Source: a bacterium
GTDB lineage: Bacteria; UBA8248
Assembly (NCBI GenBank): GCA_965219955.1
Contig: OZ244799.1
Coordinates: forward strand, 448,001-512,000
Direction of reading: 5' to 3'
Length of the DNA stretch: 64,000 nucleotides
Shown: in pieces, positions 1 to 64,000 of the stretch
Position numbering within the stretch: the stretch's first letter is position 1
Layout: every line of letters starts with the position of its first letter
Program-made: the position numbers and the translations under genes
Notes under the pieces: generated by a model
Database searches by the model: none
What the model saw: only the letters and a program-made list of their open reading frames with translations
Told to the model about the DNA's origin: nothing

Positions 1-22
1 GGCGAGCGGCATCAGGCGTCTC

Positions 23-1498
23 CTATCCCAAATCCCGCATGGCGGCGATGTAGAGTTCAGGGTTCGTGATCTGGGCGGCCACGAGCTGCGCCCACTCGAA
101 GAGCCAGTAGGCGCCGAGGCCGAAGACGACCGCGAAGGCCGAGAGGAAGGCGACCGAGCCGTAGATGCCTGCGCCCGCCACGCCGACCTCGCCGCCGCCC
201 GTCCCCCAGGCGTAGCGCTGGTACGTCGTGAAATTATAATAAAGCGATATGACGCCGAATCCCAGGGCGATCCCCGTCGCGAGCACGGCACCCTGGGAGA
301 ATCCCGCCTGGAGCACGAAGAGCTTGGCGAAAAAGCCCGTGAACGGCGGAAAGCCCGCCAGTGAGAGGAACCCCACCAGCATGAGCAGGCTCGCGAAGGG
401 CGCCTTGCCCATCATGCCGCCCATTTCTTCGAGATCGACCGTGCCGGTGAGCTTCTGGTTCAGCCCCGCGCCGAGCAGCATCGCGCTCTTGAGATAGGCG
501 TGGCCGACGATGTAGAAGACCGCCGCCGCGAGGCCGGCTTGGGATAACAGGGCGACGCCGAAGGCGATGTAGCCCAGCTGGTTGATGGTGCTGTAGGCCA
601 GGATGCGCTTGATGCTCGTCTGGGGCAGTGTGCCGAGCGCGCCCATGGCGATGGTCAGGAGGCACAGGAGGATCAGCCCGGGCTGCAGTATCAGGAACGC
701 CGCCGGGAAGATGAGCGTGGCGCAGCGGATGATCGAGTAGATGCCCACCTTGACGAGCACGCCCGCGAGGATCGCGCTGATGGGGGTGGGCGATATCGAG
801 TGCGCGGAGGGCAGCCACAGGTGCATCGGGAATATCGCCGCCTTCACGCTGAAGACGAAGACGAAGACGAGGGCCGTCACCACCATCAGGGGCGTGGGTC
901 CCAGGAGCTTTATCTTTACGGCGAGGTCGGCCATGTTCACCGTGCCCACCTGGGCGTAGAGCAGCGAGACGCCGAGCAGGAAGAACGCCGACGCGATCAG
1001 GTTCAGGCAGGTGTACTTGAAGGCCATCTCGAGCTGGTCGAGGTTGTAGTAGAAGCCCAGCAGCGCGTAGGTGGACATCAGCATGACTTCGAAGAACACG
1101 AACAGGTTGAACAGGTCGCCCGTGATGAAGCAGCCCTGCATCCCCATCAGGAGGAAGTGGAGCAGGGGGTGAAAGGCCTCTTTCCGCTGCTCGTCCGTGA
1201 GATAGCTCCTCGCGAAGACGGCGCACGCCCCCACGATGGAGGAGGAGAGGCAGAGCAGCGTGGCGGCGAGCCTGTCCGCCGCCAGGACGATGGCGTAGGG
1301 GAAAGGCCACAGGCCCATCCGGTGGACGAAGATCGTCCCGTCCGCCGTCGCATGCAGGAGCACGCCTGCGAAGATCAGGTTCGCCAGCAGCGCGAGCAGG
1401 CTCACCGACTCCTGCAGCGCGCGGTTCTTTCTGACGAGGAACAGGAACGTGCCCACCGCCAGCGGCAAGACGACGAACATGGGGAAGAAGGCGTTCAT
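23..1498 (-). CDS. mrpD: Mrp Na+/H+ antiporter subunit D
   Basis: Polytopic membrane protein with ITGDLFNLFVFFEVM and KAAIFPMHLWLP motifs; overlaps mrpC stop; the next ATG (12..10, probably mrpE) runs off the window. Confidence 0.93.
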   Translation of the reverse strand: MNAFFPMFVVLPLAVGTFLFLVRKNRALQESVSLLALLANLIFAGVLLHATADGTIFVHRMGLWPFPYAIVLAADRLAATLLCLSSSIVGACAVFARSYLTDEQRKEAFHPLLHFLLMGMQGCFITGDLFNLFVFFEVMLMSTYALLGFYYNLDQLEMAFKYTCLNLIASAFFLLGVSLLYAQVGTVNMADLAVKIKLLGPTPLMVVTALVFVFVFSVKAAIFPMHLWLPSAHSISPTPISAILAGVLVKVGIYSIIRCATLIFPAAFLILQPGLILLCLLTIAMGALGTLPQTSIKRILAYSTINQLGYIAFGVALLSQAGLAAAVFYIVGHAYLKSAMLLGAGLNQKLTGTVDLEEMGGMMGKAPFASLLMLVGFLSLAGFPPFTGFFAKLFVLQAGFSQGAVLATGIALGFGVISLYYNFTTYQRYAWGTGGGEVGVAGAGIYGSVAFLSAFAVVFGLGAYWLFEWAQLVAAQITNPELYIAAMRDLG

Positions 1499-1845
1499 CC
1501 CTTGAGCCTCCTGATCTCGTCGATGTCGTCGGTGCCGAACTTGCGGTAGGTGAAGAACGCGAGCACGAGCAGAAACGCCGTTACGGCCAGGCTGATGACG
1601 ATGGCGGTCAGCACCATGGCCTGGGGCAGGGGGTCCACGTAGGCGAACGGGTCCAGCGGCCCGCCCGTCTTGGGGACGATGGGCGCCTTTCCGTCCCCCA
1701 CCCAGCCGGAGGCGACGATCATCAGGTTCGCGGCGTGGCTCAGCACCGCCATGCCGAGCACGACCTGAATGATCCTGCGCTGCATGATGAGGTAGGAAGC
1801 CACCGTCACCAGCACGCCGATGATCATCGCCAGTATCCAGACCAC
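1495..1845 (-). CDS. mrpC: Mrp Na+/H+ antiporter subunit C
   Basis: 116 aa, 3 TM, DPLPQAMVLTAIVI motif; GTG start after GGAG RBS. Confidence 0.93.
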   Translation of the reverse strand: MVWILAMIIGVLVTVASYLIMQRRIIQVVLGMAVLSHAANLMIVASGWVGDGKAPIVPKTGGPLDPFAYVDPLPQAMVLTAIVISLAVTAFLLVLAFFTYRKFGTDDIDEIRRLKG

Positions 1846-1956
1846 GTTATTGTCTCCTGCGCGCTTTTACGTCGGGAACCATATATTCGAGTTGACGACT
1901 TCCTGTTAAGTTCATGATTCCCTTTCCAAAACGACTCCCCAAGATTGGGTTGTTTT

Positions 1957-2166
1957 CACTCCCCCCTTGAGGGTTTTTGCTACCCCAAGTAGAGAGGAAA
2001 TTCACTCCCCCCTTGAGGGGGAGTCGATGAGCTAAGGGCGTAAGCCCGCAAGCGAATCGGTGGGGGGTATAATTCGGAATGGCAAGAAAACGCATTTTAC
2101 CCCCCACCGAGTCAGCCTTCGCACAAAACGCTCGGCTTCCTCGACTCCCCCTCAAGGGGGGAGTGA
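1957..2166. repeat. Family C hairpin element (ACTCCCCCCTTGAGGGGGAGT...CTCCCCCTCAAGGGGGGAGT)
   Basis: Near-identical copy at ~8050-8235, inverted copy at ~13888-14092, fragments at ~7125 and ~32030. Confidence 0.85.
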
Positions 2167-2234
2167 TTTCAGCACTCCCTTTTCGAATCCAGACCACGTT
2201 AATACCTCCTACTGCTATCCAGCTTCCTGGTTTT

Positions 2235-2343
2235 CCTCATCCTGAGTAGCCGCCGAAGGCGGCGTATCGAAGGATGCCCACTTGCCCGCCGGGAGACGTC
2301 CCCATCCTTCGATACGGCGCATGCGCGCCTACTCAGGATGAGG
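2235..2343. repeat. Family D hairpin doublet (CCTCATCCTGAGTAGCCGCCGAAGGCGGCGTATCGAAGG)
   Basis: Inverted pair; related copies at ~8800-8940, 32085-32265, 60385-60450, 60720-60820, 62094-62320. Confidence 0.85.
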
Positions 2344-2366
2344 TGTTGTTGCCGCCTGCGCGGTTT

Positions 2367-2463
2367 GTAGGTCGGTTTGTAGGTCGGACATATATGTCCG
2401 ACTTATATGCGACCCTGCTTTTTTTCGCCTCTCAGTCATGGGCAGCATATATGCGGCCCCTAC
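2367..2463. repeat. GTAG-headed REP-like palindrome pair
   Basis: GTAGGTCGGACATATATGTCCGAC plus inverted GGGCAGCATATATGCGGCCCCTAC. Confidence 0.75.
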
Positions 2464-2537
2464 AAAAGATCATGTCCCCTCCGGCGCGGTTGCGGGCTTC
2501 TCCCTTACCATGCCGCCCGCTCCGCAGCCTTTATTCT

Positions 2538-2950
<413 letters not shown>

Positions 2951-2963
<13 letters not shown>

Positions 2964-5296
2964 TTCGTCTCTCCCACGAGCCGCAAGAGGGCGTAGACGG
3001 CGATGCCCGCGATGACGAGCACGGTGATCTCGCCCAGCGTGTCATACCCCCGGTAATCGACGATGATGGCGTTCACCACGTTCTTGAAGCCCGCCACCGG
3101 CTTGCTCGTGCGCATGAAGTAATCGGCGATCGTGCGGAACTGGTGCGTGTTCATGGCGGCGGCCATGACGAGCGTCGTGCAGACGCCGAGCCCTATCGCG
3201 ATGCCCCAGTCGCGCAGCTTCTTCGCCGCCGAGACCCGCACGGGCTTGAGTTCGGGCAGGTAGTAGAACACCAGCAGGAAGAGCACGACGGAGGCCGATT
3301 CGACCATGATCTGGGTGAGCGCCAGATCGGGCGCCTTCAGGAGCAGGAACAGCCCCGCGATGCCGTAGCCCATCGTGCCGAGGGCGAGGATGGCCGGGAT
3401 TCTCCGCTTGAACAGCGCGGTGGCGAGGGCCGCGCCCATGATCATGAGCGCGATGACGACGAGCAGGAACGACGCGCCCGCGAAGCCTTTGGGAAAGACG
3501 TTCGCGCCCCAGTCCAACCGCCAGGCGAGGTAGAGTACGGCGGCGGTGGGCAGGACGAACATCCAGCGCATGTATCTTCTCAGGTTCCCGTCCTGGATGA
3601 GCATGAGGATCTCCCAGGTGCCCTCGCGCAGCCAGTTCACGAAGCCGTCATAGATTCTGTCGGGCGCGGGGGCCTTGCCCCAGGCGGTGGCGACGGCGTC
3701 GAGCACTTTCTTGACATGCGCGAAGCCGAAATAAAGCGCCAGGCCCAGCGCCATCGTGATGACCGACATGATGAGCGGGGTGTTTATTCCGTGCCAGAGG
3801 CCGAGGTGAAGCTCCACCTTCGCCCCGCCGCCCAGCGTGGCTTGTGCCGCGGGCGCGACGATGGCGTTCTCGATCAGGCCCGGCGCGAGACCGAACGCGA
3901 GCGCGAGAAGAACGAGTATCGCGGGCGCGGCCAGCATACCCATCGGCGGGTCGTGGGGATGCTTGGGCGCATCGCCTTCCGCCGCCTGCCAGTAGGGCTC
4001 GCTTAAGAATCTCAGGTGATAGAGCGCCGTGAACACGCCTGCGAATACGGTGATATACGGCCAGAACCAGCTCCAGGATCCGGGGCCGCCGGGGTGGAGG
4101 CTCACCTCGTAGAGCATCTCCTTGGTGATGAATCCCCCCATGGGCGGTATGCCGATGAGGCTCAGCGCCGCTATGACGGCGAGTACGTGCGTCCTGGGCA
4201 TGAGTTTCTTCAGGTTGCCGAGCAGCCTCACGTCGCGCGTGCCCGCCTCGTGGTCGATGATGCCCACCGTCATGAACATCGCCGCCTTGGCCGCCGCGTG
4301 GTTGTAGAGGTGGAGCGTCGCGCCGATGATCGCCCCCTTGCCGCCGTAGCCCAGGAAGGTGACGATGAGGCCCAACTGGCTGATGGTGCCATACGCCAGT
4401 ATTGCTTTTAAGTCATAAGCCCTGAGCGATAACAAACCCCCCGCTATCATCGTCGTCATGCCGAAGCCCGTGACCACGTAGCCCCAGGCGGGGTGCGCGC
4501 CCAGGATGGGGTAGAAGCGCGAGAGGAGGTAGATGCCCGCCTTCACCATGGTGGCCGAGTGCAGGAACGCGCTGATGGGCGTGGGCGCTTCCATGGCGTT
4601 CGGCAGCCAGATGTGGAAGGGCCACTGCGCGCTCTTGGTGGCCGCGCCCAGGATGATCAAGAGGAATACGCCGAGCGATACCTGGCTGGCAATGTCCGGC
4701 ATGAGAACGAGTTGGGATAGCCGCCACTCGCCGCCTAAATCGCCCAGGAGCAGAAATCCCCCCAGCATGGCGAGGCCGCCGCTGCCCGTGATGAGGATGG
4801 CCTTGGTCGCGCCGTAGTTCGAGGCGTCCCTGTCCGACCAGAAGCCGATGAGGAAGAACGAGGTGATGCTCGTGAGTTCCCAGAAGATGAACAGCGATAT
4901 CAGGTGATCGGAGAACACCACGCCCAGCATCGAGCCCATGAACGCGATGAGAAAGCCGTAGTAGCGGCCGAGCGCCTCGTGTTCGTGCAGGTACCAGTGG
5001 GAGTAGAGGACGATGAGCGCGCCCATGCCCGCCACGAGGAGCCCCCACATGAGGCTCAGGCCGTCCACCATGAACGAGATTTCCACGTTCGCGGCGGGGA
5101 CCCAGGCGATGGCGCGCGTGAAGGTCTGCCGCCCGCCCGCCGCCCATTCGCCGTAGAGGCCGATGAGCGCCCAGATGCTCACGATGGGCGCGACCATGGC
5201 GAACCACGCGGCGTGTTTGCGGAAACGCTCCGCGAACCAGGGGATGATGAGGGCGGCTGCGAACGGGAAGAACACGATGATGAAGGTGTTGTCCAA
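2951..5296 (-). CDS. mrpA: Mrp Na+/H+ antiporter subunit A
   Basis: [35 protein letters not shown] and [11 protein letters not shown] motifs; start reassigned to TTG 5296 because the ORF-track extension reads through repeat DNA. Confidence 0.93.
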
Positions 5297-5417
5297 AACG
5301 AGCGCCCTTCGGGAGTGGTTTTCCGTGAACCGAATACCATGCCTTGCGTTTTGCGCTTCGGTGATAATGGCATAATCTCTTGCATCGGACAACGAAGCGG
5401 CAACCTCCTTCGTTGAA

Positions 5418-5575
5418 AGGCAACCCCCCCTACCCCCCCTTGTCAGGGGGGTATAAAAAGGCGATGCGCCCCCGACGGGCTGAGGGGGTTTTGTTTTTTC
5501 TTGCCCCCCTGACAAGGGGGGGTAGGGGGGGTTGCCTTTATCCCCTGAGCAGGGGAACATTTTCAACAACCCCCA
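5418..5575. repeat. Family B hairpin doublet (CCCCCTACCCCCCTTGTCAGGGGG...CCCCTGACAAGGGGGGGTAGGGGG) plus TIR-like TTTTCAACAACCCC
   Basis: Related copies at ~8265-8300, 18654-18800, 50085-50120, 60558-60690, 62375-62460. Confidence 0.85.
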
Positions 5576-5654
5576 AGACACGGAACAACAAGGAGGCTTC
5601 CATCTTGAGCGAGACGACCTACCACCTCTACGCCCTGTGCCAGGGTTCGCGCGC
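5565..5654 (+). pseudogene. Duplicated RBS and first ~17 codons of the lactonase-like gene at 7226
   Basis: ~90 bp matches 7185-7275 with about 5 substitutions; reads LSETTYHLYALCQGSRA then diverges. Confidence 0.85.
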
Positions 5655-5841
5655 CGGTCGTTATCGACACGGGCAACACCCAAATACGTCCTTTTGAATG
5701 GACCTGCTCCGGCAAACTCCTGGCCATTATGATCAGTCAACTTATTTCAAAGCCGAAACACGAATTGAACATCTCTTGTATTGCTTTTACAATTCCCCTG
5801 GTGCCATCATTTTCTGTGTAAAGCGGAATGGAGGGAGCGAA

Positions 5842-6930
5842 ATGAACAGGATTGTGTTTGCTTTGATCATATTGCTGCTTGTGGCATCACCCGCCAATGG
5901 AGCGGGGTGCAAGGAGGCGGTGGAGAAAGAGACCCAATCCTGGCTGGAGGATTGCCAGGCGAAGTGTGAGAAGAAACTTACCTGTGGCTGTGCGTTGACA
6001 GCTGCATTTCGCAAAAAAGCGGTGTATTGGCCGTCCTGCTTGGCGGCTGTGGCGTCGATGAAGCTTTCCACTGTTGAGAGAACGTGGAAAGGCCATTGGA
6101 TAGGAAAGGGACCGGACACCGAAGCGCCAGCGGCTCGTCGCGGCGACGGAACTCCGGAACCTGACGACGGCCTGTTTAACGATCCGCCTCCTCAAATCTT
6201 GGCGAACTGCGAGATCGGCTACTCTTTCACGACTTCATCAGGCGGGAGGTATTTCTTCTGGCAGAAAGACGCCGGTGAACTCAAGCCATCCGCTTGGGGA
6301 GGGGCTTGTATCAAAGGCAAGAGCACCGCCAGCCTGTATCAGGCCACCGGACGCGGCACGGTCGATTTCGGAATAACCGGTTCCAATTTTACGGGGGATT
6401 TTCGCAACGGAAAGGCATGGAGTGGCCAAGGGGTGTTCTGGAGCAAGCGGGGCTTCAGGTTCGAGGGAGAGCTTCGTAACGGTGAACCGTGGAACGGAAA
6501 GGAAACGTCGCGTTTCGCCCCGGAAGAGAACACGGAGTACCGTAATGGCAAGCCGGTAAAAGCGGTGTCGAAGGATGAACCGTTGAAGCCGTTTGGACCG
6601 AACTGGATCATCGCTGAAAACCAGCCTTGCCAAGTGCACAATCCCAATCCGGTACAGGGCGAGACGGTTACTTGGTCGGGGGAGTGTGCGGCCGGCAAGG
6701 CGTTCGGTAAGGGTCGGTTGGTCTGGCGGTCAAGCGACGTTACACAAACCTACGATGGCGAGTATTTCCGAGGCTATAAGCACGGACGCGGAACTTTCAC
6801 CTGGGAAAACGGCAACCGCTATGAGGGCATGTGGCGCGACGGCAAAGAACACGGGCGCGGAACTGTCACCCTCTCCAACGGCGACCGCTATGATGTAGAG
6901 TTCCGCTACGGCAAGAGGCTCAGAAACTGA
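5842..6930 (+). CDS. Secreted MORN-repeat protein
   Basis: Signal peptide MNRIVFALIILLLVASPANG; C-terminal YDGEYFRGYKHGRGTFTWENGNRYEGMWRDGKEHGRG repeats; GGAGGGAG RBS before ATG 5842. Confidence 0.85.
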   Translation: MNRIVFALIILLLVASPANGAGCKEAVEKETQSWLEDCQAKCEKKLTCGCALTAAFRKKAVYWPSCLAAVASMKLSTVERTWKGHWIGKGPDTEAPAARRGDGTPEPDDGLFNDPPPQILANCEIGYSFTTSSGGRYFFWQKDAGELKPSAWGGACIKGKSTASLYQATGRGTVDFGITGSNFTGDFRNGKAWSGQGVFWSKRGFRFEGELRNGEPWNGKETSRFAPEENTEYRNGKPVKAVSKDEPLKPFGPNWIIAENQPCQVHNPNPVQGETVTWSGECAAGKAFGKGRLVWRSSDVTQTYDGEYFRGYKHGRGTFTWENGNRYEGMWRDGKEHGRGTVTLSNGDRYDVEFRYGKRLRN

Positions 6931-7225
6931 ACTGTCACCACCGCAAAAAGCGGTCGCTATGTAGTCGAGGCACGTCATGGCTGTATTGAAATACTCGGTT
7001 TCGTAGAAATGGGGATAGGGGCTGCTAGCAGGGCGGCCTGCGGCTTCAGGTAGCGTTACAAGCTACACACCCAGCGATGTATCCACCCATCCGGCTGCCG
7101 AGTCTTGCCGCCGGCCCGGCTCGGCCTCTTCGACTCCCCCTCAAAGAGAGAGTTAACTTTAGCGCTCTCACTGCGGACTTATTTAACAACCCCCCAAGAC
7201 ACGGAACGACAAGGAGGCTTCCATT

Positions 7226-7996
7226 TTGAGCGAGACGACCTACAACCTCTACGCCCTGTGCCAGGGCTCACGCGCGTGCGACGCCTCCTGGCTTTTATAT
7301 CTCAGCGAATCGGGGAGGACGCGCACGCTGCCCTATTTCTTCTGGGTGCTGATGCCCGAAGGCGAGGGCGCCCCGGTCGTCATCGACACCGGCTTCAGCG
7401 AGGAGTCCCAGAAGAAGCGAAACCCCGACTACGCCGACTACCGCCCGCAGCATGAGTTGCTCAAGAATTTCGATCTGAAGCCGTCCGAAGTCGAGACGCT
7501 CATCGTGAGCCACCTCCATTGGGATCACTTCATGTCGCCGAGGCTGTTCACCGGGGCGCGGTTTTATCTCCAGAAGCGCGAACTCGATTTCTGGCGGAGC
7601 GACGCGGCGGAATACCACTTCATCAACCATTTCCTGGGCGATCTCGAAGAAGCGGAGAAGCTGCTTGAAGCAGGCCGTATGAAACTCGTGGACGGGGAGG
7701 CGGAGATTGCCGACGGCGTGCGCGTCCACTGGACGGGCGGCCACACGCCGGGCCACCAGATCGTCCGCTTCCGAACGGCGCGCGGCTGGGCGGTGCTCGC
7801 CGTGGACGCGGCCTATCTCTACCGGAGCCTCGAATCCATGATACCGCCGGGCATCCACATCCACGTGGACGACGCCCTGCGCGCCTTGGAGACCGTGAAG
7901 GACCTCGCCGACGCCCCCGACCTCATCTTCGCCGGCCACGACGAGACGGACTTGAGACGGGAGGAGGTGTACCCGGGCGTGAGGCGGTTTGTGTAG
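7226..7996 (+). CDS. Metallo-beta-lactamase-fold hydrolase, N-acyl-homoserine lactonase family
   Basis: IDTG, SHLHWDH, GGHTPGHQ and AGHD motifs; AAGGAGG RBS, TTG start. Confidence 0.85.
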   Translation: MSETTYNLYALCQGSRACDASWLLYLSESGRTRTLPYFFWVLMPEGEGAPVVIDTGFSEESQKKRNPDYADYRPQHELLKNFDLKPSEVETLIVSHLHWDHFMSPRLFTGARFYLQKRELDFWRSDAAEYHFINHFLGDLEEAEKLLEAGRMKLVDGEAEIADGVRVHWTGGHTPGHQIVRFRTARGWAVLAVDAAYLYRSLESMIPPGIHIHVDDALRALETVKDLADAPDLIFAGHDETDLRREEVYPGVRRFV

Positions 7997-8017
7997 GGGA
8001 GTGGTTGTAAAGGGATC

Positions 8018-8510
8018 GTAGGGGCGGACCGATGTGTCCGCCCTGTCGGCTACCCAAGTAGAGAGGAAATTCACTCCCCCCTTGAGGGGGAGTCAGTGAG
8101 CTAAGGGCGCAAGCCCGCAAGCGAACTGGTGGGGGGTATAATTCGGAATGGCGATAAAACGCGATTCACCCCCCACCGAATCGGCCTTTGCACAAACCGC
8201 TCGGCCTCTTCGACTCCCCCTCAAGGGGGGAGTGGATACTTTTTTGCGGGTGTTGCTTTTTCTTGCCCCCCTGTCAAGGGGGGGGTAGGGGGGTTGGTTT
8301 TCAAGGCGAGAGCCTGCGCCGTCGCCCGGTTTCGAGTTTTGGCCGTCATTCCGGCAATCATTTCCGACCAAGGCGGGAGGGAATGCGGAATCCATTTTCA
8401 AGCAGAATGACAATACGCCGGCTTTTCATCTCCCCGTCATTGGCGCGAACCAATCAAAAAATAAAAAACAAAGGCAAAACAAATGGATTCCGGCTCAAGG
8501 CCGGAATGAC
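8018..8510. repeat. Composite repeat cluster: GTAG-REP, family C, family B half, family A doublet
   Basis: Units match copies at 1981-2166, 18770-18845 and 25211-25343. Confidence 0.8.
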
Positions 8511-8546
8511 GATCAAAAGCCATTTGCCTTTCCTGCACTCTCGGCT

Positions 8547-9245
8547 TTACCCACGCATTTCCCCGCAATTGCCGTACTCCGTGTAACCCCGCATTCCGGT
8601 ATCGTGCGCGCGACGCGGGAAAGAAATTCGCCCGCGTGATTTGGAATGGAACCGGAAGGAGAGGAGGCTTTCTCATGGGATGCGGTGATGAGGCGAGCGT
8701 GAAGGCGGCGATCCCTTTTGAAAAGTCCGCAAACGCTCGCTCCGCGGGGCTGTTGATAAAGTCCTGTCTGCGACCCACGCAAACGGCCAACGCCTCTTTC
8801 CTCACCCTGAGTAGCCGCCGAAGGCGGCGTATCGGAAGGGCGAGGGGTGTCGAACGCCTTGTGCCGGGTGAGAGCAAACACTCATTCATCAATCGCGTTT
8901 GACCTTCGATACGCGGCTCCGCCGCTACTCAGGATGAGGCGGAGAGGGGTTTTTCAACAGCTCCTCCTCACTCGTGTTTGACCTCCTCAGGGGGGCTTTT
9001 TCTCGCCGCGGCGGTGCGCTCATGGAACGGGGATGGATGATGAAAATGAAAATAATGATATTTTCGATAAAATTGGATAAATTCACGATGTTTTTCGATA
9101 AATTTCTGAAATTTCATACTCCCGTAAATTGCTGTAATCAAAAGAGTTACATTTCAAATCTTAGCGTATCGCACTCAGATTCGGCGGCAAAAAAAGTTTT
9201 CTGGTTCCCGCGCATTTGCCCGCAACTCCGCGCATTTCCCCGTCC
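8547..9245 (+). repeat. Phased-motif dispersed element, interrupted by a TIR-bracketed family D unit at 8746-8964
   Basis: Colinear with the reverse complement of ~47785-48272; CCGCA repeats at the ends, GATAAATT repeats in the core. Confidence 0.7.
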
Positions 9246-9365
9246 CGCATCATGACGCAGGCGAGTCCCTCCCTCCCCGGTCAGGATCGACGGAAAGCAT
9301 GGCGGTATCAAAGACCTTGGGGTATGGTGTCGCCCAACCATTCACCTCCAGATAGGGAACGCGAC

Positions 9366-10379
9366 ATGAAAGTAGGGCTCTTCATCACCAACCAGCAGCA
9401 CTTGGAAACCGACATGGTCAGCGCCCTGGACGAGCAGTACGCCATGGTGCGCCTGGCGCGCGACAAGGGCTGGGACTCGCTCTTCACCGGGCAGCACTAC
9501 CTGAACGAGGGCAACAACAAGCAGCTCCAGATCGTGCCCTTCCTCGCGCGGCTCCAGGCCGAGGCGGGCGAGATGACGCTCGGGCTCGGCATCCTGCTCA
9601 TCAACCTGCACAACCCGGTCTACGTCGCCGAGACGGTGGCGACGATGGACGTCCTCTGCCGGGGGAACTTCGTGTTCGGGATAGGCCTCGGCTACCGCGA
9701 GGCGGAGTTCGACGCCTTCCAGGTGCCGAAAGGACAGCGCGTGCGACGCTTCGAGGAGTGCCTGGAACTCGTGAAGCGCCTCTGGACGGAGGAGGAGGTC
9801 ACCTGGGAGGATGAGGTCTGCAAGCTCGACGCCGTGCGCATGAACATCCGCCCCGTGCAGAAGCCGTATCCGCCGATCTGGGTGGCGGCGAATAACGACA
9901 AGGCCATCGAGCGCGCCGCGCGCATCGGGGACAACTGGTTCATCAACCCCCACTCCACCACGGCGACCATCAAACGCCAGATGACGCTCTACCGCGCGGA
10001 ACTCGACCGCTGCGGCAAGCCGTTCCCGGCCGAATTTCCCTGCATCAAGGAGGTCTTCTGCAGCCACGACAAAAAGAGCGCCCTCGAGATGGCGGGGCCC
10101 TATCTGTTCGGCAAATACCAGGACTACGCCAAGTGGGGCCAGGACGACGCCATGCCCGAGGATGAGAGCTTCGACCAGGAATTCGACGATTTGCTCAAGG
10201 ACCGCTTCGTCCTCGGCTCGCCCGAGGAGTGCTACGAGCAACTCCGCCCCTACTGGGAGGAGGTGGGGATGAACCACCTCGTCATCCGCACCCACTGGGC
10301 GGGGATGCCGCTTTCCACGGCGCTTCACAGCATGCGGATGATCTCGGACGAACTCATGCCGGCGCTCCGGAAAATCTGA
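9366..10379 (+). CDS. LLM-class flavin-dependent oxidoreductase (luciferase-like)
   Basis: NPVYVAETVATMD, GIGLGYREAEF and PRPVQ-like RPVQKPYPPIWVAA motifs. Confidence 0.9.
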   Translation: MKVGLFITNQQHLETDMVSALDEQYAMVRLARDKGWDSLFTGQHYLNEGNNKQLQIVPFLARLQAEAGEMTLGLGILLINLHNPVYVAETVATMDVLCRGNFVFGIGLGYREAEFDAFQVPKGQRVRRFEECLELVKRLWTEEEVTWEDEVCKLDAVRMNIRPVQKPYPPIWVAANNDKAIERAARIGDNWFINPHSTTATIKRQMTLYRAELDRCGKPFPAEFPCIKEVFCSHDKKSALEMAGPYLFGKYQDYAKWGQDDAMPEDESFDQEFDDLLKDRFVLGSPEECYEQLRPYWEEVGMNHLVIRTHWAGMPLSTALHSMRMISDELMPALRKI

Positions 10380-10568
10380 GGGATTTCCGTCCTGCCGACA
10401 GGGGGAGAATTCACGGGCGGCGAAGCCCGGCTCCCCGGTATGTCATGGCCCCGCAGGCTTCGGACTCAAGCTTAGGGCCGTGAAAATCCCTCGTGCATAG
10501 ACGGGTGAAACGTGGTATATTGACGCCACTTCAAGACAGCGCATGGCCGCAAAATGTGGGGGTTCGAT

Positions 10569-11090
10569 ATGTCTGAAAAAAGGATGATATCTTTCGTTCT
10601 CAACGGCGAACCCGTCGATGCGATGGTTCCCGTGAACCGCTATCTGGTGGACCTCATCCGCGAGGATTTGGGCATGATGGGCACCAAGCGCGCCTGCGAT
10701 CAGGGGGCGTGCGGCTCCTGCTCGATCATCATGGACGGTGAACTCATCAGCTCCTGCCTCGTCCTCGCGGTGCGCGCCGACGGGGCGAACGTCGAGACGA
10801 TAGAAGGCCTCGGCGGCCTCGAAGACCTGCATCCCCTGCAAGCCGCCTTCGCCTCCTACGGCGCCACGCAGTGCGGCTATTGCACGCCGGGGATGATCGT
10901 CTCGGCCAAGAAGCTGCTCGAGGAGAATCCCGACCCCTCAGAGGCGGAGATTCAGCACTGGCTCACCGGAAACCTCTGCCGCTGCACGGGGTATCGCCAG
11001 ATCATCTCGGCGATTCGCGCCGTGGCCGAGGGCAGGACCGAACCCGAATCCCCCATCACGGTGCCCACGGTGAAGGCCTACGACGACTAA
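10569..11090 (+). CDS. [2Fe-2S]-binding small subunit of molybdo-hydroxylase (CoxS/CutS family)
   Basis: GTKRACDQGACGSC, QCGYCTPG and GNLCRCTGY motifs. Confidence 0.92.
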   Translation: MSEKRMISFVLNGEPVDAMVPVNRYLVDLIREDLGMMGTKRACDQGACGSCSIIMDGELISSCLVLAVRADGANVETIEGLGGLEDLHPLQAAFASYGATQCGYCTPGMIVSAKKLLEENPDPSEAEIQHWLTGNLCRCTGYRQIISAIRAVAEGRTEPESPITVPTVKAYDD

Positions 11091-11119
11091 TTCATCTCCT
11101 CCGATAAAAGGAGGCCGCC

Positions 11120-11575
11120 ATGAAACGAATGATCGAACACGTCGCCCTGCGCGTCACGAATCTCGAAAAATCCATCTCGTTCTACCGCGACGTGATGGGT
11201 TTCAAGCCCATCGGGCGCCGGCTCATCCACGGCGGCGAGATCGACCAGGTCGTCTTCCGCGTGGGGGAGGACATCCTCGTCCTGTTTCACGCCAAGGATT
11301 TCGTGTCCGACGACGTCGAGGTGAAGGGCGGGATGGATCACCTCGCGTTTTGCATGGATGACGCCGAATACCACAATGTAATCAATCGCTTACGGGCGAG
11401 CGGCCGGGAGCCTCACCGCGGCGAGGAGAAGAACCTCGGTGCCTACGGCGTGGGCTACGCCACCTATTTCTACGATCCCGACAACGTCGAACTCGAGATC
11501 AAGCGCTACGACGATCCCCCCGAACAGCCGGGCCCGGAGTGGTACGAGAGCGGTCGGAAGATGAGCGTCTCCTAG
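11120..11575 (+). CDS. VOC/glyoxalase family protein
   Basis: IEHVALRV..FYRDVMGF, DHLAF and YFYDPDNVELE motifs; GAGG RBS. Confidence 0.88.
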   Translation: MKRMIEHVALRVTNLEKSISFYRDVMGFKPIGRRLIHGGEIDQVVFRVGEDILVLFHAKDFVSDDVEVKGGMDHLAFCMDDAEYHNVINRLRASGREPHRGEEKNLGAYGVGYATYFYDPDNVELEIKRYDDPPEQPGPEWYESGRKMSVS

Positions 11576-11760
11576 GCGCAACTCCCCGCAGTTCCACGCA
11601 TCTGCCGTCACGGGAGAAGGCGCGGGCCATGGCAGAATCCTCATGCGTCGCGGTTCTGCGGCGTCTTTTCCCGAGAAAAAATTTGTCGGTAATTTATCGA
11701 AAAACCCCGTGAATTTATCTGAATTTATCTGATTTTTCAGATATTATTTTTTGCATTTTA
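11576..11760. repeat. Partial phased-motif element
   Basis: AATTTATC at 11691, 11712, 11722 and CCGCA-type repeats at 11576-11608; core matches 9040-9112 and 47940-48010. Confidence 0.7.
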
Positions 11761-12006
11761 AACCTTCCTCACTTCGCCTGAGCGAACGACCGTAGTCGTC
11801 GATCCGCGCCTCCGTTCCTTGAAAAACCGGGGGCCTTCGGAAAGTCTGTCCCGCATTTCCTTCATCGCGTAAAACCCATGACGCCGAATGCGAAGAGATG
11901 CGTTGGCCGAACCCGACCGGGGAAGGAGGTCGGACCCGACTGAGGAGGGAGGGTCCGCCGGATGAGGAACGAGCAATTCCCGACCGGGGCGGCGGGCCTT
12001 GTGTCC

Positions 12007-13002
12007 TTACGCACGCCCGCCTGCGCGTTCGAAAATCCCGCGCAACTCCTCCGGGTCCTGCGTATGGGCGAGCGCCACCATCAGCAGGGTCCGGGCCTTG
12101 ATTCCGCTCAGGTAGCCTGCGGAAATCGCCCCGCGCTCGATCAGGCTGCGGAAAGAGCCCTCATGCGCCTTGGCGCGGTGCGGCGCGCCCGCGAAGATGC
12201 GCACCCCGAGCACCACGGGAATCCCCGCTTCGAGAGCGTCGCAAAGGGCGTGGTAAAAAGGAACGTTCACGTTGCCCGCGCCGACGCCCTCCACGACGAT
12301 CCCGTCCACGCGCTCTTTGATGCACGCGCGTACGAGCAGGTCGTTCACCCCCTGGGTCACGGTGAGGAACTGCACGTTCTCCTTGAGGGCCGGCACCTCG
12401 AAGTGGAGCCGCCGCTCGGGTCGGTAGTGAAAGAAGACGCCCTCGTCCGAAACGACGCCGATGGGCCCGCCGTCTCTCGAGGCGAAGGCATGGGGCCGCT
12501 GGCTGTGCACCTTGATGACGTCGCGCGCGGCGAATATCTCGCCATCGAGAGCGACCATCACGCCCCGGCCCCGCGCCTCGGGTGAGGCTGCGATCTTCGC
12601 GGCATAGAAGATGTTCCTCGGGCCGTCCGCGTCCCGGGCGACGGAATTTCGCATCGCCCCCGTAATCACGACGGGCTTGTCATCCCCCAGGGTCAGGTCC
12701 AGGAGATAGGCCGTTTCCTCCATGGTGGCCGTTCCGTGCGTGACCACGGCCCCGGCCGTCTCCTCATCCGCCAGAATCCCGCGCAGGCGGTCGCGAAGGC
12801 CGAAGGCCGTCGCCGTCTCCATCAGGTCGCTGGTGACGTTCGAGTGCTCGACCACGCGCACCTCCGCCGCACCCCCGAGTTCGGGAACGGACGAGACCAA
12901 CTCCTCTGCGCTCGCCGCCGGTACGTTCTCCCCGCCGCGCGTGTCGTATTTTGAGGAAATCGTCCCTCCGGTCGTCACTATCGCAACGGAAGGCTTGTTC
13001 AT
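12007..13002 (-). CDS. L-asparaginase family protein with variant active site
   Basis: TTGGTI and THGTATMEETAY (canonical HGTDT), KPVVITGAMR, EGVGAGN; start reassigned to ATG 13002. Confidence 0.88.
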   Translation of the reverse strand: MNKPSVAIVTTGGTISSKYDTRGGENVPAASAEELVSSVPELGGAAEVRVVEHSNVTSDLMETATAFGLRDRLRGILADEETAGAVVTHGTATMEETAYLLDLTLGDDKPVVITGAMRNSVARDADGPRNIFYAAKIAASPEARGRGVMVALDGEIFAARDVIKVHSQRPHAFASRDGGPIGVVSDEGVFFHYRPERRLHFEVPALKENVQFLTVTQGVNDLLVRACIKERVDGIVVEGVGAGNVNVPFYHALCDALEAGIPVVLGVRIFAGAPHRAKAHEGSFRSLIERGAISAGYLSGIKARTLLMVALAHTQDPEELRGIFERAGGRA

Positions 13003-13311
13003 GGCGTCTCCCTTTTCGTTTCTTGAAGTACGGTTCGTGAATGGCGCTGTGTAAGATGAGGCGAGCGCATTGTGGCCCCGCAAGGGGACGACCGCAAGGC
13101 GGGACGGAGGAAGGGGAATTTATCGAGACATGAGAGGGGAGGAGAGCGTTTGCGCCTTTGTAGGGGCGGCTCGCGAGCCGCCCTCATGGTTGATGAATTG
13201 ACCCGATGCGTAGGCGTTTCTTGCTTATCCCCGCGCAATGCGCCAAAAATGGATACGGACGGGACGGCTGATCACCGCCCGCGCCCGAATCGCCGCCTGT
13301 GGGGATGTGTA

Positions 13312-13809
13312 ATGTCGATGTCCTTTGGCTCCTGGCTGCGCCTGAGTTGCGCCGTCTGGGTCGGCGTGATGGCCGGGTTTTTCTTCGCGTTCTCGTTCGT
13401 GGTCATGCCCGGCCTCGGGGCCATGGAGCCGCTCGCCGCCCTGGCCTCCATGCAGGCGGTCAACCTGGCCGTGAGAAACGCCGTCTTCGCGCTCGGCTTT
13501 TTCGGCGCATTGATACTATGTATCGCCGTGGCGCTTCACGCGCTGATTCACCGCGACGCCCCCGCCTGCTGGTTAGCACTTTCCGCCGCCCTCATCTACC
13601 TCATCGGCGCATTCGGCGTGACCAGCCTTTTCAACGTGCCGCTGAACGGCGAAATCGCGCCCCTGGATCCGGCCAGGCCCGAGAACGCAGGCGTGATGGT
13701 CTCCTATCTCGCGGAATGGACCCTCTGGAACCACGTCCGCACCCTCGCAAGCCTCGCCGCGTTCGTCCTGCTGCTTTTGAGTTTGTGCTACGGGAGAGGG
13801 GAGGGGTAG
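13312..13809 (+). CDS. DUF1772 / anthrone oxygenase family membrane protein
   Basis: MAGFFFAFSFVVMPGL, MQAVN, FNVPLN and WTLWNHVRT motifs. Confidence 0.85.
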   Translation: MSMSFGSWLRLSCAVWVGVMAGFFFAFSFVVMPGLGAMEPLAALASMQAVNLAVRNAVFALGFFGALILCIAVALHALIHRDAPACWLALSAALIYLIGAFGVTSLFNVPLNGEIAPLDPARPENAGVMVSYLAEWTLWNHVRTLASLAAFVLLLLSLCYGRGEG

Positions 13810-13821
13810 CGCTGTCCCTAC

Positions 13822-14128
13822 AGGGTTGTTGAAAAACTCTGGAACTTTGGATTTGTCGTATGTAACCGACCGACGAGAGAGAAAAATCACTCCCCCCTTG
13901 AGGGTCGGGCTTCCCGAGGGGAAAGCCCGACGAGGAAGCCGAGCGGTTTGTGCGAAGGCTGAATCGGTGGGGGGTAAAATGCGTTTTATCGTCAGCCCGA
14001 ATTATACCCCCCACCGAATCGCTTTCGGGCTTACGCCCTCAGCTCTTCGTCGGGCTTTCCCCTCGGGAAGCCCGACCCTCAAGGGGGGAGTGGTTGTTGA
14101 GTGCTCTCAAGGGCTTTTCAACAACCCC
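13822..14128. mobile_element. MITE-like unit: GGGTTGTTGAAAAA / TTTTCAACAACCCC TIRs enclosing a family C element
   Basis: Inverted 14-bp ends; interior is the reverse complement of the 1990-2166 element. Confidence 0.6.
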
Positions 14129-14153
14129 CCTACGGGGTGAATGGGATTCGATC

Positions 14154-14425
14154 GTAGGGACAACCCCCTGGTGGTTGTCCCCTATCGGAGCGAACACGAT
14201 TCAGACAAGCCGGGACAGGCGCAGGGGCCTGCCCCTACTATCTCCAAGACGTAAATACCCGTCATTCCGGCATTCGCCGGAATGACGACGCTGTATGGTG
14301 ATTTCGACTGAGTGGGGCGGGAATGCCTTTGTAGGGGCGGCTCGCGAGCCGCCCGTGCAGGTTCAACCCTGCGGGATCGAGAGGGAATAAACGACACCAG
14401 GGCGGACACGCGGGTCCGCCCCTAC
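14154..14425. repeat. Cluster of GTAG-REP doublets and a family A hairpin
   Basis: GTAGGGACAACC, GTAGGGGCGGCTCGCGAGCCGCCC (also at 13160), GGGCGGACACGCGGGTCCGCCCCTAC, GTCATTCCGGCATTCGCCGGAATGAC. Confidence 0.8.
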
Positions 14426-14467
14426 CAGAGAAACAAGAAGGGTCGGTTCACGTCCCTTATGAAACCC

Positions 14468-14911
14468 CTACTTCTTGATCGAAAGAAACTTGAGCACCAC
14501 GCCGTCGGGGTCTTTGCAGAAGAAGATTTTCGAGCCCTGGATGGGGCCGCTCGGCACCGTGGCGGGTTCCGGCGAACACATGGTGGTGCCGTCCGCTTTG
14601 AGTTTCTCATAAAGGGCTTCCGCGTCGTCCACGACGAAGCCGATCTGCAGGCAGCCCGCGTTGTTGGGGGAGGTGTCCACCGCATCGCCCGCCGCGCCCT
14701 TGTACTCCATGAGTTCTAAGTGAAGCCCGTGGCCGCCCATGTGCACCACGCGGAGAATCGCGCCGGGAACGCCCGTCACCTGTGCGGAGAAATCCGGCGT
14801 TCGCTCCGAATCCGATTCCACCTCGAAGCCGAAGTTCCCGGCGTACCATTTAGAAGACGCGTCCGCGTCTTTTACCGTAAGCGATACGTTATGAAAGCGT
14901 TGGATGCTCAT
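14468..14911 (-). CDS. VOC/glyoxalase family protein
   Basis: FHNVSLTV, HLELMEY and FFCKDPDGVVL motifs; GGAG RBS. Confidence 0.85.
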   Translation of the reverse strand: MSIQRFHNVSLTVKDADASSKWYAGNFGFEVESDSERTPDFSAQVTGVPGAILRVVHMGGHGLHLELMEYKGAAGDAVDTSPNNAGCLQIGFVVDDAEALYEKLKADGTTMCSPEPATVPSGPIQGSKIFFCKDPDGVVLKFLSIKK

Positions 14912-15016
14912 GGGTGTTGTCTCCTGTGATTCTGAAAAATGGCGCTCTTTTATATCTATAATCGCGCAGATGGCGTCAGGTTCCGTATAAGTTCATCCCT
15001 TTATGCCGGTATAAAA

Positions 15017-15415
15017 CTATTCGGAAGTGTCTTTCGGCTTCAGGTCCAAAGAAGCCGAGTTCATGCAGTAGCGAAGGCCGGTGGGCGCAGGGCCGTCGGG
15101 GAACACGTGGCCCAGATGCGCGCCGCAGTTCGAACACACCACCTCCACGCGGCGCATCCAGAAAGAGTTGTCCTCCTTCTCGCCCACGTTCTCGGGCTTG
15201 AGCGGCTGGTAGAAGCTCGGCCAGCCCGTACCCGAGTCGAACTTGGTCTCGGCGTCGAAAAGCTCCGTCCCGCAGCACACGCACGCATAGATGCCGTCAT
15301 CGTGGCAGTCCCAGTATTTCCCGCTGAAGGCGCGCTCGGTGCCCGCCTTTCTGGTGACGTGGTACTGCTCGGGCGTGAGTTGCTCGCGCCACTCCGCATC
15401 GGTTTTCTCTATCAT
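15017..15415 (-). CDS. msrB: Peptide-methionine (R)-S-oxide reductase
   Basis: [27 protein letters not shown] and GLRYCMNS motifs; two CxxC Zn sites; AGGAG RBS before ATG 15415. Confidence 0.97.
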
Positions 15416-15508
15416 GTCGAATCTCCTTCTCGCTTTCCGGTTCGCTACACGGATAGAATCCTCAAAAACCGCGTGAAATACAAGAGGCAATTCGATGCTC
15501 CTCTTTCC

Positions 15509-16684
15509 TCACAGGTGGGGCAGGGCTTTCAGGACGTTCACCTGGTTCGTGTTGCCCATATGGTAAAGCTGAATGGCGTCGCGGTAGACCTTCTCGACCG
15601 GCGCGTCCTTCATCACGCCCATGCCGCCCCAGATTTCCACCGCCCGGGTGGCCATGTAGTTCAGCGTCTCGACGGTGAGCACCTTGGTCGCCCGCGCGAG
15701 TTTCTGGTCGTGGACTCCTTCGTCGATGCTCCAGGCGGCGCGCCATAGCAGCGTTCTCGCCGCTTCGAGGCGGGTGAACATCTCGAGCAGGAGCGCGCCG
15801 ACGAGGTCGTGTTCGATGATGGGCTTTCCGCCCTGCACGCGCTCGCGCGCATAGGAGAGCGCCAGGTCGTGGGCGCGGCGGGCGATGCCCAAAGATGTCG
15901 CCGTTGCCTCCACGGTGCCGACGTTGACGACGCTCTTGCGACCTTCCTGGAACCTGTCCTCCTCGCCCAGGCGGTCTTCCACCGGCACCCGCACGTCGCG
16001 GAAGATGAGGTCGTGCTGGGGGTAGCACCTGAGCCCCACCTTATCGTGCAGCCTGCCGACCTCGAAGCCCTCGTGCGGCGGAAAAATCATGAACCCCGTC
16101 ACGCCCTTCGTCCACGGGACGCTCCTGTCCGTCCGGGCGAATGCGGTGACGTATTTCGCCTGCGCGCCCATGGCGATGAACTGCTTCATGCCGTTCAAGA
16201 CGTAATGATCCCCCTCGCGCACCGCGCTCAGGGCGGGGCCTGCGGCCGGGTCCGCATCGAAGGGGAGGGCGTTGTCGCTGCCAGCGCCTGGCTCCGTGAT
16301 GGCGATGCCGATGCAATAGAGCGGGTCTTCGAGATAGGCGGGGACCACGCGCGCGAGTTGTTCGGGCGTCGCCACGGCGATCAAGCCCGCTACCGCCTTC
16401 CAGTTGTGGCTGTACACCTTGGAGACGGCGGGCGAGCCGGCGGAGAGCTCCTCCACCACGATGCACTGGGTGAGCACGTCGGCCCCGTCGCCGCCGTGCG
16501 CCTCGGGTACGCCCAGGGAGTGGAAGCCGAGCGCGGCGCCCCGCTTCACCAGGTCGTAAGCGAACTTGTCCTCCCCGTCGGGGCGCTTTTCGAGTTCGGC
16601 CACGACGGGCAGCATCTCCTCCATCGCGAATTTCCGCGCGAGGAGTTGCAGGCTCTTCTGTTCTTCACTCAGTTCGAAGTCCAT
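15509..16684 (-). CDS. Acyl-CoA dehydrogenase
   Basis: MDFELSEEQ, ITEPGAGSD, LNGMKQFI and YARERVQGGKPI motifs. Confidence 0.93.
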   Translation of the reverse strand: MDFELSEEQKSLQLLARKFAMEEMLPVVAELEKRPDGEDKFAYDLVKRGAALGFHSLGVPEAHGGDGADVLTQCIVVEELSAGSPAVSKVYSHNWKAVAGLIAVATPEQLARVVPAYLEDPLYCIGIAITEPGAGSDNALPFDADPAAGPALSAVREGDHYVLNGMKQFIAMGAQAKYVTAFARTDRSVPWTKGVTGFMIFPPHEGFEVGRLHDKVGLRCYPQHDLIFRDVRVPVEDRLGEEDRFQEGRKSVVNVGTVEATATSLGIARRAHDLALSYARERVQGGKPIIEHDLVGALLLEMFTRLEAARTLLWRAAWSIDEGVHDQKLARATKVLTVETLNYMATRAVEIWGGMGVMKDAPVEKVYRDAIQLYHMGNTNQVNVLKALPHL

Positions 16685-16776
16685 GCGGTTTCCTTATCGG
16701 TTTATTTCCGGTGGTTGGTTAGATGAGAGGTTTCTTTTTCTCCTGAATATGATGCCTCACTATCCGTATCCCGATG

Positions 16777-17154
16777 GAGGTGTTGAAAAACTCCATCGAG
16801 GAGGAAGTGGCGCCTGCGCCCGGTTTCGGGTTTTGGCCGTCATTCCGGCGAAAGCCGGAATCCATTTTCGCCTTTGCCTTTTCGCTTTCTCGTTCGGACG
16901 TCTTTACGCCCGGGCAGGGAGGAGCCGAATCGAACACAAAAACGAAAGGCGAATCCTCTGGATTCCGCATCCGGACTCCGCGCAACAACAAGGTCGTGGC
17001 CGCTCCGCCCGGTGAAAAGTCAAAATGGATTCCGGCTTTCGCCGGAATGACGACTTCGTGGTGAACCGCACCAGCCGTCTCCGTAACGACGCCCGAATTT
17101 AAGCGCGCACGAAACGCATCGTCAATTCTAACCGAGAAGGTCTTTCAACACCCC
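16777..17154. mobile_element. TIR-bracketed unit containing a 213-bp family A element (16839-17051)
   Basis: Family A element bounded by inverted GTCATTCCGGCGAAAGCCGGAATCCATTTT; near-identical copy at 19063-19274. Confidence 0.7.
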
Positions 17155-17177
17155 CTTTTCTCTCGGAATGCACGCCC

Positions 17178-18452
17178 CTATGAACCAGCTTTTTCGCCGC
17201 AGATTGCAAGCGCAGCGGCGAGGTAGACTTTCGCCGCTGTCACCACGTCCTCGATCAAGACATGCTCGCCCACGGCGTGCATCAGCCCTTTCTCGGCGGC
17301 GTCTGGGTGCATCCGCCCGCCGGGGCCGTAGCAGACGCAGGGGATGCCGTAGCGGTTGAAATGCGTGGAATCGGCCGCGGGCCGCCTGATGACGGGTTTG
17401 GGTGCCTCTCCCGTCACCTCCCCGTGCGCCGCAAGCGCAGCTTGTACGAGAGGGGCGTCCGGGTCGAGCAGGGTGGGCGGGTCGTTCACGTAGAAGGTGA
17501 GCGAGGCCCGCCCGGCTTCATCCGCCGCCTCATCGAGCACGGCGCGCAGTTCGCGCTTGATGTCCTCGGTGTTCTGGCCCGGCACGGTGCGGATGTCGAG
17601 ATAAAGGCTCGCCTCGGCGGGGTTTCTCGAAAGCCGCCAGGGCCACCCGCCCCGGACGGCGGCTATCGTCACGTTGGGGTGTTCGCCCATGCAGGAGTGC
17701 CTGGCCTCGTAATCGGGGATCCAGCGCTCGATGGCGGCCTGAATCCCGTGGATCGCGCGCACGGCGTTCGTGACCCCCGGGCGGTTCGAGAACACGCTGT
17801 GGCTGATGGTGCCCCTCGCGGTGATCTTCGCCCACACGACGCCCATGTTCGCGTTCGAGACCTTGAGCCCCGTCGGCTCGGCGAGGATGGCGCAATCCGC
17901 CGTCTCGCCGTGCAGGATGAGGTGCCGCGTGCCCGTCCCGTAGCCGGAATAGGATTGGCCCTTGAACTCATCCACGGGCGCTTTTTCTATCTCGCCCACC
18001 ACGCCGGCCAGCGTGACGTCGCCGCGCAGGGCGACCTCCTCCCGGCAGATGGCCTCGAGGGCCGCCAGCGCGCCCGCAAGGCCGCTCTTCATGTTGTTGG
18101 CGCCGAGACCCCACAGCCAGCCGTCGCGGTGGACCGCCCTGGGCTTGAAGCCCTCGCCGCTCAGGTAGTCCTCATCCCCGTCATAGGAGGTATCCATGTG
18201 GCCCGTAAAGAGCAGGTTCATCCCGTCGCCCGCGCCCTCGCGCACGCCGATCGCGTTCGGCCTGCCGGGGTCGACCTCCTGCAAGCGGGTTTCAAGCCCT
18301 GCGGCCGACATGCGCTTGACAAGATAGCGCGCCATCTGCGCCTCTCCGCCCGTGGGACTGGGGATGTCCACCATGTCGGCGAGCAACTCGCGCACGGCGT
18401 CTTCGGTGAGGTGGCGCGCGCAGCGCTCGAAATCGGGGTGCGGCATCGGCAT
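17178..18452 (-). CDS. M20 family metallo-hydrolase (ArgE/DapE-like)
   Basis: IPSPTGGE, LFTGHMDT, LWGLGANNMKSG and ILAEPT motifs. Confidence 0.9.
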   Translation of the reverse strand: MPMPHPDFERCARHLTEDAVRELLADMVDIPSPTGGEAQMARYLVKRMSAAGLETRLQEVDPGRPNAIGVREGAGDGMNLLFTGHMDTSYDGDEDYLSGEGFKPRAVHRDGWLWGLGANNMKSGLAGALAALEAICREEVALRGDVTLAGVVGEIEKAPVDEFKGQSYSGYGTGTRHLILHGETADCAILAEPTGLKVSNANMGVVWAKITARGTISHSVFSNRPGVTNAVRAIHGIQAAIERWIPDYEARHSCMGEHPNVTIAAVRGGWPWRLSRNPAEASLYLDIRTVPGQNTEDIKRELRAVLDEAADEAGRASLTFYVNDPPTLLDPDAPLVQAALAAHGEVTGEAPKPVIRRPAADSTHFNRYGIPCVCYGPGGRMHPDAAEKGLMHAVGEHVLIEDVVTAAKVYLAAALAICGEKAGS

Positions 18453-18648
18453 TCATTCTCCCTGAACGTATCGGGTGCTCCAGCGTATCATGCGCGGGCC
18501 GGTTTCCGGTATCTCCGTTCACATCGAGGTACGCTTGTCTTTCGGCCGCATTCAGCCGGATTTCCCCTCTCGAACGGCCGGGCGGACTGCAGGAAGAACG
18601 TGCCGGCCCGAACGGCTGGAGGCAACACCTGCGGAACGGTTGACCTCC

Positions 18649-19422
18649 CTCCTCAGGGGATAAAGGCAACCCCCCCTACCCCCCTTGTCAGGGGGCAAGA
18701 AAAAAAACCTCTACCGGCGGCGGGCGTCGCCTTTTCATACCACCCTCGTCGGGGTATTGCTTTTTTTACCCCCCTGACGAGGGGGGTAGGGGTCAAGGCG
18801 AGAGCCTGCGCCGCCGCCCGGTTTCGGATTTTGGCCGTCATTCCGACGAAAGAGGGCGGGGGTTTTGTAGGGACAGGTCGCGACCTGTCCCTACGGTGGA
18901 ATCAGGCCGGGGAGAGTCTGGCCGTCCTTTCACCTCGATCCGCAATGTTCCCGTAGGGGCGGCCCTCTGTGGCCGCCCGCATCGGATATGTTCATCCCTG
19001 TGCCTACGTTTCGCAAGGACAGGCACGGAGGCCTGTCCCTACGGCGAACCGGCCCCCACGCCGTCATTCCGGCGAAAGCCGGAATCCATTTTCGCCTTTG
19101 CCTTTTCGCTTTCTCGTTCGGATGTCTTTGCTCCCGGGCGGGGAGGATCGGAATCGAACACAAAAACGAAAGGCGAATCCTCTGGATTCCGCATCCGGAC
19201 GCCGCGCAAAAACAAGGTCGTGGCCGCCCGCCCGGTGAAAAGTCAAAATGGATTCCGGCTTTCGCCGGAATGACGGGGGAGGATTTGCGGTTTTCGTAGG
19301 GGCGGACCTGTGTGTCCGCCCAATCGCTCGGACGAAAACCCGGAAAACGGGAGCACACATAGTCAGACATATATGTCTGACCCCTACGCCGAACCACTCA
19401 ATTGGGTTTTTTCAACAACCCC
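18649..19422. repeat. Composite repeat cluster: family B, GTAG-REPs, family A element 19063-19274, REP doublet 19296-19387, TIR
   Basis: Direct sequence matches to the other clusters. Confidence 0.85.
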
Positions 19423-19542
19423 TTGCGCCGCGCCCTGGCCGGAGAGGGAAAAGTCACGAAGAACAACACGGCTGTCTTCAATCGTCGTTGCGCTGTTTCC
19501 GGGGAAGCGGGTTGATTGTTCGCCTGCAGGGAACTTTTTCGA

Positions 19543-21737
19543 CTAGCCGGTTTCTGAGTCGGTTTCGAAACGCCCGGCGAGCAGATAACGGTACAGCTTG
19601 ACGGCGAGCCGCTCTTCGTGCTCGTCCAGCCAGTGCTGTGCGGCCGGCGTCAGCACCATCGTCCGGCAGGGTTCGTCGGCGAGCACCGAGGTTGTTTTCC
19701 CGTCCGAAGAGTTGGCCGGCCAAATCGCATCGCCGGTGCTGTACTGGTGGATACGCGCGCCCGCGGAATCGTAGGCGGAAGCCCGGCCCGAAAGCAGCAG
19801 TTGTAAATCTGCACATGGCGCATCAGGTCCCGAGAGGGCTTCGCCGGCGGCGTACTGACGGGGGTCCAGCCAGTTCCCGAGTTCTTCCATCAGGTCCTCG
19901 AAATGAATCTGCCGCTCCAGATAGCTCTGCAGATCATCAGCAGTGAGCGCCAGCAGCGAGGCGCGCCGCTTGTCCGCCATGTCCGCGTCCGTCTTCCATG
20001 TCCCGATGACGATCTCCTCGCAGCGCTCGAGAGCGTGGTCCGCATTCGGTTCGATCAGCAACTCGGCGAATACCGGAGGTGGCAGGTTGCGTTCCAACCC
20101 GGCCCGCAATTGATCGGACAACGCACACAGAACCACAGGCACACCGGCGGCGTGCGCCGTCTGAAAGAACCTGGAAAAGACGTTCACCGCCGAGAAGTCG
20201 AAGCCCGAGACGGCGGCGAAGTCCAGCATGAGGCAGGCGGGACGTGAAGCGCCGCTCAGGGATTTCTTGAGATGATCGGCCAGAGGATAGACGCTGCCGA
20301 AGAAGGCGTACCCGCGCAGCCGGTAGGCATGCACGCGCTTGCCGTCGGCCAGCAGGATGGCCCGGTCGGGGATGGCCGGGTCTTGTTGCTTCTGTGCTCG
20401 CGCGCCGTGAAGCGGGATTCGATCAGGTTCACGCGGCTCAAGCGCACAACGAAGAACACGAGGGTGGCCAGCATCCCGGCGCCTACGCCCTCGATCAGTC
20501 CGAAAGAGATGATGACGACGAAGATCAGCACAATGATGCCGTATTCCGACCAGGGGAGCCGCTTGAAGCTTCTCAAGAGGCCTTCGTCTATCATGCCGGA
20601 GCCCGCAAAAAACAGAATTCCCCCGACGAGCGGTGTCGGGATCAGTTCCAGCATCCCGTCGCCAAGGAGCAATGCGCCACCGATGACGAGGGCGGCAACG
20701 ATGCCCGTCAGGCGAGTGGTGGCTCCGAGCAGCTTGCTGCGCAGCGAGGCGGGCACGATCGTGCATGCCACCGTGCCGCCGCCCAGGCCTGCGACCAGGC
20801 TCGCGAACCCGGCTGCCTTGAATTCCCGGTCCCAGTTCAGCTCGTGATTCGCGGCCAACTCGAGGCCGGCGAGATTCATGATCACGCAGATCAGGGCGAT
20901 CAGCAGGAGTGCCAGCATGTTGGGAGTCTGCAGGGCCATCGCGGCCCAATCCAGATGCGCCAGGTCGGCGATCCCCAGGACAGGCCACAGGCTCCCGTCT
21001 GCCGTGCTCTTGAACAGCAGACCGGCCGCTCTCGCTTCATCACCGGAAATGTCGAGGGTAGCCAGTACGAAGTGGTATGCGGCAACGGCAATCGCCACGC
21101 TCACAGGCAGGATCAGCGCGTTTCGCCAGCGCTTCATGGCGAGGTACAGAGCGATCCCATACGCTGCGCCCGGGCTCCACTTCCATAACGTGGCCGGCTC
21201 CAGAAGCGCCGGAATCATCCGCCAGTCCGGCTTTGCTCCCATCATGGACATGGCCGCAAGGCACACGGCAGCCCCGATGCCGGCCACGAATCCGCCCGCC
21301 ACCGGATACGGGATGAAGCGCACCAGGTTGGCGAGCCGGAAATGCCCGATGATGAGGCAGCAGACGCCGGTGGCCGTTGCGCTGAGTATGAGCGCCCCCG
21401 CCGTGGTGACGAACAGCGCATCGCCCCCGGCGTCCATCATGGAGCCGATCAGGGCCATGACGAGCACGAGCGCGGGAGAGAGCCCCGAAATCGCCCCTCG
21501 GTAGCCGCCCGCGAGGGCGATGACCAGGCAGGCGGCGAAGTTTCCGAACAAAACCAGACCGATGCCCTGGGAGGAATACGGGGCCAACGCTCCGGAGAAT
21601 ATGAAACTTCCGAAGGCGATCTGGGCGACGAGCAGGCCCAGGCCCGAGGTGAATCCGGCGAAAAGCGCCGGAACCGTCTTTTCCGATTGGATGTCCGCGC
21701 TAAGTTCGGACGCAATATCTCGGAACAAAAATTTCAC
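19543..21737 (-). pseudogene. SulP anion transporter with STAS and cNMP-binding domains, frameshifted near 20375
   Basis: TM part (FIPYPVAGGFVAG) is in the 20256..21737 frame; STAS (LRGYAFFGS, LDFAAVSGFDFSA) and cNMP part is in the 19543 frame; one added base near 20375 restores KTRPIPDRAILL. Confidence 0.85.
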
Positions 21738-21877
21738 CCTTTCAATCGCTCATAACCCAAGGGCGGCGTCGATTCTCTTTCTCCCTTAACGTAGAGAGGA
21801 CTCTAGCGTATCATGGGTGCGTTGCTTTCTTGTATCTCCATTAGAGTCGAGGTACACCCCTGAAACAAGCAAAAAGC

Positions 21878-23263
21878 ATGCGCGGATACGATTACACCCG
21901 GGGCTCGGTCGGCTGGGCCATCACGCGCCTCTCGGTGCCGATATGCGGCGAGCGCATCCTGCGCAATTTCGACGGCATCTTCGAGATTTACTGGCTCGGC
22001 CAAATGGGGGCGGACTCGCTGGCCGCGGCGTCTTTGGGCTTCATCGTCTTGTTGTTCATTCGCTCGGGGTCTTTCGGGCTGAGAATCGCGGGCCAGGCGC
22101 TCGTGGCCCAGCGCGTGGGCGCGGGCGATTCGGAGGGCGCTTCGATCATGGCCGGGCAGACCATTTTCCTGGTCGGGGTATTCAGCCTCATCGCCACGTT
22201 CCTGGGTCTTTGGTTCGCACCTCTCCTGATGGGCCTGATGACGCGCGACCCGGAACTCGCCGCCCTGGGCGTCATCTACATCCGTTCCGGTTTCGCCGTG
22301 CTGCTCGCCGTGGAGGCGATGTTCGTGGTCGGCCAGATATTGAGGGGAACCGGCGAGCCGGGCATCACCATCGCGGGCGTCGTCTCCTCGACCGTCTTGA
22401 CGCTCATCTTCATCCCGCTCCTCATGTTCGGCTGGGGCCCGGTTCCCGCGTTGGGGATAGCTGGCAGCTTCTTAGGCGTCGGCGTGGGGAGGCTTGGCGG
22501 TTTCCTGACGATGCTGGCCTTCATCGTGAAGGGAAAATCGAGGCTCACGCTCCGGTGGGCCGACCTGCGCCCGCGCGGCGCGGAGATCTCCCGCGTGACG
22601 AGCCTCGCCTGGCCCGCCATGGCGCAGAACCTGCTCGAGCGAAGCGCGCTGCTGCTCATGGTGCGGATGCTCTCGCCCTTCGGGGCGAGCGCCCTCGCGG
22701 CTTGGAGCATCGGCAACCGCGTGACGATGATCGCCCGGATGCCGAGCTTCGGCCTGCAAGCCTCCGTGCGCACGCTGGTGGGCCAGAACCTGGGGGCCGG
22801 CAAGCCGGAACGCGTGACGCGCACGGTATGGCTCGCCGTCGCCGCCCTGGGCGTCCTGATGACGGCGGTGAGCGTCTGGTTGTTCGCCTGGGCGGGGGAG
22901 ATCGTCTCGTTTTTCGGCATGGAGGGGAACGCCACGGCCGTCATGGCGCTCAGGATTCTGTGCGCCGGGCTGCTGATGGAATCCGTCCGCCGGGTGATGG
23001 CGGGCGCGTTCCAGGGCGCCTCGCGCTCGAAGCCGCCCATGCTGGTGGAGGGCGTCGTCCGATGGGGGGTGCAGATTCCCGCCGCGTATGTGCTCTCCTA
23101 CAGCCTCGCCGTGGGCGCGGGCGGCGTATGGTGGGCGGTGAGCGGGGGCCAGATACTGAGCGGGGTGCTCCTGTTCGCGTGGTTTTTGCACTGGTCGAGG
23201 AGCGGGGACATCCTGGGGTTCATGGGCGCCGGGGGTTTGAAATCGGCGCGCGAATCCACGTAA
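21878..23263 (+). CDS. MATE family efflux transporter
   Basis: DYTRGSVG, LVAQRVGAGD, PALGIAG and LVGQNLGAG motifs; about 12 TM. Confidence 0.92.
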   Translation: MRGYDYTRGSVGWAITRLSVPICGERILRNFDGIFEIYWLGQMGADSLAAASLGFIVLLFIRSGSFGLRIAGQALVAQRVGAGDSEGASIMAGQTIFLVGVFSLIATFLGLWFAPLLMGLMTRDPELAALGVIYIRSGFAVLLAVEAMFVVGQILRGTGEPGITIAGVVSSTVLTLIFIPLLMFGWGPVPALGIAGSFLGVGVGRLGGFLTMLAFIVKGKSRLTLRWADLRPRGAEISRVTSLAWPAMAQNLLERSALLLMVRMLSPFGASALAAWSIGNRVTMIARMPSFGLQASVRTLVGQNLGAGKPERVTRTVWLAVAALGVLMTAVSVWLFAWAGEIVSFFGMEGNATAVMALRILCAGLLMESVRRVMAGAFQGASRSKPPMLVEGVVRWGVQIPAAYVLSYSLAVGAGGVWWAVSGGQILSGVLLFAWFLHWSRSGDILGFMGAGGLKSAREST

Positions 23264-23372
23264 TCTTTCTGCGCCGCTTTGGATGATCTCTTGATTGTTT
23301 TATGAGATATGGTGTGGCCTGCGGAGCGCGCGCCTCTGCGCGAAGAGTCCCCGCCGGAGGAGGTTTTCGGGA

Positions 23373-23768
23373 ATGAACAGGGTGTTGGCGGCGGGGCTTT
23401 TTCTCATTGCGGGATTCGGGTTGCTCGTGACCCTGACGAAAAGACCCGAGCCCCCGAGGCATCCGCAGGTGCCCGTGACCGAGGATATGGCCCGAATCAA
23501 CCAGGGGAAGAAGCTGTTCTCGCGCAACTGCATGCGCTGCCACGGGCCCGAAGCGAAGGGCTCGCGAATCGGCCCGCCGCTGGTGCACAAGATTTACGAG
23601 CCCTCCCATCACGGGGACGCCGCCTTCTTCATGGCCGTCTCGCGCGGGGTGAAGAGCCACCACTGGAAGTTCGGCGACATGCAGCCCGTGCCGGGCGTGA
23701 AACCCGAAGAGGTGGCTTTGATCGTCGGGTACGTGCGCTGGCTGCAGAGAAAGGCCGGAATCTTTTAG
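23373..23768 (+). CDS. Membrane-anchored monoheme cytochrome c
   Basis: CMRCH heme motif; GPPLVHKIYEPSHH..HHWKFGDM; GGAGG RBS. Confidence 0.9.
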   Translation: MNRVLAAGLFLIAGFGLLVTLTKRPEPPRHPQVPVTEDMARINQGKKLFSRNCMRCHGPEAKGSRIGPPLVHKIYEPSHHGDAAFFMAVSRGVKSHHWKFGDMQPVPGVKPEEVALIVGYVRWLQRKAGIF

Positions 23769-23789
23769 AGGCCCGGGAGACGACATTCG

Positions 23790-25130
23790 GTGAATGAGCA
23801 AGACAAGCTGCATGAGTTGCGGAGAAAACGCTTAAGACGCATGGTCGCCCTGTGCGGACGCGCGCACCCGTTCTACAAGCGCCGCTTCGCGGAGGCGAAC
23901 CTGATCCCCGAGGCGGTCAAGGAACTGGACGACCTCCAGAAAATCCCCCTGACGAAGAAAGAGGACTTCATGGCGGCGCCCGAGGATTTCAGCCTCGACC
24001 CCGCCTGGCTGCCCGAGCTTCCCTTCGAGGAGCGCACGATGTGGAACGTGGCCTACACCACGGGCACCACGAGCGGGCGGCCGTCTCCTTTCTTCAACAC
24101 CACGCACGACCAGTACCACATCATGCTCCAGGCGCGGGTGTGCAACGAGGCGGAGGGCTTAAGGACGGGCGACGTCATCGCGAACCTCTACCCGCTCTCG
24201 CCCATGCCGCTGGGAGGATTCCTGTGCTGCGTGCGCTCCGCGGAAATCATGGGGCTTCCCGTGGTGAGCGCGCTCACGGGCAGCCCGCATCCCGAATACC
24301 CCGTGCGGCGCTCGCTCGATGAGGCGATTGAAGTGGTGGCCGATTCGGGCGCCACCGTCATCTGGGGTGTGCCGAGTTTCGTCCGCCGCTTTTTACGGAG
24401 GGCGCGCGAGCGCGGCGCCAAGCTCGACCGCGCGCGCATGGTGCTCACCACGGGCGAGGCCGTGAGCGACGCCCTGCGCGAGGAGTATATGGACCACCTG
24501 CGCTGGTTCGGGGCGGACGAGCCCCAGGTGCGCGTTCGCTACGCGGCGACGGAGATGCAGGGCGGCCTCGTGCAGTGCGCGAACGACGCGATGCCGCACA
24601 ACGTGGTGCCCGAACTCTACCTGCTCGAAGTGGTGGACCCAGAATCCGGCGAGCGCGTGCCCGAGGGGGAGGAGGGGGTCATCGCCCTCACGCACCTGCA
24701 TCGCCGCGGCACGGTGTTCCTGCGCTACCTCATCGGCGACTTGATTGCGCTTAGATGGGAGCCGTGCCCGCACTGCGGGCGGGTGGGGGAGCGGGTCGTG
24801 CGACTGCCTCGCAGGACGGGCGATCTGCTCAAGGTGCGCGGGATGCTCATGAACCCCGATATCATCATCGACCTCCTGGCGAAAGAACGCGCGATCAGGG
24901 AGTTTCAGATCCGCGTCCGCAAGTCTGCGCCCGGGGATTCAGATTCGATGGATGAGATGATCATCCGCCTCGAAGCCGAGGAAGCCGAACGCGAGCGGCT
25001 CGGCGCTTCCCTGCCGGACAGGGTGCGCGGAGCGGTGATGATACGGCCGGTGCTCGAATTCGTGGCCCCGGGCGTGATCCACGACCCGATGCGCGACGTG
25101 AAGGCCCGCCGGCTCGTCGATGAGCGGTGA
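23790..25130 (+). CDS. Phenylacetate-CoA ligase-like ANL enzyme
   Basis: HPFYKRRF, LQKIPLTKKED, TTGTTSGRP, YAATE, LRYLIGD and RTGDLLKVRG motifs. Confidence 0.85.
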   Translation: MNEQDKLHELRRKRLRRMVALCGRAHPFYKRRFAEANLIPEAVKELDDLQKIPLTKKEDFMAAPEDFSLDPAWLPELPFEERTMWNVAYTTGTTSGRPSPFFNTTHDQYHIMLQARVCNEAEGLRTGDVIANLYPLSPMPLGGFLCCVRSAEIMGLPVVSALTGSPHPEYPVRRSLDEAIEVVADSGATVIWGVPSFVRRFLRRARERGAKLDRARMVLTTGEAVSDALREEYMDHLRWFGADEPQVRVRYAATEMQGGLVQCANDAMPHNVVPELYLLEVVDPESGERVPEGEEGVIALTHLHRRGTVFLRYLIGDLIALRWEPCPHCGRVGERVVRLPRRTGDLLKVRGMLMNPDIIIDLLAKERAIREFQIRVRKSAPGDSDSMDEMIIRLEAEEAERERLGASLPDRVRGAVMIRPVLEFVAPGVIHDPMRDVKARRLVDER

Positions 25131-25150
25131 GGTCAATCGCGACCGAAGAA

Positions 25151-25399
25151 GGGGTTGTTGAAAAAGTCCCTCCAGGGGATTGTTGACTCCCCCGATCGAG
25201 AGCGTTCACCGTCATTCCGGCGAAAGCCGGAATCCATTTTTTGCCTTTTATTTTCTGATTGTCTCCCGCCGATGAGGGGGAGATGAAAAGCCGGAGCATA
25301 GCAATTCTGCTTCACAATGGATTCCGGCTTTCGCCGGAATGACAAACCAAAAAACGCATAGACCGTCATTGGTAGGGACAGGTCGCGACCTGTCCCTAC
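25151..25399. repeat. TIR, family A doublet (25211-25343) and GTAGGGACAGGTCGCGACCTGTCCCTAC palindrome
   Basis: Identical palindrome at 18867-18894. Confidence 0.8.
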
Positions 25400-25449
25400 G
25401 AAACCGCAAGGGCTCCTCCCGCATCGGTCGGTATTGACCCACCACCCAC

Positions 25450-25875
25450 CTACCAGGCGAAGTTTCCCGCATCATCCAGCGGCGAGAAGGGGTTAAAGGC
25501 GACTTCCCAGAGATGACCGTCCGGATCCTGGAAGTATCCCGAATGGCCGCCCCAGAAGACGTCCTGCGCCTGCTTGACGATGACGCCGCCTGCGCGCTCG
25601 GCTTCGGCGAGCGCCTCGGCGACTTCCTCGCGTGTGCGGACGTTGTAGGCCAGGGTGACCGCGCCGGTCGCCTCGCCGCTGCCGGCCCCAGGGCCTATAT
25701 CCTCGATGAGTTTGTCGCGGGGATACAGCGCGAAACCGATGCCGTTCAGCGTGAAGCAGACGATGGAACCGGCGTTCTCCTCGCTCGCAACGCGCCAGCC
25801 GAGCGCCTCGTAGAACGCGCGCGCACGCGGAAGGTCGTCAACGCCCAGGGTGACGATGCTGAGGCGCTGGTCCAT
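25450..25875 (-). CDS. VOC/glyoxalase family protein
   Basis: RLSIVTLGVDDL..FYEALGW and FWGGHSGYFQDPDGHLWEVA motifs. Confidence 0.92.
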   Translation of the reverse strand: MDQRLSIVTLGVDDLPRARAFYEALGWRVASEENAGSIVCFTLNGIGFALYPRDKLIEDIGPGAGSGEATGAVTLAYNVRTREEVAEALAEAERAGGVIVKQAQDVFWGGHSGYFQDPDGHLWEVAFNPFSPLDDAGNFAW

Positions 25876-25941
25876 ATCGTCTCCTCCCGGGTCTGCGCTG
25901 TTTCAGTCGGGAAATTCGGCGGGGGATTCTCGGTGGAGCGG

Positions 25942-26646
25942 TTAGACGCCGAGGTACCGCATGCGGGTTTCCTGGTCTTCGAGCAGGTCGGCGGAGGCGC
26001 CTTCCCACTGGATGACGCCCTTTTCGATCAGGTAGGCGCGCCTGGTGATGCTGAGCGCCATGCGGAAGTTCTGCTCCACGAGCAGGATGGCGATGCCTTT
26101 TTTCTGGATCTCCACCAGCACGTTCTCGATGGTCTCGACGTAGGCTGGCATCAGGCCCTCGGTGGGCTCGTCCACCATGATGAGCTTGGGTTCCGTGCCG
26201 AGGCCGCGCGCCATGGTAAGCATCTGCTGCTCGCCGCCGCTCAACTGGTTCCCCTTGTTGTTGATGCGCTCCTTGAGTCTCGGGAAGAGGGAGAAAATCC
26301 AGTCGAGATGCGCGTCCAGGTCCTTGGCGCCGTCGATGGGGATGCGGCTGATCTTGAGGTTTTCATACACGGTGAGGTTGGTGAACACCTGGCGGTCCTC
26401 GGGGATCCAGGAAACCCCCGCGAGCGAGACGGTGTGCGCCTCCGCCTGGGTGATGTCGGTTCCCTCCATGGTGATTTTGCCGCTCCGGGGCGTCAGAAGC
26501 CCCATGATCGTCTTCATGGTGGTGGATTTGCCCGCCCCGTTCCTGCCGAGGAAGGCCACCGCCTCGCCTTCGCCGACTTGAAGGCTCAAGTCGTGAAGCA
26601 CGTGGCTCAGGCCGTAAAACGTGTTGATGGAATCTACTTCGAGCAT
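25942..26646 (-). CDS. Branched-chain amino acid-type ABC ATPase (LivF-like)
   Basis: GRNGAGKST, LSGGEQQML, DEPTEGL and VEQN motifs. Confidence 0.92.
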   Translation of the reverse strand: MLEVDSINTFYGLSHVLHDLSLQVGEGEAVAFLGRNGAGKSTTMKTIMGLLTPRSGKITMEGTDITQAEAHTVSLAGVSWIPEDRQVFTNLTVYENLKISRIPIDGAKDLDAHLDWIFSLFPRLKERINNKGNQLSGGEQQMLTMARGLGTEPKLIMVDEPTEGLMPAYVETIENVLVEIQKKGIAILLVEQNFRMALSITRRAYLIEKGVIQWEGASADLLEDQETRMRYLGV

Positions 26647-27380
26647 TATTCCCTCAGATATACGCGCTGGACTTCTGCGTTCGCGCGAACTTCCTCCACC
26701 GTGCCCTCGGCGAGAAAGGCGCCGTTGTGCAGCACGGTGATTTTGTCCGAAATGCCCAGCACCACTTCCATGTCATGCTCCACGAGCACGACGGTGAGCG
26801 GATCGGCCAGGCCCTTGATGAACTCACCCGTCTGAATCGTCTCCTCGGGGCTCATGCCCGCTGTCGGCTCATCCAGCAGGAGCAGCTTGGGGTCGGTGGC
26901 GAGCGCGATTCCGATTTCGAGATAGCGCTGCTCGCCGTGTGCGAGCGTACCGGCGAGTTCATTTCGCTTTTCCGTCAGATTGATGCGCTCGATAATCTCG
27001 TCCGCCCTTCCGATCAACTCCTTGTGGCTCGGCACGGTCGACCACAGGTTGAACGTCATCTTGCGAGATTGCGCGGCGATGCGGATGTTCTCCAGCACGC
27101 TCAGCTTGGGGAAGATGTTGGTGATCTGGTAGGTGCGGCCTATCCCCAGGTGGGAACGCTCATGGGCGGGCACCTCCGAGACGTCCGTGCCGTCGAAGAT
27201 GACCTGCCCCGAAGTAGGCAGCAGATCGCCCGCGATCATGTTGAAGAAGGTCGTCTTGCCCGCGCCGTTCGGGCCGATGATGGAGCGCAGCTCGCCGGAA
27301 TCGACCGAATAGTCCACGCTGTCCACGGCGACGAGGGCGTCGAAGTGCTTGCTCAGGCTTTTCGTTTCCAGAATAGGCAT
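26646..27380 (-). CDS. ABC ATPase (LivG-like)
   Basis: GPNGAGKTT, LLLDEPTAGM and VEHDM motifs. Confidence 0.92.
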   Translation of the reverse strand: MPILETKSLSKHFDALVAVDSVDYSVDSGELRSIIGPNGAGKTTFFNMIAGDLLPTSGQVIFDGTDVSEVPAHERSHLGIGRTYQITNIFPKLSVLENIRIAAQSRKMTFNLWSTVPSHKELIGRADEIIERINLTEKRNELAGTLAHGEQRYLEIGIALATDPKLLLLDEPTAGMSPEETIQTGEFIKGLADPLTVVLVEHDMEVVLGISDKITVLHNGAFLAEGTVEEVRANAEVQRVYLRE

Positions 27381-27392
27381 TTTGTCTTTCCG

Positions 27393-28622
27393 TTATTCGG
27401 CTTCGGTTGCCGCCTCGTCCTCGGCGTTTTTCGCCAGAACTTCCGCCACGGCTTTTCTGTTCAACAATTTCTTCTCGCGGTATTCGAGCGTCATGTTGCG
27501 GATGGTGCCCAGAATGCCCGAGGGCACGAAGAGCACGATCAGCACGAAGATGCCGCCCACCCACGCTTCCCAGTACTGGAAGATGGCGAGGTATTTTACG
27601 AATTCCACGCTCATCAACTGCCGCAGGTACCAGTAGATGAACGAACCCACCGCCGGCCCCAGGAAGGTGCCCGCGCCGCCGAAGAGGGTGATGATGACGA
27701 TCTGCCCCGAGGTGATGAAGTGGATGTTCTCGATGGGGACCGTCTCGCCGTAGATGATCGCCAGCGCGCCCGCGACTCCCGAGACGGCCCCGCTCATCGT
27801 GAACGCCATGAGCCGAACCTTCGCCACGTTGTAGCCGCAGATGCGCGCGCGGTTCTCGTTCTCGCGGACTGCTCTGAGCACGTGGCCGAACGGTGAGCGC
27901 AGCACCTGCCAGATGGCGGCGATGAAGACGACGCTCACAATGAAGACGAAGTAATAGGTGATGTTCGCGTCCATGATGCCCACCCGGAGGTCGATGGAGC
28001 CCAGCCGCATGTTCTCGAGACCCCCCAGCCCGTCCGTCCCGCCCGTGAGGTCGTCGAACGTCTGCGCGGAGTAGTAGAAGATCATGCTGATCGAGAGCGT
28101 GACCATGGCGAAGTACACGCCGCGCTTCGTGCTGCAGATGGTGCCGATGAGCCAGGCGACGAAGGTGGATACGATGATGCAGGTGATCAGCGAGATTTCC
28201 AGGGGCAGCACCTTGAAGGCGCTGACCATCCAGTCCGGGGCGTATGTGCCGGGCTTGATCCAGGCGTGCATGATGCCCACGGTGTAGCCGCCCACGCCGA
28301 AGAAGGCGCAGTGGCCGAGACTGAGCATCCCCGTGTTGCCGAGCAGGATGTTGAAGGCGACGCCGAACAGCGTGTAGATGAGAATCTGGATCATCAGCGG
28401 CGTGCTCGGCACGAAGCCGCGAATTTCCGCGACGATCTCTGCGGTCGCCTCCCAGTCGTTGTCCTCGAGCCAGATGATCGAATCGTTGAGGGTACTGAAG
28501 AAAAACGGGTACACCAGCAGGAGACCGGCGAGTATCAGTATCCCGTAGTTGTCGAAGACTTCCGAGATCCAGGCCCAGAATTCCTTGGGCGTGAATCGGT
28601 TGTTTGGAGCTGCAGAGTCCAC
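27393..28622 (-). CDS. ABC permease (LivM-like)
   Basis: GMLSLGHCAFFG, GVYFAMVTL and SPFGHVLRAVRENE motifs. Confidence 0.9.
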   Translation of the reverse strand: MDSAAPNNRFTPKEFWAWISEVFDNYGILILAGLLLVYPFFFSTLNDSIIWLEDNDWEATAEIVAEIRGFVPSTPLMIQILIYTLFGVAFNILLGNTGMLSLGHCAFFGVGGYTVGIMHAWIKPGTYAPDWMVSAFKVLPLEISLITCIIVSTFVAWLIGTICSTKRGVYFAMVTLSISMIFYYSAQTFDDLTGGTDGLGGLENMRLGSIDLRVGIMDANITYYFVFIVSVVFIAAIWQVLRSPFGHVLRAVRENENRARICGYNVAKVRLMAFTMSGAVSGVAGALAIIYGETVPIENIHFITSGQIVIITLFGGAGTFLGPAVGSFIYWYLRQLMSVEFVKYLAIFQYWEAWVGGIFVLIVLFVPSGILGTIRNMTLEYREKKLLNRKAVAEVLAKNAEDEAATEAE

Positions 28623-28654
28623 TTTAGCAATCTCTCCCGAGACGAATCGGATTT

Positions 28655-29674
28655 TTAGTCAAAAGCGCCTTCCTGGCCGAACAACCCCCTTGGTCTCAAG
28701 AGAAGTATTACCGCCATCACGATGAAGAGCAGGATGTCGGAAGCCTTTTCCCAGAAATCGGGGCCGATCACCGTGCCCGTCCAGTTGTGAACCACGTATT
28801 GGGTTCTGCCCACCAGGGGCGTGAGCGCCCAGAGCTGGCCCAGAATCAGCCCGCCGATCACGGGGCCGATGAAGCTCCCCATGCCGCCCACGACGACCAC
28901 GATGAAGGTCTGCACCAGAATCAGTTCGCCCATCGTGGCGTCCACCGCGAACAGGGGGGCTATCATGACGCCGGAGAATCCGGCCAGGGCGATGCCCAGG
29001 CCGAACGTGAGGCGCCAGATGCGCGACACGTTGATGCCGAGAACTTTGACCATCGTGTTGTTGTTGGTGCCCGCGCGGATCATCATGCCCAGGTTCGTCT
29101 TGTAGATGAGCACCCAGAGCATGGCGACGAGAATCGCCGCGGTGATGATGGTGAAGCTCCTGTAGGCCGTGATGTCGAGCGTGCCCGTCTTGAAGAGCGA
29201 GAACTGGAACATCGGCGGGATGTTGAAGGGTTTTCCCGGCCTGCCCCAGAGCAAGCGGACGAAGTCCGGCAGAAAGATGGACATGCCGAACATGATCAGG
29301 ACGCCGGAGAACCGCTCGTTCTCCGTGTTGTAGATTCTGCTGATGACGTATCGTTCAAAAACCATCCCGAGGGCGAACATGACGATGGGAACGGAAGCGA
29401 GGGCCACGATGAACCCCGCGTTCGGCCCGAGAAAGGGTGAGAATATGAGGTCCGAGACCGTGAAGCCCACATACGCGCCCAGCATGTAGAAGGCGCCGTG
29501 CCCGAAATTGATGATGCCCATAAGACCGAATATGATCGAAAGACCCAGGGCCAGCAGAACCCAGAAGGAGCCCTGCACCAGACCCAGGAACAGGTGCTGG
29601 ACGAACTCCGAAAATTCAACACCTCCGGCTGCCAAAATACGCTCCTTGAGAACGGGGAAGTCGCAAGAGTGCAA
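28655..29674 (-). CDS. ABC permease (LivH-like); start uncertain, probably shorter
   Basis: ALGLSIIFGLMGIINFGHG, VVVGGMGS and LRPRGLFG motifs. Confidence 0.88.
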   Translation of the reverse strand: MHSCDFPVLKERILAAGGVEFSEFVQHLFLGLVQGSFWVLLALGLSIIFGLMGIINFGHGAFYMLGAYVGFTVSDLIFSPFLGPNAGFIVALASVPIVMFALGMVFERYVISRIYNTENERFSGVLIMFGMSIFLPDFVRLLWGRPGKPFNIPPMFQFSLFKTGTLDITAYRSFTIITAAILVAMLWVLIYKTNLGMMIRAGTNNNTMVKVLGINVSRIWRLTFGLGIALAGFSGVMIAPLFAVDATMGELILVQTFIVVVVGGMGSFIGPVIGGLILGQLWALTPLVGRTQYVVHNWTGTVIGPDFWEKASDILLFIVMAVILLLRPRGLFGQEGAFD

Positions 29675-29714
29675 TGTCTAGGATGAAACGCCGCCTTTGT
29701 CAAACGCCGTGAGG

Positions 29715-29748
29715 AAAAGCCGGGGCGGCTGAAATCCAGCCGCCCCGG
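29715..29748 (-). terminator. GC-rich hairpin with short U tract after the SBP gene
   Basis: CCGGGGCGGCTG-N5-CAGCCGCCCCGG followed by CTTTT on the minus strand. Confidence 0.55.
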
Positions 29749-29781
29749 TCGGCGTCCGATGGTGTTTCGATGCGCTGTTTC

Positions 29782-31068
29782 CTAGGCCCTTCTCTCGCTG
29801 GCGGGTTCTTTCAGGCCTTTCGCCTCGCAGGAGACGGTGTTGCCCTCGCCGCTGGAGGAGCCGATGACTTCGATGTGGTCGAATTTATCCTTCATCTCGG
29901 CCTTGGATTTTCCGCGCATCACGAACACTTCCGAGATGCAGACGTGGTCGCAGGGGCGAATCTCGCACACGCCCTTGCTGTACTGGAATTTCTTGCCTTC
30001 GAGCACCTTCGCGAGCTTGAAGTGGTCGCGGCGCTTGTAGAGCTTGGTCTCTTTCGCCGTGTCCAGGATCAGCCGCGTGAGGTCGTGGGCGAGCATTCCG
30101 TAGCTCGAGCACGGCCGTTTGCGGCGCGCCAGGAACTTGTCGTTCAGCGTTTTGGCGGCCGGATACTTGCTCGCGAGAGAGGGGTGCCACATCATGGCCG
30201 CGTTGAAGCCCTCGTATGAACCGAGTCCGGCGGCCTCGGGCATGGTGATCTCGGTGGCGCCGAGGACGATCTTCACCTTCTTGTCGAGGCCGGCTTCACG
30301 CGCCTGCTTGACGAATGCGACCTGGCGCTGTCCCCAGTTGAGCGCGTAGACGACGTCGGGCTTCTCTTTCAGGATTCTCGGGAACGTCGCCGAATAGTCC
30401 ATCGAGGTCGGGAAGGGCACCCAGGAGACGGAGCTGTTCGCGTTCCAGGTGAGGTTGAAGTCCTTCGTCAGCTTCTCGAAGGCGGGGATGAACATCTTGG
30501 GCCAGATGTAGTCGTCGAACACGCAGTGGATTTTCTTGCCCAGGTTGTTCTTGGCGATATAGGTGAGCGAACTGGCGCAAAGCTGATACGGCGTGGTGTT
30601 CGCCGTGAAGAACAGGGGCGACATCTTCTTCGCGTTCCCCGGGGTGGACATGATGTGCTGGGGATAGTTCGCATAAATGATATTGCGCTTGCGGGAGAAC
30701 TCGTTCAGGCGCACTTCTTCGGGGCCGACCATGGAGCCCGCGAGGAAGTCGATCCTGTGGTTGTCGATCAAGTCGAGCGCGTGAGTGGTGGTCTGGTCCC
30801 ATTTGAACTGGTCGTCACGGAAGAGCAGCTTGACTTCGCGCCCGTCCACGCCGCCTTCCTTGTTGACGTCCTCGATGGCGATCTTGACGCCTTCCACCTG
30901 GTCGAACGCCTCGGTGGAGTAGGGGCCCGTCGTCGGGTGGATGGAACCCCACTTGATCGGCCGGGCGCCGAGTCCCTCTCTCAGAAACGGGGGCGCCGCC
31001 TGCGCGGCGACGATGCCGCCGATGAGGCCTGCGCCTTTCAGGAATTTTCTTCTGTCCAAACGACTCAT
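29782..31068 (-). CDS. Tat-exported ABC substrate-binding protein (LivK-like)
   Basis: MSRLDRRKFLKG twin-arginine signal; VNKEGGVDGREVKLLFRDD; GGAGG RBS before ATG 31068. Confidence 0.9.
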   Translation of the reverse strand: MSRLDRRKFLKGAGLIGGIVAAQAAPPFLREGLGARPIKWGSIHPTTGPYSTEAFDQVEGVKIAIEDVNKEGGVDGREVKLLFRDDQFKWDQTTTHALDLIDNHRIDFLAGSMVGPEEVRLNEFSRKRNIIYANYPQHIMSTPGNAKKMSPLFFTANTTPYQLCASSLTYIAKNNLGKKIHCVFDDYIWPKMFIPAFEKLTKDFNLTWNANSSVSWVPFPTSMDYSATFPRILKEKPDVVYALNWGQRQVAFVKQAREAGLDKKVKIVLGATEITMPEAAGLGSYEGFNAAMMWHPSLASKYPAAKTLNDKFLARRKRPCSSYGMLAHDLTRLILDTAKETKLYKRRDHFKLAKVLEGKKFQYSKGVCEIRPCDHVCISEVFVMRGKSKAEMKDKFDHIEVIGSSSGEGNTVSCEAKGLKEPASERRA

Positions 31069-31390
31069 GAATCTTCCTCCTTGTGGTGAATGAATGACAT
31101 GAGGACGTTGCATGTATTGCTGCCAATGCCCCTTTGATATGGTTTCGATGCGGAAATCATAGAATCTGGGCATGGCGATGTCAACAACTCAAAAACGGGG
31201 GATTTCCGGCTTTACTATGCAGACAATTTCGTGAGCGGACCGGCGCGTCGGGACGCATTCTTTTTGACATTCAAGAACGCTTGTGTCTCTTATGCCGGGT
31301 CATGCGGCGGACCGTTTTCTCGCCATACGGACTTCGCGGATCATCATCGGTCATCATACATGGAATGATCATCTTTCGAGGAGTATTACA

Positions 31391-31822
31391 ATGTTCAAGA
31401 AGATTCATCACGTGGGACTCATCACGGACGACATGGAGCGAACCACCAAGATGTTCCAGGAAAAGCTCGGCTGCGAGCCGAACCGCGTGCAGGTGGCCGA
31501 CACCGGCTGGGCGCACGCCACGTTCCTGAGGATGGGCGACGTGGAAATCGAGATCATGCAGCCCTACGACCCGGAGAACCTCTACACGAAGATGCTCGAG
31601 CGAAACGGCGGCCCCTGCCTCTCGCACATCGCGCTTTCGGCGCCCGATACGGGCGCGGCGGGCAGGTACTTCACGGACAGCGGCGTGCAGTTCCTGGACG
31701 GCTTCGGCCCGGGCACCTACACCCCCAGAGGGTATGAAATCCTCTTCTTACACCCCGATGAGACCGAAGGCATCGTGATACAGGTGGCCTCCGACGTCCC
31801 CGCAAAGGAATTGGGGTATTGA
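31391..31822 (+). CDS. VOC family protein, methylmalonyl-CoA epimerase-like
   Basis: FKKIHHVG, EIEIMQP, LSHIAL and LFLHPDETEGIVIQ motifs; GAGGAG RBS. Confidence 0.85.
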   Translation: MFKKIHHVGLITDDMERTTKMFQEKLGCEPNRVQVADTGWAHATFLRMGDVEIEIMQPYDPENLYTKMLERNGGPCLSHIALSAPDTGAAGRYFTDSGVQFLDGFGPGTYTPRGYEILFLHPDETEGIVIQVASDVPAKELGY

Positions 31823-31860
31823 GACTATGCGGCAAGAATGAACGGGCGCTTCTCTGCTTT

Positions 31861-32364
31861 GGGGGCTGTTGGAAACACCTGTTTCGGGATTGGTGGCATG
31901 GAGGTTCATACGGCGCAGGCGCGATGGTTTTGTAGGGACAGGCCTCCGTGCCTGTCCTGCCCTTCGTGGTTGTCCTTCGTCAGGACAGGCACGGAGGCCT
32001 GTCCCTACGGTGAACAATTCGATGATCGGGATTCCCTCCTCAAGGGGGGGAGTGATTCTTGCTCCCTCATCGGTCGCCCCAAACCCTCATCCTGAGTAGG
32101 CGCGAAAGCGCCGTATCGAAGGATGGAAGGCGCAAACTTCGCCTTTCGACAGGCTCGGTACAGGCCCCTTCGATACGCCGCCTCCGGCGGCTACTCAGGG
32201 TGAGGGGTATCGGGGAACGGCGGAGCCTGCCCCGAGCAAAGTCAAGGGGCCGCTACTCAGGGTGAGGCGGAGCGGCGGGTTGCTCGGGATGAGAGAGGCA
32301 TTACGCGCCGGGGGGGGGAATGCGCCGCAAGCGCTATTCCCTCGGGGTCTTTTTCAACAGCCCC
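31861..32364. mobile_element. TIR-bracketed composite of REP doublet, family C half and family D
   Basis: GGGGCTGTTGGAAA...TTTTTCAACAGCCCC; 31895-32033 is an inverted homolog of ~61872-62030. Confidence 0.6.
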
Positions 32365-32427
32365 TCAGGGGGAGGATAGGCATATCGGGGAAGATGCGGG
32401 ACTGCAGGGGAAGTCGGGGATTCGGGC

Positions 32428-33159
32428 TTATACCCCGAGGTAGTATTTCTTCACGAGTTCGTGGCCGACGAGGGCTTCGGTGTTCTCGCCCGCGAAGGCG
32501 ATCTCCCCGTGGACGATGATGTAGCCCCTGTCGGCTATCTTGACCGCCTGGTTGAAGTTCTGCTCGGCCATGAGGACGGTGAGCTGGTATTCTTCTTTCA
32601 ACTCGCGGATCTTGGCGATCACCCGGTTCACGAGGATGGGCGCGAGACCCACCGAGGGTTCGTCCACCAGGAGCACCTTGGGCGCGGACATGAGCGCGCG
32701 GGCCACGGCCAGCATCTGCTGCTCGCCCCCGCTCATGCTGCCGGCGAGCTGGTTCTTGCGCTCGGCGAGCACCGGGAAGGCCTCGAAGGAGAAGGCGAGG
32801 TTTCTGTCGATGCCGCGGCGGGCTTCCTCGCGATAGGCGCCCAGGAGGAGGTTCTCCTCCACCGTCAGGCGCGGGAACAGGCGTCTGCCCTCCGGTACGA
32901 GCGCCACGCCCAGGTTCACGATTTCCTCGGGGTTCCGGCCCGCCAGGTTGATTCGCTCGCCGTCGGCTTCGAGATAAATCTCGCCCTCATCGGGCTGGAT
33001 GATGCCCATGATGCACTTGATGAGGGTGCTCTTGCCGTTGCCGTTGGTGCCCAGGAGCACCACGGTCTCCCCGTCGTTCACCTCGATGGAGACTCCGTGC
33101 AGCACGCGCACTGCCCCGTAGCCCGCGGATACGTTGTCGACGACGATGCTATGCGCCAA
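32428..33159 (-). CDS. ABC ATPase (LivF-like)
   Basis: GTNGNGKST, MSGGEQQML and DEPSVGL motifs; TTG start 33159. Confidence 0.92.
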   Translation of the reverse strand: MAHSIVVDNVSAGYGAVRVLHGVSIEVNDGETVVLLGTNGNGKSTLIKCIMGIIQPDEGEIYLEADGERINLAGRNPEEIVNLGVALVPEGRRLFPRLTVEENLLLGAYREEARRGIDRNLAFSFEAFPVLAERKNQLAGSMSGGEQQMLAVARALMSAPKVLLVDEPSVGLAPILVNRVIAKIRELKEEYQLTVLMAEQNFNQAVKIADRGYIIVHGEIAFAGENTEALVGHELVKKYYLGV

Positions 33160-33877
33160 GGTAGGCCCTTTCCACGTCCTTGTTGTTGACGATCTCATCG
33201 GGCGTCCCCTCGGCGATCTTCTCCCCGGCGTCGAGGACGACGATGCGCTCCGAGAAGTTCATGACTGCCCGCATGATGTGCTCGATCATGATGACGGTGA
33301 GGCCCTCTTCGTTCAGTCGCACGAGAATTTCGAGAATGTCGTCCACCTCGGTGTTCGAGAGACCCGCCATGGCCTCGTCCGATATGAGGAGCTTCGGCTT
33401 GGCCGCCATGGCGCGGGCGAGTTCGAGCTTTCTCAGCTCGATCTGCGTGAGCCCCCCGGTCCGCACGTCGGCTTTGTCCGCCATGCTCATGAGTTCGAGT
33501 ATCTCCATGGCCTCGCCGCGCAGCTCCACCCCGTGGGAGTGCTGGTGGGCGGCGTATTCGAGCGGGATGCAGAGGTTCTCGAGCACCGTCATGCTGACGA
33601 AGGGCTTGGGAATCTGGAAGCTGCGGGCGATGCCCAGCCGTGTTCGCTGGTAGGCGGGCATCCTGGTGATGTCATGGCCCGCGAAGACGATGTTCCCCTC
33701 GTCGTTGGCCAAAGCGCCCGAAATGCAGTTGATCATCGTCGTCTTGCCCGAGCCGTTGGGGCCGATGAGGCCGAAACGCTCGTTTTCCTTTACGTGCAGA
33801 TCGACTCTGGTGAGCGCGCTGAATCCGCCGAAGCGCTTCGTCACGCCGTTCACGTCGAGGAGGTTTTCGCTCATCAC
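33149..33877 (-). CDS. ABC ATPase (LivG-like)
   Basis: GPNGSGKTT, DEAMAGL and IEHIM motifs. Confidence 0.92.
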   Translation of the reverse strand: MMSENLLDVNGVTKRFGGFSALTRVDLHVKENERFGLIGPNGSGKTTMINCISGALANDEGNIVFAGHDITRMPAYQRTRLGIARSFQIPKPFVSMTVLENLCIPLEYAAHQHSHGVELRGEAMEILELMSMADKADVRTGGLTQIELRKLELARAMAAKPKLLISDEAMAGLSNTEVDDILEILVRLNEEGLTVIMIEHIMRAVMNFSERIVVLDAGEKIAEGTPDEIVNNKDVERAYLGA

Positions 33878-34833
33878 GCCTCCCTCCCCGCCAGGCGCGC
33901 GCGAATCTTGCCGAACAGGCCCACGAGGCCGTCGGGCGCGAACACCACGAAGCCCACGAGCAGGCTGCCCACGATGAGCAGGTTCATCTCAGACGATAGG
34001 GTGACGGTGGCTATCTGCTGGGCCGTGCCGACGAGAACGGCGCCGACCAGCGGACCCAGCCAGGTGGTGGTTCCGCCGATCATGGGCATGGCGAGGCTGT
34101 TCACGGCGTAGTCGAGGTGAAACGCCGAGGTGGGTTCGATGTAGACGACGAAATAGGAAAACGGCGCTCCCGCGACTCCCATTAGCGCGCCGCTCACCGT
34201 GGTGGCGAACAGCTTGAGCTTGAGGATGGGCACGCCCATGCACTCGGCCGCTTCCTCGTTGTCGCGGATGGCGGCCATTCCCCGGCCTATCCAGGATTTC
34301 TCGATGAGCCAGGCGACGGCCACGGCGATCACCGCGAGCGCCGCCATGACGAAGAAGAGGAACTCGTCGTAGTTCGAGAACAGCGGCACGCTCCTGGGTT
34401 TCAGGATGGCCGTGCCCGCGCCCCCGCCCACATAGCTCCAGTTCGAGATGATCATCTGGAGCACGACAGCCAGCGCGAGGGTGGCGATGGAGAAGAAGAC
34501 GCCCCTGAGTCTCAGGGTCAGGTAGCCGATACCGAGCCCCAGAAGACCCGAGACGAGGCCGCCCGTGACGAGCAGCACGTAGAGGGGCGGCTTCCAGGTC
34601 TTGATGAGCGCCACGGCGGTGTAGGCGCCCATGGCGAAGAACGCCGCCGTGCCGAAGTTCACGTAGCCGGTGTAGCCGCCCAGGATGTTCCAGGCGGTGG
34701 CCAGGACGACGTATTGCAGCACGACGTAGGCCGCCTTGTAATAGAAGCGGTTTTCCATCTGGGTCGTGATGAGGAAGGCTCCGACGATCAGTACGGCGGC
34801 CACAATCAGGAAGAGCTTCCTTTCCTTGCTCAA
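33874..34833 (-). CDS. ABC permease (LivM-like)
   Basis: AWNILGGYTGYVNFG, LRLRGVFFSIATL and AIRDNEEAA motifs. Confidence 0.92.
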   Translation of the reverse strand: MSKERKLFLIVAAVLIVGAFLITTQMENRFYYKAAYVVLQYVVLATAWNILGGYTGYVNFGTAAFFAMGAYTAVALIKTWKPPLYVLLVTGGLVSGLLGLGIGYLTLRLRGVFFSIATLALAVVLQMIISNWSYVGGGAGTAILKPRSVPLFSNYDEFLFFVMAALAVIAVAVAWLIEKSWIGRGMAAIRDNEEAAECMGVPILKLKLFATTVSGALMGVAGAPFSYFVVYIEPTSAFHLDYAVNSLAMPMIGGTTTWLGPLVGAVLVGTAQQIATVTLSSEMNLLIVGSLLVGFVVFAPDGLVGLFGKIRARLAGREA

Positions 34834-34837
34834 GGAG

Positions 34838-35710
34838 CTACCTCCCGAACAGGCCGGACGGCCGGACCGCCAGGCAGATGAGCAGAATGCCGAACGAGAC
34901 GGCCAGCGCCCACGAGGGGCCGAAGAATGAAGAGGTGAAGCTCTCCGCTACGCCCAGGATGAGCCCGCCCACGAGCGTGCCCGTCATGCTGCCCAGCCCG
35001 CCGAGCACGGTGACCGCGAACACGCGGCCGATGTATTCGCGCCCGATGGTCGGCTCGACCGGACCGATGATGATGAGCAGGGAACCCGCGATCACGGCGG
35101 TGGCGATGCCGATGCCGAAGGCGACCGTCTTGATGCGGATGGGGTCGACCCCCATGAGCTGGACGGCGAGGCTGTCCTGCGCCACGCCCATGATGGCGCG
35201 GCCGAAAAAGGTTTTTGTGAGAAACAGGTAGAGGACGGCGGCGAGTATCCCCCCCACGAGGAAGGGTACGAACAGCCGGTAGGCGATTCCGATCGGGCCG
35301 ATGGAGGTGGACTGGCCGATGTAGAACGCGCGGACGAGGCGGTAGTCCACCCCGAAGGTGATGATGAGTATAACCTCGATGAGGAAAAAGAGTCCGAAGA
35401 AGAACACCAGTCCGCGCAGGGATTCCGCTCCCGTTTTTTCAAAGCTGTTGTAGTAGATTCGGTATACCGCAACCCCTACGAAATAGGCGGGAAAGGCGAA
35501 GACAACGCCTGCGAGTATCGGGTCGACTCCGAAGTGCTCGTTCACGTAGAAGGTAAGATAGGAGCCGAAAATGATGAAGGCCGGATGAGCGATGTTCACG
35601 ACGTCCAGCAAACCGAAGGAGAGCGAAAGGCCGGCGCTCATCGCTGCGTAGAAACCACCCAGCAGGAGGCCCGCAATGAGCGCGTTCAACAAGAATTCGA
35701 TGCTGAGCAT
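34838..35710 (-). CDS. ABC permease (LivH-like)
   Basis: GLSLSFGLLDVVNIAH, VLGGLGS and VRPSGLFG motifs. Confidence 0.92.
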   Translation of the reverse strand: MLSIEFLLNALIAGLLLGGFYAAMSAGLSLSFGLLDVVNIAHPAFIIFGSYLTFYVNEHFGVDPILAGVVFAFPAYFVGVAVYRIYYNSFEKTGAESLRGLVFFFGLFFLIEVILIITFGVDYRLVRAFYIGQSTSIGPIGIAYRLFVPFLVGGILAAVLYLFLTKTFFGRAIMGVAQDSLAVQLMGVDPIRIKTVAFGIGIATAVIAGSLLIIIGPVEPTIGREYIGRVFAVTVLGGLGSMTGTLVGGLILGVAESFTSSFFGPSWALAVSFGILLICLAVRPSGLFGR

Positions 35711-35739
35711 GCGTGCTCTCCTCCCGCGAGCCGGACGCG

Positions 35740-35764
35740 GACCGGGGGGCGTCGCCCCCCGGTC
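35740..35764 (-). promoter_or_regulatory. Intra-operon hairpin after the SBP gene
   Basis: Perfect 11-bp stem GACCGGGGGGC-GTC-GCCCCCCGGTC with no U tract. Confidence 0.5.
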
Positions 35765-35784
35765 ACGATATTATGTCCGGTTCG

Positions 35785-37044
35785 TTACTTGCCTTTCGCG
35801 TATGGGTAGATGAAGTTTCCGGACTTGAACTCCTCGGGATACACCACCACCATCTTTCCTGCTTTGCTGAACTCGCTCATCTTGTTGCTCTCGATGTTCT
35901 GGAGCTGCACCTGGAACGTCCTGGAAGTCGCCCATTCGCCGTTCTTGCCGAACTTCACGTCTCCGACCACGGTCGAATGGGTGTTGTTGCGGATGTAGGC
36001 GCCGACCTTCGCCTGATCGAAGCTCTTGGTGGCCTCGATCGCATTTCCGAGTAGTTGCACGTAGGCGTAGGCGAACGGCGGCAGGTAGTAGCCCAGCGGG
36101 TCGAGTTTCTGTTTGGGCGCTTCTTTCTGGTATTTCGCCAGGAAGGCTTCGATGCCGGGGAACTTCAGGGTCTTCTCCGGCGCCCAGAACCAGTAGTCCG
36201 TGATGCCGTTCAGCAGTTTGCCGAGGTTCATCTGGATGGCGGTGTACTGGAGTCCCACCATGCCGCCGCCGAAGAGCTTGGGTTCCAGTTTGATCTCATG
36301 TGCGGCCTTCACGATGCCCACCGAACCTCCCGGATAGGAACCCACGTAGAAGAGGTCCGGGTTCGCGGCCTTGACGGCGCGCAGAATCGGCGTGAAGTCG
36401 GTCGTGCCGGGGAAGGGGTAGCGCTTGTCGTAGACGATCTTGAAGCCGAATTTCTTCGCGTTCCGGCGGGCGCCGGCCACGGCGTTGCGCGCGAATTCCG
36501 CATCCGCCGAGAGCAGCGCGATCGTCTTGGGACGGGGCTTTTGCTTCGCTGCGAGTTCGAAGAAGCCGCGCGACCAGTCCACGATGGGGTCGGGGCCGGC
36601 CGGCATGATCTGGAAGTAGTTGTTGTATTTGAACTTCGCGTTCGCATCCAGGCCGAACAGGCCCATGAACACCATGCCGCGCTCCATCGCGATGGGCAGG
36701 GCGGGAACGATGAGGTTCGTCCCGTAGCCCGATACGATGAAGTCCACCTTGTCCACGTCGAGCAGCTTGGCGTAGATGCCCGGTACGTTGGCCGGCTTTG
36801 TCTGATCATCGTAATAGACCAGCTTGACCTTGCGGCCGAGTAGCCCGCCCTTGGCGTTCACGTCGTCGCGCCAGATCTGCATGGCCAGAAGCGCCGCCTT
36901 GCCCGCGGGGCCGAGCGGTCCTGTCAGCGCCATGCTGAAGCCGATTTTCACTTCCTTGGCCGCATGCGCCGCGGGCGTGAAGGCGATGCTCACCGCGAGG
37001 AGCAGCGCAAACCCGAGAATGACGTGCCTGATTATCCTGCCCAT
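35785..37044 (-). CDS. ABC substrate-binding protein (LivK-like)
   Basis: Sec signal ending AAHA; KIGFSMALTG and VNAKGGLLGRKVKLVYYDD motifs; ATG 37044 after GAGGGAG. Confidence 0.92.
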   Translation of the reverse strand: MGRIIRHVILGFALLLAVSIAFTPAAHAAKEVKIGFSMALTGPLGPAGKAALLAMQIWRDDVNAKGGLLGRKVKLVYYDDQTKPANVPGIYAKLLDVDKVDFIVSGYGTNLIVPALPIAMERGMVFMGLFGLDANAKFKYNNYFQIMPAGPDPIVDWSRGFFELAAKQKPRPKTIALLSADAEFARNAVAGARRNAKKFGFKIVYDKRYPFPGTTDFTPILRAVKAANPDLFYVGSYPGGSVGIVKAAHEIKLEPKLFGGGMVGLQYTAIQMNLGKLLNGITDYWFWAPEKTLKFPGIEAFLAKYQKEAPKQKLDPLGYYLPPFAYAYVQLLGNAIEATKSFDQAKVGAYIRNNTHSTVVGDVKFGKNGEWATSRTFQVQLQNIESNKMSEFSKAGKMVVVYPEEFKSGNFIYPYAKGK

Positions 37045-37331
37045 TTTTTTCTCCCTCTCGATTTCAACTAAAGAGCCTTGGTTTCGAGACGCCACACCGC
37101 ACGAGGCGCGGCAACAAATTCACATTTCCATTTCATTGATTCGGCGGCGAAATTTACCACAAAACAATCCGCTTCACAATAACTCAAAAATCATAACGGG
37201 ATTTCAGGGAGAAAGTACGGGTGAAGAGGAGCAGTCCTTTCGAGCAGGTGCGAGGGATCAACTCGGGAGAGCCAGCGCACCACTGAACGGTGAAATGCCT
37301 GGGATAGTACGTCTAATGTTGACTTGCCGCC

Positions 37332-38609
37332 TTACGCCTTCACCCTCTCATTCGCGAGATGCGCGATGGCGGAGGCGAGGATTTCCGCACCTTTCACCAT
37401 GTCGTCAAAGTGCGTGAACTCCTCAGGCGTGTGCGAGAGCCCGTCCACCGAGGGGATGAACACCATGCCCATCGGGCAAATCGCCGCCATGCGGCAGGCG
37501 TCGTGCACGCCGCCGCTCGAGAGCGTGAGCGAAGCGTGGCCCGTCTCTTCGGAAGCGCGCCGGAGCGCCTTTTGAATGTTATTGGACGCGGGGCATACGG
37601 CCAGTTTCTTCACGTCGGAGAGGCGGCCCAGAACGCCGCGTTCCTTCTCGATGGCGGCGAGCGTCTTTTCCATGCGAGAGAGAGTGCGCTCCATCACCGC
37701 CTGGCTCCTGCTCCTGAGATCAAAGGAAAGCCTCGCGCCTCCGGGCACGATGGACACCCACCCCGGGAGCGCCTCCATCTCGCCGAAGGTGATCGTCAGC
37801 CGCTGGGAGTCGGGCGCGCGGTTCACGAGAGTTTCCATGCGCACCATGAAGTCCGCCGCCGCGATGCCGGCGTCTTTTCGGTAGGGCATGGGCTGTCCGC
37901 CCGAGTGCGCCGTGACGCCGGTAAAATGCACCTCGCCCCTCGTGTATCCCACCACCCTGTCCACGATGCCGATGGGCACCTCGGCCGATTCGAGCACCGG
38001 CCCCTGTTCGATGTGAAGCTCGAGAAATGCCTTGAGCGAACCATCCTTAATGCGGCATGAGCGAACACGCGCGGGATTGCCTCCCACCGCCTCGATGGCC
38101 TCATACAGCGATTTTCCGGTGGGCGGATGCACCGTGTTCTTCAAGTCCTTCACGCCCACGACGCCCGTGGCGACGCTGCTGCCGAACACCGTCATCCCGC
38201 AGGCGGATTCCTCCCCGATGAAGGCCACTATCTCGATGGGGTGATCGTGGTCGAGTCCCGTTTCCTCGATGCGCCGGAACGCTTCGAGAGCAGTGAGAAC
38301 GCCCGCGGGTCCGTCGAATCGCCCGCCCGGGCTTTGGGAATCGAGGTGAGAACCCGCCATCACGGCGGGAAGCCCGCGCACGCGGCCCTCTTTTCTTCCG
38401 TATAGATTCCCCACGGCGTCGACGCGCGTTGCGAGGCCCGCCGCCTTCATCCAGTCCTCTGCGAGGTCTCGCACTTCGTTGTAGACCGGTGTGAAGGCCA
38501 CGCGGTCGAGGCCCGTTTTTCCGAATTTGCCGATCTTCGCCTGGGCGTTGAACTCACGCCTCATGCGGGCGCGGTTCGCGCGGAAGGGGAACGTGTCTTT
38601 TGAGGGCAT
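37332..38609 (-). CDS. Zn-dependent amidohydrolase, allantoate/N-carbamoyl-amino-acid hydrolase family (M20)
   Basis: DAVGNLYG, GSHLDS..GGRFDG, ELHIEQGPVLE, SGGVHDA and GLSHTPEE motifs. Confidence 0.92.
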   Translation of the reverse strand: MPSKDTFPFRANRARMRREFNAQAKIGKFGKTGLDRVAFTPVYNEVRDLAEDWMKAAGLATRVDAVGNLYGRKEGRVRGLPAVMAGSHLDSQSPGGRFDGPAGVLTALEAFRRIEETGLDHDHPIEIVAFIGEESACGMTVFGSSVATGVVGVKDLKNTVHPPTGKSLYEAIEAVGGNPARVRSCRIKDGSLKAFLELHIEQGPVLESAEVPIGIVDRVVGYTRGEVHFTGVTAHSGGQPMPYRKDAGIAAADFMVRMETLVNRAPDSQRLTITFGEMEALPGWVSIVPGGARLSFDLRSRSQAVMERTLSRMEKTLAAIEKERGVLGRLSDVKKLAVCPASNNIQKALRRASEETGHASLTLSSGGVHDACRMAAICPMGMVFIPSVDGLSHTPEEFTHFDDMVKGAEILASAIAHLANERVKA

Positions 38610-38639
38610 CAGACGGTCTCCTGGAAATAGAAACTTGAA

Positions 38640-39392
38640 CTAAAAGAGATCCTTGGGCACGGGCACTTCTTCGTAGTCCTCGGGCCTGAGCGGATTTTCC
38701 GGCTCCATCTCCAGCATCCCGAAATAGTGGTAGGTTTGCCGAAGATGCTGAAAGGCGTGTCCCAGGGAGAGGATCATCAACTCATGGACGGTGATGGGCC
38801 CCATGTAGCTCGATACTTTCGTCGCCAGCGCCTCGCCGCCGTCCGTGAGGAATTCGGTGAGCTTGCCCTGTATTTCATCTCCGTAGGCGCAGATGTCTTC
38901 GGTGGTATCGTAATCGTTCGCCATCGTTTCATACCGCCGCACCATTTCCTCGGTGTATTCCCCTGATGCGTGGGCCTGCATCACCAGGTCCGGACGTTCG
39001 AAGCTGTGCCAGGTGAGTTGGCGAAGCGAGCGGGGCCTGCCCGGAGATATCCAGTCGAGGGTTTCGTGTGGTATCTGGCGGACCACGCGGCGCAGGGCGT
39101 CGAAGACCATCTCGAAGTAGTGGAGCATTTTTTCGGACGAGAGGGGGCCTGCGCCTTCCCCTTCGATGTCGAAAGCCTCGCGAAGCGCATCCACGTCATA
39201 GCCCACTACTACGTTCTCTCCGCGCACGGCGACGGGCAGGGACTTGATGCCGAGCGCCTTTAGTTCCGCTTGGGCCTCTGCGTCGTTCGTGCAGTCTCTG
39301 TTGACGACTTCCAGACCGCTGGACGAGAGAAACTCTCTCGTAAGGGCGCAGGTGTATCACCCGTGGCGCGTATAGACTTTGACGGCTTCCAT
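38640..39392 (-). CDS. Putative selenoprotein: UxxC glutaredoxin-like domain fused to DinB/YfiT domain (250 aa)
   Basis: GGAG RBS, ATG 39392, MEAVKVYTRHG-TGA-YTCALTREFL...GIKSLPVAV..VVGYD in frame with the 38640..39227 ORF (SLRQLTWH, GHAFQH). Confidence 0.85.
39323..39341 (-). promoter_or_regulatory. Bacterial SECIS-like hairpin
   Basis: ACGAGAGA-GUU-UCUCUCGU; loop G lies 24 nt after the UGA at 39359-39357. Confidence 0.75.
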
Positions 39393-39568
39393 CGCTTTTC
39401 TCCCAAATGAGCACGTAAGTAATTTCGGTTTGTGGCTGAAGCATAGCAAAACGATGGATATGAGAAAAACTGCCTCGTGCGCTTTGGCGAAAAAGGCCGC
39501 GTGTTTTACTATCCCGAAATCAAGGCGCGCGCGGTTTGACGTTTTTGGTTTTGAACAGCGAGACTCCG

Positions 39569-41095
39569 ATGTCCAAGTGGTTCGTGAAGGGTGATGTCGA
39601 CGGCTTCTTCGGCCTGTGGATGGATAACCTCATCAACCTTCTCCTCATCGTGAGCTTCTTGAAAGGGTTGTTGGGTTTTTCCGATTCGCTTATCTTCGGG
39701 CGCGTTTTGCCCGCCGCGGCGCTTAGCCTTCTGGGCGGCAACCTTTTCTACACCTGGCAGGCACGGCGTCTGGCCGAACGCGAGGGCCGCGACGACGTGA
39801 CCGCCATGCCGTACGGTCTCAACACGGTGACGCTTTTCGCGTTCATCTTTTTTGTCATGCTTCCCGTGAAGCTCAAGACCGGAAGCGCCGATGCGGCATG
39901 GAAGGCCGGGCTGGCGGCCTGTTTCGTGAGCGGGGTGATCGAGACCGTCGGCTCGCTGGTGGGCGGGTGGATCAGGCGGGTCGCGCCGAGGGCCGCGTTG
40001 CTATCGGCTCTGGGGGGCATCGCGCTCACGTTCATCTCCATGGATTTCGCGTTCAGAATCTGGGAGAACCCGCTCCTCTCCATGGTGCCTCTGGGAATCA
40101 TCCTCGTTCATTATTTCGGCGGATTCAGATTTCCCTTCGGTGTGCCGGGAGGCCTCGTTGCAGTGGCTGTGGGAGTGGTGCTGTCCGCCGTCATCAGAGG
40201 ATTTCCGGGCGGAATCCCCGCGCCTGTAGGGCTGGCGCTCCCATCTTCCGCCCTCGGCCCTTTGTCCGATGCTCTTTTTGGTCCGCTGGCGTGGGATTAT
40301 CTCGCGGTCTCCATCCCCATGGGCCTGATGACCCTGGTGGGCAGCCTGATGTGCCTGGAGAGCGCGGCCGCCGCCGGTGACAGTTACGACACGGGTAGTT
40401 CACTGGCGGTGAACGGCGCGGGCTCACTTCTCGCGGCGTGTCTGGGGAGTTGTTTTCCCACAACGATATATATCGGGCATCCGGCCTGGAAGAAAGTCGG
40501 GGCGCGCTCAGGCTACAGCGCCTTGAACGGAACCGTGATGACGATTCTTTGCTTCACCGGCTCGATTGCCGCCCTCTCGAAGATCATTCCGAGTGAGGCG
40601 CTTTTCGCCCTCATGCTGTGGATCGGGGTGACGATGCTCACCCAGGCGTTCCAGGCCGTGCCGAAGAATCACGGGCCGGCCGTGGCCATCGGCTTGATAC
40701 CCGCCATCTCCGCATGGGGACTGTTGATGGTGGAATCTTCTCTCAGAGGGGCGGGCGCGACTTTATGGAAAGTGGGGCAGGATGCGTTCACGAAAGCGGG
40801 ATTCCACCTGGTGGGGATGATTACCCTGGAGCGGGGATTTCTTTTCACATCCATCATCATGACGGCCATGGTTGCAAAGCTGGTGGACAGGGAACCCAGG
40901 CAGGCCGCAGGCTGGGCTTTTGCCGGTGCGGTATTGAGCTGGTTCGGGATCATTCATGCCTGGCGAATCACGCCCGGGGGCGTCGTCAGCTTCTTTGGTT
41001 GGGGGGCGGCGCCCGGCATAGCTGTCGGCTATTTGCTGATGGCGGTTTTGTTTTTCTTGTTCGGGCTGAAACCCCTGGATAAGGTAACATCTTGA
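39569..41095 (+). CDS. NCS2/AzgA-like nucleobase permease
   Basis: WFVKGDVDGFFGL, TAMPYGLNT, ESAAAAGD and FPTTIYIGHPAWK motifs. Confidence 0.88.
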   Translation: MSKWFVKGDVDGFFGLWMDNLINLLLIVSFLKGLLGFSDSLIFGRVLPAAALSLLGGNLFYTWQARRLAEREGRDDVTAMPYGLNTVTLFAFIFFVMLPVKLKTGSADAAWKAGLAACFVSGVIETVGSLVGGWIRRVAPRAALLSALGGIALTFISMDFAFRIWENPLLSMVPLGIILVHYFGGFRFPFGVPGGLVAVAVGVVLSAVIRGFPGGIPAPVGLALPSSALGPLSDALFGPLAWDYLAVSIPMGLMTLVGSLMCLESAAAAGDSYDTGSSLAVNGAGSLLAACLGSCFPTTIYIGHPAWKKVGARSGYSALNGTVMTILCFTGSIAALSKIIPSEALFALMLWIGVTMLTQAFQAVPKNHGPAVAIGLIPAISAWGLLMVESSLRGAGATLWKVGQDAFTKAGFHLVGMITLERGFLFTSIIMTAMVAKLVDREPRQAAGWAFAGAVLSWFGIIHAWRITPGGVVSFFGWGAAPGIAVGYLLMAVLFFLFGLKPLDKVTS

Positions 41096-41150
41096 GTGGA
41101 CTGGTCTGCGTTCGTTGCGGAAGAGACGCATTTCGTCGTCTGGAGAGGAT

Positions 41151-42671
41151 ATGAAGATGCAAAATGAATCGGTGTTTGATTTGGTATCCATCGGGGGAGG
41201 GGTCGGTGGTCTGGTGGCATCAGTAGGTGCCGCGCAACTGGGAGCCAAAGCCGCGCTCGTGGAGAAAGCGAAGCTCGGCGGCGATTGCCTGAATTATGGA
41301 TGCGTACCCTCAAAGGGTCTGATCCGCTCGGCCAGGCTGGCGGCGCAGGCGCGCTCGATGCCCGAGTTCGGGATTGATGTTAGCGATGTGCGGGTCGATT
41401 TCCCCCGCGTCATGAAGCGCATGAAGGCTGCCCAGGCCCACATCGGAGAGCACGACGCGCCCGAGCGCTTCGAGGGCATGGGCATCGAGGTGATATTCGG
41501 CGATGGCGCCTTTACAGGTCCCGATACGTTTCAAATAGGGGACAGGACGCTGCGGGCCAAGCGGTTTTTGCTGTCCATGGGAAGCTCTCCCTTCGTGCCG
41601 CCCATCGCCGGTCTCGATAGCGTGCCCTATCTCACGAACGAAACCGTTTTCGATTTGGAGGAGTTGCCGAGACGCCTGGTGGTTCTGGGAGCGGGACCCA
41701 TCGGTCTGGAATTGTCACAGGCATTTCAACAACTCGGCGCCGATGTGGAAGTGCTGCAAAGCGCGCCGAAGCTTTTGCCGAGGCTCGATAAGGAAATGGC
41801 CGAAATACTTGCCGATTCCTTGACGAAATCCGGCCTCAAACTTCACTTCGACGTGAACACGCAAAGAGTCGAGAAACGAGGTGATGAGATTTTTCTCGAG
41901 GCCGATACGCCATCGGGAAAAAGGGAGTGGAGCTGCGATCAACTCCTCATCGCGACCGGCCGCTCGCCCAACGTGGGCGGGATGGACCTGGAGAAGGCGG
42001 GCGTGAAGTACTCTCCGCGCGGCGTGGAGACGGATGAATATCTCCAAACCGCGAATCCGCGCATCTTCGCCGCCGGCGACATCCGGGGGCAGTACCTCTT
42101 CACTCACATGGCGGAGTATGAGGCGGGTGTAGCGCTCAGGAACATGCTATTCAGCGCGCCTTTCGGCATCTTGCTCCCGTTTCTCAAGAAAAAGACGAAC
42201 TATGACGCCGTTCCCTGGACGATCTACACGACGCCCGAGGCGGCGCACGTCGGCTTGAGCGAAGCCGATGCCGAAGCGGCTTTGGGGGCGAATCGCATGC
42301 AGGTGTTGCGTTTTCCGATGAGCCGGGTGGATCGCGCCGTACTGGACGGGGAAACGGAGGGAATTTGCAAGGTGGTGTGCGACGAGAAGGGCAGGCTTTT
42401 GGGGGCCGATTTGGTGGGGCCGGCGGCGGGAGAGATATTGCACGAATTCGCGTTGGCCGTTCGAAAAAAGATGCACGTCAAGGAGGTAGTGGATACGGTT
42501 CACGTGTATCCCACCCTGGCGCAGGTGAACAAAAGGGTGGCTGGCCGCTATTATGCCGAAAAGCTTTTCACACCAGCCTTCAGGAAGAAGATGCAGCGCC
42601 TGTTCGGGCTTAAAGGCAGCATCGAGGTGACCGACCCCGCCGAACTCAACGGGCACGGCGCGGAGGAATAG
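41151..42671 (+). CDS. Pyridine nucleotide-disulfide oxidoreductase (Lpd/MerA-like family)
   Basis: GGGVGG, GGDCLNYGCVPSK, GAGPIG and HVYPT motifs; no MerA C-terminal CC. Confidence 0.88.
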   Translation: MKMQNESVFDLVSIGGGVGGLVASVGAAQLGAKAALVEKAKLGGDCLNYGCVPSKGLIRSARLAAQARSMPEFGIDVSDVRVDFPRVMKRMKAAQAHIGEHDAPERFEGMGIEVIFGDGAFTGPDTFQIGDRTLRAKRFLLSMGSSPFVPPIAGLDSVPYLTNETVFDLEELPRRLVVLGAGPIGLELSQAFQQLGADVEVLQSAPKLLPRLDKEMAEILADSLTKSGLKLHFDVNTQRVEKRGDEIFLEADTPSGKREWSCDQLLIATGRSPNVGGMDLEKAGVKYSPRGVETDEYLQTANPRIFAAGDIRGQYLFTHMAEYEAGVALRNMLFSAPFGILLPFLKKKTNYDAVPWTIYTTPEAAHVGLSEADAEAALGANRMQVLRFPMSRVDRAVLDGETEGICKVVCDEKGRLLGADLVGPAAGEILHEFALAVRKKMHVKEVVDTVHVYPTLAQVNKRVAGRYYAEKLFTPAFRKKMQRLFGLKGSIEVTDPAELNGHGAEE

Positions 42672-42676
42672 GGCGG

Positions 42677-43255
42677 CTATACGCCGAAATCCTTGATTTT
42701 CGGTTCATCCAGGCCCAGGGCGTGGCCGATTTCATGCAGCAGCAGATCGCCTATCTTCGCTCTGTAACGCTTCGGGTCTCGCCGACATTCGCTCTTGACG
42801 ACCGAAGCGTATATCTCTATCGCGTTCAAACGGGGAATCCACACGGCCACAGGGTAGCTACCCACTGCGCGTACGATTTCCGGCGGCGGGAGCGCCAGCA
42901 GCCGGACGGGTATGCCCCGGGCTTCGATTTCCCGCGCCATTTGCGGATGAATATCTTCCTTGATGACGTCGTCAAGAATATGTTCCATCAGGAGAACCTC
43001 TTCTTCCGATACTTCCGGAAAGAAAGACTCCATGAATTCGACGAGCGCTGCTTCATCCTCGGGGATCTCGGGTTCTTTGGGAGGGAAGAGGGCTTCTCTG
43101 TATTCGGAGAGCCTGGCGCTCCCCATGATGGCGAAGAAGATGATCGCTCCGAGCGCGATGACGCCCGCAAACCAGGCCAGACCTACGAGGGGTTTGATGT
43201 AGGGTTTCCACCACCAGGATTGCAGAAAATTCCAATCGCCCAAAAGGTTCGTCAT
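42677..43255 (-). CDS. Membrane-anchored zincin-like metallopeptidase
   Basis: N-terminal TM helix; C-terminal LLHEIGHALGLDE. Confidence 0.75.
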   Translation of the reverse strand: MTNLLGDWNFLQSWWWKPYIKPLVGLAWFAGVIALGAIIFFAIMGSARLSEYREALFPPKEPEIPEDEAALVEFMESFFPEVSEEEVLLMEHILDDVIKEDIHPQMAREIEARGIPVRLLALPPPEIVRAVGSYPVAVWIPRLNAIEIYASVVKSECRRDPKRYRAKIGDLLLHEIGHALGLDEPKIKDFGV

Positions 43256-43399
43256 CTATGAGACATCCAAAAGATAGACTGGAATGCTCCAGGAGGTTCC
43301 ATTGGATGGCGGAGAAGCTGAACAATCCGGAAAGTCCGCCGGGGCTGATTTCGCCGTCGCGATTACCAAATCAGCCGAATCATGTCTCCGGCGGGCCGT

Positions 43400-44806
43400 T
43401 CAACCCTCGAGACTCATGAGCATGGGCTCTTCCAGTGCGTCGGCCACCCACCGCAGGAATTTGACGCCATCCGCACCGTCGATGACGCGGTGATCGTAGG
43501 AAACCATGAGCGGGAGCATCAGGCGCGGTACAAATCTCTCCTCGTCTTTCATCCATACCGGTTCCATACGTGCCCGGGAGACGCCGAGAATCGCGACTTC
43601 GGGCCAGTTCACTATCGGGGTGAAATACGTGCCGCCGAATCCGCCGAGGTTCGTGATGGTGATGGAGCCGCCCTGCATGTCGTCGGGGGCGAGTCTTCGG
43701 GAGCGGGCGCGTTCCGCGACTTCGCCCAGTTCCACCGACAGCTCGATGATGTTCTTCTTGTCGGCATCACGAATCACCGGAACGAGCAGACCATTTTCGG
43801 TGTCCACGGCAACGCCGACGTGAACATAGTTTTTGTAGATGATCTCTTCTGTCGCCGCATCCACGCTCACGTTGAATTGCGGGAAGACCTTGAGGGCCGA
43901 GGCGATGACTTTGATGAGAATGGCGGTGACGGTGAGTTTGCCGCCTGCGGCCTCCGCTTTTGGAGAGAATTTTCTTCTCAAGTCATCGACTTCGGAAATA
44001 TCGGCTTTTTCGCATTGTGTTACGTGGGGGATGTTCGTCCACGCGCGCGTGAGATTCACGGATGTCGCGCGCCGGATTCCCGACATCGGTTCGCGCTTAA
44101 CCTCTCCCCAACGGGCGAGGTCGGGCAGTTGAACGGGCACGCTCATCAGCGCGGGAGCAGGCGCATCCGGTACGGCGGCGCCTCCTTGCGCCGCGACGAA
44201 TTGCCTGACGTCTTGCGCGGAAATCCTGCCTCCGATTCCGCTGCCCGGCACTTCGCTTATTTCGATGCCCGCCTCCCGAGCGATTCTGCGTACCGAGGGC
44301 GCCGCGGGCGCGGGCGTTTTTTTGCTCTTTGGCGCAGGTGTTTCGGCAGCCTCCGGTGCAGGTGTCTCAGGCGGCGCCTCTGCGGGTTCCAGCGTGTACC
44401 CTGCAGGTGCGGGCTCTGGCGTGGCAGTGTCTTCGTCTTTTGCTGCCGGAGAGGGGGGCGATTCATCTATCAGCATGGGCTGGGGTTTTTCCGTGTCCGC
44501 CGGATCGTCGGTGTCTGAAGAGATGTCCTCAAAATTCTCTTCGCCCAGAGTAGATCCCGTAGCAGCGGCGCTTTCCTCGATGACGAGAATGGTTCCTCCC
44601 ACTTCGGCGTCGTCACCGGGTTTGAGATGAATTTCCGTTATCGTGCCTTCGACGGAGGAGGGGACTTCGATAAGCGCCTTGTCGGTTTCGACTTCGATGA
44701 CCGACTGATCCACCGCTATGGTCTCTCCCACGTTCACCAAAACGGCGATCACTTTTCCTGACGTGATATTTTCCCCGAGCTCGGGGAGTTTGAGTTCGAT
44801 GGTCAT
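43400..44806 (-). CDS. aceF: Pyruvate dehydrogenase E2, dihydrolipoamide acetyltransferase
   Basis: One lipoyl domain (ETDKA), E3-binding AAPSVRRIARE, catalytic YDHRVIDGA; follows aceE. Confidence 0.92.
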   Translation of the reverse strand: MTIELKLPELGENITSGKVIAVLVNVGETIAVDQSVIEVETDKALIEVPSSVEGTITEIHLKPGDDAEVGGTILVIEESAAATGSTLGEENFEDISSDTDDPADTEKPQPMLIDESPPSPAAKDEDTATPEPAPAGYTLEPAEAPPETPAPEAAETPAPKSKKTPAPAAPSVRRIAREAGIEISEVPGSGIGGRISAQDVRQFVAAQGGAAVPDAPAPALMSVPVQLPDLARWGEVKREPMSGIRRATSVNLTRAWTNIPHVTQCEKADISEVDDLRRKFSPKAEAAGGKLTVTAILIKVIASALKVFPQFNVSVDAATEEIIYKNYVHVGVAVDTENGLLVPVIRDADKKNIIELSVELGEVAERARSRRLAPDDMQGGSITITNLGGFGGTYFTPIVNWPEVAILGVSRARMEPVWMKDEERFVPRLMLPLMVSYDHRVIDGADGVKFLRWVADALEEPMLMSLEG

Positions 44807-44827
44807 GGAACTCCCTCGGGATTTGAA

Positions 44828-47629
44828 TTAGGACATCATCGGGTTGGTTTTTTCGGGGTCGATATCCAGGTCTTTCATGGCTTTGTTCACGAGTTCAGGG
44901 TATATCTTTTTGTCGCGCGCCAGGCTGTACATGGTGGCGAGGACGATATAGCGCGCGTCGATTTCAAAGAAATCTCTCAGCGAAGCTCTCGACTCGCTTC
45001 TTCCGAATCCCTCGGTTCCCAGCGAAATCATGGGCCTGGGCACCCACTTCGAAATCGAATCGGGCGTGGCCTTCACATAGTCCGAGGCCGCCACGCAAAC
45101 GCCGGACGCGCGAGCGAGGCATTGCGTCACGTACGGAGTTTTCGGTGCGGAATCCGGGTGCAGCATGTTCCATCGCTCGACTTCGAGAGCGTCTCGCCTG
45201 AGTTCCTTGTAACTCGTGACGCTCCATACATCCGCTGAAATCGAATAGCGCGTCTCCAATATTTCCTGCGCCTTGAGCACCTCGTTCATGATGGTGCCGC
45301 TGCCCAATAACTGCGCTTTGAGGCCCGAGTCCGTCTCGGAGCGCTTGAAGAGATACATGCCTTTCAGTATCCCTTCCTGCGCACCCTCCGGCATGGGCGG
45401 CATGGCGTAGTTCTCGTTGTAGGCGGTGAGGTAATAAAAGATTTTCTCCTGTTCCTGGTACATTCTGCGAATCCCGTCCTGAATGATCACCGCCATCTCG
45501 AAGGCGAAAGCCGGGTCGTATGTGAGCAGATTCGGCACGGGATATGCCAGATGGTGGCTGTTGCCGTCCTGGTGCTGGAGCCCTTCCCCGTTCAGGGTGG
45601 TTCTGCCGGCCGTCCCACCGATCAGGAAGCCGCGCGCGCACATGTCCGCCGCAGCCCATATCAGATCGCCGATGCGCTGAAAGCCGAACATGGAGTAATA
45701 GATGTAGAACGGGATGGTGTTCACGCTGTGGGTGGCGTAGGCGGTTCCGGCGGCGATGAAAGAAGCCATCGAGCCCGCCTCGGTGATTCCTTCTTCGAGA
45801 ATCTGTCCGTCTTGCGCTTCTTTGTAGTACAGGAGGCTGTCGCGATCGACGGGCTCATACAGCTGTCCGGCGTGGGAGTAGATCCCGATTTGCCGGAACA
45901 AGGCTTCCATGCCGAACGTTCTGGCCTCATCGGGCACGATGGGAACGATGAGTTTGCCCAGTCCCTCGTCGCGGAGCAGCTTGCTCAGGACTCTGACGAA
46001 CACCATGGTCGTGGAGACTTCGCGCCCATCCGTACCTTCCAGGAACTCCTCGAATAACTCATCAGGCGGCGGTTTGAGCGGCGTGGAAATGCTCCGCCTT
46101 GTGGGAACGTACCCGCCGAGTTTTTCCCGTTTTTCTTTCAGGTACCGGATTTCGGGACTATTGTCCGGTGGTCGGTAAAACGGCGCCTCGGCCACTTCTT
46201 CATCGGATATCGGAATCTCGAAGCGCGTGCGGAATTCCTTGAGTTCATCCTCGTTGAGCTTTTTTTGCTGGTGGGTGACGTTCCGGCCCTCGCCGCCCTC
46301 GCCCAGGCCGTAGCCTTTCACTGTTTTCGCGAGGATGACCGTGGGGCGGTCCCTGCATTCCATGGCGGCCTGGTAGGCGGCGAACACCTTTTCGGGGTCG
46401 TGCCCCCCGCGGCGCATCCGGTTGAGTTGCCCATCGGACAAGGTGTCGGCCATCGCCTTCAACCGCTCGTCGCCGCCGAAGAAATGCTCGCGCAGGTAGC
46501 CGCCCTCCTTGACCTTCTCGACGCTGTATTTCTGGTATTGGCCGTCGACCGTCTCGTTCATCCGCTGGAGGAGCGCGCCCTCATCGTCCATCGCCACGAG
46601 GGGGTCCCAGTCGTCTCCCCAGATGACCTTGATGACGTTCCATCTCGCGCCCCGGAAGGCGGCCTCGAGTTCCTGGATAATTTTGCCGTTGCCCCGAACC
46701 GGGCCGTCCAGGCGCTGCAGGTTGCAGTTGATGACGAAAACCAGATTGTCGAGTTTTTCCCGCGCGGCCAGGGTGATGGCGCCAAGCGATTCGGGTTCGT
46801 CCATTTCGCCGTCGCCCAGGAACGCCCATACCTTCTGGCCCGTCGCGGGCTTGAGGCCGCGGTCTTCCAGATAGTGGAGATACCGCGCCTGGTATATCGC
46901 CATGAGGGGGGAGAGTCCCATCGATACCGTGGGATATTCCCAGAAATCAGGCATCAGCCAGGGATGCGGGTAGGAGGAGAGGCCGCCGCCCTCTTTGAGT
47001 TCTCGCCTGAAGTTCTCGAGATTTCTCTCCGTCAGGCGTCCTTCGAGGAATGCTCTTGCGTAGATGCCGGGCGCGCTGTGGCCCTGAAAGTAGACGATGT
47101 CGCCGCCCGAGGGGTGCCTCTTGCCCCGGAAGAAGTGGTTGAACCCGATTTCGAGCAGCGTGGCGGCTGAAGCGTAGGTGGAGATGTGCCCGCCGATAGA
47201 GGCGTCCTCGGTGTTGGCGCGCACCACCATGGCCATCGCGTTCCAGCGGACGAGGCTCTTGATCCGCCGCTCGATCGCCCGGTCTCCGGGGAAGGGGGGC
47301 TGTTTTTCCAAGGGGATGGTGTTGATATACGGGGTGTTCGCCGAAAAGGGGCGGACGACGCCCGCGCGCACGGCGTGAACCTGTAAATGGCGAAGGAGCG
47401 TCTTGGTGCGATCGGGGCCTCTGGTCTGGAGCACATAGTCGAGCGATTCGAGCCACTCGTCGGTTTCTATCTTGTCGAGTTCCGTTTCATGCGCCGGAGC
47501 AGATGCGCCCGCCGAGTCGGGCAGATACCTCGAATCGCCGGAGCCATCCTTTTGAGCCCCGTTCGTCGATAGGGATGAGCCGTTCTCACCTACCGGGACT
47601 TCCCCGATTTCCTGAGGATTCCTCTCCAT
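44828..47629 (-). CDS. aceE: Pyruvate dehydrogenase E1, homodimeric type
   Basis: GGHISTYAS, YFQGHSAPG, GDGEMDEPE, NCNLQRLDGPV and GEGLQH motifs. Confidence 0.97.
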   Translation of the reverse strand: MERNPQEIGEVPVGENGSSLSTNGAQKDGSGDSRYLPDSAGASAPAHETELDKIETDEWLESLDYVLQTRGPDRTKTLLRHLQVHAVRAGVVRPFSANTPYINTIPLEKQPPFPGDRAIERRIKSLVRWNAMAMVVRANTEDASIGGHISTYASAATLLEIGFNHFFRGKRHPSGGDIVYFQGHSAPGIYARAFLEGRLTERNLENFRRELKEGGGLSSYPHPWLMPDFWEYPTVSMGLSPLMAIYQARYLHYLEDRGLKPATGQKVWAFLGDGEMDEPESLGAITLAAREKLDNLVFVINCNLQRLDGPVRGNGKIIQELEAAFRGARWNVIKVIWGDDWDPLVAMDDEGALLQRMNETVDGQYQKYSVEKVKEGGYLREHFFGGDERLKAMADTLSDGQLNRMRRGGHDPEKVFAAYQAAMECRDRPTVILAKTVKGYGLGEGGEGRNVTHQQKKLNEDELKEFRTRFEIPISDEEVAEAPFYRPPDNSPEIRYLKEKREKLGGYVPTRRSISTPLKPPPDELFEEFLEGTDGREVSTTMVFVRVLSKLLRDEGLGKLIVPIVPDEARTFGMEALFRQIGIYSHAGQLYEPVDRDSLLYYKEAQDGQILEEGITEAGSMASFIAAGTAYATHSVNTIPFYIYYSMFGFQRIGDLIWAAADMCARGFLIGGTAGRTTLNGEGLQHQDGNSHHLAYPVPNLLTYDPAFAFEMAVIIQDGIRRMYQEQEKIFYYLTAYNENYAMPPMPEGAQEGILKGMYLFKRSETDSGLKAQLLGSGTIMNEVLKAQEILETRYSISADVWSVTSYKELRRDALEVERWNMLHPDSAPKTPYVTQCLARASGVCVAASDYVKATPDSISKWVPRPMISLGTEGFGRSESRASLRDFFEIDARYIVLATMYSLARDKKIYPELVNKAMKDLDIDPEKTNPMMS

Positions 47630-47784
47630 ATCCGGCGCGTCTCCAGTGGCAGCGTGGTATGCCTCGAATATATCATGTTCAGCCCATGAACGAAAACGCC
47701 TTGCGGCGACGCGCGGTCGGCTTGCGGTCCGTTCCTCCCGATCCGGGCCGGAGGGCGGGCTTCTCGCGGGAGCTTGCGGCGCCG

Positions 47785-48272
47785 GTGGGCAAATGCGGGG
47801 AATTGCGGGCTGCTGCAGGGTGCGAAAAAACTTTTTTTATTCGATACAATTCGAAAAAATATTCATTTTCTTCTTTAATCTACTTTCATAACTGATTGAA
47901 ATATCGCTTGTTTCTTCTTTGGTTTCTGCATCGTCCATTTTCAGGAATTTATCGAAAAACCTCGTGAATTTATCCAATTTTACGGGAAATTGGATTATTT
48001 TCATTTCCATCGTCATTTCCGGGTTCATGGGCGCTGCTCCCTGTGAGAGCCGAACCCGGGCGGGAGTCCGCCTCTTCGGATCATGCGGGGGGACGGGCTG
48101 CAGGGGCCGCCCTCGAACGGCCGCTGCGGAATACGCGGTCCTGGTCATCACGCCCTCCCTTGCGGGCTGGTTCCGAACGACGCGGGCGGGATTGCTCTCC
48201 CGCGCGCGGCGCGCACGATACCGCAATGCGGATTTTCGGGGCGTACGGCAATTGCGGGGAAATGCGTGGTCA
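47785..48272 (-). repeat. Phased-motif dispersed element, uninterrupted copy
   Basis: Reverse complement is colinear with 8547-9245; 48101-48272 is directly repeated at 54141-54311. Confidence 0.7.
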
Positions 48273-48724
48273 GGCCCGGCCGGGGCGGGAGGGTTCGACC
48301 CGCGCGGGGAGGGGCTGTTGAAAAAGTCTCTGCACGACTTTCGAGATCGTTTTCTGTAGGGACAGGCCTCCGTGCCTGTCCTGTATCGGGGTGAATATGA
48401 CGGGCGGGCACGGTCGAACTTCCCTCTTCGGGAAGTTCGACGCCCCTACAGTCGTCATTCGAGGGATCGCATGTATGGTTGTTGAAAATGCCTCCGAAAG
48501 CAGGGAATGGGTTTCCCGTAGGGGTCAGACATATATGTCTGACTGCGTGTCCGCCCGGTTGTTGATGCGGACCTTGTCGATGCTTTCTCCCCCTGTTGGC
48601 GTTCCAGCCCCCGATATCCGTTCGATATGCGAACTTCGCGTTTGGGTCGATGGGGTGGACGCCTCCTTCCGGCGGATTAGAATGTGGCGAGACGACGTCA
48701 CACACCGCCCGGAAGGAGACGACC

Positions 48725-49750
48725 ATGGGAGGAGTCTACATCATCGGGGTCGACTTGGCGAAACACAGTTTTCAACTCCACGGCGCGTGGGCGGACGGGC
48801 GGGTCGCGTTCCGCAAGAAGCTGACGCGGGCGAAGGTGCTGGAGTTTCTGTCGTCGCAGCCTCGATGCGTGGTGGCGATGGAGGCGTGCGCGAGCGCGCA
48901 CTACTGGGGGCGCGAGGTCGGCAAGCTCGGCCATGAGGTTCGGCTCATGCCGCCGGTCTACGTGAAGCCCTACGTGAAGCGCCACAAGAACGACGCGGCG
49001 GATGCGGAGGCCATTTGCGAGGCGGCCACCCGGGCGACGATGCGCTTCGTGGCGGTGAAGAGCGAAGCGCAGCAGGGGTGTGGGATGGAGTACCGCACGC
49101 GGGATTTGCTGGTGGGTCAGCGCACGCAGGCGCGCAACGCGCTGCGCAGCCACCTGGCGGAGTTCGGGGTCGTCGAGCGGCAAGGGCCCGTGGGCCTCAC
49201 ACGGCTGGCGGCGGCGGTTCGGGGAGCGGAATCGGGCCTGCCCGAGGAGGTCCGCGAGTTGGGCGGGATTCTGCTCGCCCAGATTGGCGGCCTCGATGCG
49301 AAGGTCCGGGAGTTGACCGGACGGCTCCGGGCGAGCGCATACGCGGACGAGGAGGCGCGGCGTCTGATGAGCATCCCGGGTGTTGGTCCGATTACGGCGT
49401 CGGCGATCCGGGCGTTCGCGCCGCCGGTGGAGAACTTCCGTCGGGGCCGTGACTTCTCGGCCTGGCTGGGTCTGGTTCCCCGGCAGCACTCCACGGGGGG
49501 CAAGCCCCGTCTGGGGGGCATGTCGAAGATGGGCCAGCGCGACGTGAGGCGTCTGTTGATATCGGGCGCGATGTCGGAGATACGCTGGGCGGGGCGTCGC
49601 CGGAAGCCGCCGTGTCCGTGGCTGGCGCGGATGCTGGCGCGCAAGCCGAGGAAGGTGGTGGCGGTGGCGCTGGCGAACCGGATGGCGCGCATCGCGTGGG
49701 CGCTGATGCGGAACAAGGATGTCTACAGGGAGCCGGCGCCCCTCGCCTGA
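48725..49750 (+). CDS. IS110 family recombinase/transposase
   Basis: DEDD motifs GVDLAK, AMEAC, KNDAADA; SIPGVG; GLVPRQHSTGGK catalytic Ser; AAGGAG RBS. Confidence 0.95.
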   Translation: MGGVYIIGVDLAKHSFQLHGAWADGRVAFRKKLTRAKVLEFLSSQPRCVVAMEACASAHYWGREVGKLGHEVRLMPPVYVKPYVKRHKNDAADAEAICEAATRATMRFVAVKSEAQQGCGMEYRTRDLLVGQRTQARNALRSHLAEFGVVERQGPVGLTRLAAAVRGAESGLPEEVRELGGILLAQIGGLDAKVRELTGRLRASAYADEEARRLMSIPGVGPITASAIRAFAPPVENFRRGRDFSAWLGLVPRQHSTGGKPRLGGMSKMGQRDVRRLLISGAMSEIRWAGRRRKPPCPWLARMLARKPRKVVAVALANRMARIAWALMRNKDVYREPAPLA

Positions 49751-49779
49751 GCGGCGGGCGCACGGATAGAGCCGGGAGG

Positions 49780-49965
49780 AATGTGAGCAGGCCGGAGGAA
49801 GGGTAAGGGCAAACGGTCATCGAGACGGGACCGGGAAAACCAGATGCGTGTCCAGAGCCACCGAGCTCACCAGGTCGATTTGGACCCGGTCCACCTATCT
49901 CCATACGGGCCCGCGGCCAGAGTAAAGCGCCGCAACGAAGAGGCCGGATATACGACTGAGCCGAA
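49780..49965 (+). ncRNA. Putative bridge/seek RNA of the IS110; boundaries approximate
   Basis: Stem 49828-35/49885-92 encloses guides 49845-53 and 49873-77 that match the target flanks; ATATACG at 49948-54 matches the donor end. Confidence 0.75.
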
Positions 49966-50139
49966 CCGCTTTGCGCCGAACCCTCCCCAAAAACCGCTTG
50001 CATTCTCGTGGGCGTCCATATACGGACACGCAGGTCCGCCCTTACAAAAAGCGCAGATCCTCATACATCAGGGCTTCTTCTTACCCCCCTGACAAGGGGG
50101 GGCAGGGGGGGGGGGTGGTTTTCAGGACGAGGGACCCCG

Positions 50140-51526
50140 CGAGTTACTGTCAAATGTTGTGTATGGCCGTCTTGAGTTCAGCGGCCTCCCTGCCGGTTTC
50201 TTTTTCATTCACCCCATTGATGAACCTCACGTCGGTGATCACGTCGGCCAGATGACCCAGGCCGCCCAGCCGCCCCCATCGCTTCTCGGCGCTCATGGCG
50301 AGTTGGTGAATCAGGCTCAGCGCCGTCTTCTCGCTCAGGCAGTTCCTCGTCTTCGCCGTTCGCAGCCGGATCGTGGCGAAGGTCGACTCGATCGGGTTCG
50401 TCGTCCGAAGACTCCGCCAGTGCGCCGCCGGGAAGTCGTAGAAGGCGAACAACTCCTCGCGGTCCCCCGCCAGGCACGCGGCGGCCTTGGGGTACTTCGC
50501 CTCCCAGGTGGCGAGAAAGCGTTCGAACGCCTTCTCCGCGTGCTCGCGGGTCTCCGCCCTCCACATCTCGTACAGCATCGGCCGCGCTTCGCGCTGAGCG
50601 CTTTTGGGCAGCTTGTCGAGAACGTTCGCCGTCTTGTGCACCCAGCAGCGCTGCGCCCGGGTCTCGGGATACACCTCGGCCAGCGCCGACCACAACCCCA
50701 GACCCCCGTCGCCCACCGCCAGCTTCGCCGCCTTTACCCCCCGCTCCCGCAGGCCGAGCAGAACCGCCTTCCAGCTCTCCTTCGATTCACGGAACCCCGC
50801 CTCCAGGGCCAGGAAGCGCTTGCGGCCCCGCGCGTCGCAGCCCACGACCACCAGAAGACAGCGCCGCTCCCCGCTGCGCACGTTCACGTAGATGCCGTCC
50901 GCCCACAAGTACGCGAACTCCTCGCCGCCCCAGTCCCGCTCGCGCCACTGTAAGTACTCGCGCTCCCAGCCCTCCTTGAGACGCGAGACGCTCGCCGGGG
51001 ACAAGCCCTTCACCGACTCGCCGAACAGCGCCGTGAGCGCCTCGCCGAAGTCGTTCGTCGATACCCCCTTCAGGTACAGCCACGGTATCACCGCCTCCAC
51101 GCGCCGCGTCTTGCGCAGATACGGCGGCAAAAGCTCCGAACGGAAACGCCGCCCCGCGCCCGACCTGTCCCGCGTCCGAGGAACTTGAACCCGCACCGGA
51201 CCCACACCCGTCAATACCTCCCGAGAAGGCAGATACCCGTTGCGCACCACCGCGCGGCGGCCCTGCGCGTCATGGTCGCCCGCATGCTCTTCCAGATAAG
51301 CCGCCAACTCCGCTTCCACCGCCTGGCGGATGATTCGTCGCGCGCCCGCGCGCAACAGTTCGCTCAACTCGTCTCGTAAGGCTGGATTCCTCAAGGGAAT
51401 CGTCGTATCTTCTCTCATGGTGGCGCATCTCCTTGTGCTGAATGACCGGGCTTTGGACAACCCTATTTCAGCAGGATGCGCCGCCTTCTTCAATTCAGCC
51501 CATACACAAGTTTTGAACGTAACTCG
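50140..51526 (-). mobile_element. IS256 family insertion sequence
   Basis: Imperfect ~27-bp TIRs CGAGTTACTGTCAAATGTTGTGTATGG / CCATACACAAGTTTTGAACGTAACTCG; 8-bp TSD GGACCCCG at 50132-39 and 51527-34. Confidence 0.92.
50150..51418 (-). CDS. IS256 family transposase
   Basis: RNGYLP, YLWADGI, AVGDGGLG, QRCWVHK and LRTTNPIES motifs; ATG 51418. Confidence 0.95.
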   Translation of the reverse strand: MREDTTIPLRNPALRDELSELLRAGARRIIRQAVEAELAAYLEEHAGDHDAQGRRAVVRNGYLPSREVLTGVGPVRVQVPRTRDRSGAGRRFRSELLPPYLRKTRRVEAVIPWLYLKGVSTNDFGEALTALFGESVKGLSPASVSRLKEGWEREYLQWRERDWGGEEFAYLWADGIYVNVRSGERRCLLVVVGCDARGRKRFLALEAGFRESKESWKAVLLGLRERGVKAAKLAVGDGGLGLWSALAEVYPETRAQRCWVHKTANVLDKLPKSAQREARPMLYEMWRAETREHAEKAFERFLATWEAKYPKAAACLAGDREELFAFYDFPAAHWRSLRTTNPIESTFATIRLRTAKTRNCLSEKTALSLIHQLAMSAEKRWGRLGGLGHLADVITDVRFINGVNEKETGREAAELKTAIHNI

Positions 51527-51569
51527 GGACCCCGGACAGGCACGGAGGCCTGTCCCTGCAATACGCGGT

Positions 51570-51878
51570 GTGGTTTGGTTCGTCATCCCGGTGTTTGCGC
51601 CGATCGTCGAACTGCTCGACTTTGCCGGCCATGCGTCCAGGCTGGACGTCGTCTATTGGTTCGCCATTCTGCTTGCGGTGGACCTGCAAACCTCTTTCCT
51701 GACGCCGCCGTTCGGATTTGCGCTGTTTTACATGAAGGGCGTGGCCTCACCCCAGGTCAGGATCCAGCAGATCTACACCGGAATCATTCCGTTCGTGCTT
51801 CTGCAACTGACCGGGCTGGCGCTTATCATGGCATTTCCGGGAATCGCCATGTGGCTGCCGAGACAACTGCTCAATTGA
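51570..51878 (+). pseudogene. C-terminal fragment of TRAP transporter large permease (DctM-like)
   Basis: WFAILLAVDLQTSFLTPPFGFALFYMKG...GIIPFV...FPGIAMWLP; 5' part replaced by REP/IS256. Confidence 0.85.
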
Positions 51879-51879
51879 G

Positions 51880-53295
51880 TCATTCCTGGGCCGGTGCGGC
51901 CAGATCGGGCCTCCGGTCGACCCACGGTCTGGCGGCCTCGAATGCGGCGGCGGCGCGGAAGATGTCTTCCTCGTGCAGGATCCTCGAAACCATCTGCATG
52001 CCCACGGGCAGGCCGTCCCGGGTCCATCCCGCCGGCACCGAGGCGGCCGGCTGGCCCGTCAGGTTGAACGGATAGGTGTAGTAGACCCAGGATACGATGT
52101 TGCGGCCGGGCAGCTCAGGCGGCGCGTTGCAGTTCACGTCGAAAGCCGGGACGGGAAGCGTCGGCGTCAGGAGCAGATCGTAGTCCTCGAAGAAGAGGCG
52201 CATCTTCTCGCGGAAGTCGTAGCGCCGGAAAACCTTGTCGTAATACTCGTCCAGTTCCTGATCGAGGGCGCCGGCGAGCACGTCGGCAACCGCCGGGTCG
52301 AGCAGGTCCGGCTTGTCGGCGAGCACATCCTTGAGCCGGGTTCCGACGCCGCCGTAGAACTCGGCCATCCAAATGGGGAGCGGGTCCTCTTCCATGACCT
52401 GTTCGACCAGGTCCACGGTGCAGCCGAGATCCTCGAACACCCTGACGGCCTCCTCGACGATCCGGACCACCTCGCCGGTCGGCTGCGCGTAGCCGAGCGT
52501 CGGGCTCCAGGCCAGGCGCATGCCCTCGACCGGACGCTCGCAGGCGGCCAGGAAGTCGGGCACGGGCTGCGCGACGCTGAAGGGATCCCGGCGGTCGTGC
52601 CCGGCGACGGCGCTCAGCAGGAGCGCCCCGTCGCGCACGGTGCGGGTGAGCGGGCCGACGTGGCCGAGCGTCGGCGTGGCGCTCGCCGGGAAGACCCCGA
52701 CGCGCGCGAACTGCGCCTTGATGCCGAAAAGGCCGCTGAGCGAACTCGGGATGCGGACGGACCCGCCGCCGTCGGTTCCGAGCGCGAACGGTGTGACCCC
52801 GGCGGCAACGCTGGTCGCGGCGCCGCAGCTCGATCCGCCCGGCGTCTTGGCGAGATTCCAGGCGTTCGGCGTCACCCCGGTCAGCGGGCTGTCGCCGACC
52901 GCCTTGCAGCCGAACTCGCTGGTCGTCGACTTGCCGACGATGCAGCCGCCCTGCCGCCGCACCCGGTCCACCGAGGGCGCGTCGACCGCCGCGACGTTGT
53001 CCGCCATCACCCGGGAGCCGAAGGTCAGCTTCAGGCCGTCCACGGCGATCAGGTCCTTCACCGAGATGGGTAGGCCGTGCAGCAGTCCGAGCTCTTCGCC
53101 GGACATGACGGCCTTTTCGGCCTGCCGCGCCGCTTCGAGGGCGAGGTCTGGCGAGGTCTGGACGAAACAGTTGAGCGTCGGCTCCAGCCCGTCCATGCGC
53201 TCCAGGGCCGACCCGACGAGTTCGACCGGCGAGATGTCGCCGCGCGCGATCAGGTCCTTCAACTCGATTGCCGTCATGAACGCGAAATCGCTCAT
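51880..53295 (-). CDS. Amidase-signature family amidase
   Basis: GLPISVKD, TPGGSSCG and ALGTDGGGSVRIPS motifs (Ser-cisSer-Lys triad). Confidence 0.92.
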   Translation of the reverse strand: MSDFAFMTAIELKDLIARGDISPVELVGSALERMDGLEPTLNCFVQTSPDLALEAARQAEKAVMSGEELGLLHGLPISVKDLIAVDGLKLTFGSRVMADNVAAVDAPSVDRVRRQGGCIVGKSTTSEFGCKAVGDSPLTGVTPNAWNLAKTPGGSSCGAATSVAAGVTPFALGTDGGGSVRIPSSLSGLFGIKAQFARVGVFPASATPTLGHVGPLTRTVRDGALLLSAVAGHDRRDPFSVAQPVPDFLAACERPVEGMRLAWSPTLGYAQPTGEVVRIVEEAVRVFEDLGCTVDLVEQVMEEDPLPIWMAEFYGGVGTRLKDVLADKPDLLDPAVADVLAGALDQELDEYYDKVFRRYDFREKMRLFFEDYDLLLTPTLPVPAFDVNCNAPPELPGRNIVSWVYYTYPFNLTGQPAASVPAGWTRDGLPVGMQMVSRILHEEDIFRAAAAFEAARPWVDRRPDLAAPAQE

Positions 53296-53747
53296 CGTTC
53301 CTGTCCGTCGAGCCACCCGCCAAGCGTCTCGAGCGTCTTCGCAAACCGCTCGATTTCATCCACGTCTATCGCGCTGAAGGTCCGGAATAGATCCTGGCCG
53401 ATGTCCTTGTGGATCCTGTCGGGCAGCGCCGTGGTCTCATCCCTGGCAGTAACGATTTTCGAGCGCTTGTCGGTCGGGCTATCGGCGAAATCCACCGGTT
53501 CCATATTGCGGAACTTTGCCAGGGCCTTCGTAACGGCAGGCTGGCCGACTTCCACAGCCGCTGCGATGTCCGATATGCGGCTCCCTCCCCGCGCTCGTTG
53601 CCTGACGATGTGATGCAGGATGCCGAACTGACCCAACGTCAGACTGTGGGGTTCCGGCAAAATGGTCATGCGTGTTCCGAAAAGCTGGCAGACAATGGAC
53701 AGCCAGGTTGCACATCCGGATACCAGCGGGCCTGTGCGTTTCGACAT
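53292..53747 (-). CDS. MarR family transcriptional regulator, possibly degenerate
   Basis: LTLGQFGILHHI, ISDIAAAVEVGQPAVTKAL and DKRSKIV motifs. Confidence 0.75.
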   Translation of the reverse strand: MSKRTGPLVSGCATWLSIVCQLFGTRMTILPEPHSLTLGQFGILHHIVRQRARGGSRISDIAAAVEVGQPAVTKALAKFRNMEPVDFADSPTDKRSKIVTARDETTALPDRIHKDIGQDLFRTFSAIDVDEIERFAKTLETLGGWLDGQER

Positions 53748-53823
53748 GGTTTCACGATTCGCTTGATTTGCATTCCAAAGAATATAAAAAAATATTCCAG
53801 GGATTACAAATTGAAATAGAGCA

Positions 53824-54135
53824 ATGTTCCTGAAGCTGCTGGACGGCGTCACCGCCCTCCCGCTTTGGACCCATGCAGCTGCCGCGGTCGCGACAGTCGC
53901 CAGCTTTCAATGGACGAGGGGCTGGCTTGAAGCCGGCTATGCCGCGTCACGGCGCCCCGTGGATTTCGCCACCGGCCAGACCGCGTTCAGCGGCGAAAAG
54001 ATCAAGAGCTACTTCGCCCATACGCAGAAGACGGGAATTGGACCACCCAGGTCATCGACTACGGGTTCATCCTTGCCATGGCGTGCATGGGGCTGTTCGT
54101 CTGCACGTTCGTCGCGCGGTTCAACCGCGGCGGCA
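53824..54135 (+). pseudogene. Frameshifted membrane-protein fragment truncated by a repeat
   Basis: MFLKLLD...PVDFATGQTAFSGE continues in another frame as WTTQVIDYGFILAMACMGLFVCTFVARFN, then runs into the 54141 repeat. Confidence 0.55.
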
Positions 54136-54140
54136 GGCGG

Positions 54141-54316
54141 CAGGGGCCGCCCGCGAACGGCGTCTGCGGAATGCGCGGTCCTGGTCATCACGCCCTCCCC
54201 TGTGGGCTGGTTCCGGTCAATGGCGCGGGAATCCTTCGCCCCGCGCCCCGCGCGCGATACCGCAGTCCGGGTTTTCAGAGAGTACGGCAACTGTGGGGCA
54301 ATGCGTGGTCAAAGCC
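54141..54316 (-). repeat. Partial phased-motif element, direct repeat of 48101-48272
   Basis: Shared CAGGGGCCGCCC, CGCGGTCCTGGTCATCACGCCCTCCC, GGGCTGGTTCCG, GTACGGCAA and AATGCGTGGTCA blocks. Confidence 0.8.
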
Positions 54317-54403
54317 AAGTGGGAAAAAGGGAGTTGTTTTACTGATATTGATGTTTTTCTCGTCCTCGGTAAACTCTTCTTTTAGCGAATAATTTCATAC
54401 AAT

Positions 54404-54476
54404 TTGTGTCTATTATAGCAAATAGACACAATATATAGTTTTCCCTTTGAAAAAGTGTATTTATCCAGTATACTAT
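54404..54476 (+). promoter_or_regulatory. 11-bp inverted repeat (operator candidate) and sigma70-like promoter of the defence operon
   Basis: TTGTGTCTATT-N6-AATAGACACAA at 54404-54431; TTGAAA (54447)-16 nt-TATACT (54469). Confidence 0.55.
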
Positions 54477-54481
54477 GAGTC

Positions 54482-54688
54482 ATGAGGGATGTTGGCCGGA
54501 GTATTCACGTTCAGCGCGACTTATGGCAAAAGTTTCTAGATGCCTGCCGTGCAGATGAGCACTCCGCGGGCACAGGTGCTCAAGGATTTTTGAGAGCCTA
54601 TGTTGCAAGAAAGGGTTCGCGCGAGTACCAAAACGAATCTGATGATAACCACGCAATTGAAACGCGGCAACACAAGAAGGCACTCTGA
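54482..54688 (+). CDS. Small ribbon-helix-helix-like protein, probably decayed
   Basis: MRDVGRSIHVQRDLWQKFLDACRA...RAYV resembles small RHH plasmid-related proteins as recalled, not searched. Confidence 0.45.
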   Translation: MRDVGRSIHVQRDLWQKFLDACRADEHSAGTGAQGFLRAYVARKGSREYQNESDDNHAIETRQHKKAL

Positions 54689-54704
54689 TGAGGATAAGGG
54701 GAAC

Positions 54705-55586
54705 GTGAGGGTGGCATCTGAACTAGCGCATGACAACATTACGCGGCTTCAGCGGGATCAAATGGTTGATATCGTATGTGAAGACAACTTGAAATATATG
54801 CGGAAACTACCTGATCAGTTCATGCATCTCATTATCACTTCGCCACCATACAACAACGGTAAAGCCTATGAATTGCGCAAATCGCGTGAGCGATACATTG
54901 AAGAGCAAGCAGCCTGTATCGCAGAAGCAGTCCGGCTCTTGCACCCACAAGGTTCCATTTGCTGGCAAGTGGGTAATCATATTGATGATGGAGAAGTTTT
55001 TCCGCTAGATATCCTACTCTACGATCTATTTAAAAACCATGGACTGAAACTGAGAAATCGGATTGTTTGGACCTTTGGCCACGGCCTCCATTGTCAAAAG
55101 CGTTTATCAGGGCGACATGAAACGATTCTTTGGTTCACAAAGTCTGACGACTACATTTTTAATCTTGATCCTATTCGAGTTCCCTCAAAATATCCCAACA
55201 AGAAATACTTTAAGGGACCCAAAAAAGGCGAGTTTTCCGGCAATCCTCTCGGAAAGAATCCTTCGGACGTATGGGAAATACCGAACGTAAAATGGAACCA
55301 CGTTGAAAAAACCGACCATCCCTGCCAATTTCCAGTAGGACTTGTGGAAAGACTTGTTCTAGGTCTGACCAACATGGGCGACAACGTATTCGATCCATAC
55401 GTCGGGGTTGGTAGTTCCGCCATCGCGGCTCTTTTGCACGAACGTAACGCCTATGGGTGTGATTTTGAGCAGGGATATATTGATATTGCCTGGGAACGTA
55501 TTCACCAGCTTCGAGAGGGAACTTTGCGCACTCGTCCCATGAATAAGCCAGTGTACGAACCCCGAAAAAGGGGGAGCGATGAATGA
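54705..55586 (+). CDS. Beta-class amino-DNA methyltransferase (N4C/N6A), M.BglII-like
   Basis: Motif IV ITSPPY precedes motif I FDPYVGVGSS; LRNRIVW..GHGLH, GKNPSDVWEIPNVK and HPCQFP; GTG 54705 after AAGGGG (start uncertain). Confidence 0.92.
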   Translation: MRVASELAHDNITRLQRDQMVDIVCEDNLKYMRKLPDQFMHLIITSPPYNNGKAYELRKSRERYIEEQAACIAEAVRLLHPQGSICWQVGNHIDDGEVFPLDILLYDLFKNHGLKLRNRIVWTFGHGLHCQKRLSGRHETILWFTKSDDYIFNLDPIRVPSKYPNKKYFKGPKKGEFSGNPLGKNPSDVWEIPNVKWNHVEKTDHPCQFPVGLVERLVLGLTNMGDNVFDPYVGVGSSAIAALLHERNAYGCDFEQGYIDIAWERIHQLREGTLRTRPMNKPVYEPRKRGSDE

Positions 55587-56044
55587 AGTTTGTCGCAACA
55601 TACTCCCATCACAATGGTGTCGCTGTCTGGAAAGAACGTGACCTCTATGAATGGGTCACGGACATCTTCGAAGCTCCTAGGGTGAAGATAAAGCCAAAAG
55701 GCACAAGCGATATTCGCAATCATGTGAAAAATGAGTTGAGCGACGAAGGGTGGGCGTTTAACGTCCGAGTTGATCCTGAAGCTGATTTGACGGTTTTTGC
55801 GAAAAAATCTGACCTCGTTGTTCAGATACAAACCGGCAACATTAGCCGTTATGCATACGACCTACTTAAGATACAACACCTTTATAGTAAGAAAGAAATC
55901 GAAGGAGCAGCGCTTGCGGTCCCCACCAAGGAAACAGCCAAGGTGTTAGGCAGCAACATTGCTTATGACGAGCGTGTCTGGAACGAACTGAATATTTTTG
56001 ACCGCGTGATTACCGTACCGTTGATGATTATTGCATTCAAATAA
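55583..56044 (+). CDS. Short BglII/BstYI-like restriction endonuclease-fold protein with degenerate active site
   Basis: MKFVATYSHHNG, LSDEGW, VVQIQTGN and YDLLKIQHLY; ATGA coupling to the MTase. Confidence 0.65.
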   Translation: MKFVATYSHHNGVAVWKERDLYEWVTDIFEAPRVKIKPKGTSDIRNHVKNELSDEGWAFNVRVDPEADLTVFAKKSDLVVQIQTGNISRYAYDLLKIQHLYSKKEIEGAALAVPTKETAKVLGSNIAYDERVWNELNIFDRVITVPLMIIAFK

Positions 56045-56057
56045 AGGGGAAGTGCAG

Positions 56058-57356
56058 ATGTACAAGATAAGCACCAGTCCGCTTGCTCAACGAAAAGAGC
56101 TAGTCGACCAAGCGTGCAAGGTGTCGAAGGAAACGCTGCCTTTTTACGAGTTCCAGAATAAGAGGCACGATTTATCGATCATTCGGCTCGACCTAAATGT
56201 GCCTGTTTACCGGATGCAGAACTTCAGAACACGCACGACACAATTAAAGTATGTGCGCGATCATAAAAAACCGGCAGACTTCTTTAGCAGTGGTCAGGAG
56301 AATGAGGAATCTCAACAGGCACAACACGCCCTCCTTGTTGTGTTTGCTAAGGAGGGGCGTACCGGTTCGATCTTGCCCATTTTTGACGCACTCCAAAGTG
56401 AAGAACAGAGAGAGCCACTGATAATCACGGCTGGTGGTGTGGTTGTAAACGGGAATCGTCGTCTCGCTGCAATGCGAGAGCTATTCACTGAAAGGCCGGC
56501 ACAGTTTCCCCGCTTTAGTCATGTCGATTGCGCTGTGCTCCCGGGAAATATAACGCCTGATGAGATTCGTGAAATTGAAGTCCGGCTTCAGATGCGTCAG
56601 GAAACAAAGTTGCCATATGAATGGGTCAATGAATCCCTAGCTATTCAAGAGCTTATACAAAGTGGGAAATCGGTCAGCCACATTGCTGATTTGATGAAGA
56701 AGAGGAAACGAGATGTTGAACGAGCCGATCAGGCGCTAAGGGAAGCCGATCTTTATCTTAAAGAGTGGGCACATACGCCGGGTGAATATCAAGAAGTGGA
56801 AGATGGAGAACAGCATTTTAATGATCTCGCTAAAGGGCTAGAAGGCAAACAGGGTGATGTATTAGAAGTTAGCCGTCGTATCGCGTGGGCACTTTTCTCG
56901 GCCAACAACCTTAAGGAGGGCCGACTCTACGGCTACAACTTTAGTTTTGGAAATCGAACCGACGAGGTAGTCGCATCTCTCGTTGAACGCCTAGATATAG
57001 ATTTGACGGTTGATAAAGAAGACAGCAATGATGACGATGATTTAGACATCGACATTGATGACGAAGAAGTAACTTCCCTTGATCCCTTAATTGAAATCTT
57101 TGATGACCCGTCTCATCGGCAGATGGTCACCGACGAGGTTGTCGCGATATGCGAGAACATCATTGAGAAGGACCGACAGGGCAAGATTGGACGGCGTGCT
57201 CTCAAGGCGCTCCAAGATGCCAACGGCAAACTACAGGAAGTAGATTTGAGCAAAGCTGAATCGTCAACATACGATGCTATCGATTCTCAACTTGATAGTA
57301 TTCTCGAGCGTGCTGCCGATCTTAAGAGAAAACTCGAGCCTTACAAGTCAAGTTAG
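56058..57356 (+). CDS. ParB/Srx-like N-terminal domain protein
   Basis: QREPLIIT..GVVVNGNRRLAAMREL arginine patch, HTH-like SVSHIADLM, acidic C-terminal tract. Confidence 0.8.
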   Translation: MYKISTSPLAQRKELVDQACKVSKETLPFYEFQNKRHDLSIIRLDLNVPVYRMQNFRTRTTQLKYVRDHKKPADFFSSGQENEESQQAQHALLVVFAKEGRTGSILPIFDALQSEEQREPLIITAGGVVVNGNRRLAAMRELFTERPAQFPRFSHVDCAVLPGNITPDEIREIEVRLQMRQETKLPYEWVNESLAIQELIQSGKSVSHIADLMKKRKRDVERADQALREADLYLKEWAHTPGEYQEVEDGEQHFNDLAKGLEGKQGDVLEVSRRIAWALFSANNLKEGRLYGYNFSFGNRTDEVVASLVERLDIDLTVDKEDSNDDDDLDIDIDDEEVTSLDPLIEIFDDPSHRQMVTDEVVAICENIIEKDRQGKIGRRALKALQDANGKLQEVDLSKAESSTYDAIDSQLDSILERAADLKRKLEPYKSS

Positions 57357-57376
57357 CCGATTTAGAGTGATCTTGT

Positions 57377-59278
57377 ATGAATGTGAGTTCGCGTCTCGAT
57401 ATAAGCATTTCATATGACGAAGATCAGCTTCGAGGGACGCTGAGTGTTGATGATCCCACCGAAAGTGGGGTGTGGGATCGGTTTCGCCAATCTGCAATTT
57501 CTCTAACTGAAGATTACAGGCTCACTCCCACATCCATTGGCATTCCCTGGTCGTCAGTTCTGTCGCTAATCCGAATCTTTGCGCCTAGTCAACGAAAGTG
57601 GAATTTCCGGTTTAAGCCGGATGAGACAGCTAGGGGACCCATTGACGAATTTCTATCTCAGCACAAAAAAGTTAGAGAAGCTCAGTCCGCTGCGGTTCAA
57701 AGTCTGAGTGCGGAAGAAGTATCAGAGAAGCTTAATGTACTTGGTTTCACTCAGCGTCAACTGAAGGATTTTCAGATCCGAGACTTACAGCGACTTGTAT
57801 CACTGCCGAATGGTGCAAATTTCTCAGTGCCAGGTGCCGGAAAAACGACCGTCACACTTGCTCTAAACTTGTTAACTCATCGAGAAGGTCAGCACATATT
57901 TGTCGTAGGGCCGAAAAGCTCATTCCCAGCCTGGTCGGTAGTAGTGGATGACTGTATTGGCGAAAACGCCCCGGACTGGGTACGCGAGCCATTTACTATT
58001 TTAACTGGCGGTGCCGATGCAGTGCGTAGGTCCCTAAATTCAGGTGCCTCCCGCTTCATAATAAATTACGATCAACTCATTCTCCTATCCGATGTATTCT
58101 TCAACTACCTTGCTCAAAATCCGGTCCATTTAGTTTTGGACGAGTCCCACAGGATGAAGGGTGGGCTAGCAGTTAAACGAGGAATAGTTCTCCTAAACGC
58201 AGCGACATTGCCTATTCGACGCGATATCCTAAGTGGAACGCCGATGCCCCAGGGACCAAGTGATTTACAGTCTCAACTCGAATTTTTGTGGCCTGGCTCA
58301 GGACTTGGAACCCAAATTGCCCTTGGTAGTACGCCCAAGCAAGTTATTGGAAATTTGTATGTTCGAACTACTAAAGCAGATCTTGGGTTGCCGCCAGTGC
58401 GTCGACACTTCCTACAGGTAGACATGGGTAAAGGACAATCCGCGCTTTACGCTATAGTCCGTAACGAGGCTTTGAGGGATCTAAGTTCGCTTCGATCTGG
58501 TAGCGGTGTCGATATCGTTCGCGCTAGGCGGTCGGTTATGCGGCTATTAAAGCTTTCTGCCAATCCGGTACTTGCACTCCGATCTATTATGAGTGAGGCG
58601 CCAACCGTCCAATCTGGTGTGGTGCAGCAAGTCATGGAGGATGGTCCATCGCCTAAAATGCTAGCAGTTCGGGATTTGGCACGAGAATTGGCTTCTAAAG
58701 GTCGTAAAGTCGTCATATGGAGTATCTTTACAAATACGCTCCAATGCATGGAGCGAATGCTTGCCGATCTGAACCCGGTGATGGTTTACGGAGCAGTCCC
58801 AACTGGAGAGCCGTCTGATCCTAACTCCCGCGAAGGGATGATGAGGCGGTTTCATGAGGATGGGAATTGTATGGTATTCATTGCAAATCCTGCCGCGGCT
58901 GGAGAAGGCATTAGCCTGCATCATGTTTGCCATGATGCGATTTATTTGGATCGCAGCTACAACACTACGCACTATCTACAATCGATAGATCGCATTCATC
59001 GTTTGGGCTTGCCGCCTGAAACTCAAACAAACGTGTATATCGTCCAAACAAGAGCGCCGAAGAGTCTTGGTTGCGTGGACCATTCGGTTAGCCGTCGACT
59101 GGCTATCAAGCTTAGGGCTCTTCAACAACTCCTAGATGATGAAGACTTGCACCAAATTGCGCTTGATGAAGAAGAGACTGAAGAGCCAATTGACTACGAC
59201 ATTGACCCTGAGGATTTGATGGATTTGATCGAAGAACTGGAAGGACGTACCTCCTTCGACGAGGGTGAAGGCGTGTGA
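57377..59278 (+). CDS. SNF2-like SF2 helicase/ATPase
   Basis: LKDFQ, SVPGAGKT, VLDESHRMK, LSGTPMPQ, AAGEGISL and QSIDRIHRLG motifs. Confidence 0.92.
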   Translation: MNVSSRLDISISYDEDQLRGTLSVDDPTESGVWDRFRQSAISLTEDYRLTPTSIGIPWSSVLSLIRIFAPSQRKWNFRFKPDETARGPIDEFLSQHKKVREAQSAAVQSLSAEEVSEKLNVLGFTQRQLKDFQIRDLQRLVSLPNGANFSVPGAGKTTVTLALNLLTHREGQHIFVVGPKSSFPAWSVVVDDCIGENAPDWVREPFTILTGGADAVRRSLNSGASRFIINYDQLILLSDVFFNYLAQNPVHLVLDESHRMKGGLAVKRGIVLLNAATLPIRRDILSGTPMPQGPSDLQSQLEFLWPGSGLGTQIALGSTPKQVIGNLYVRTTKADLGLPPVRRHFLQVDMGKGQSALYAIVRNEALRDLSSLRSGSGVDIVRARRSVMRLLKLSANPVLALRSIMSEAPTVQSGVVQQVMEDGPSPKMLAVRDLARELASKGRKVVIWSIFTNTLQCMERMLADLNPVMVYGAVPTGEPSDPNSREGMMRRFHEDGNCMVFIANPAAAGEGISLHHVCHDAIYLDRSYNTTHYLQSIDRIHRLGLPPETQTNVYIVQTRAPKSLGCVDHSVSRRLAIKLRALQQLLDDEDLHQIALDEEETEEPIDYDIDPEDLMDLIEELEGRTSFDEGEGV

Positions 59279-60093
59279 AAGCGGACTTAGATATTGATCG
59301 TTGCTTTACTGTCGCAGCCTATTCTGCGTTCATGGTGCTGCGACAATACCTCGCCAAGAATCCAAATGCTACACCAAAAGATGCTGTGAACATCATTGAG
59401 GCCACAAATGCTGATGATGCGGGACTAGATTTTCTTGGTGGCCAAGAAATATACCTACACTTGAATGATATACTTGATCTCTCGTCTGGCACGAACCATC
59501 TTCGTGTTGTTATTGGTGAATTGATCCGCTCAAGTAGTCCATGGTGGATTCGCCTTATCCCTTACGGGCGAGAAAAAGTGAGATCCGCCTTACACCTAAA
59601 CCAAGTGCAATGCCTTAGAGAAGCAGGGTTATTGGATCCCGTTCCCGACGCTGAAGCCATCGCTTGGTGGGATGAGATAGCAGCTCTCATGAGAGGGGTG
59701 GTCGATAGCGAGCGCATGCTTCAAGCGAGACAAGCAGAACGGTTATCCCTTGAGTATGAACGAGCTCGCTTGAAAAACTTGGGAATTCATTTAGAACCCG
59801 TCTGGGTATCATTGGATGATAACACCCTTGGCTATGACATTCAGTCTTATAACAAGGAACCTAGTGGTATCGTGAGCCGCTTAATCGAAGTCAAAAGTAC
59901 AACCAATGACAGCATCTACATTACCAGAAACGAATGGCGTAACGCAGTGAGCACCAACCAAAGTTACTTGTTCCACGTTTGGTTCATGCCAGATCAAGAG
60001 GTGGTCGAGTATACTACCAATGCTATGGAACCCAGTATTCCTCTTGATAAGGGAACGGGTGAGTGGCAGAATGTCCGAGTAACTTTGTCATGA
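59275..60093 (+). CDS. DUF3883 (NOV C-terminal) PD-(D/E)XK nuclease-domain protein
   Basis: AERLSLEYERARL, WVS..LGYDIQSY, LIEVKST and ITRNEW motifs; GTGA overlap with the helicase. Confidence 0.85.
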   Translation: MKADLDIDRCFTVAAYSAFMVLRQYLAKNPNATPKDAVNIIEATNADDAGLDFLGGQEIYLHLNDILDLSSGTNHLRVVIGELIRSSSPWWIRLIPYGREKVRSALHLNQVQCLREAGLLDPVPDAEAIAWWDEIAALMRGVVDSERMLQARQAERLSLEYERARLKNLGIHLEPVWVSLDDNTLGYDIQSYNKEPSGIVSRLIEVKSTTNDSIYITRNEWRNAVSTNQSYLFHVWFMPDQEVVEYTTNAMEPSIPLDKGTGEWQNVRVTLS

Positions 60094-60202
60094 TCTTGGC
60101 ATCTCGTTAGATGGATTAGTGTATTTTCCTTGCGCCTCAACATCCAGAGTACTCCCATCTCTGGCGAGTGGGTATTCATACATCCGATCATAAAATCAGG
60201 AC

Positions 60203-60840
60203 TTTTTAAACAACCCTCTTGTCAGGGGGGCTTTTCTTGCGCCTTCTCGTCGGGAGCGGTATCGCCTTTACCCCCCTCAAGGGGGGTGGGGCAGGGGGAT
60301 GGTTTTAAGTCAAACGAAGGCGAGTGGATGGTGTGGCGGATTACGCGCCGGTTCCCCTTTCTGCCACGCAGGCGGCCACGAAACCTCATCCCGAGCAGGC
60401 CCGAAGGGCCGTACGAGGGAGCGCCTCTTCGGCAGGCACGGGACAGGCCCTTCGATACAAACACTCCTTTCTCGGGGCTGTTGATAAAGTCATTCTTGGT
60501 CGTAATGACGGCCAAAACCCGAAACCGGGCGGAGCCGCAGTCTGTCGCCTTGAAAACCAACCCCCCCTACCCCCCCCTTGTCAGGGGGGCAAGAAAAAGC
60601 AAAACCCCCTCGGCCCAAAGGGGGCGCATCGCTTTTTTATACCCCTCTGACAAGGGGGGGGTAGGGGGGGTTGGTTTTATCCCCTGACAAGACGGGCTTT
60701 TTCAACAACCCCTCCCCGGTCGTGTTCGACCTCCGGCGGCTACTCGGGGTGAGGGGCGCCGGGCAACGCCGGAGCCTGCCCCGGACGAAGTCGAGGGGCC
60801 GCTGCCCGGGGTGAGGCGGAGCGGCGGCCGGGCGACCGCG
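60203..60840. repeat. Composite repeat cluster of families B and D with TIR-bracketed unit 60474-60711
   Basis: Matches 5418-5550 and 32150-32280; marks the return to high GC. Confidence 0.8.
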
Positions 60841-60842
60841 CG

Positions 60843-61805
60843 TCAGGGCGCGCGCTTCGCGCCGAAGGCGCCGAGGTAGCGGGTGGTGTCGAACACGCCC
60901 CAGGCCTCCTCGTGGCCGGGGCCGTGGAAAGCGCCGGCGAGGTAGTCGCTCCCCACCGTCCCGGTCGAGAAGCGCCCCGTCGAAAGCGGCATGTCCGCCC
61001 AGCCCGGCGCGCCGACGCTGTGCCCCGGCACGGAGACGGATACCCCCACGCGCGGGCGCGAGAGGTCCGCGACCGTCACCGTCACCGTCCCCTGAAGCCG
61101 CTCGAACGCGCCGGCGGGGCTCGCCTCGACGATCCCGCTCCAGGTCGCGCTCCCCGTCCCCGAGGGGTTCGAGCCCGAGACCCCGCCCGCGGCGTAGGCC
61201 CGTGCGAAGGCGAACTCGCCGGCGAGCGTCCCCTCACCGACCTCGCCGGTGAGGGGACCGGAACCCACCTCCAGCGCCGCGTAGCCGTGCGCGCCCCAGA
61301 AGCCGTAGCTCTCGACCTCCGGCGCCGCGGTCACCCGGACGCCCTCCACGCTCTCGTCGGTGATATCGAGACGCCCCCGGGTGGTCGCGGCGTCGAACCC
61401 CCCGCGCCGGGCGAGAGCCGCCGCGCTCAGGCTGACGCCGAGAACGGCGGCCGAGCCCGTCAGGCTCCCTATGGTGACCGCCGTCCCGTCCGCCGCCTCG
61501 CAGCGCGCGCCCGTGCACTCGAACGTGTCGACCAGGTCCTCCGCGAGCGTCTCGCCCCCGCCCTCGAGTGAATAACGGGCGCGGGCGCTCGTGAGCAGCA
61601 GCGCGTCGGCGCCCGCGAGGATTTCGCCGAGCCGGACCACCGCCGGGTCCGAGCGCACCCGTTCGAGCTCCGCCTCGCCCGGCGCGGCGGTCGCCCCGCC
61701 GCCGCCGCCGCCCCCGCAGGCCGCCAGCGCCAGCGCGGCGAAGGCCAGACCCCCGAGTATCTTCATCCCCATGAACCACCGCGCCTCCAATCCCCTGCCG
61801 ATCAT
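60843..61805 (-). CDS. Lipoprotein with TbpB-like C-terminal beta-barrel
   Basis: Lipobox LALAAC followed by poly-G linker; C-terminal GAFHGPGHEEAWGVF...GAFGAKR; start 61805 or 61772. Confidence 0.8.
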   Translation of the reverse strand: MIGRGLEARWFMGMKILGGLAFAALALAACGGGGGGGATAAPGEAELERVRSDPAVVRLGEILAGADALLLTSARARYSLEGGGETLAEDLVDTFECTGARCEAADGTAVTIGSLTGSAAVLGVSLSAAALARRGGFDAATTRGRLDITDESVEGVRVTAAPEVESYGFWGAHGYAALEVGSGPLTGEVGEGTLAGEFAFARAYAAGGVSGSNPSGTGSATWSGIVEASPAGAFERLQGTVTVTVADLSRPRVGVSVSVPGHSVGAPGWADMPLSTGRFSTGTVGSDYLAGAFHGPGHEEAWGVFDTTRYLGAFGAKRAP

Positions 61806-61832
61806 CTTCCGCTCCTTCTTCAGAACACGAGT

Positions 61833-62480
61833 TTGCGGCAGGGACGGTTCGCGAACCGCCCCCGCGAGAAAATCCCGATCATCGAATTGTTCACCGTAGC
61901 AGGGACAGGCCTTTGCGCCTGTCCGAGGCCTCCGTGCCTGTCCTGCCCTCCGTGGTTGTCCTTCGTCAGGACAGGCACGGAGGCCTGTCCCTACAAAACC
62001 ATCGCGCCTGCGTCGCGTGAATCTCCATGCCGCCGACCCCGAATCAGGCTTTTTCAACAGCCTCTTAAGGGCCTGTTAAAAAACCCCTCTCCACCTCATC
62101 CTGAGTAGCGGCCCCTCGACTTCGCTCGGGACAGGCTCCGCCGTTCCCTGACACCCCTCATCCTGAGTAGGCGCGTAAGCGCCGTATCGAAGGTCAAACG
62201 CGATTGATGAATGAGCGTTTGCTCTCGCTCGGCGCGAGGCGTTCGACTCCCCGCGCCCTTCGATACGCCGCCCTTCGACAAGCTCAGGACAGGCTCTTCG
62301 GCGGCTACTCAGGGTGAGGAAAGAGGCGTTGGCGGTTTGCGGAGGGCAGACCAGGCTTTTTCAACAGCCCTCCTTAAGGGGGGTAGAGGGGTGCCTTTCA
62401 AGGCGAGAACCCCCGCCGCCGCTTAACCTCCCAACCCCCCTTGTCAGGGGGGCTTTTCTTTTATCCCCTCGTCGGGGGAT
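61833..62480. repeat. Composite repeat cluster: REP doublets, two TIR units abutting across TTAA at 62065-68, families D and B
   Basis: TTTTTCAACAGCCTC-TTAA-GGGCCTGTTAAAAA; matches to 31895-32280. Confidence 0.8.
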
Positions 62481-62490
62481 ATCGCCCTCC

Positions 62491-64000
62491 TCAGAACCTG
62501 TAGCGCACGTCGAGCCTGAGCCCGTGCGACGGGTCCGCCGTCTCGCGCTCCGTCCGCTCGCCGGCGAACTCCACGTCCAGGTCCGCCCGCGCCGCCTCGA
62601 AGCGCGTTCCCAGCCTCAGGCGGCTGCTGCTCTCCCCCGCGCTCGTCTCGGCGAAGGGCGTCACCAGACCCCGCCCCGCCCACGCGAAACCGTAGCCCAC
62701 CCGCGCATCCACGGCGGCCTCCCGCGCCACCGCCGCGAGCCTCGGTATCTCGTCGCGCCAGAGCGCCTCCGCGCCGCCCGCAGGCGCCCCCCAGCGCGGC
62801 GTCAGCGCGAAGGAGAGCCCCCGGCCCTCCGCCCCGGGACCCATCCGCACCGTCACGCTCACGCCTTGTTCGCGCGCGTCGTCCTCCGAATGCGCCGCCA
62901 GCCACCGCCCGCGCGCTTCTACCTGGAGCCGCGCCGCCGTGTAGCGCGCCCCGCCCGCAATCTCGATACCGCTCCCCGTGAGGCCGTCGCCCCCGTCGCG
63001 GCGCGCCGCCGCCTCCAGGAAAGGCGTGAGCGCAGCACCCCCGCCCAGTTCGACCCGGCGCGAAGCCTCCAGCCCCAGCCGCAGGCGGCGCGTGTCCGCG
63101 TTCACGCCCGAGATGGTCTCGGGACCCGCCCCGACCTCCATCCGCACGAAGCTCGCGTCCGCGCGCACCGCCAACTCGAAACCCCCCACCGGGGCGAGTT
63201 CGCGCCTCAGACCCACCGACGCCATCCGCATGTCGAGGTCGCCCGTCTCGCGCTCCTCATCCTCCGGCCGGTGGCGCGCCTCGCCTTCGCCTGCGCCCAG
63301 CACCAGGCGCAACTCCAGCCCGTTCGCGAACCGCCAGCGCCCGTAGGGATACGCCGCCGTCAGCGTCGTCTCCAGGCGGCCCCGGCCGGATGCGCCCTCC
63401 GAATCGAAGCCGTAGTCCGTCTCGCTCGTCCCGTGCGAGAGCGCAAGGCCCGCCACCCACGGACCCCGCCGCATGTCGAAGCCCAGCCAGCCCGTCCGCG
63501 TTTCGCCCTCATAGCGCGCTCCCGCCTCCGGGCGGCCCTCGAAGGAGCCGAAATCACTCCGGCCCCACACCGCCCACAGCGGCGCGCCGGGAGCCCCGTC
63601 CCCATCGGCCGAGGCCGGCGTCCAGGTGAACGCGCTCGCGCGCATGAGTTCATCGCTCGTGATTCCCGCCGCGCCGCACCCCCCGGGGGCCGCGCGCTCG
63701 TAGACGGGGCGCTCGTAGCGCTCCGCCGGGCACGCCCGCTCCAGAACCGCAGGTACGGCCCCGCCGAGCAGAACCTCCCGCCCCGCCAGCCGCACCCCCG
63801 TCCCGGGGGCGATGTCGGCGAAGCGCGCGTTCACGTTGCCCAACGCGCCCGCGAGCGTCCGCGTCCCCACGGCCGCCAGCGTCCGCCTCAGCACCCGCCG
63901 CACCGCCTCCCGGGCCGCGGGGTTCGGCGCCGCCTGGATCGTAACCGCGAAGGTCAGCGCCGCCGCGTCCGCCACCGCGCGGTTCGCGTCCGCGTCGTGG
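62491..64000 (-). CDS. Autotransporter-like outer-membrane beta-barrel protein (5' end outside window)
   Basis: WAVWGRSD, amphipathic beta strands, LTPFLE, terminal YRF. Confidence 0.8.
   Translation of the reverse strand, partial: HDADANRAVADAAALTFAVTIQAAPNPAAREAVRRVLRRTLAAVGTRTLAGALGNVNARFADIAPGTGVRLAGREVLLGGAVPAVLERACPAERYERPVYERAAPGGCGAAGITSDELMRASAFTWTPASADGDGAPGAPLWAVWGRSDFGSFEGRPEAGARYEGETRTGWLGFDMRRGPWVAGLALSHGTSETDYGFDSEGASGRGRLETTLTAAYPYGRWRFANGLELRLVLGAGEGEARHRPEDEERETGDLDMRMASVGLRRELAPVGGFELAVRADASFVRMEVGAGPETISGVNADTRRLRLGLEASRRVELGGGAALTPFLEAAARRDGGDGLTGSGIEIAGGARYTAARLQVEARGRWLAAHSEDDAREQGVSVTVRMGPGAEGRGLSFALTPRWGAPAGGAEALWRDEIPRLAAVAREAAVDARVGYGFAWAGRGLVTPFAETSAGESSSRLRLGTRFEAARADLDVEFAGERTERETADPSHGLRLDVRYRF

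Follow-up and report, generated by a model that had tools for sequence, protein, structure and literature searches.

A probable guide RNA-directed IS1111-group insertion sequence in host REP elements, present in one genome with three guide sets

From our analysis of the window (the whole 64,000-nucleotide stretch of DNA under study), an insertion sequence (IS) of 1375 bp was found between the two halves of a host REP palindrome. The element carries a transposase gene with little non-coding DNA upstream and a long non-coding region downstream, and its ends and target halves are as follows:

48641-48649, + strand: left target half (LT) TTTGGGTCG, whose last two bases are the target's CG core (48648-49)
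48650-50024, + strand: IS110-family element, IS1111 type, 1375 bp, with 8 full matches at 98-100% in the genome
48650-48724, + strand: left end, 75 nt, with ATGGGG (48650-55) as the right donor half, putatively read by the right donor guide (RDG)
48656-48663, + strand: left sub-terminal inverted repeat TGGACGCC, reverse complement of 50011-18, kept in relatives
48725-49750, + strand: transposase/recombinase gene, 341 aa, DEDD (Pfam PF01548 and PF02371; NCBIfam NF033542)
49988-49993, + strand: TTGCAT, conserved, with a near-invariant CTTGC in relatives
50011-50018, + strand: right sub-terminal inverted repeat GGCGTCCA, which pairs with 48656-63, kept in relatives
50018-50024, + strand: right-end terminus ATATACG, made up of the left donor half and the CG core (50023-24)
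50025-50045, + strand: right target half GACACGCAGGTCCGCCCTTAC, the remainder of the REP-A hairpin (loop and 3' arm)

The predicted protein matched both Pfam domains of the family, DEDD_Tnp_IS110 (50.9 bits, E 1.9e-13, cut-off 29) and Transposase_20 (81 bits, E 8.2e-23, cut-off 21.3), as well as the NCBIfam model 'IS110 family RNA-guided transposase' (302 bits, cut-off 140), and among solved structures the nearest are the transposases of ISCro4 and IS621. Residues D10, E53, D90, and D93 are invariant in 56/56 relatives; the N-terminal pairwise alignment is too weak for a direct comparison, and from order and spacing these residues are probably equivalent to D11/E60/D102/D105 of IS621. The nucleophile loop locally reads H-S256-T257-G258-G259-K, with T257-G258 set by phmmer opposite S-G of ISCro4. 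Among the 56 relatives, position 257 is occupied by T in 50 and by S in 6, position 256 by S in 40 and by T in 16. Either S256 or T257 could be the nucleophile, because the residue aligned with the catalytic serine is T257 and S256 is adjacent to it.

The ends common to the IS copies are ATGGGGTGG...CCATATACG, and the sub-terminal inverted repeats are 8 bp long, each 6 nt from the end of the IS. The non-coding DNA amounts to 75 nt upstream of the transposase gene versus 274 nt downstream (49751-50024). We assign the element to the IS1111 group from these sub-terminal inverted repeats, the 75-nt left end, the 274-nt downstream region, and the guide order, which is that of seekRNAs. The dinucleotide CG occurs twice, in the left flank and as the last two bases of the right end. 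The IS lacks terminal inverted repeats, and duplication of the target is limited to this core: the flanks of one copy (c4) join in frame after removal of the IS and one CG, and those of c6 and c7 restore the sequence of empty REP-A copies once the IS is removed. A promoter-like site, TGGACG-16-TAGAAT, is present in the left end at 48656-48683 (1 site versus 0.2 expected). The conserved TTGCAT is a possible -35 box of a promoter that would form over the joined ends of the circle (TTGCAT-N17-TACGAT), which holds 7/12 consensus letters; a scan of c1, the copy in the window, preferred a site wholly within the right end. No terminator-like site was found in a scan of 48450-50200.

The REP-A hairpin GGGCGGAC-N6-GTCCGCCC is complete at 8022, 14400, and 19300 of the window. 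The earlier note had placed members of this family at 8018, 14400, 19296, and 48544; the first three are indeed full hairpins, and the site at 48544 is a half-site only, fused to a second palindrome GTCAGACATATATGTCTGAC. In the genome of 4.28 Mb we counted 45 REP-A hairpins and 13 REP-B palindromes, a small family of putative repetitive extragenic palindromes (REPs). An intact REP-B target lies in the window itself, at about 2379-2400. The preferred sites are GGGCG followed by GACACGCAGGTCCGCCC in REP-A and GTAGGTCG followed by GACATATATGTCCGAC in REP-B. The left target half of c1 is the 5' arm of a REP-A variant, and the T in its flank GGGTCG replaces a single G of the c7-type arm GTTTGGGGCG; an extra inserted T was considered and dropped.

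Within the downstream region, the following parts of a putative two-loop RNA were delineated:

49796-50024, + strand: putative bridge RNA/long seekRNA region (covariance model R1, 207 bits)
49828-49835, + strand: target-loop closing stem, 5' strand GGACCGGG, pairs with 49885-92
49845-49853, + strand: right target guide (RTG) TGCGTGTCC, reverse complement of 50024-32
49855-49868, + strand: target-loop inner hairpin GAGC-CACCGA-GCTC (GAGC 49855-58, GCTC 49865-68)
49872-49877, + strand: left target guide (LTG) AGGTCG, in the sense of the left flank, core included
49885-49892, + strand: target-loop closing stem, 3' strand CCCGGTCC, pairs with 49828-35
49897-49904, + strand: right donor guide (RDG) ATCTCCAT, complements the left end ATGGGG(TG) with one G-U
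49908-49945, + strand: donor-loop core, stem GGCC (49908-11)/GGCC (49942-45) around hairpin GCGGC (49913-17)/GCCGC (49929-33)
49948-49954, + strand: left donor guide (LDG) ATATACG, identical in the same sense to the 7-nt right-end terminus (50018-24)

The RTG complements the top strand over the core G and GACACGCA, the GGTCG of the LTG (49873-77) is identical to the flank at 48645-49, and CTCCAT of the RDG (49899-904) pairs with the left-end ATGGGG with one G-U. The coordinates of ends, stems, and guide words proposed in the earlier note hold to the base, and its reading of a target loop followed by a donor loop is borne out, the guide order being that published for IS1111 seekRNAs (PMC11187229). 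The region 49796-50024 is conserved among relatives of 56-81% aa identity. The 23 pairs of the structure are 98.4% paired, against 22-44% in slid controls. Compensatory changes on both sides were found at 9 pairs (43 cells), a figure that 0/500 shuffles reach. The target-loop closing stem (helix 1) is 97.3% paired with both-sided changes in 4/8 pairs, and two additional base pairs lie inside it (49840-41 with 49882-83); the inner hairpin (helix 3) has both-sided changes in 3/4 pairs. Helices 4 and 5 of the donor-loop core are 100% and 99.5% paired and mostly invariant, and covariation support for the donor-loop stems is weak because these helices hardly vary. The bridge-RNA model search suggested earlier gave no match in Rfam release 15 for 48000-50600 at E up to 1; the match listed above is to a covariance model built in this analysis. 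The folding energy of the 235-nt region was unremarkable (z = -0.79; 44/200 shuffles fold equally well). In two studies, libraries labelled as RNA gave contigs over 49714-50028, 49735-50028, and 49814-49994; as such contigs may derive from DNA, they are a weak hint of transcription. Runs X18-X20 leave stretches of the transposase gene uncovered, to which we attach no meaning.

We then compared the guide words with flanks and ends across 41 distinct elements, with a permutation test on 37 distinct guide pairs (2000 permutations). The LTG matched the left flank over at least 5 contiguous letters in 35/41 elements and over fewer than 5 in 6/41; the RTG matched the right flank over at least 6 contiguous letters in 26/41 and over fewer than 6 in 15/41. 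The summed match was 230 for the LTG, against a permuted mean of 70.7, and 216 for the RTG, against 103, and in both cases 0/2000 permutations reach the observed value. This family-wide permutation is a stronger control than the count of the 9-mer GGACACGCA in the window (3 versus 0.55 expected; 1/100 shuffles reach 3). The donor guides behave alike: in 36/37 elements the LDG agrees in 7/7 letters with the terminus of the right end, through 9 different words, and the RDG becomes GCCAT where the left end is ATGGCG (relatives L051 and L069). In a 75%-aa relative of the same genome all words have changed together (TTCATCG with the left flank, TGAACG with CG+TTCA, and ATACACG with the right end), and the same guide rule holds for a 40%-aa paralog of that genome with an AA core. 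The core dinucleotide is CG in 21 of the 41 relatives and TG in the other 20.

We consider it very probable that 48650-50024 is an intact IS of the IS110 family, IS1111 group, with its own two-loop guide RNA that directs insertion into host REPs, and the element is probably still mobile. The mechanism that we propose builds on the observed anatomy, family membership, co-variation of guides with flanks and ends, stem covariation, and copy census; for the binding of RNA, the circle as an intermediate, and the core chemistry it draws on what has been published about relatives. The 341-aa DEDD recombinase would bind an RNA from the 274-nt region downstream of its gene, folded into two internal loops, the target loop (49828-49892) and the donor loop. 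In the target loop, the RTG complements the top strand of the right target half and is followed by the small hairpin and then by the LTG, which equals the left half plus the CG core; in the donor loop, the RDG complements the left IS end, and the LDG equals the right IS end plus the core. The RNA would thus bring together the abutted ends of the excised circle (...CCATATA-CG-ATGGGG...) and a genomic site N-GGTCG followed by GACACGCA, the two would recombine at the CG dinucleotide, and the 5' arm and loop of REP-A and REP-B would be the preferred landing places.

From the 8 full copies in the genome, 7 are inserted within the two REP classes and one, c4, interrupts a CobW-like reading frame at the REP-A-like word GGTCG followed by ACACGCAGG, without a REP hairpin. 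Insertion of other copies into unrelated targets, which the earlier note had named as evidence against its proposal, was thus not what we found, and the mapping it suggested revealed that differing targets mostly go with differing guides. Copies c1-c6 differ only at 49831, 49846-48, 49871, and 49875, all in the target loop, and at the right junction. Outside the guide positions and the stem position 49831, all 8 copies have the same non-coding region, and that of c8 is exactly the one of c3-c5, while the c8 gene differs at 26 positions. Positions 49846-48 in the RTG read GCG in 4/8 copies and ATA in the other 4, and three guide sets result: ATA+GGTCG (which fits REP-B), GCG+GGTCG, and GCG+GGGCG (which fits REP-A). 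In c6, for example, the LTG and the left flank both read GGGCG. Both guides match the copy's own site in 5/8 copies; c2 carries a GCG guide in REP-B, c4 an ATA guide in a REP-A-like word, and c7 one LTG mismatch. We read the three sets as a possible stepwise natural retargeting from REP-B to REP-A. Two transposase-less remnants also exist.

The right junctions show irregularities of their own. A junction 1 nt short is recurrent: in c2 and c8 the right-hand core is without its C, and these two copies may be unable to excise. Origin of these junctions from a GG-core target variant with heteroduplex resolution is not favoured because empty GTGGACATATATGTCC or GGTGGACATATA have 0 matches each in the genome, and shifted-register models predict left junctions that were not observed. 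A context-specific assembly error is unlikely, since the C is present in c3 and c5, where the 20-nt context is identical, and the gap recurs in an Illumina contig from another run. For c4, a 1-nt deletion at the right junction was rejected, as GGTCGACACGCAGG is the only form of the site that leaves both flanks in a common reading frame. Duplications of the right end, with the donor-guide word at their borders, were also seen, and one copy has a duplicated right end.

How the guide sets arose can be read in more than one way. It is possible, if unlikely, that a templated or targeted mechanism and not ordinary point mutation and selection produced them, for instance the conversion of short patches from REP DNA or from a sibling copy, and that the RNAs of siblings act on each other's DNA in trans. 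The 6 positions that distinguish c1-c6 lie within a 65-nt target loop of a 1375-bp element, and three of them are adjacent (GCG/ATA); such a process would also suit the mosaic c8 and the 'wrong' guides of c2 and c4 for their sites, and trans action has precedents in the IS621 bridge RNA (PMC11208160) and in ISPpu10, described as trans-acting (preprint 10.64898/2026.03.19.712850). However, the three adjacent changes are all transitions whose intermediates could pair by G-U/G-T wobble, and selection on an otherwise strongly constrained region could yield the same picture. The ATA form is also present in four other sequencing runs and is therefore older than the burst in this genome. Trans action is not required for c2, because its GCG guide still pairs with REP-B through 6 Watson-Crick pairs and 2 G-T, with 1 mismatch. 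Conceivably, and here we are more doubtful still, the copies form a shared guide pool in which each RNA moves any copy in trans, several repeat classes are covered, and the target loop changes faster by a directed or templated process. The short right junction and the right-end duplications could be side-products of the recombinase acting on its own guide-encoding DNA and on the right junction. If both hold, 'locked' copies and new RNA-only modules would result.

It is very unlikely that the element is a real IS but a dead relic, whose guide-flank matches record past insertions while nothing moves now. The sequencing-run contigs examined show no joints (empty site or circle junction), the right core is defective in 2/8 copies, and the duplicated right end and the two remnants would also be in keeping with decay. 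Against this, 6 of the 8 copies encode identical, uninterrupted proteins of 341 aa and the other two are 98-99% identical, the non-coding region has stayed the same outside the guides and 49831 despite the divergence of the c8 gene, and the guide variants suit different repeat classes. That the protein picks the target, for instance by recognizing REP hairpins, with the 'guide' words being carried REP fragments without RNA function, is extremely improbable: the targets are hairpins, the ISPpu10 target stem-loop is reported to add specificity (preprint 10.64898/2026.03.19.712850), and the RTG word is found in REP arms too, but the four words co-vary with four DNA partners even in relatives whose targets are unrelated to REPs, they occupy loops of a structure with compensatory changes, and one insertion lies in coding sequence without a REP hairpin.

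An intact, guide RNA-directed IS of the IS1111 group, our preferred reading, has close counterparts among known systems. For ISEc11, ISPa11, ISKpn4, and ISPst6 of the IS1111 family a seekRNA has been demonstrated (Siddiquee et al. 2024, PMC11187229), and these elements resemble the present one in the DEDD type and size (about 340 aa) of the transposase, in their sub-terminal inverted repeats, and in a long downstream non-coding region. The complement of the top strand lies 5' of that of the bottom strand, as the RTG does before the LTG here, and natural retargeting between relatives is known there as well (PMC11187229). In contrast, the inverted repeat is 8 bp here and usually 11-13 bp there (PMC11187229), and the retargeting here, as read from sequence, is among otherwise identical copies of one genome; for IS1111 elements at large, sub-terminal inverted repeats of 7-17 bp are given and bridge RNAs are predicted for 93% of those in ISfinder (PMC11208160). 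IS621 (Durrant et al. 2024, PMC11208160; Hiraizumi et al. 2024, PMC11208158) shares the two-loop RNA with LTG/RTG and LDG/RDG, the 2-nt core in donor and target at which recombination takes place, the REP target, and the DEDD motif together with a C-terminal-domain hydroxyl residue ahead of a Gly. Unlike the present element, IS621 has its RNA in the left end, a reversed guide order, and a CT core (PMC11208160, PMC11208158); the alignment with IS621 is limited to the C-terminal domain (E 4e-9), and the nucleophile position is mostly Thr here. ISPpu9, ISPpu10, and ISPa11 likewise insert at a fixed dinucleotide in REPs, with about 7-8 copies, and acquire extra modules from recombination at internal look-alikes of IS ends (Tobes and Pareja 2006, PMC1525189; Pares-Guillen et al. 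2025, PMC12288879), but ISPpu9 has an AG core and its long structured region upstream (PMC12288879), and in the present case guide variants of one element serve two REP classes. Siddiquee et al. considered that versions of one IS with more than 95% identity might have different targets, and did not find this for IS621 (PMC11187229). The literature searched, in a search not specific to this element, yielded no description of near-isogenic guide variants within one genome.

The earlier note had proposed a new CG-core programmable recombinase that uses abundant REPs as safe landing sites. It is a new member of its family and not a new kind, the CG core being common to about half of the relatives as counted above; 'safe' is an overstatement since one copy disrupts an open reading frame, and so is 'abundant', as perfect empty targets number about 10 for GGGCG+GCG and 2 for GGTCG+ATA, and the set carried by the window copy has 0. 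As a system, it is nothing new in kind and follows bridge RNAs (Durrant 2024), seekRNAs (Siddiquee 2024), and REP-targeting IS (2003-2006). Its value is that of a clean natural example: one genome holds three guide sets on a 1375-bp backbone that is otherwise the same, every set is checkable against a small, countable number of genomic targets, and two copies with a misfitting guide are included. This natural series bears on the tolerance of mismatch and wobble, on cis versus trans action of the RNA, and on the origin of new specificities, and it adds one more CG-core recombinase with mapped guides as a candidate tool.

From direct reading of the window, the words and coordinates reported by the earlier note for 48641-50045 all hold; its observation is confirmed, and its interpretation of the 3' end as a target loop and a donor loop is supported. 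The dinucleotide CG lies directly outside the left end (48648-49) and appears again as the final two bases of the right end.

Features of the insertion sequence (IS)
48650 (ATGGGGTGGACGCC...) to 50024 (...GGCGTCCATATACG), + strand: insertion sequence, direct reading
Left end, 75 nt, + strand: direct reading
48725-49750, + strand: transposase gene, 341 aa
Non-coding tail 3' of the gene, 274 nt, + strand: direct reading
48656-63 and 50011-18: sub-terminal inverted repeats of 8 bases, 6 nt from each end

The protein matched Pfam DEDD_Tnp_IS110 and Transposase_20, and NCBIfam NF033542 ('IS110 family RNA-guided transposase') with 302 bits vs a cut-off of 140; among solved structures, the ISCro4 and IS621 transposases come closest, for the C-terminal domain only. 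Opposite the catalytic Ser of the Ser-Gly loop, 50 of 56 relatives have Thr and 6 have Ser, immediately preceded by Ser or Thr (transposase residues 256-258, window 49490-49498). The element fits all defining features tested, the nucleophile excepted. Durrant et al. (PMC11208160) describe sub-terminal repeats of 7-17 bp and longer right ends for IS1111-group elements, 93% of which have a bridge RNA predicted in the right end. For four IS1111 members, Siddiquee et al. (PMC11187229) report an essential RNA of 70-100 nt (long form 145-170 nt) that co-purifies with the transposase and in which the top-strand complement comes first, a natural re-direction between ISEc11 and ISXne4, and movement of a donor copy only if it is flanked by a matching target. 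At window 50153-51586 (-), 130 bp beyond the element's right end, is a gene for a Mutator/IS256-type transposase (PF00872, 242 bits).

Using RNAalifold on 37 sequences, aligned by MAFFT and not fitted to structure, we recovered the 8-bp stem described earlier (49828-35 with 49885-92), a 2-bp extension of it, the inner GAGC/GCTC hairpin, and a donor-loop core of GGCC/GGCC enclosing GCGGC/GCCGC. Counted on the alignment, pairing is present in 98.4% of 850 cells, with two-sided changes in 9 of 23 pairs and 43 cells; a shift of the partners by 1-3 columns leaves only 22-44%, and none of 500 shuffles attained any of five structure measures. Covariation neither supports nor contradicts the donor-loop helices because they are nearly invariant. 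Folding energy by itself gave no distinctive signal for the RNA region, and Rfam returned no matching family for the element region.

Guides and flanks were also compared across relatives. One genome per species was scanned, which yielded 562 confirmed relatives; we kept 80 (56-81% identity), and their downstream regions align with that of the window and their ends are sharp. Among 41 distinct elements, the left flank terminates in CG in 21 and TG in 20, and this dinucleotide is seen again at the end of the right end, the left target guide (LTG) and the left donor guide (LDG). The LTG matches the left flank over at least 5 contiguous letters in 35 of the 41 (fewer in L016, L022, L043, L056, L069, and L074), and the right target guide (RTG) matches the right flank over at least 6 in 26; RTG scoring was gapless, and some of the 15 missed elements (L020, L021, L026, L027, L032, L045, L049, L058, L062, L066, L069, L078, L085, L087, and L089) have shifted matches. 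When flanks were swapped among elements (37 distinct guide pairs, 2000 permutations), the summed match of 230 for the LTG (permuted mean 70.7) and 216 for the RTG (permuted mean 103) was reached by 0/2000 in either case. In 36/37 elements, the LDG is identical to the final 7 letters of the right end, via 9 different words (6/7 in L045), and the right donor guide tracks the left end in L051 and L069 (GCCAT with ATGGCG). In the 75% relative from the same genome, changes in the LTG, RTG, and LDG go along with those in its flanks and end. A 40%-identity IS110-family paralog (G000:C1:2634683-2635986 on the genome contig; locus L014 1271-2715) has the same RNA architecture downstream (62.9 bits, detected only by covariance model), a core of AA, and LTG, RTG, and LDG that fit its own flanks and right end. 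In L022 and L047, near 2782, the word GGGGGCG|TCCATAGACG, which forms the right-end terminus of a different family member, is interrupted by a relative whose RTG matches the word over 9 letters, so that one IS targets the end of another.

The genome, a single 4.28-Mb contig, carries eight full copies (c1-c8, 98-100% identity) and one further relative (79% DNA, 75% protein identity).

Flanks of the copies, read in the orientation of the window copy
c1 (window): left TTTGGGTCG; right GACACGCAGGTCCGCCC; REP-A variant
c6: left GATTGGGCG; right GACACGCAGG; REP-A
c7: left GTTTGGGGCG; right GACACGCAGG after a duplicated right end; REP-A
c3, c5: left GTGTAGGTCG; right GACATATATGTCCGAC; REP-B
c8: left GTGTAGGTCG; right as c3/c5, without the C of the right core; REP-B
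c2: left CACACAGTCG; right REP-B, likewise without the C of the right core; REP-B
c4: left CTGGAGGTCG; right ACACGCAGGTGCGGG; within a gene

REP-A and REP-B are two classes of host palindromic repeats, with 45 hairpins (GGGCGGAC-N4-8-GTCCGCCC) and 13 palindromes in the genome, respectively. Of the REP sites named in the earlier note, three are REP-A copies in the window; the one at 48544 is a half-site. As the joined flanks of c4 give one open frame (...FFLEV-D-TQVRVALYAEHG...), c4 disrupts a gene, having inserted at a REP-A-like word without loss of a base; by eye, the interrupted frame resembles a CobW-type GTPase. Two transposase-less remnants retain the RNA region: G000:C1:1860662-1860886 (-), which keeps about the last 110 codons of the gene, and 3812406-3812633 (+), which begins directly behind a tRNA-like sequence. 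A second short palindromic repeat, CCCCC(C)TGACAAGGGG(G), occurs at window 50081-50125, where it runs into a long G run, and in the c3 left flank; it may be another REP-like family.

Within 1375 bp, c1-c6 differ only at 49831, 49846-48, 49871, 49875, and the right junction (8-copy alignment). The stem change at 49831 (C to T in c6) retains a G-U pair. Positions 49846-48 read GCG in c1, c2, c6, and c7 and ATA in c3, c4, c5, and c8; therefore, the RTG fits either REP-A (TGCGTGTCC with GGACACGCA) or REP-B (TATATGTCC with GGACATATA). The LTG is GGGCG in c6 alone, which is inserted behind GGGCG, and GGTCG in the other copies. Both guides match their own site in c1, c3, c5, c6, and c8; c7 has one mismatch in the left guide, and c2 and c4 carry the right guide opposite to that expected for their sites. 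The c2 GCG guide makes 6 Watson-Crick pairs, 2 G-T pairs, and 1 mismatch with REP-B. Sibling-copy RNAs acting in trans, G-T tolerance, or later guide conversion are possible explanations for c2 and c4. Perfect empty sites on both strands of the genome number 0 for GGTCG+GACACGCA, 10 for GGGCG+GACACGCA, and 2 for GGTCG+GACATATA, the latter at window ~2379-2400 and on the opposite strand of the c2-occupied palindrome. For the ATA-type guide set, the intact REP-B at window 2379-2400 (GTAGGTCG|GACATATATGTCCGAC) is the one perfect target that is unoccupied. Because REP-B arms give the best fit to the left guide AGGTCG (6 letters) and ATA is the form present in four other sequencing runs, we read the guides as a series that would run from ATA+GGTCG (REP-B) through GCG+GGTCG to GCG+GGGCG (REP-A). 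Several contigs of other runs agree with the conserved stems before parting exactly at 49843 and 49876; they belong to relatives whose target loops differ.

In two studies, three RNA-labelled runs have contigs over 49714-50028 (X19), 49735-50028 (X20, continuing into a REP-B flank), and 49814-49994 (X18), which shows that the tail is present in these libraries, nothing more. Runs labelled sponge or marine metagenome contain 0.39-0.69 of the sampled words, about the share of the IS alone; the contigs compared with the window came from X5 and X18-X20, and no habitat is claimed.

The right junction reads CCATATA-GGACAT in c2 and c8 vs CCATATACGGACAT in c3 and c5, the C of the CG core being missing (c2, G000:C1:694057-694060; c8, 4205789-4205792). 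An Illumina contig of X18 has the same gap at window 50023, ahead of a REP-A flank. The C-less junction thus occurs in three independent insertions and is therefore no random error; it may represent a heritable variant with a short end or the scar of abortive cleavage. In c7 (G000:C1:4139891-4140037), the right end carries a perfect 70-bp tandem duplication bounded by ATATACG, a word common to the LDG-coding DNA and the right end, and similar repeats are found in L019, L049 (131-bp unit, about 9-10 copies), and L058 (10 bp). A preprint (10.64898/2026.08.31.748434) reports that donor-arm matching alone is enough for IS621 recombination, and the donor-guide-encoding DNA is a half-match of this kind. 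Simple slippage is an alternative origin for such duplications.

REP targeting by the IS110 family has long been known (Tobes and Pareja, 2006, PMC1525189; ISPpu9, PMC12288879). In essence, an otherwise familiar system gains a little interest from its isogenic guide variants and unusual junctions.
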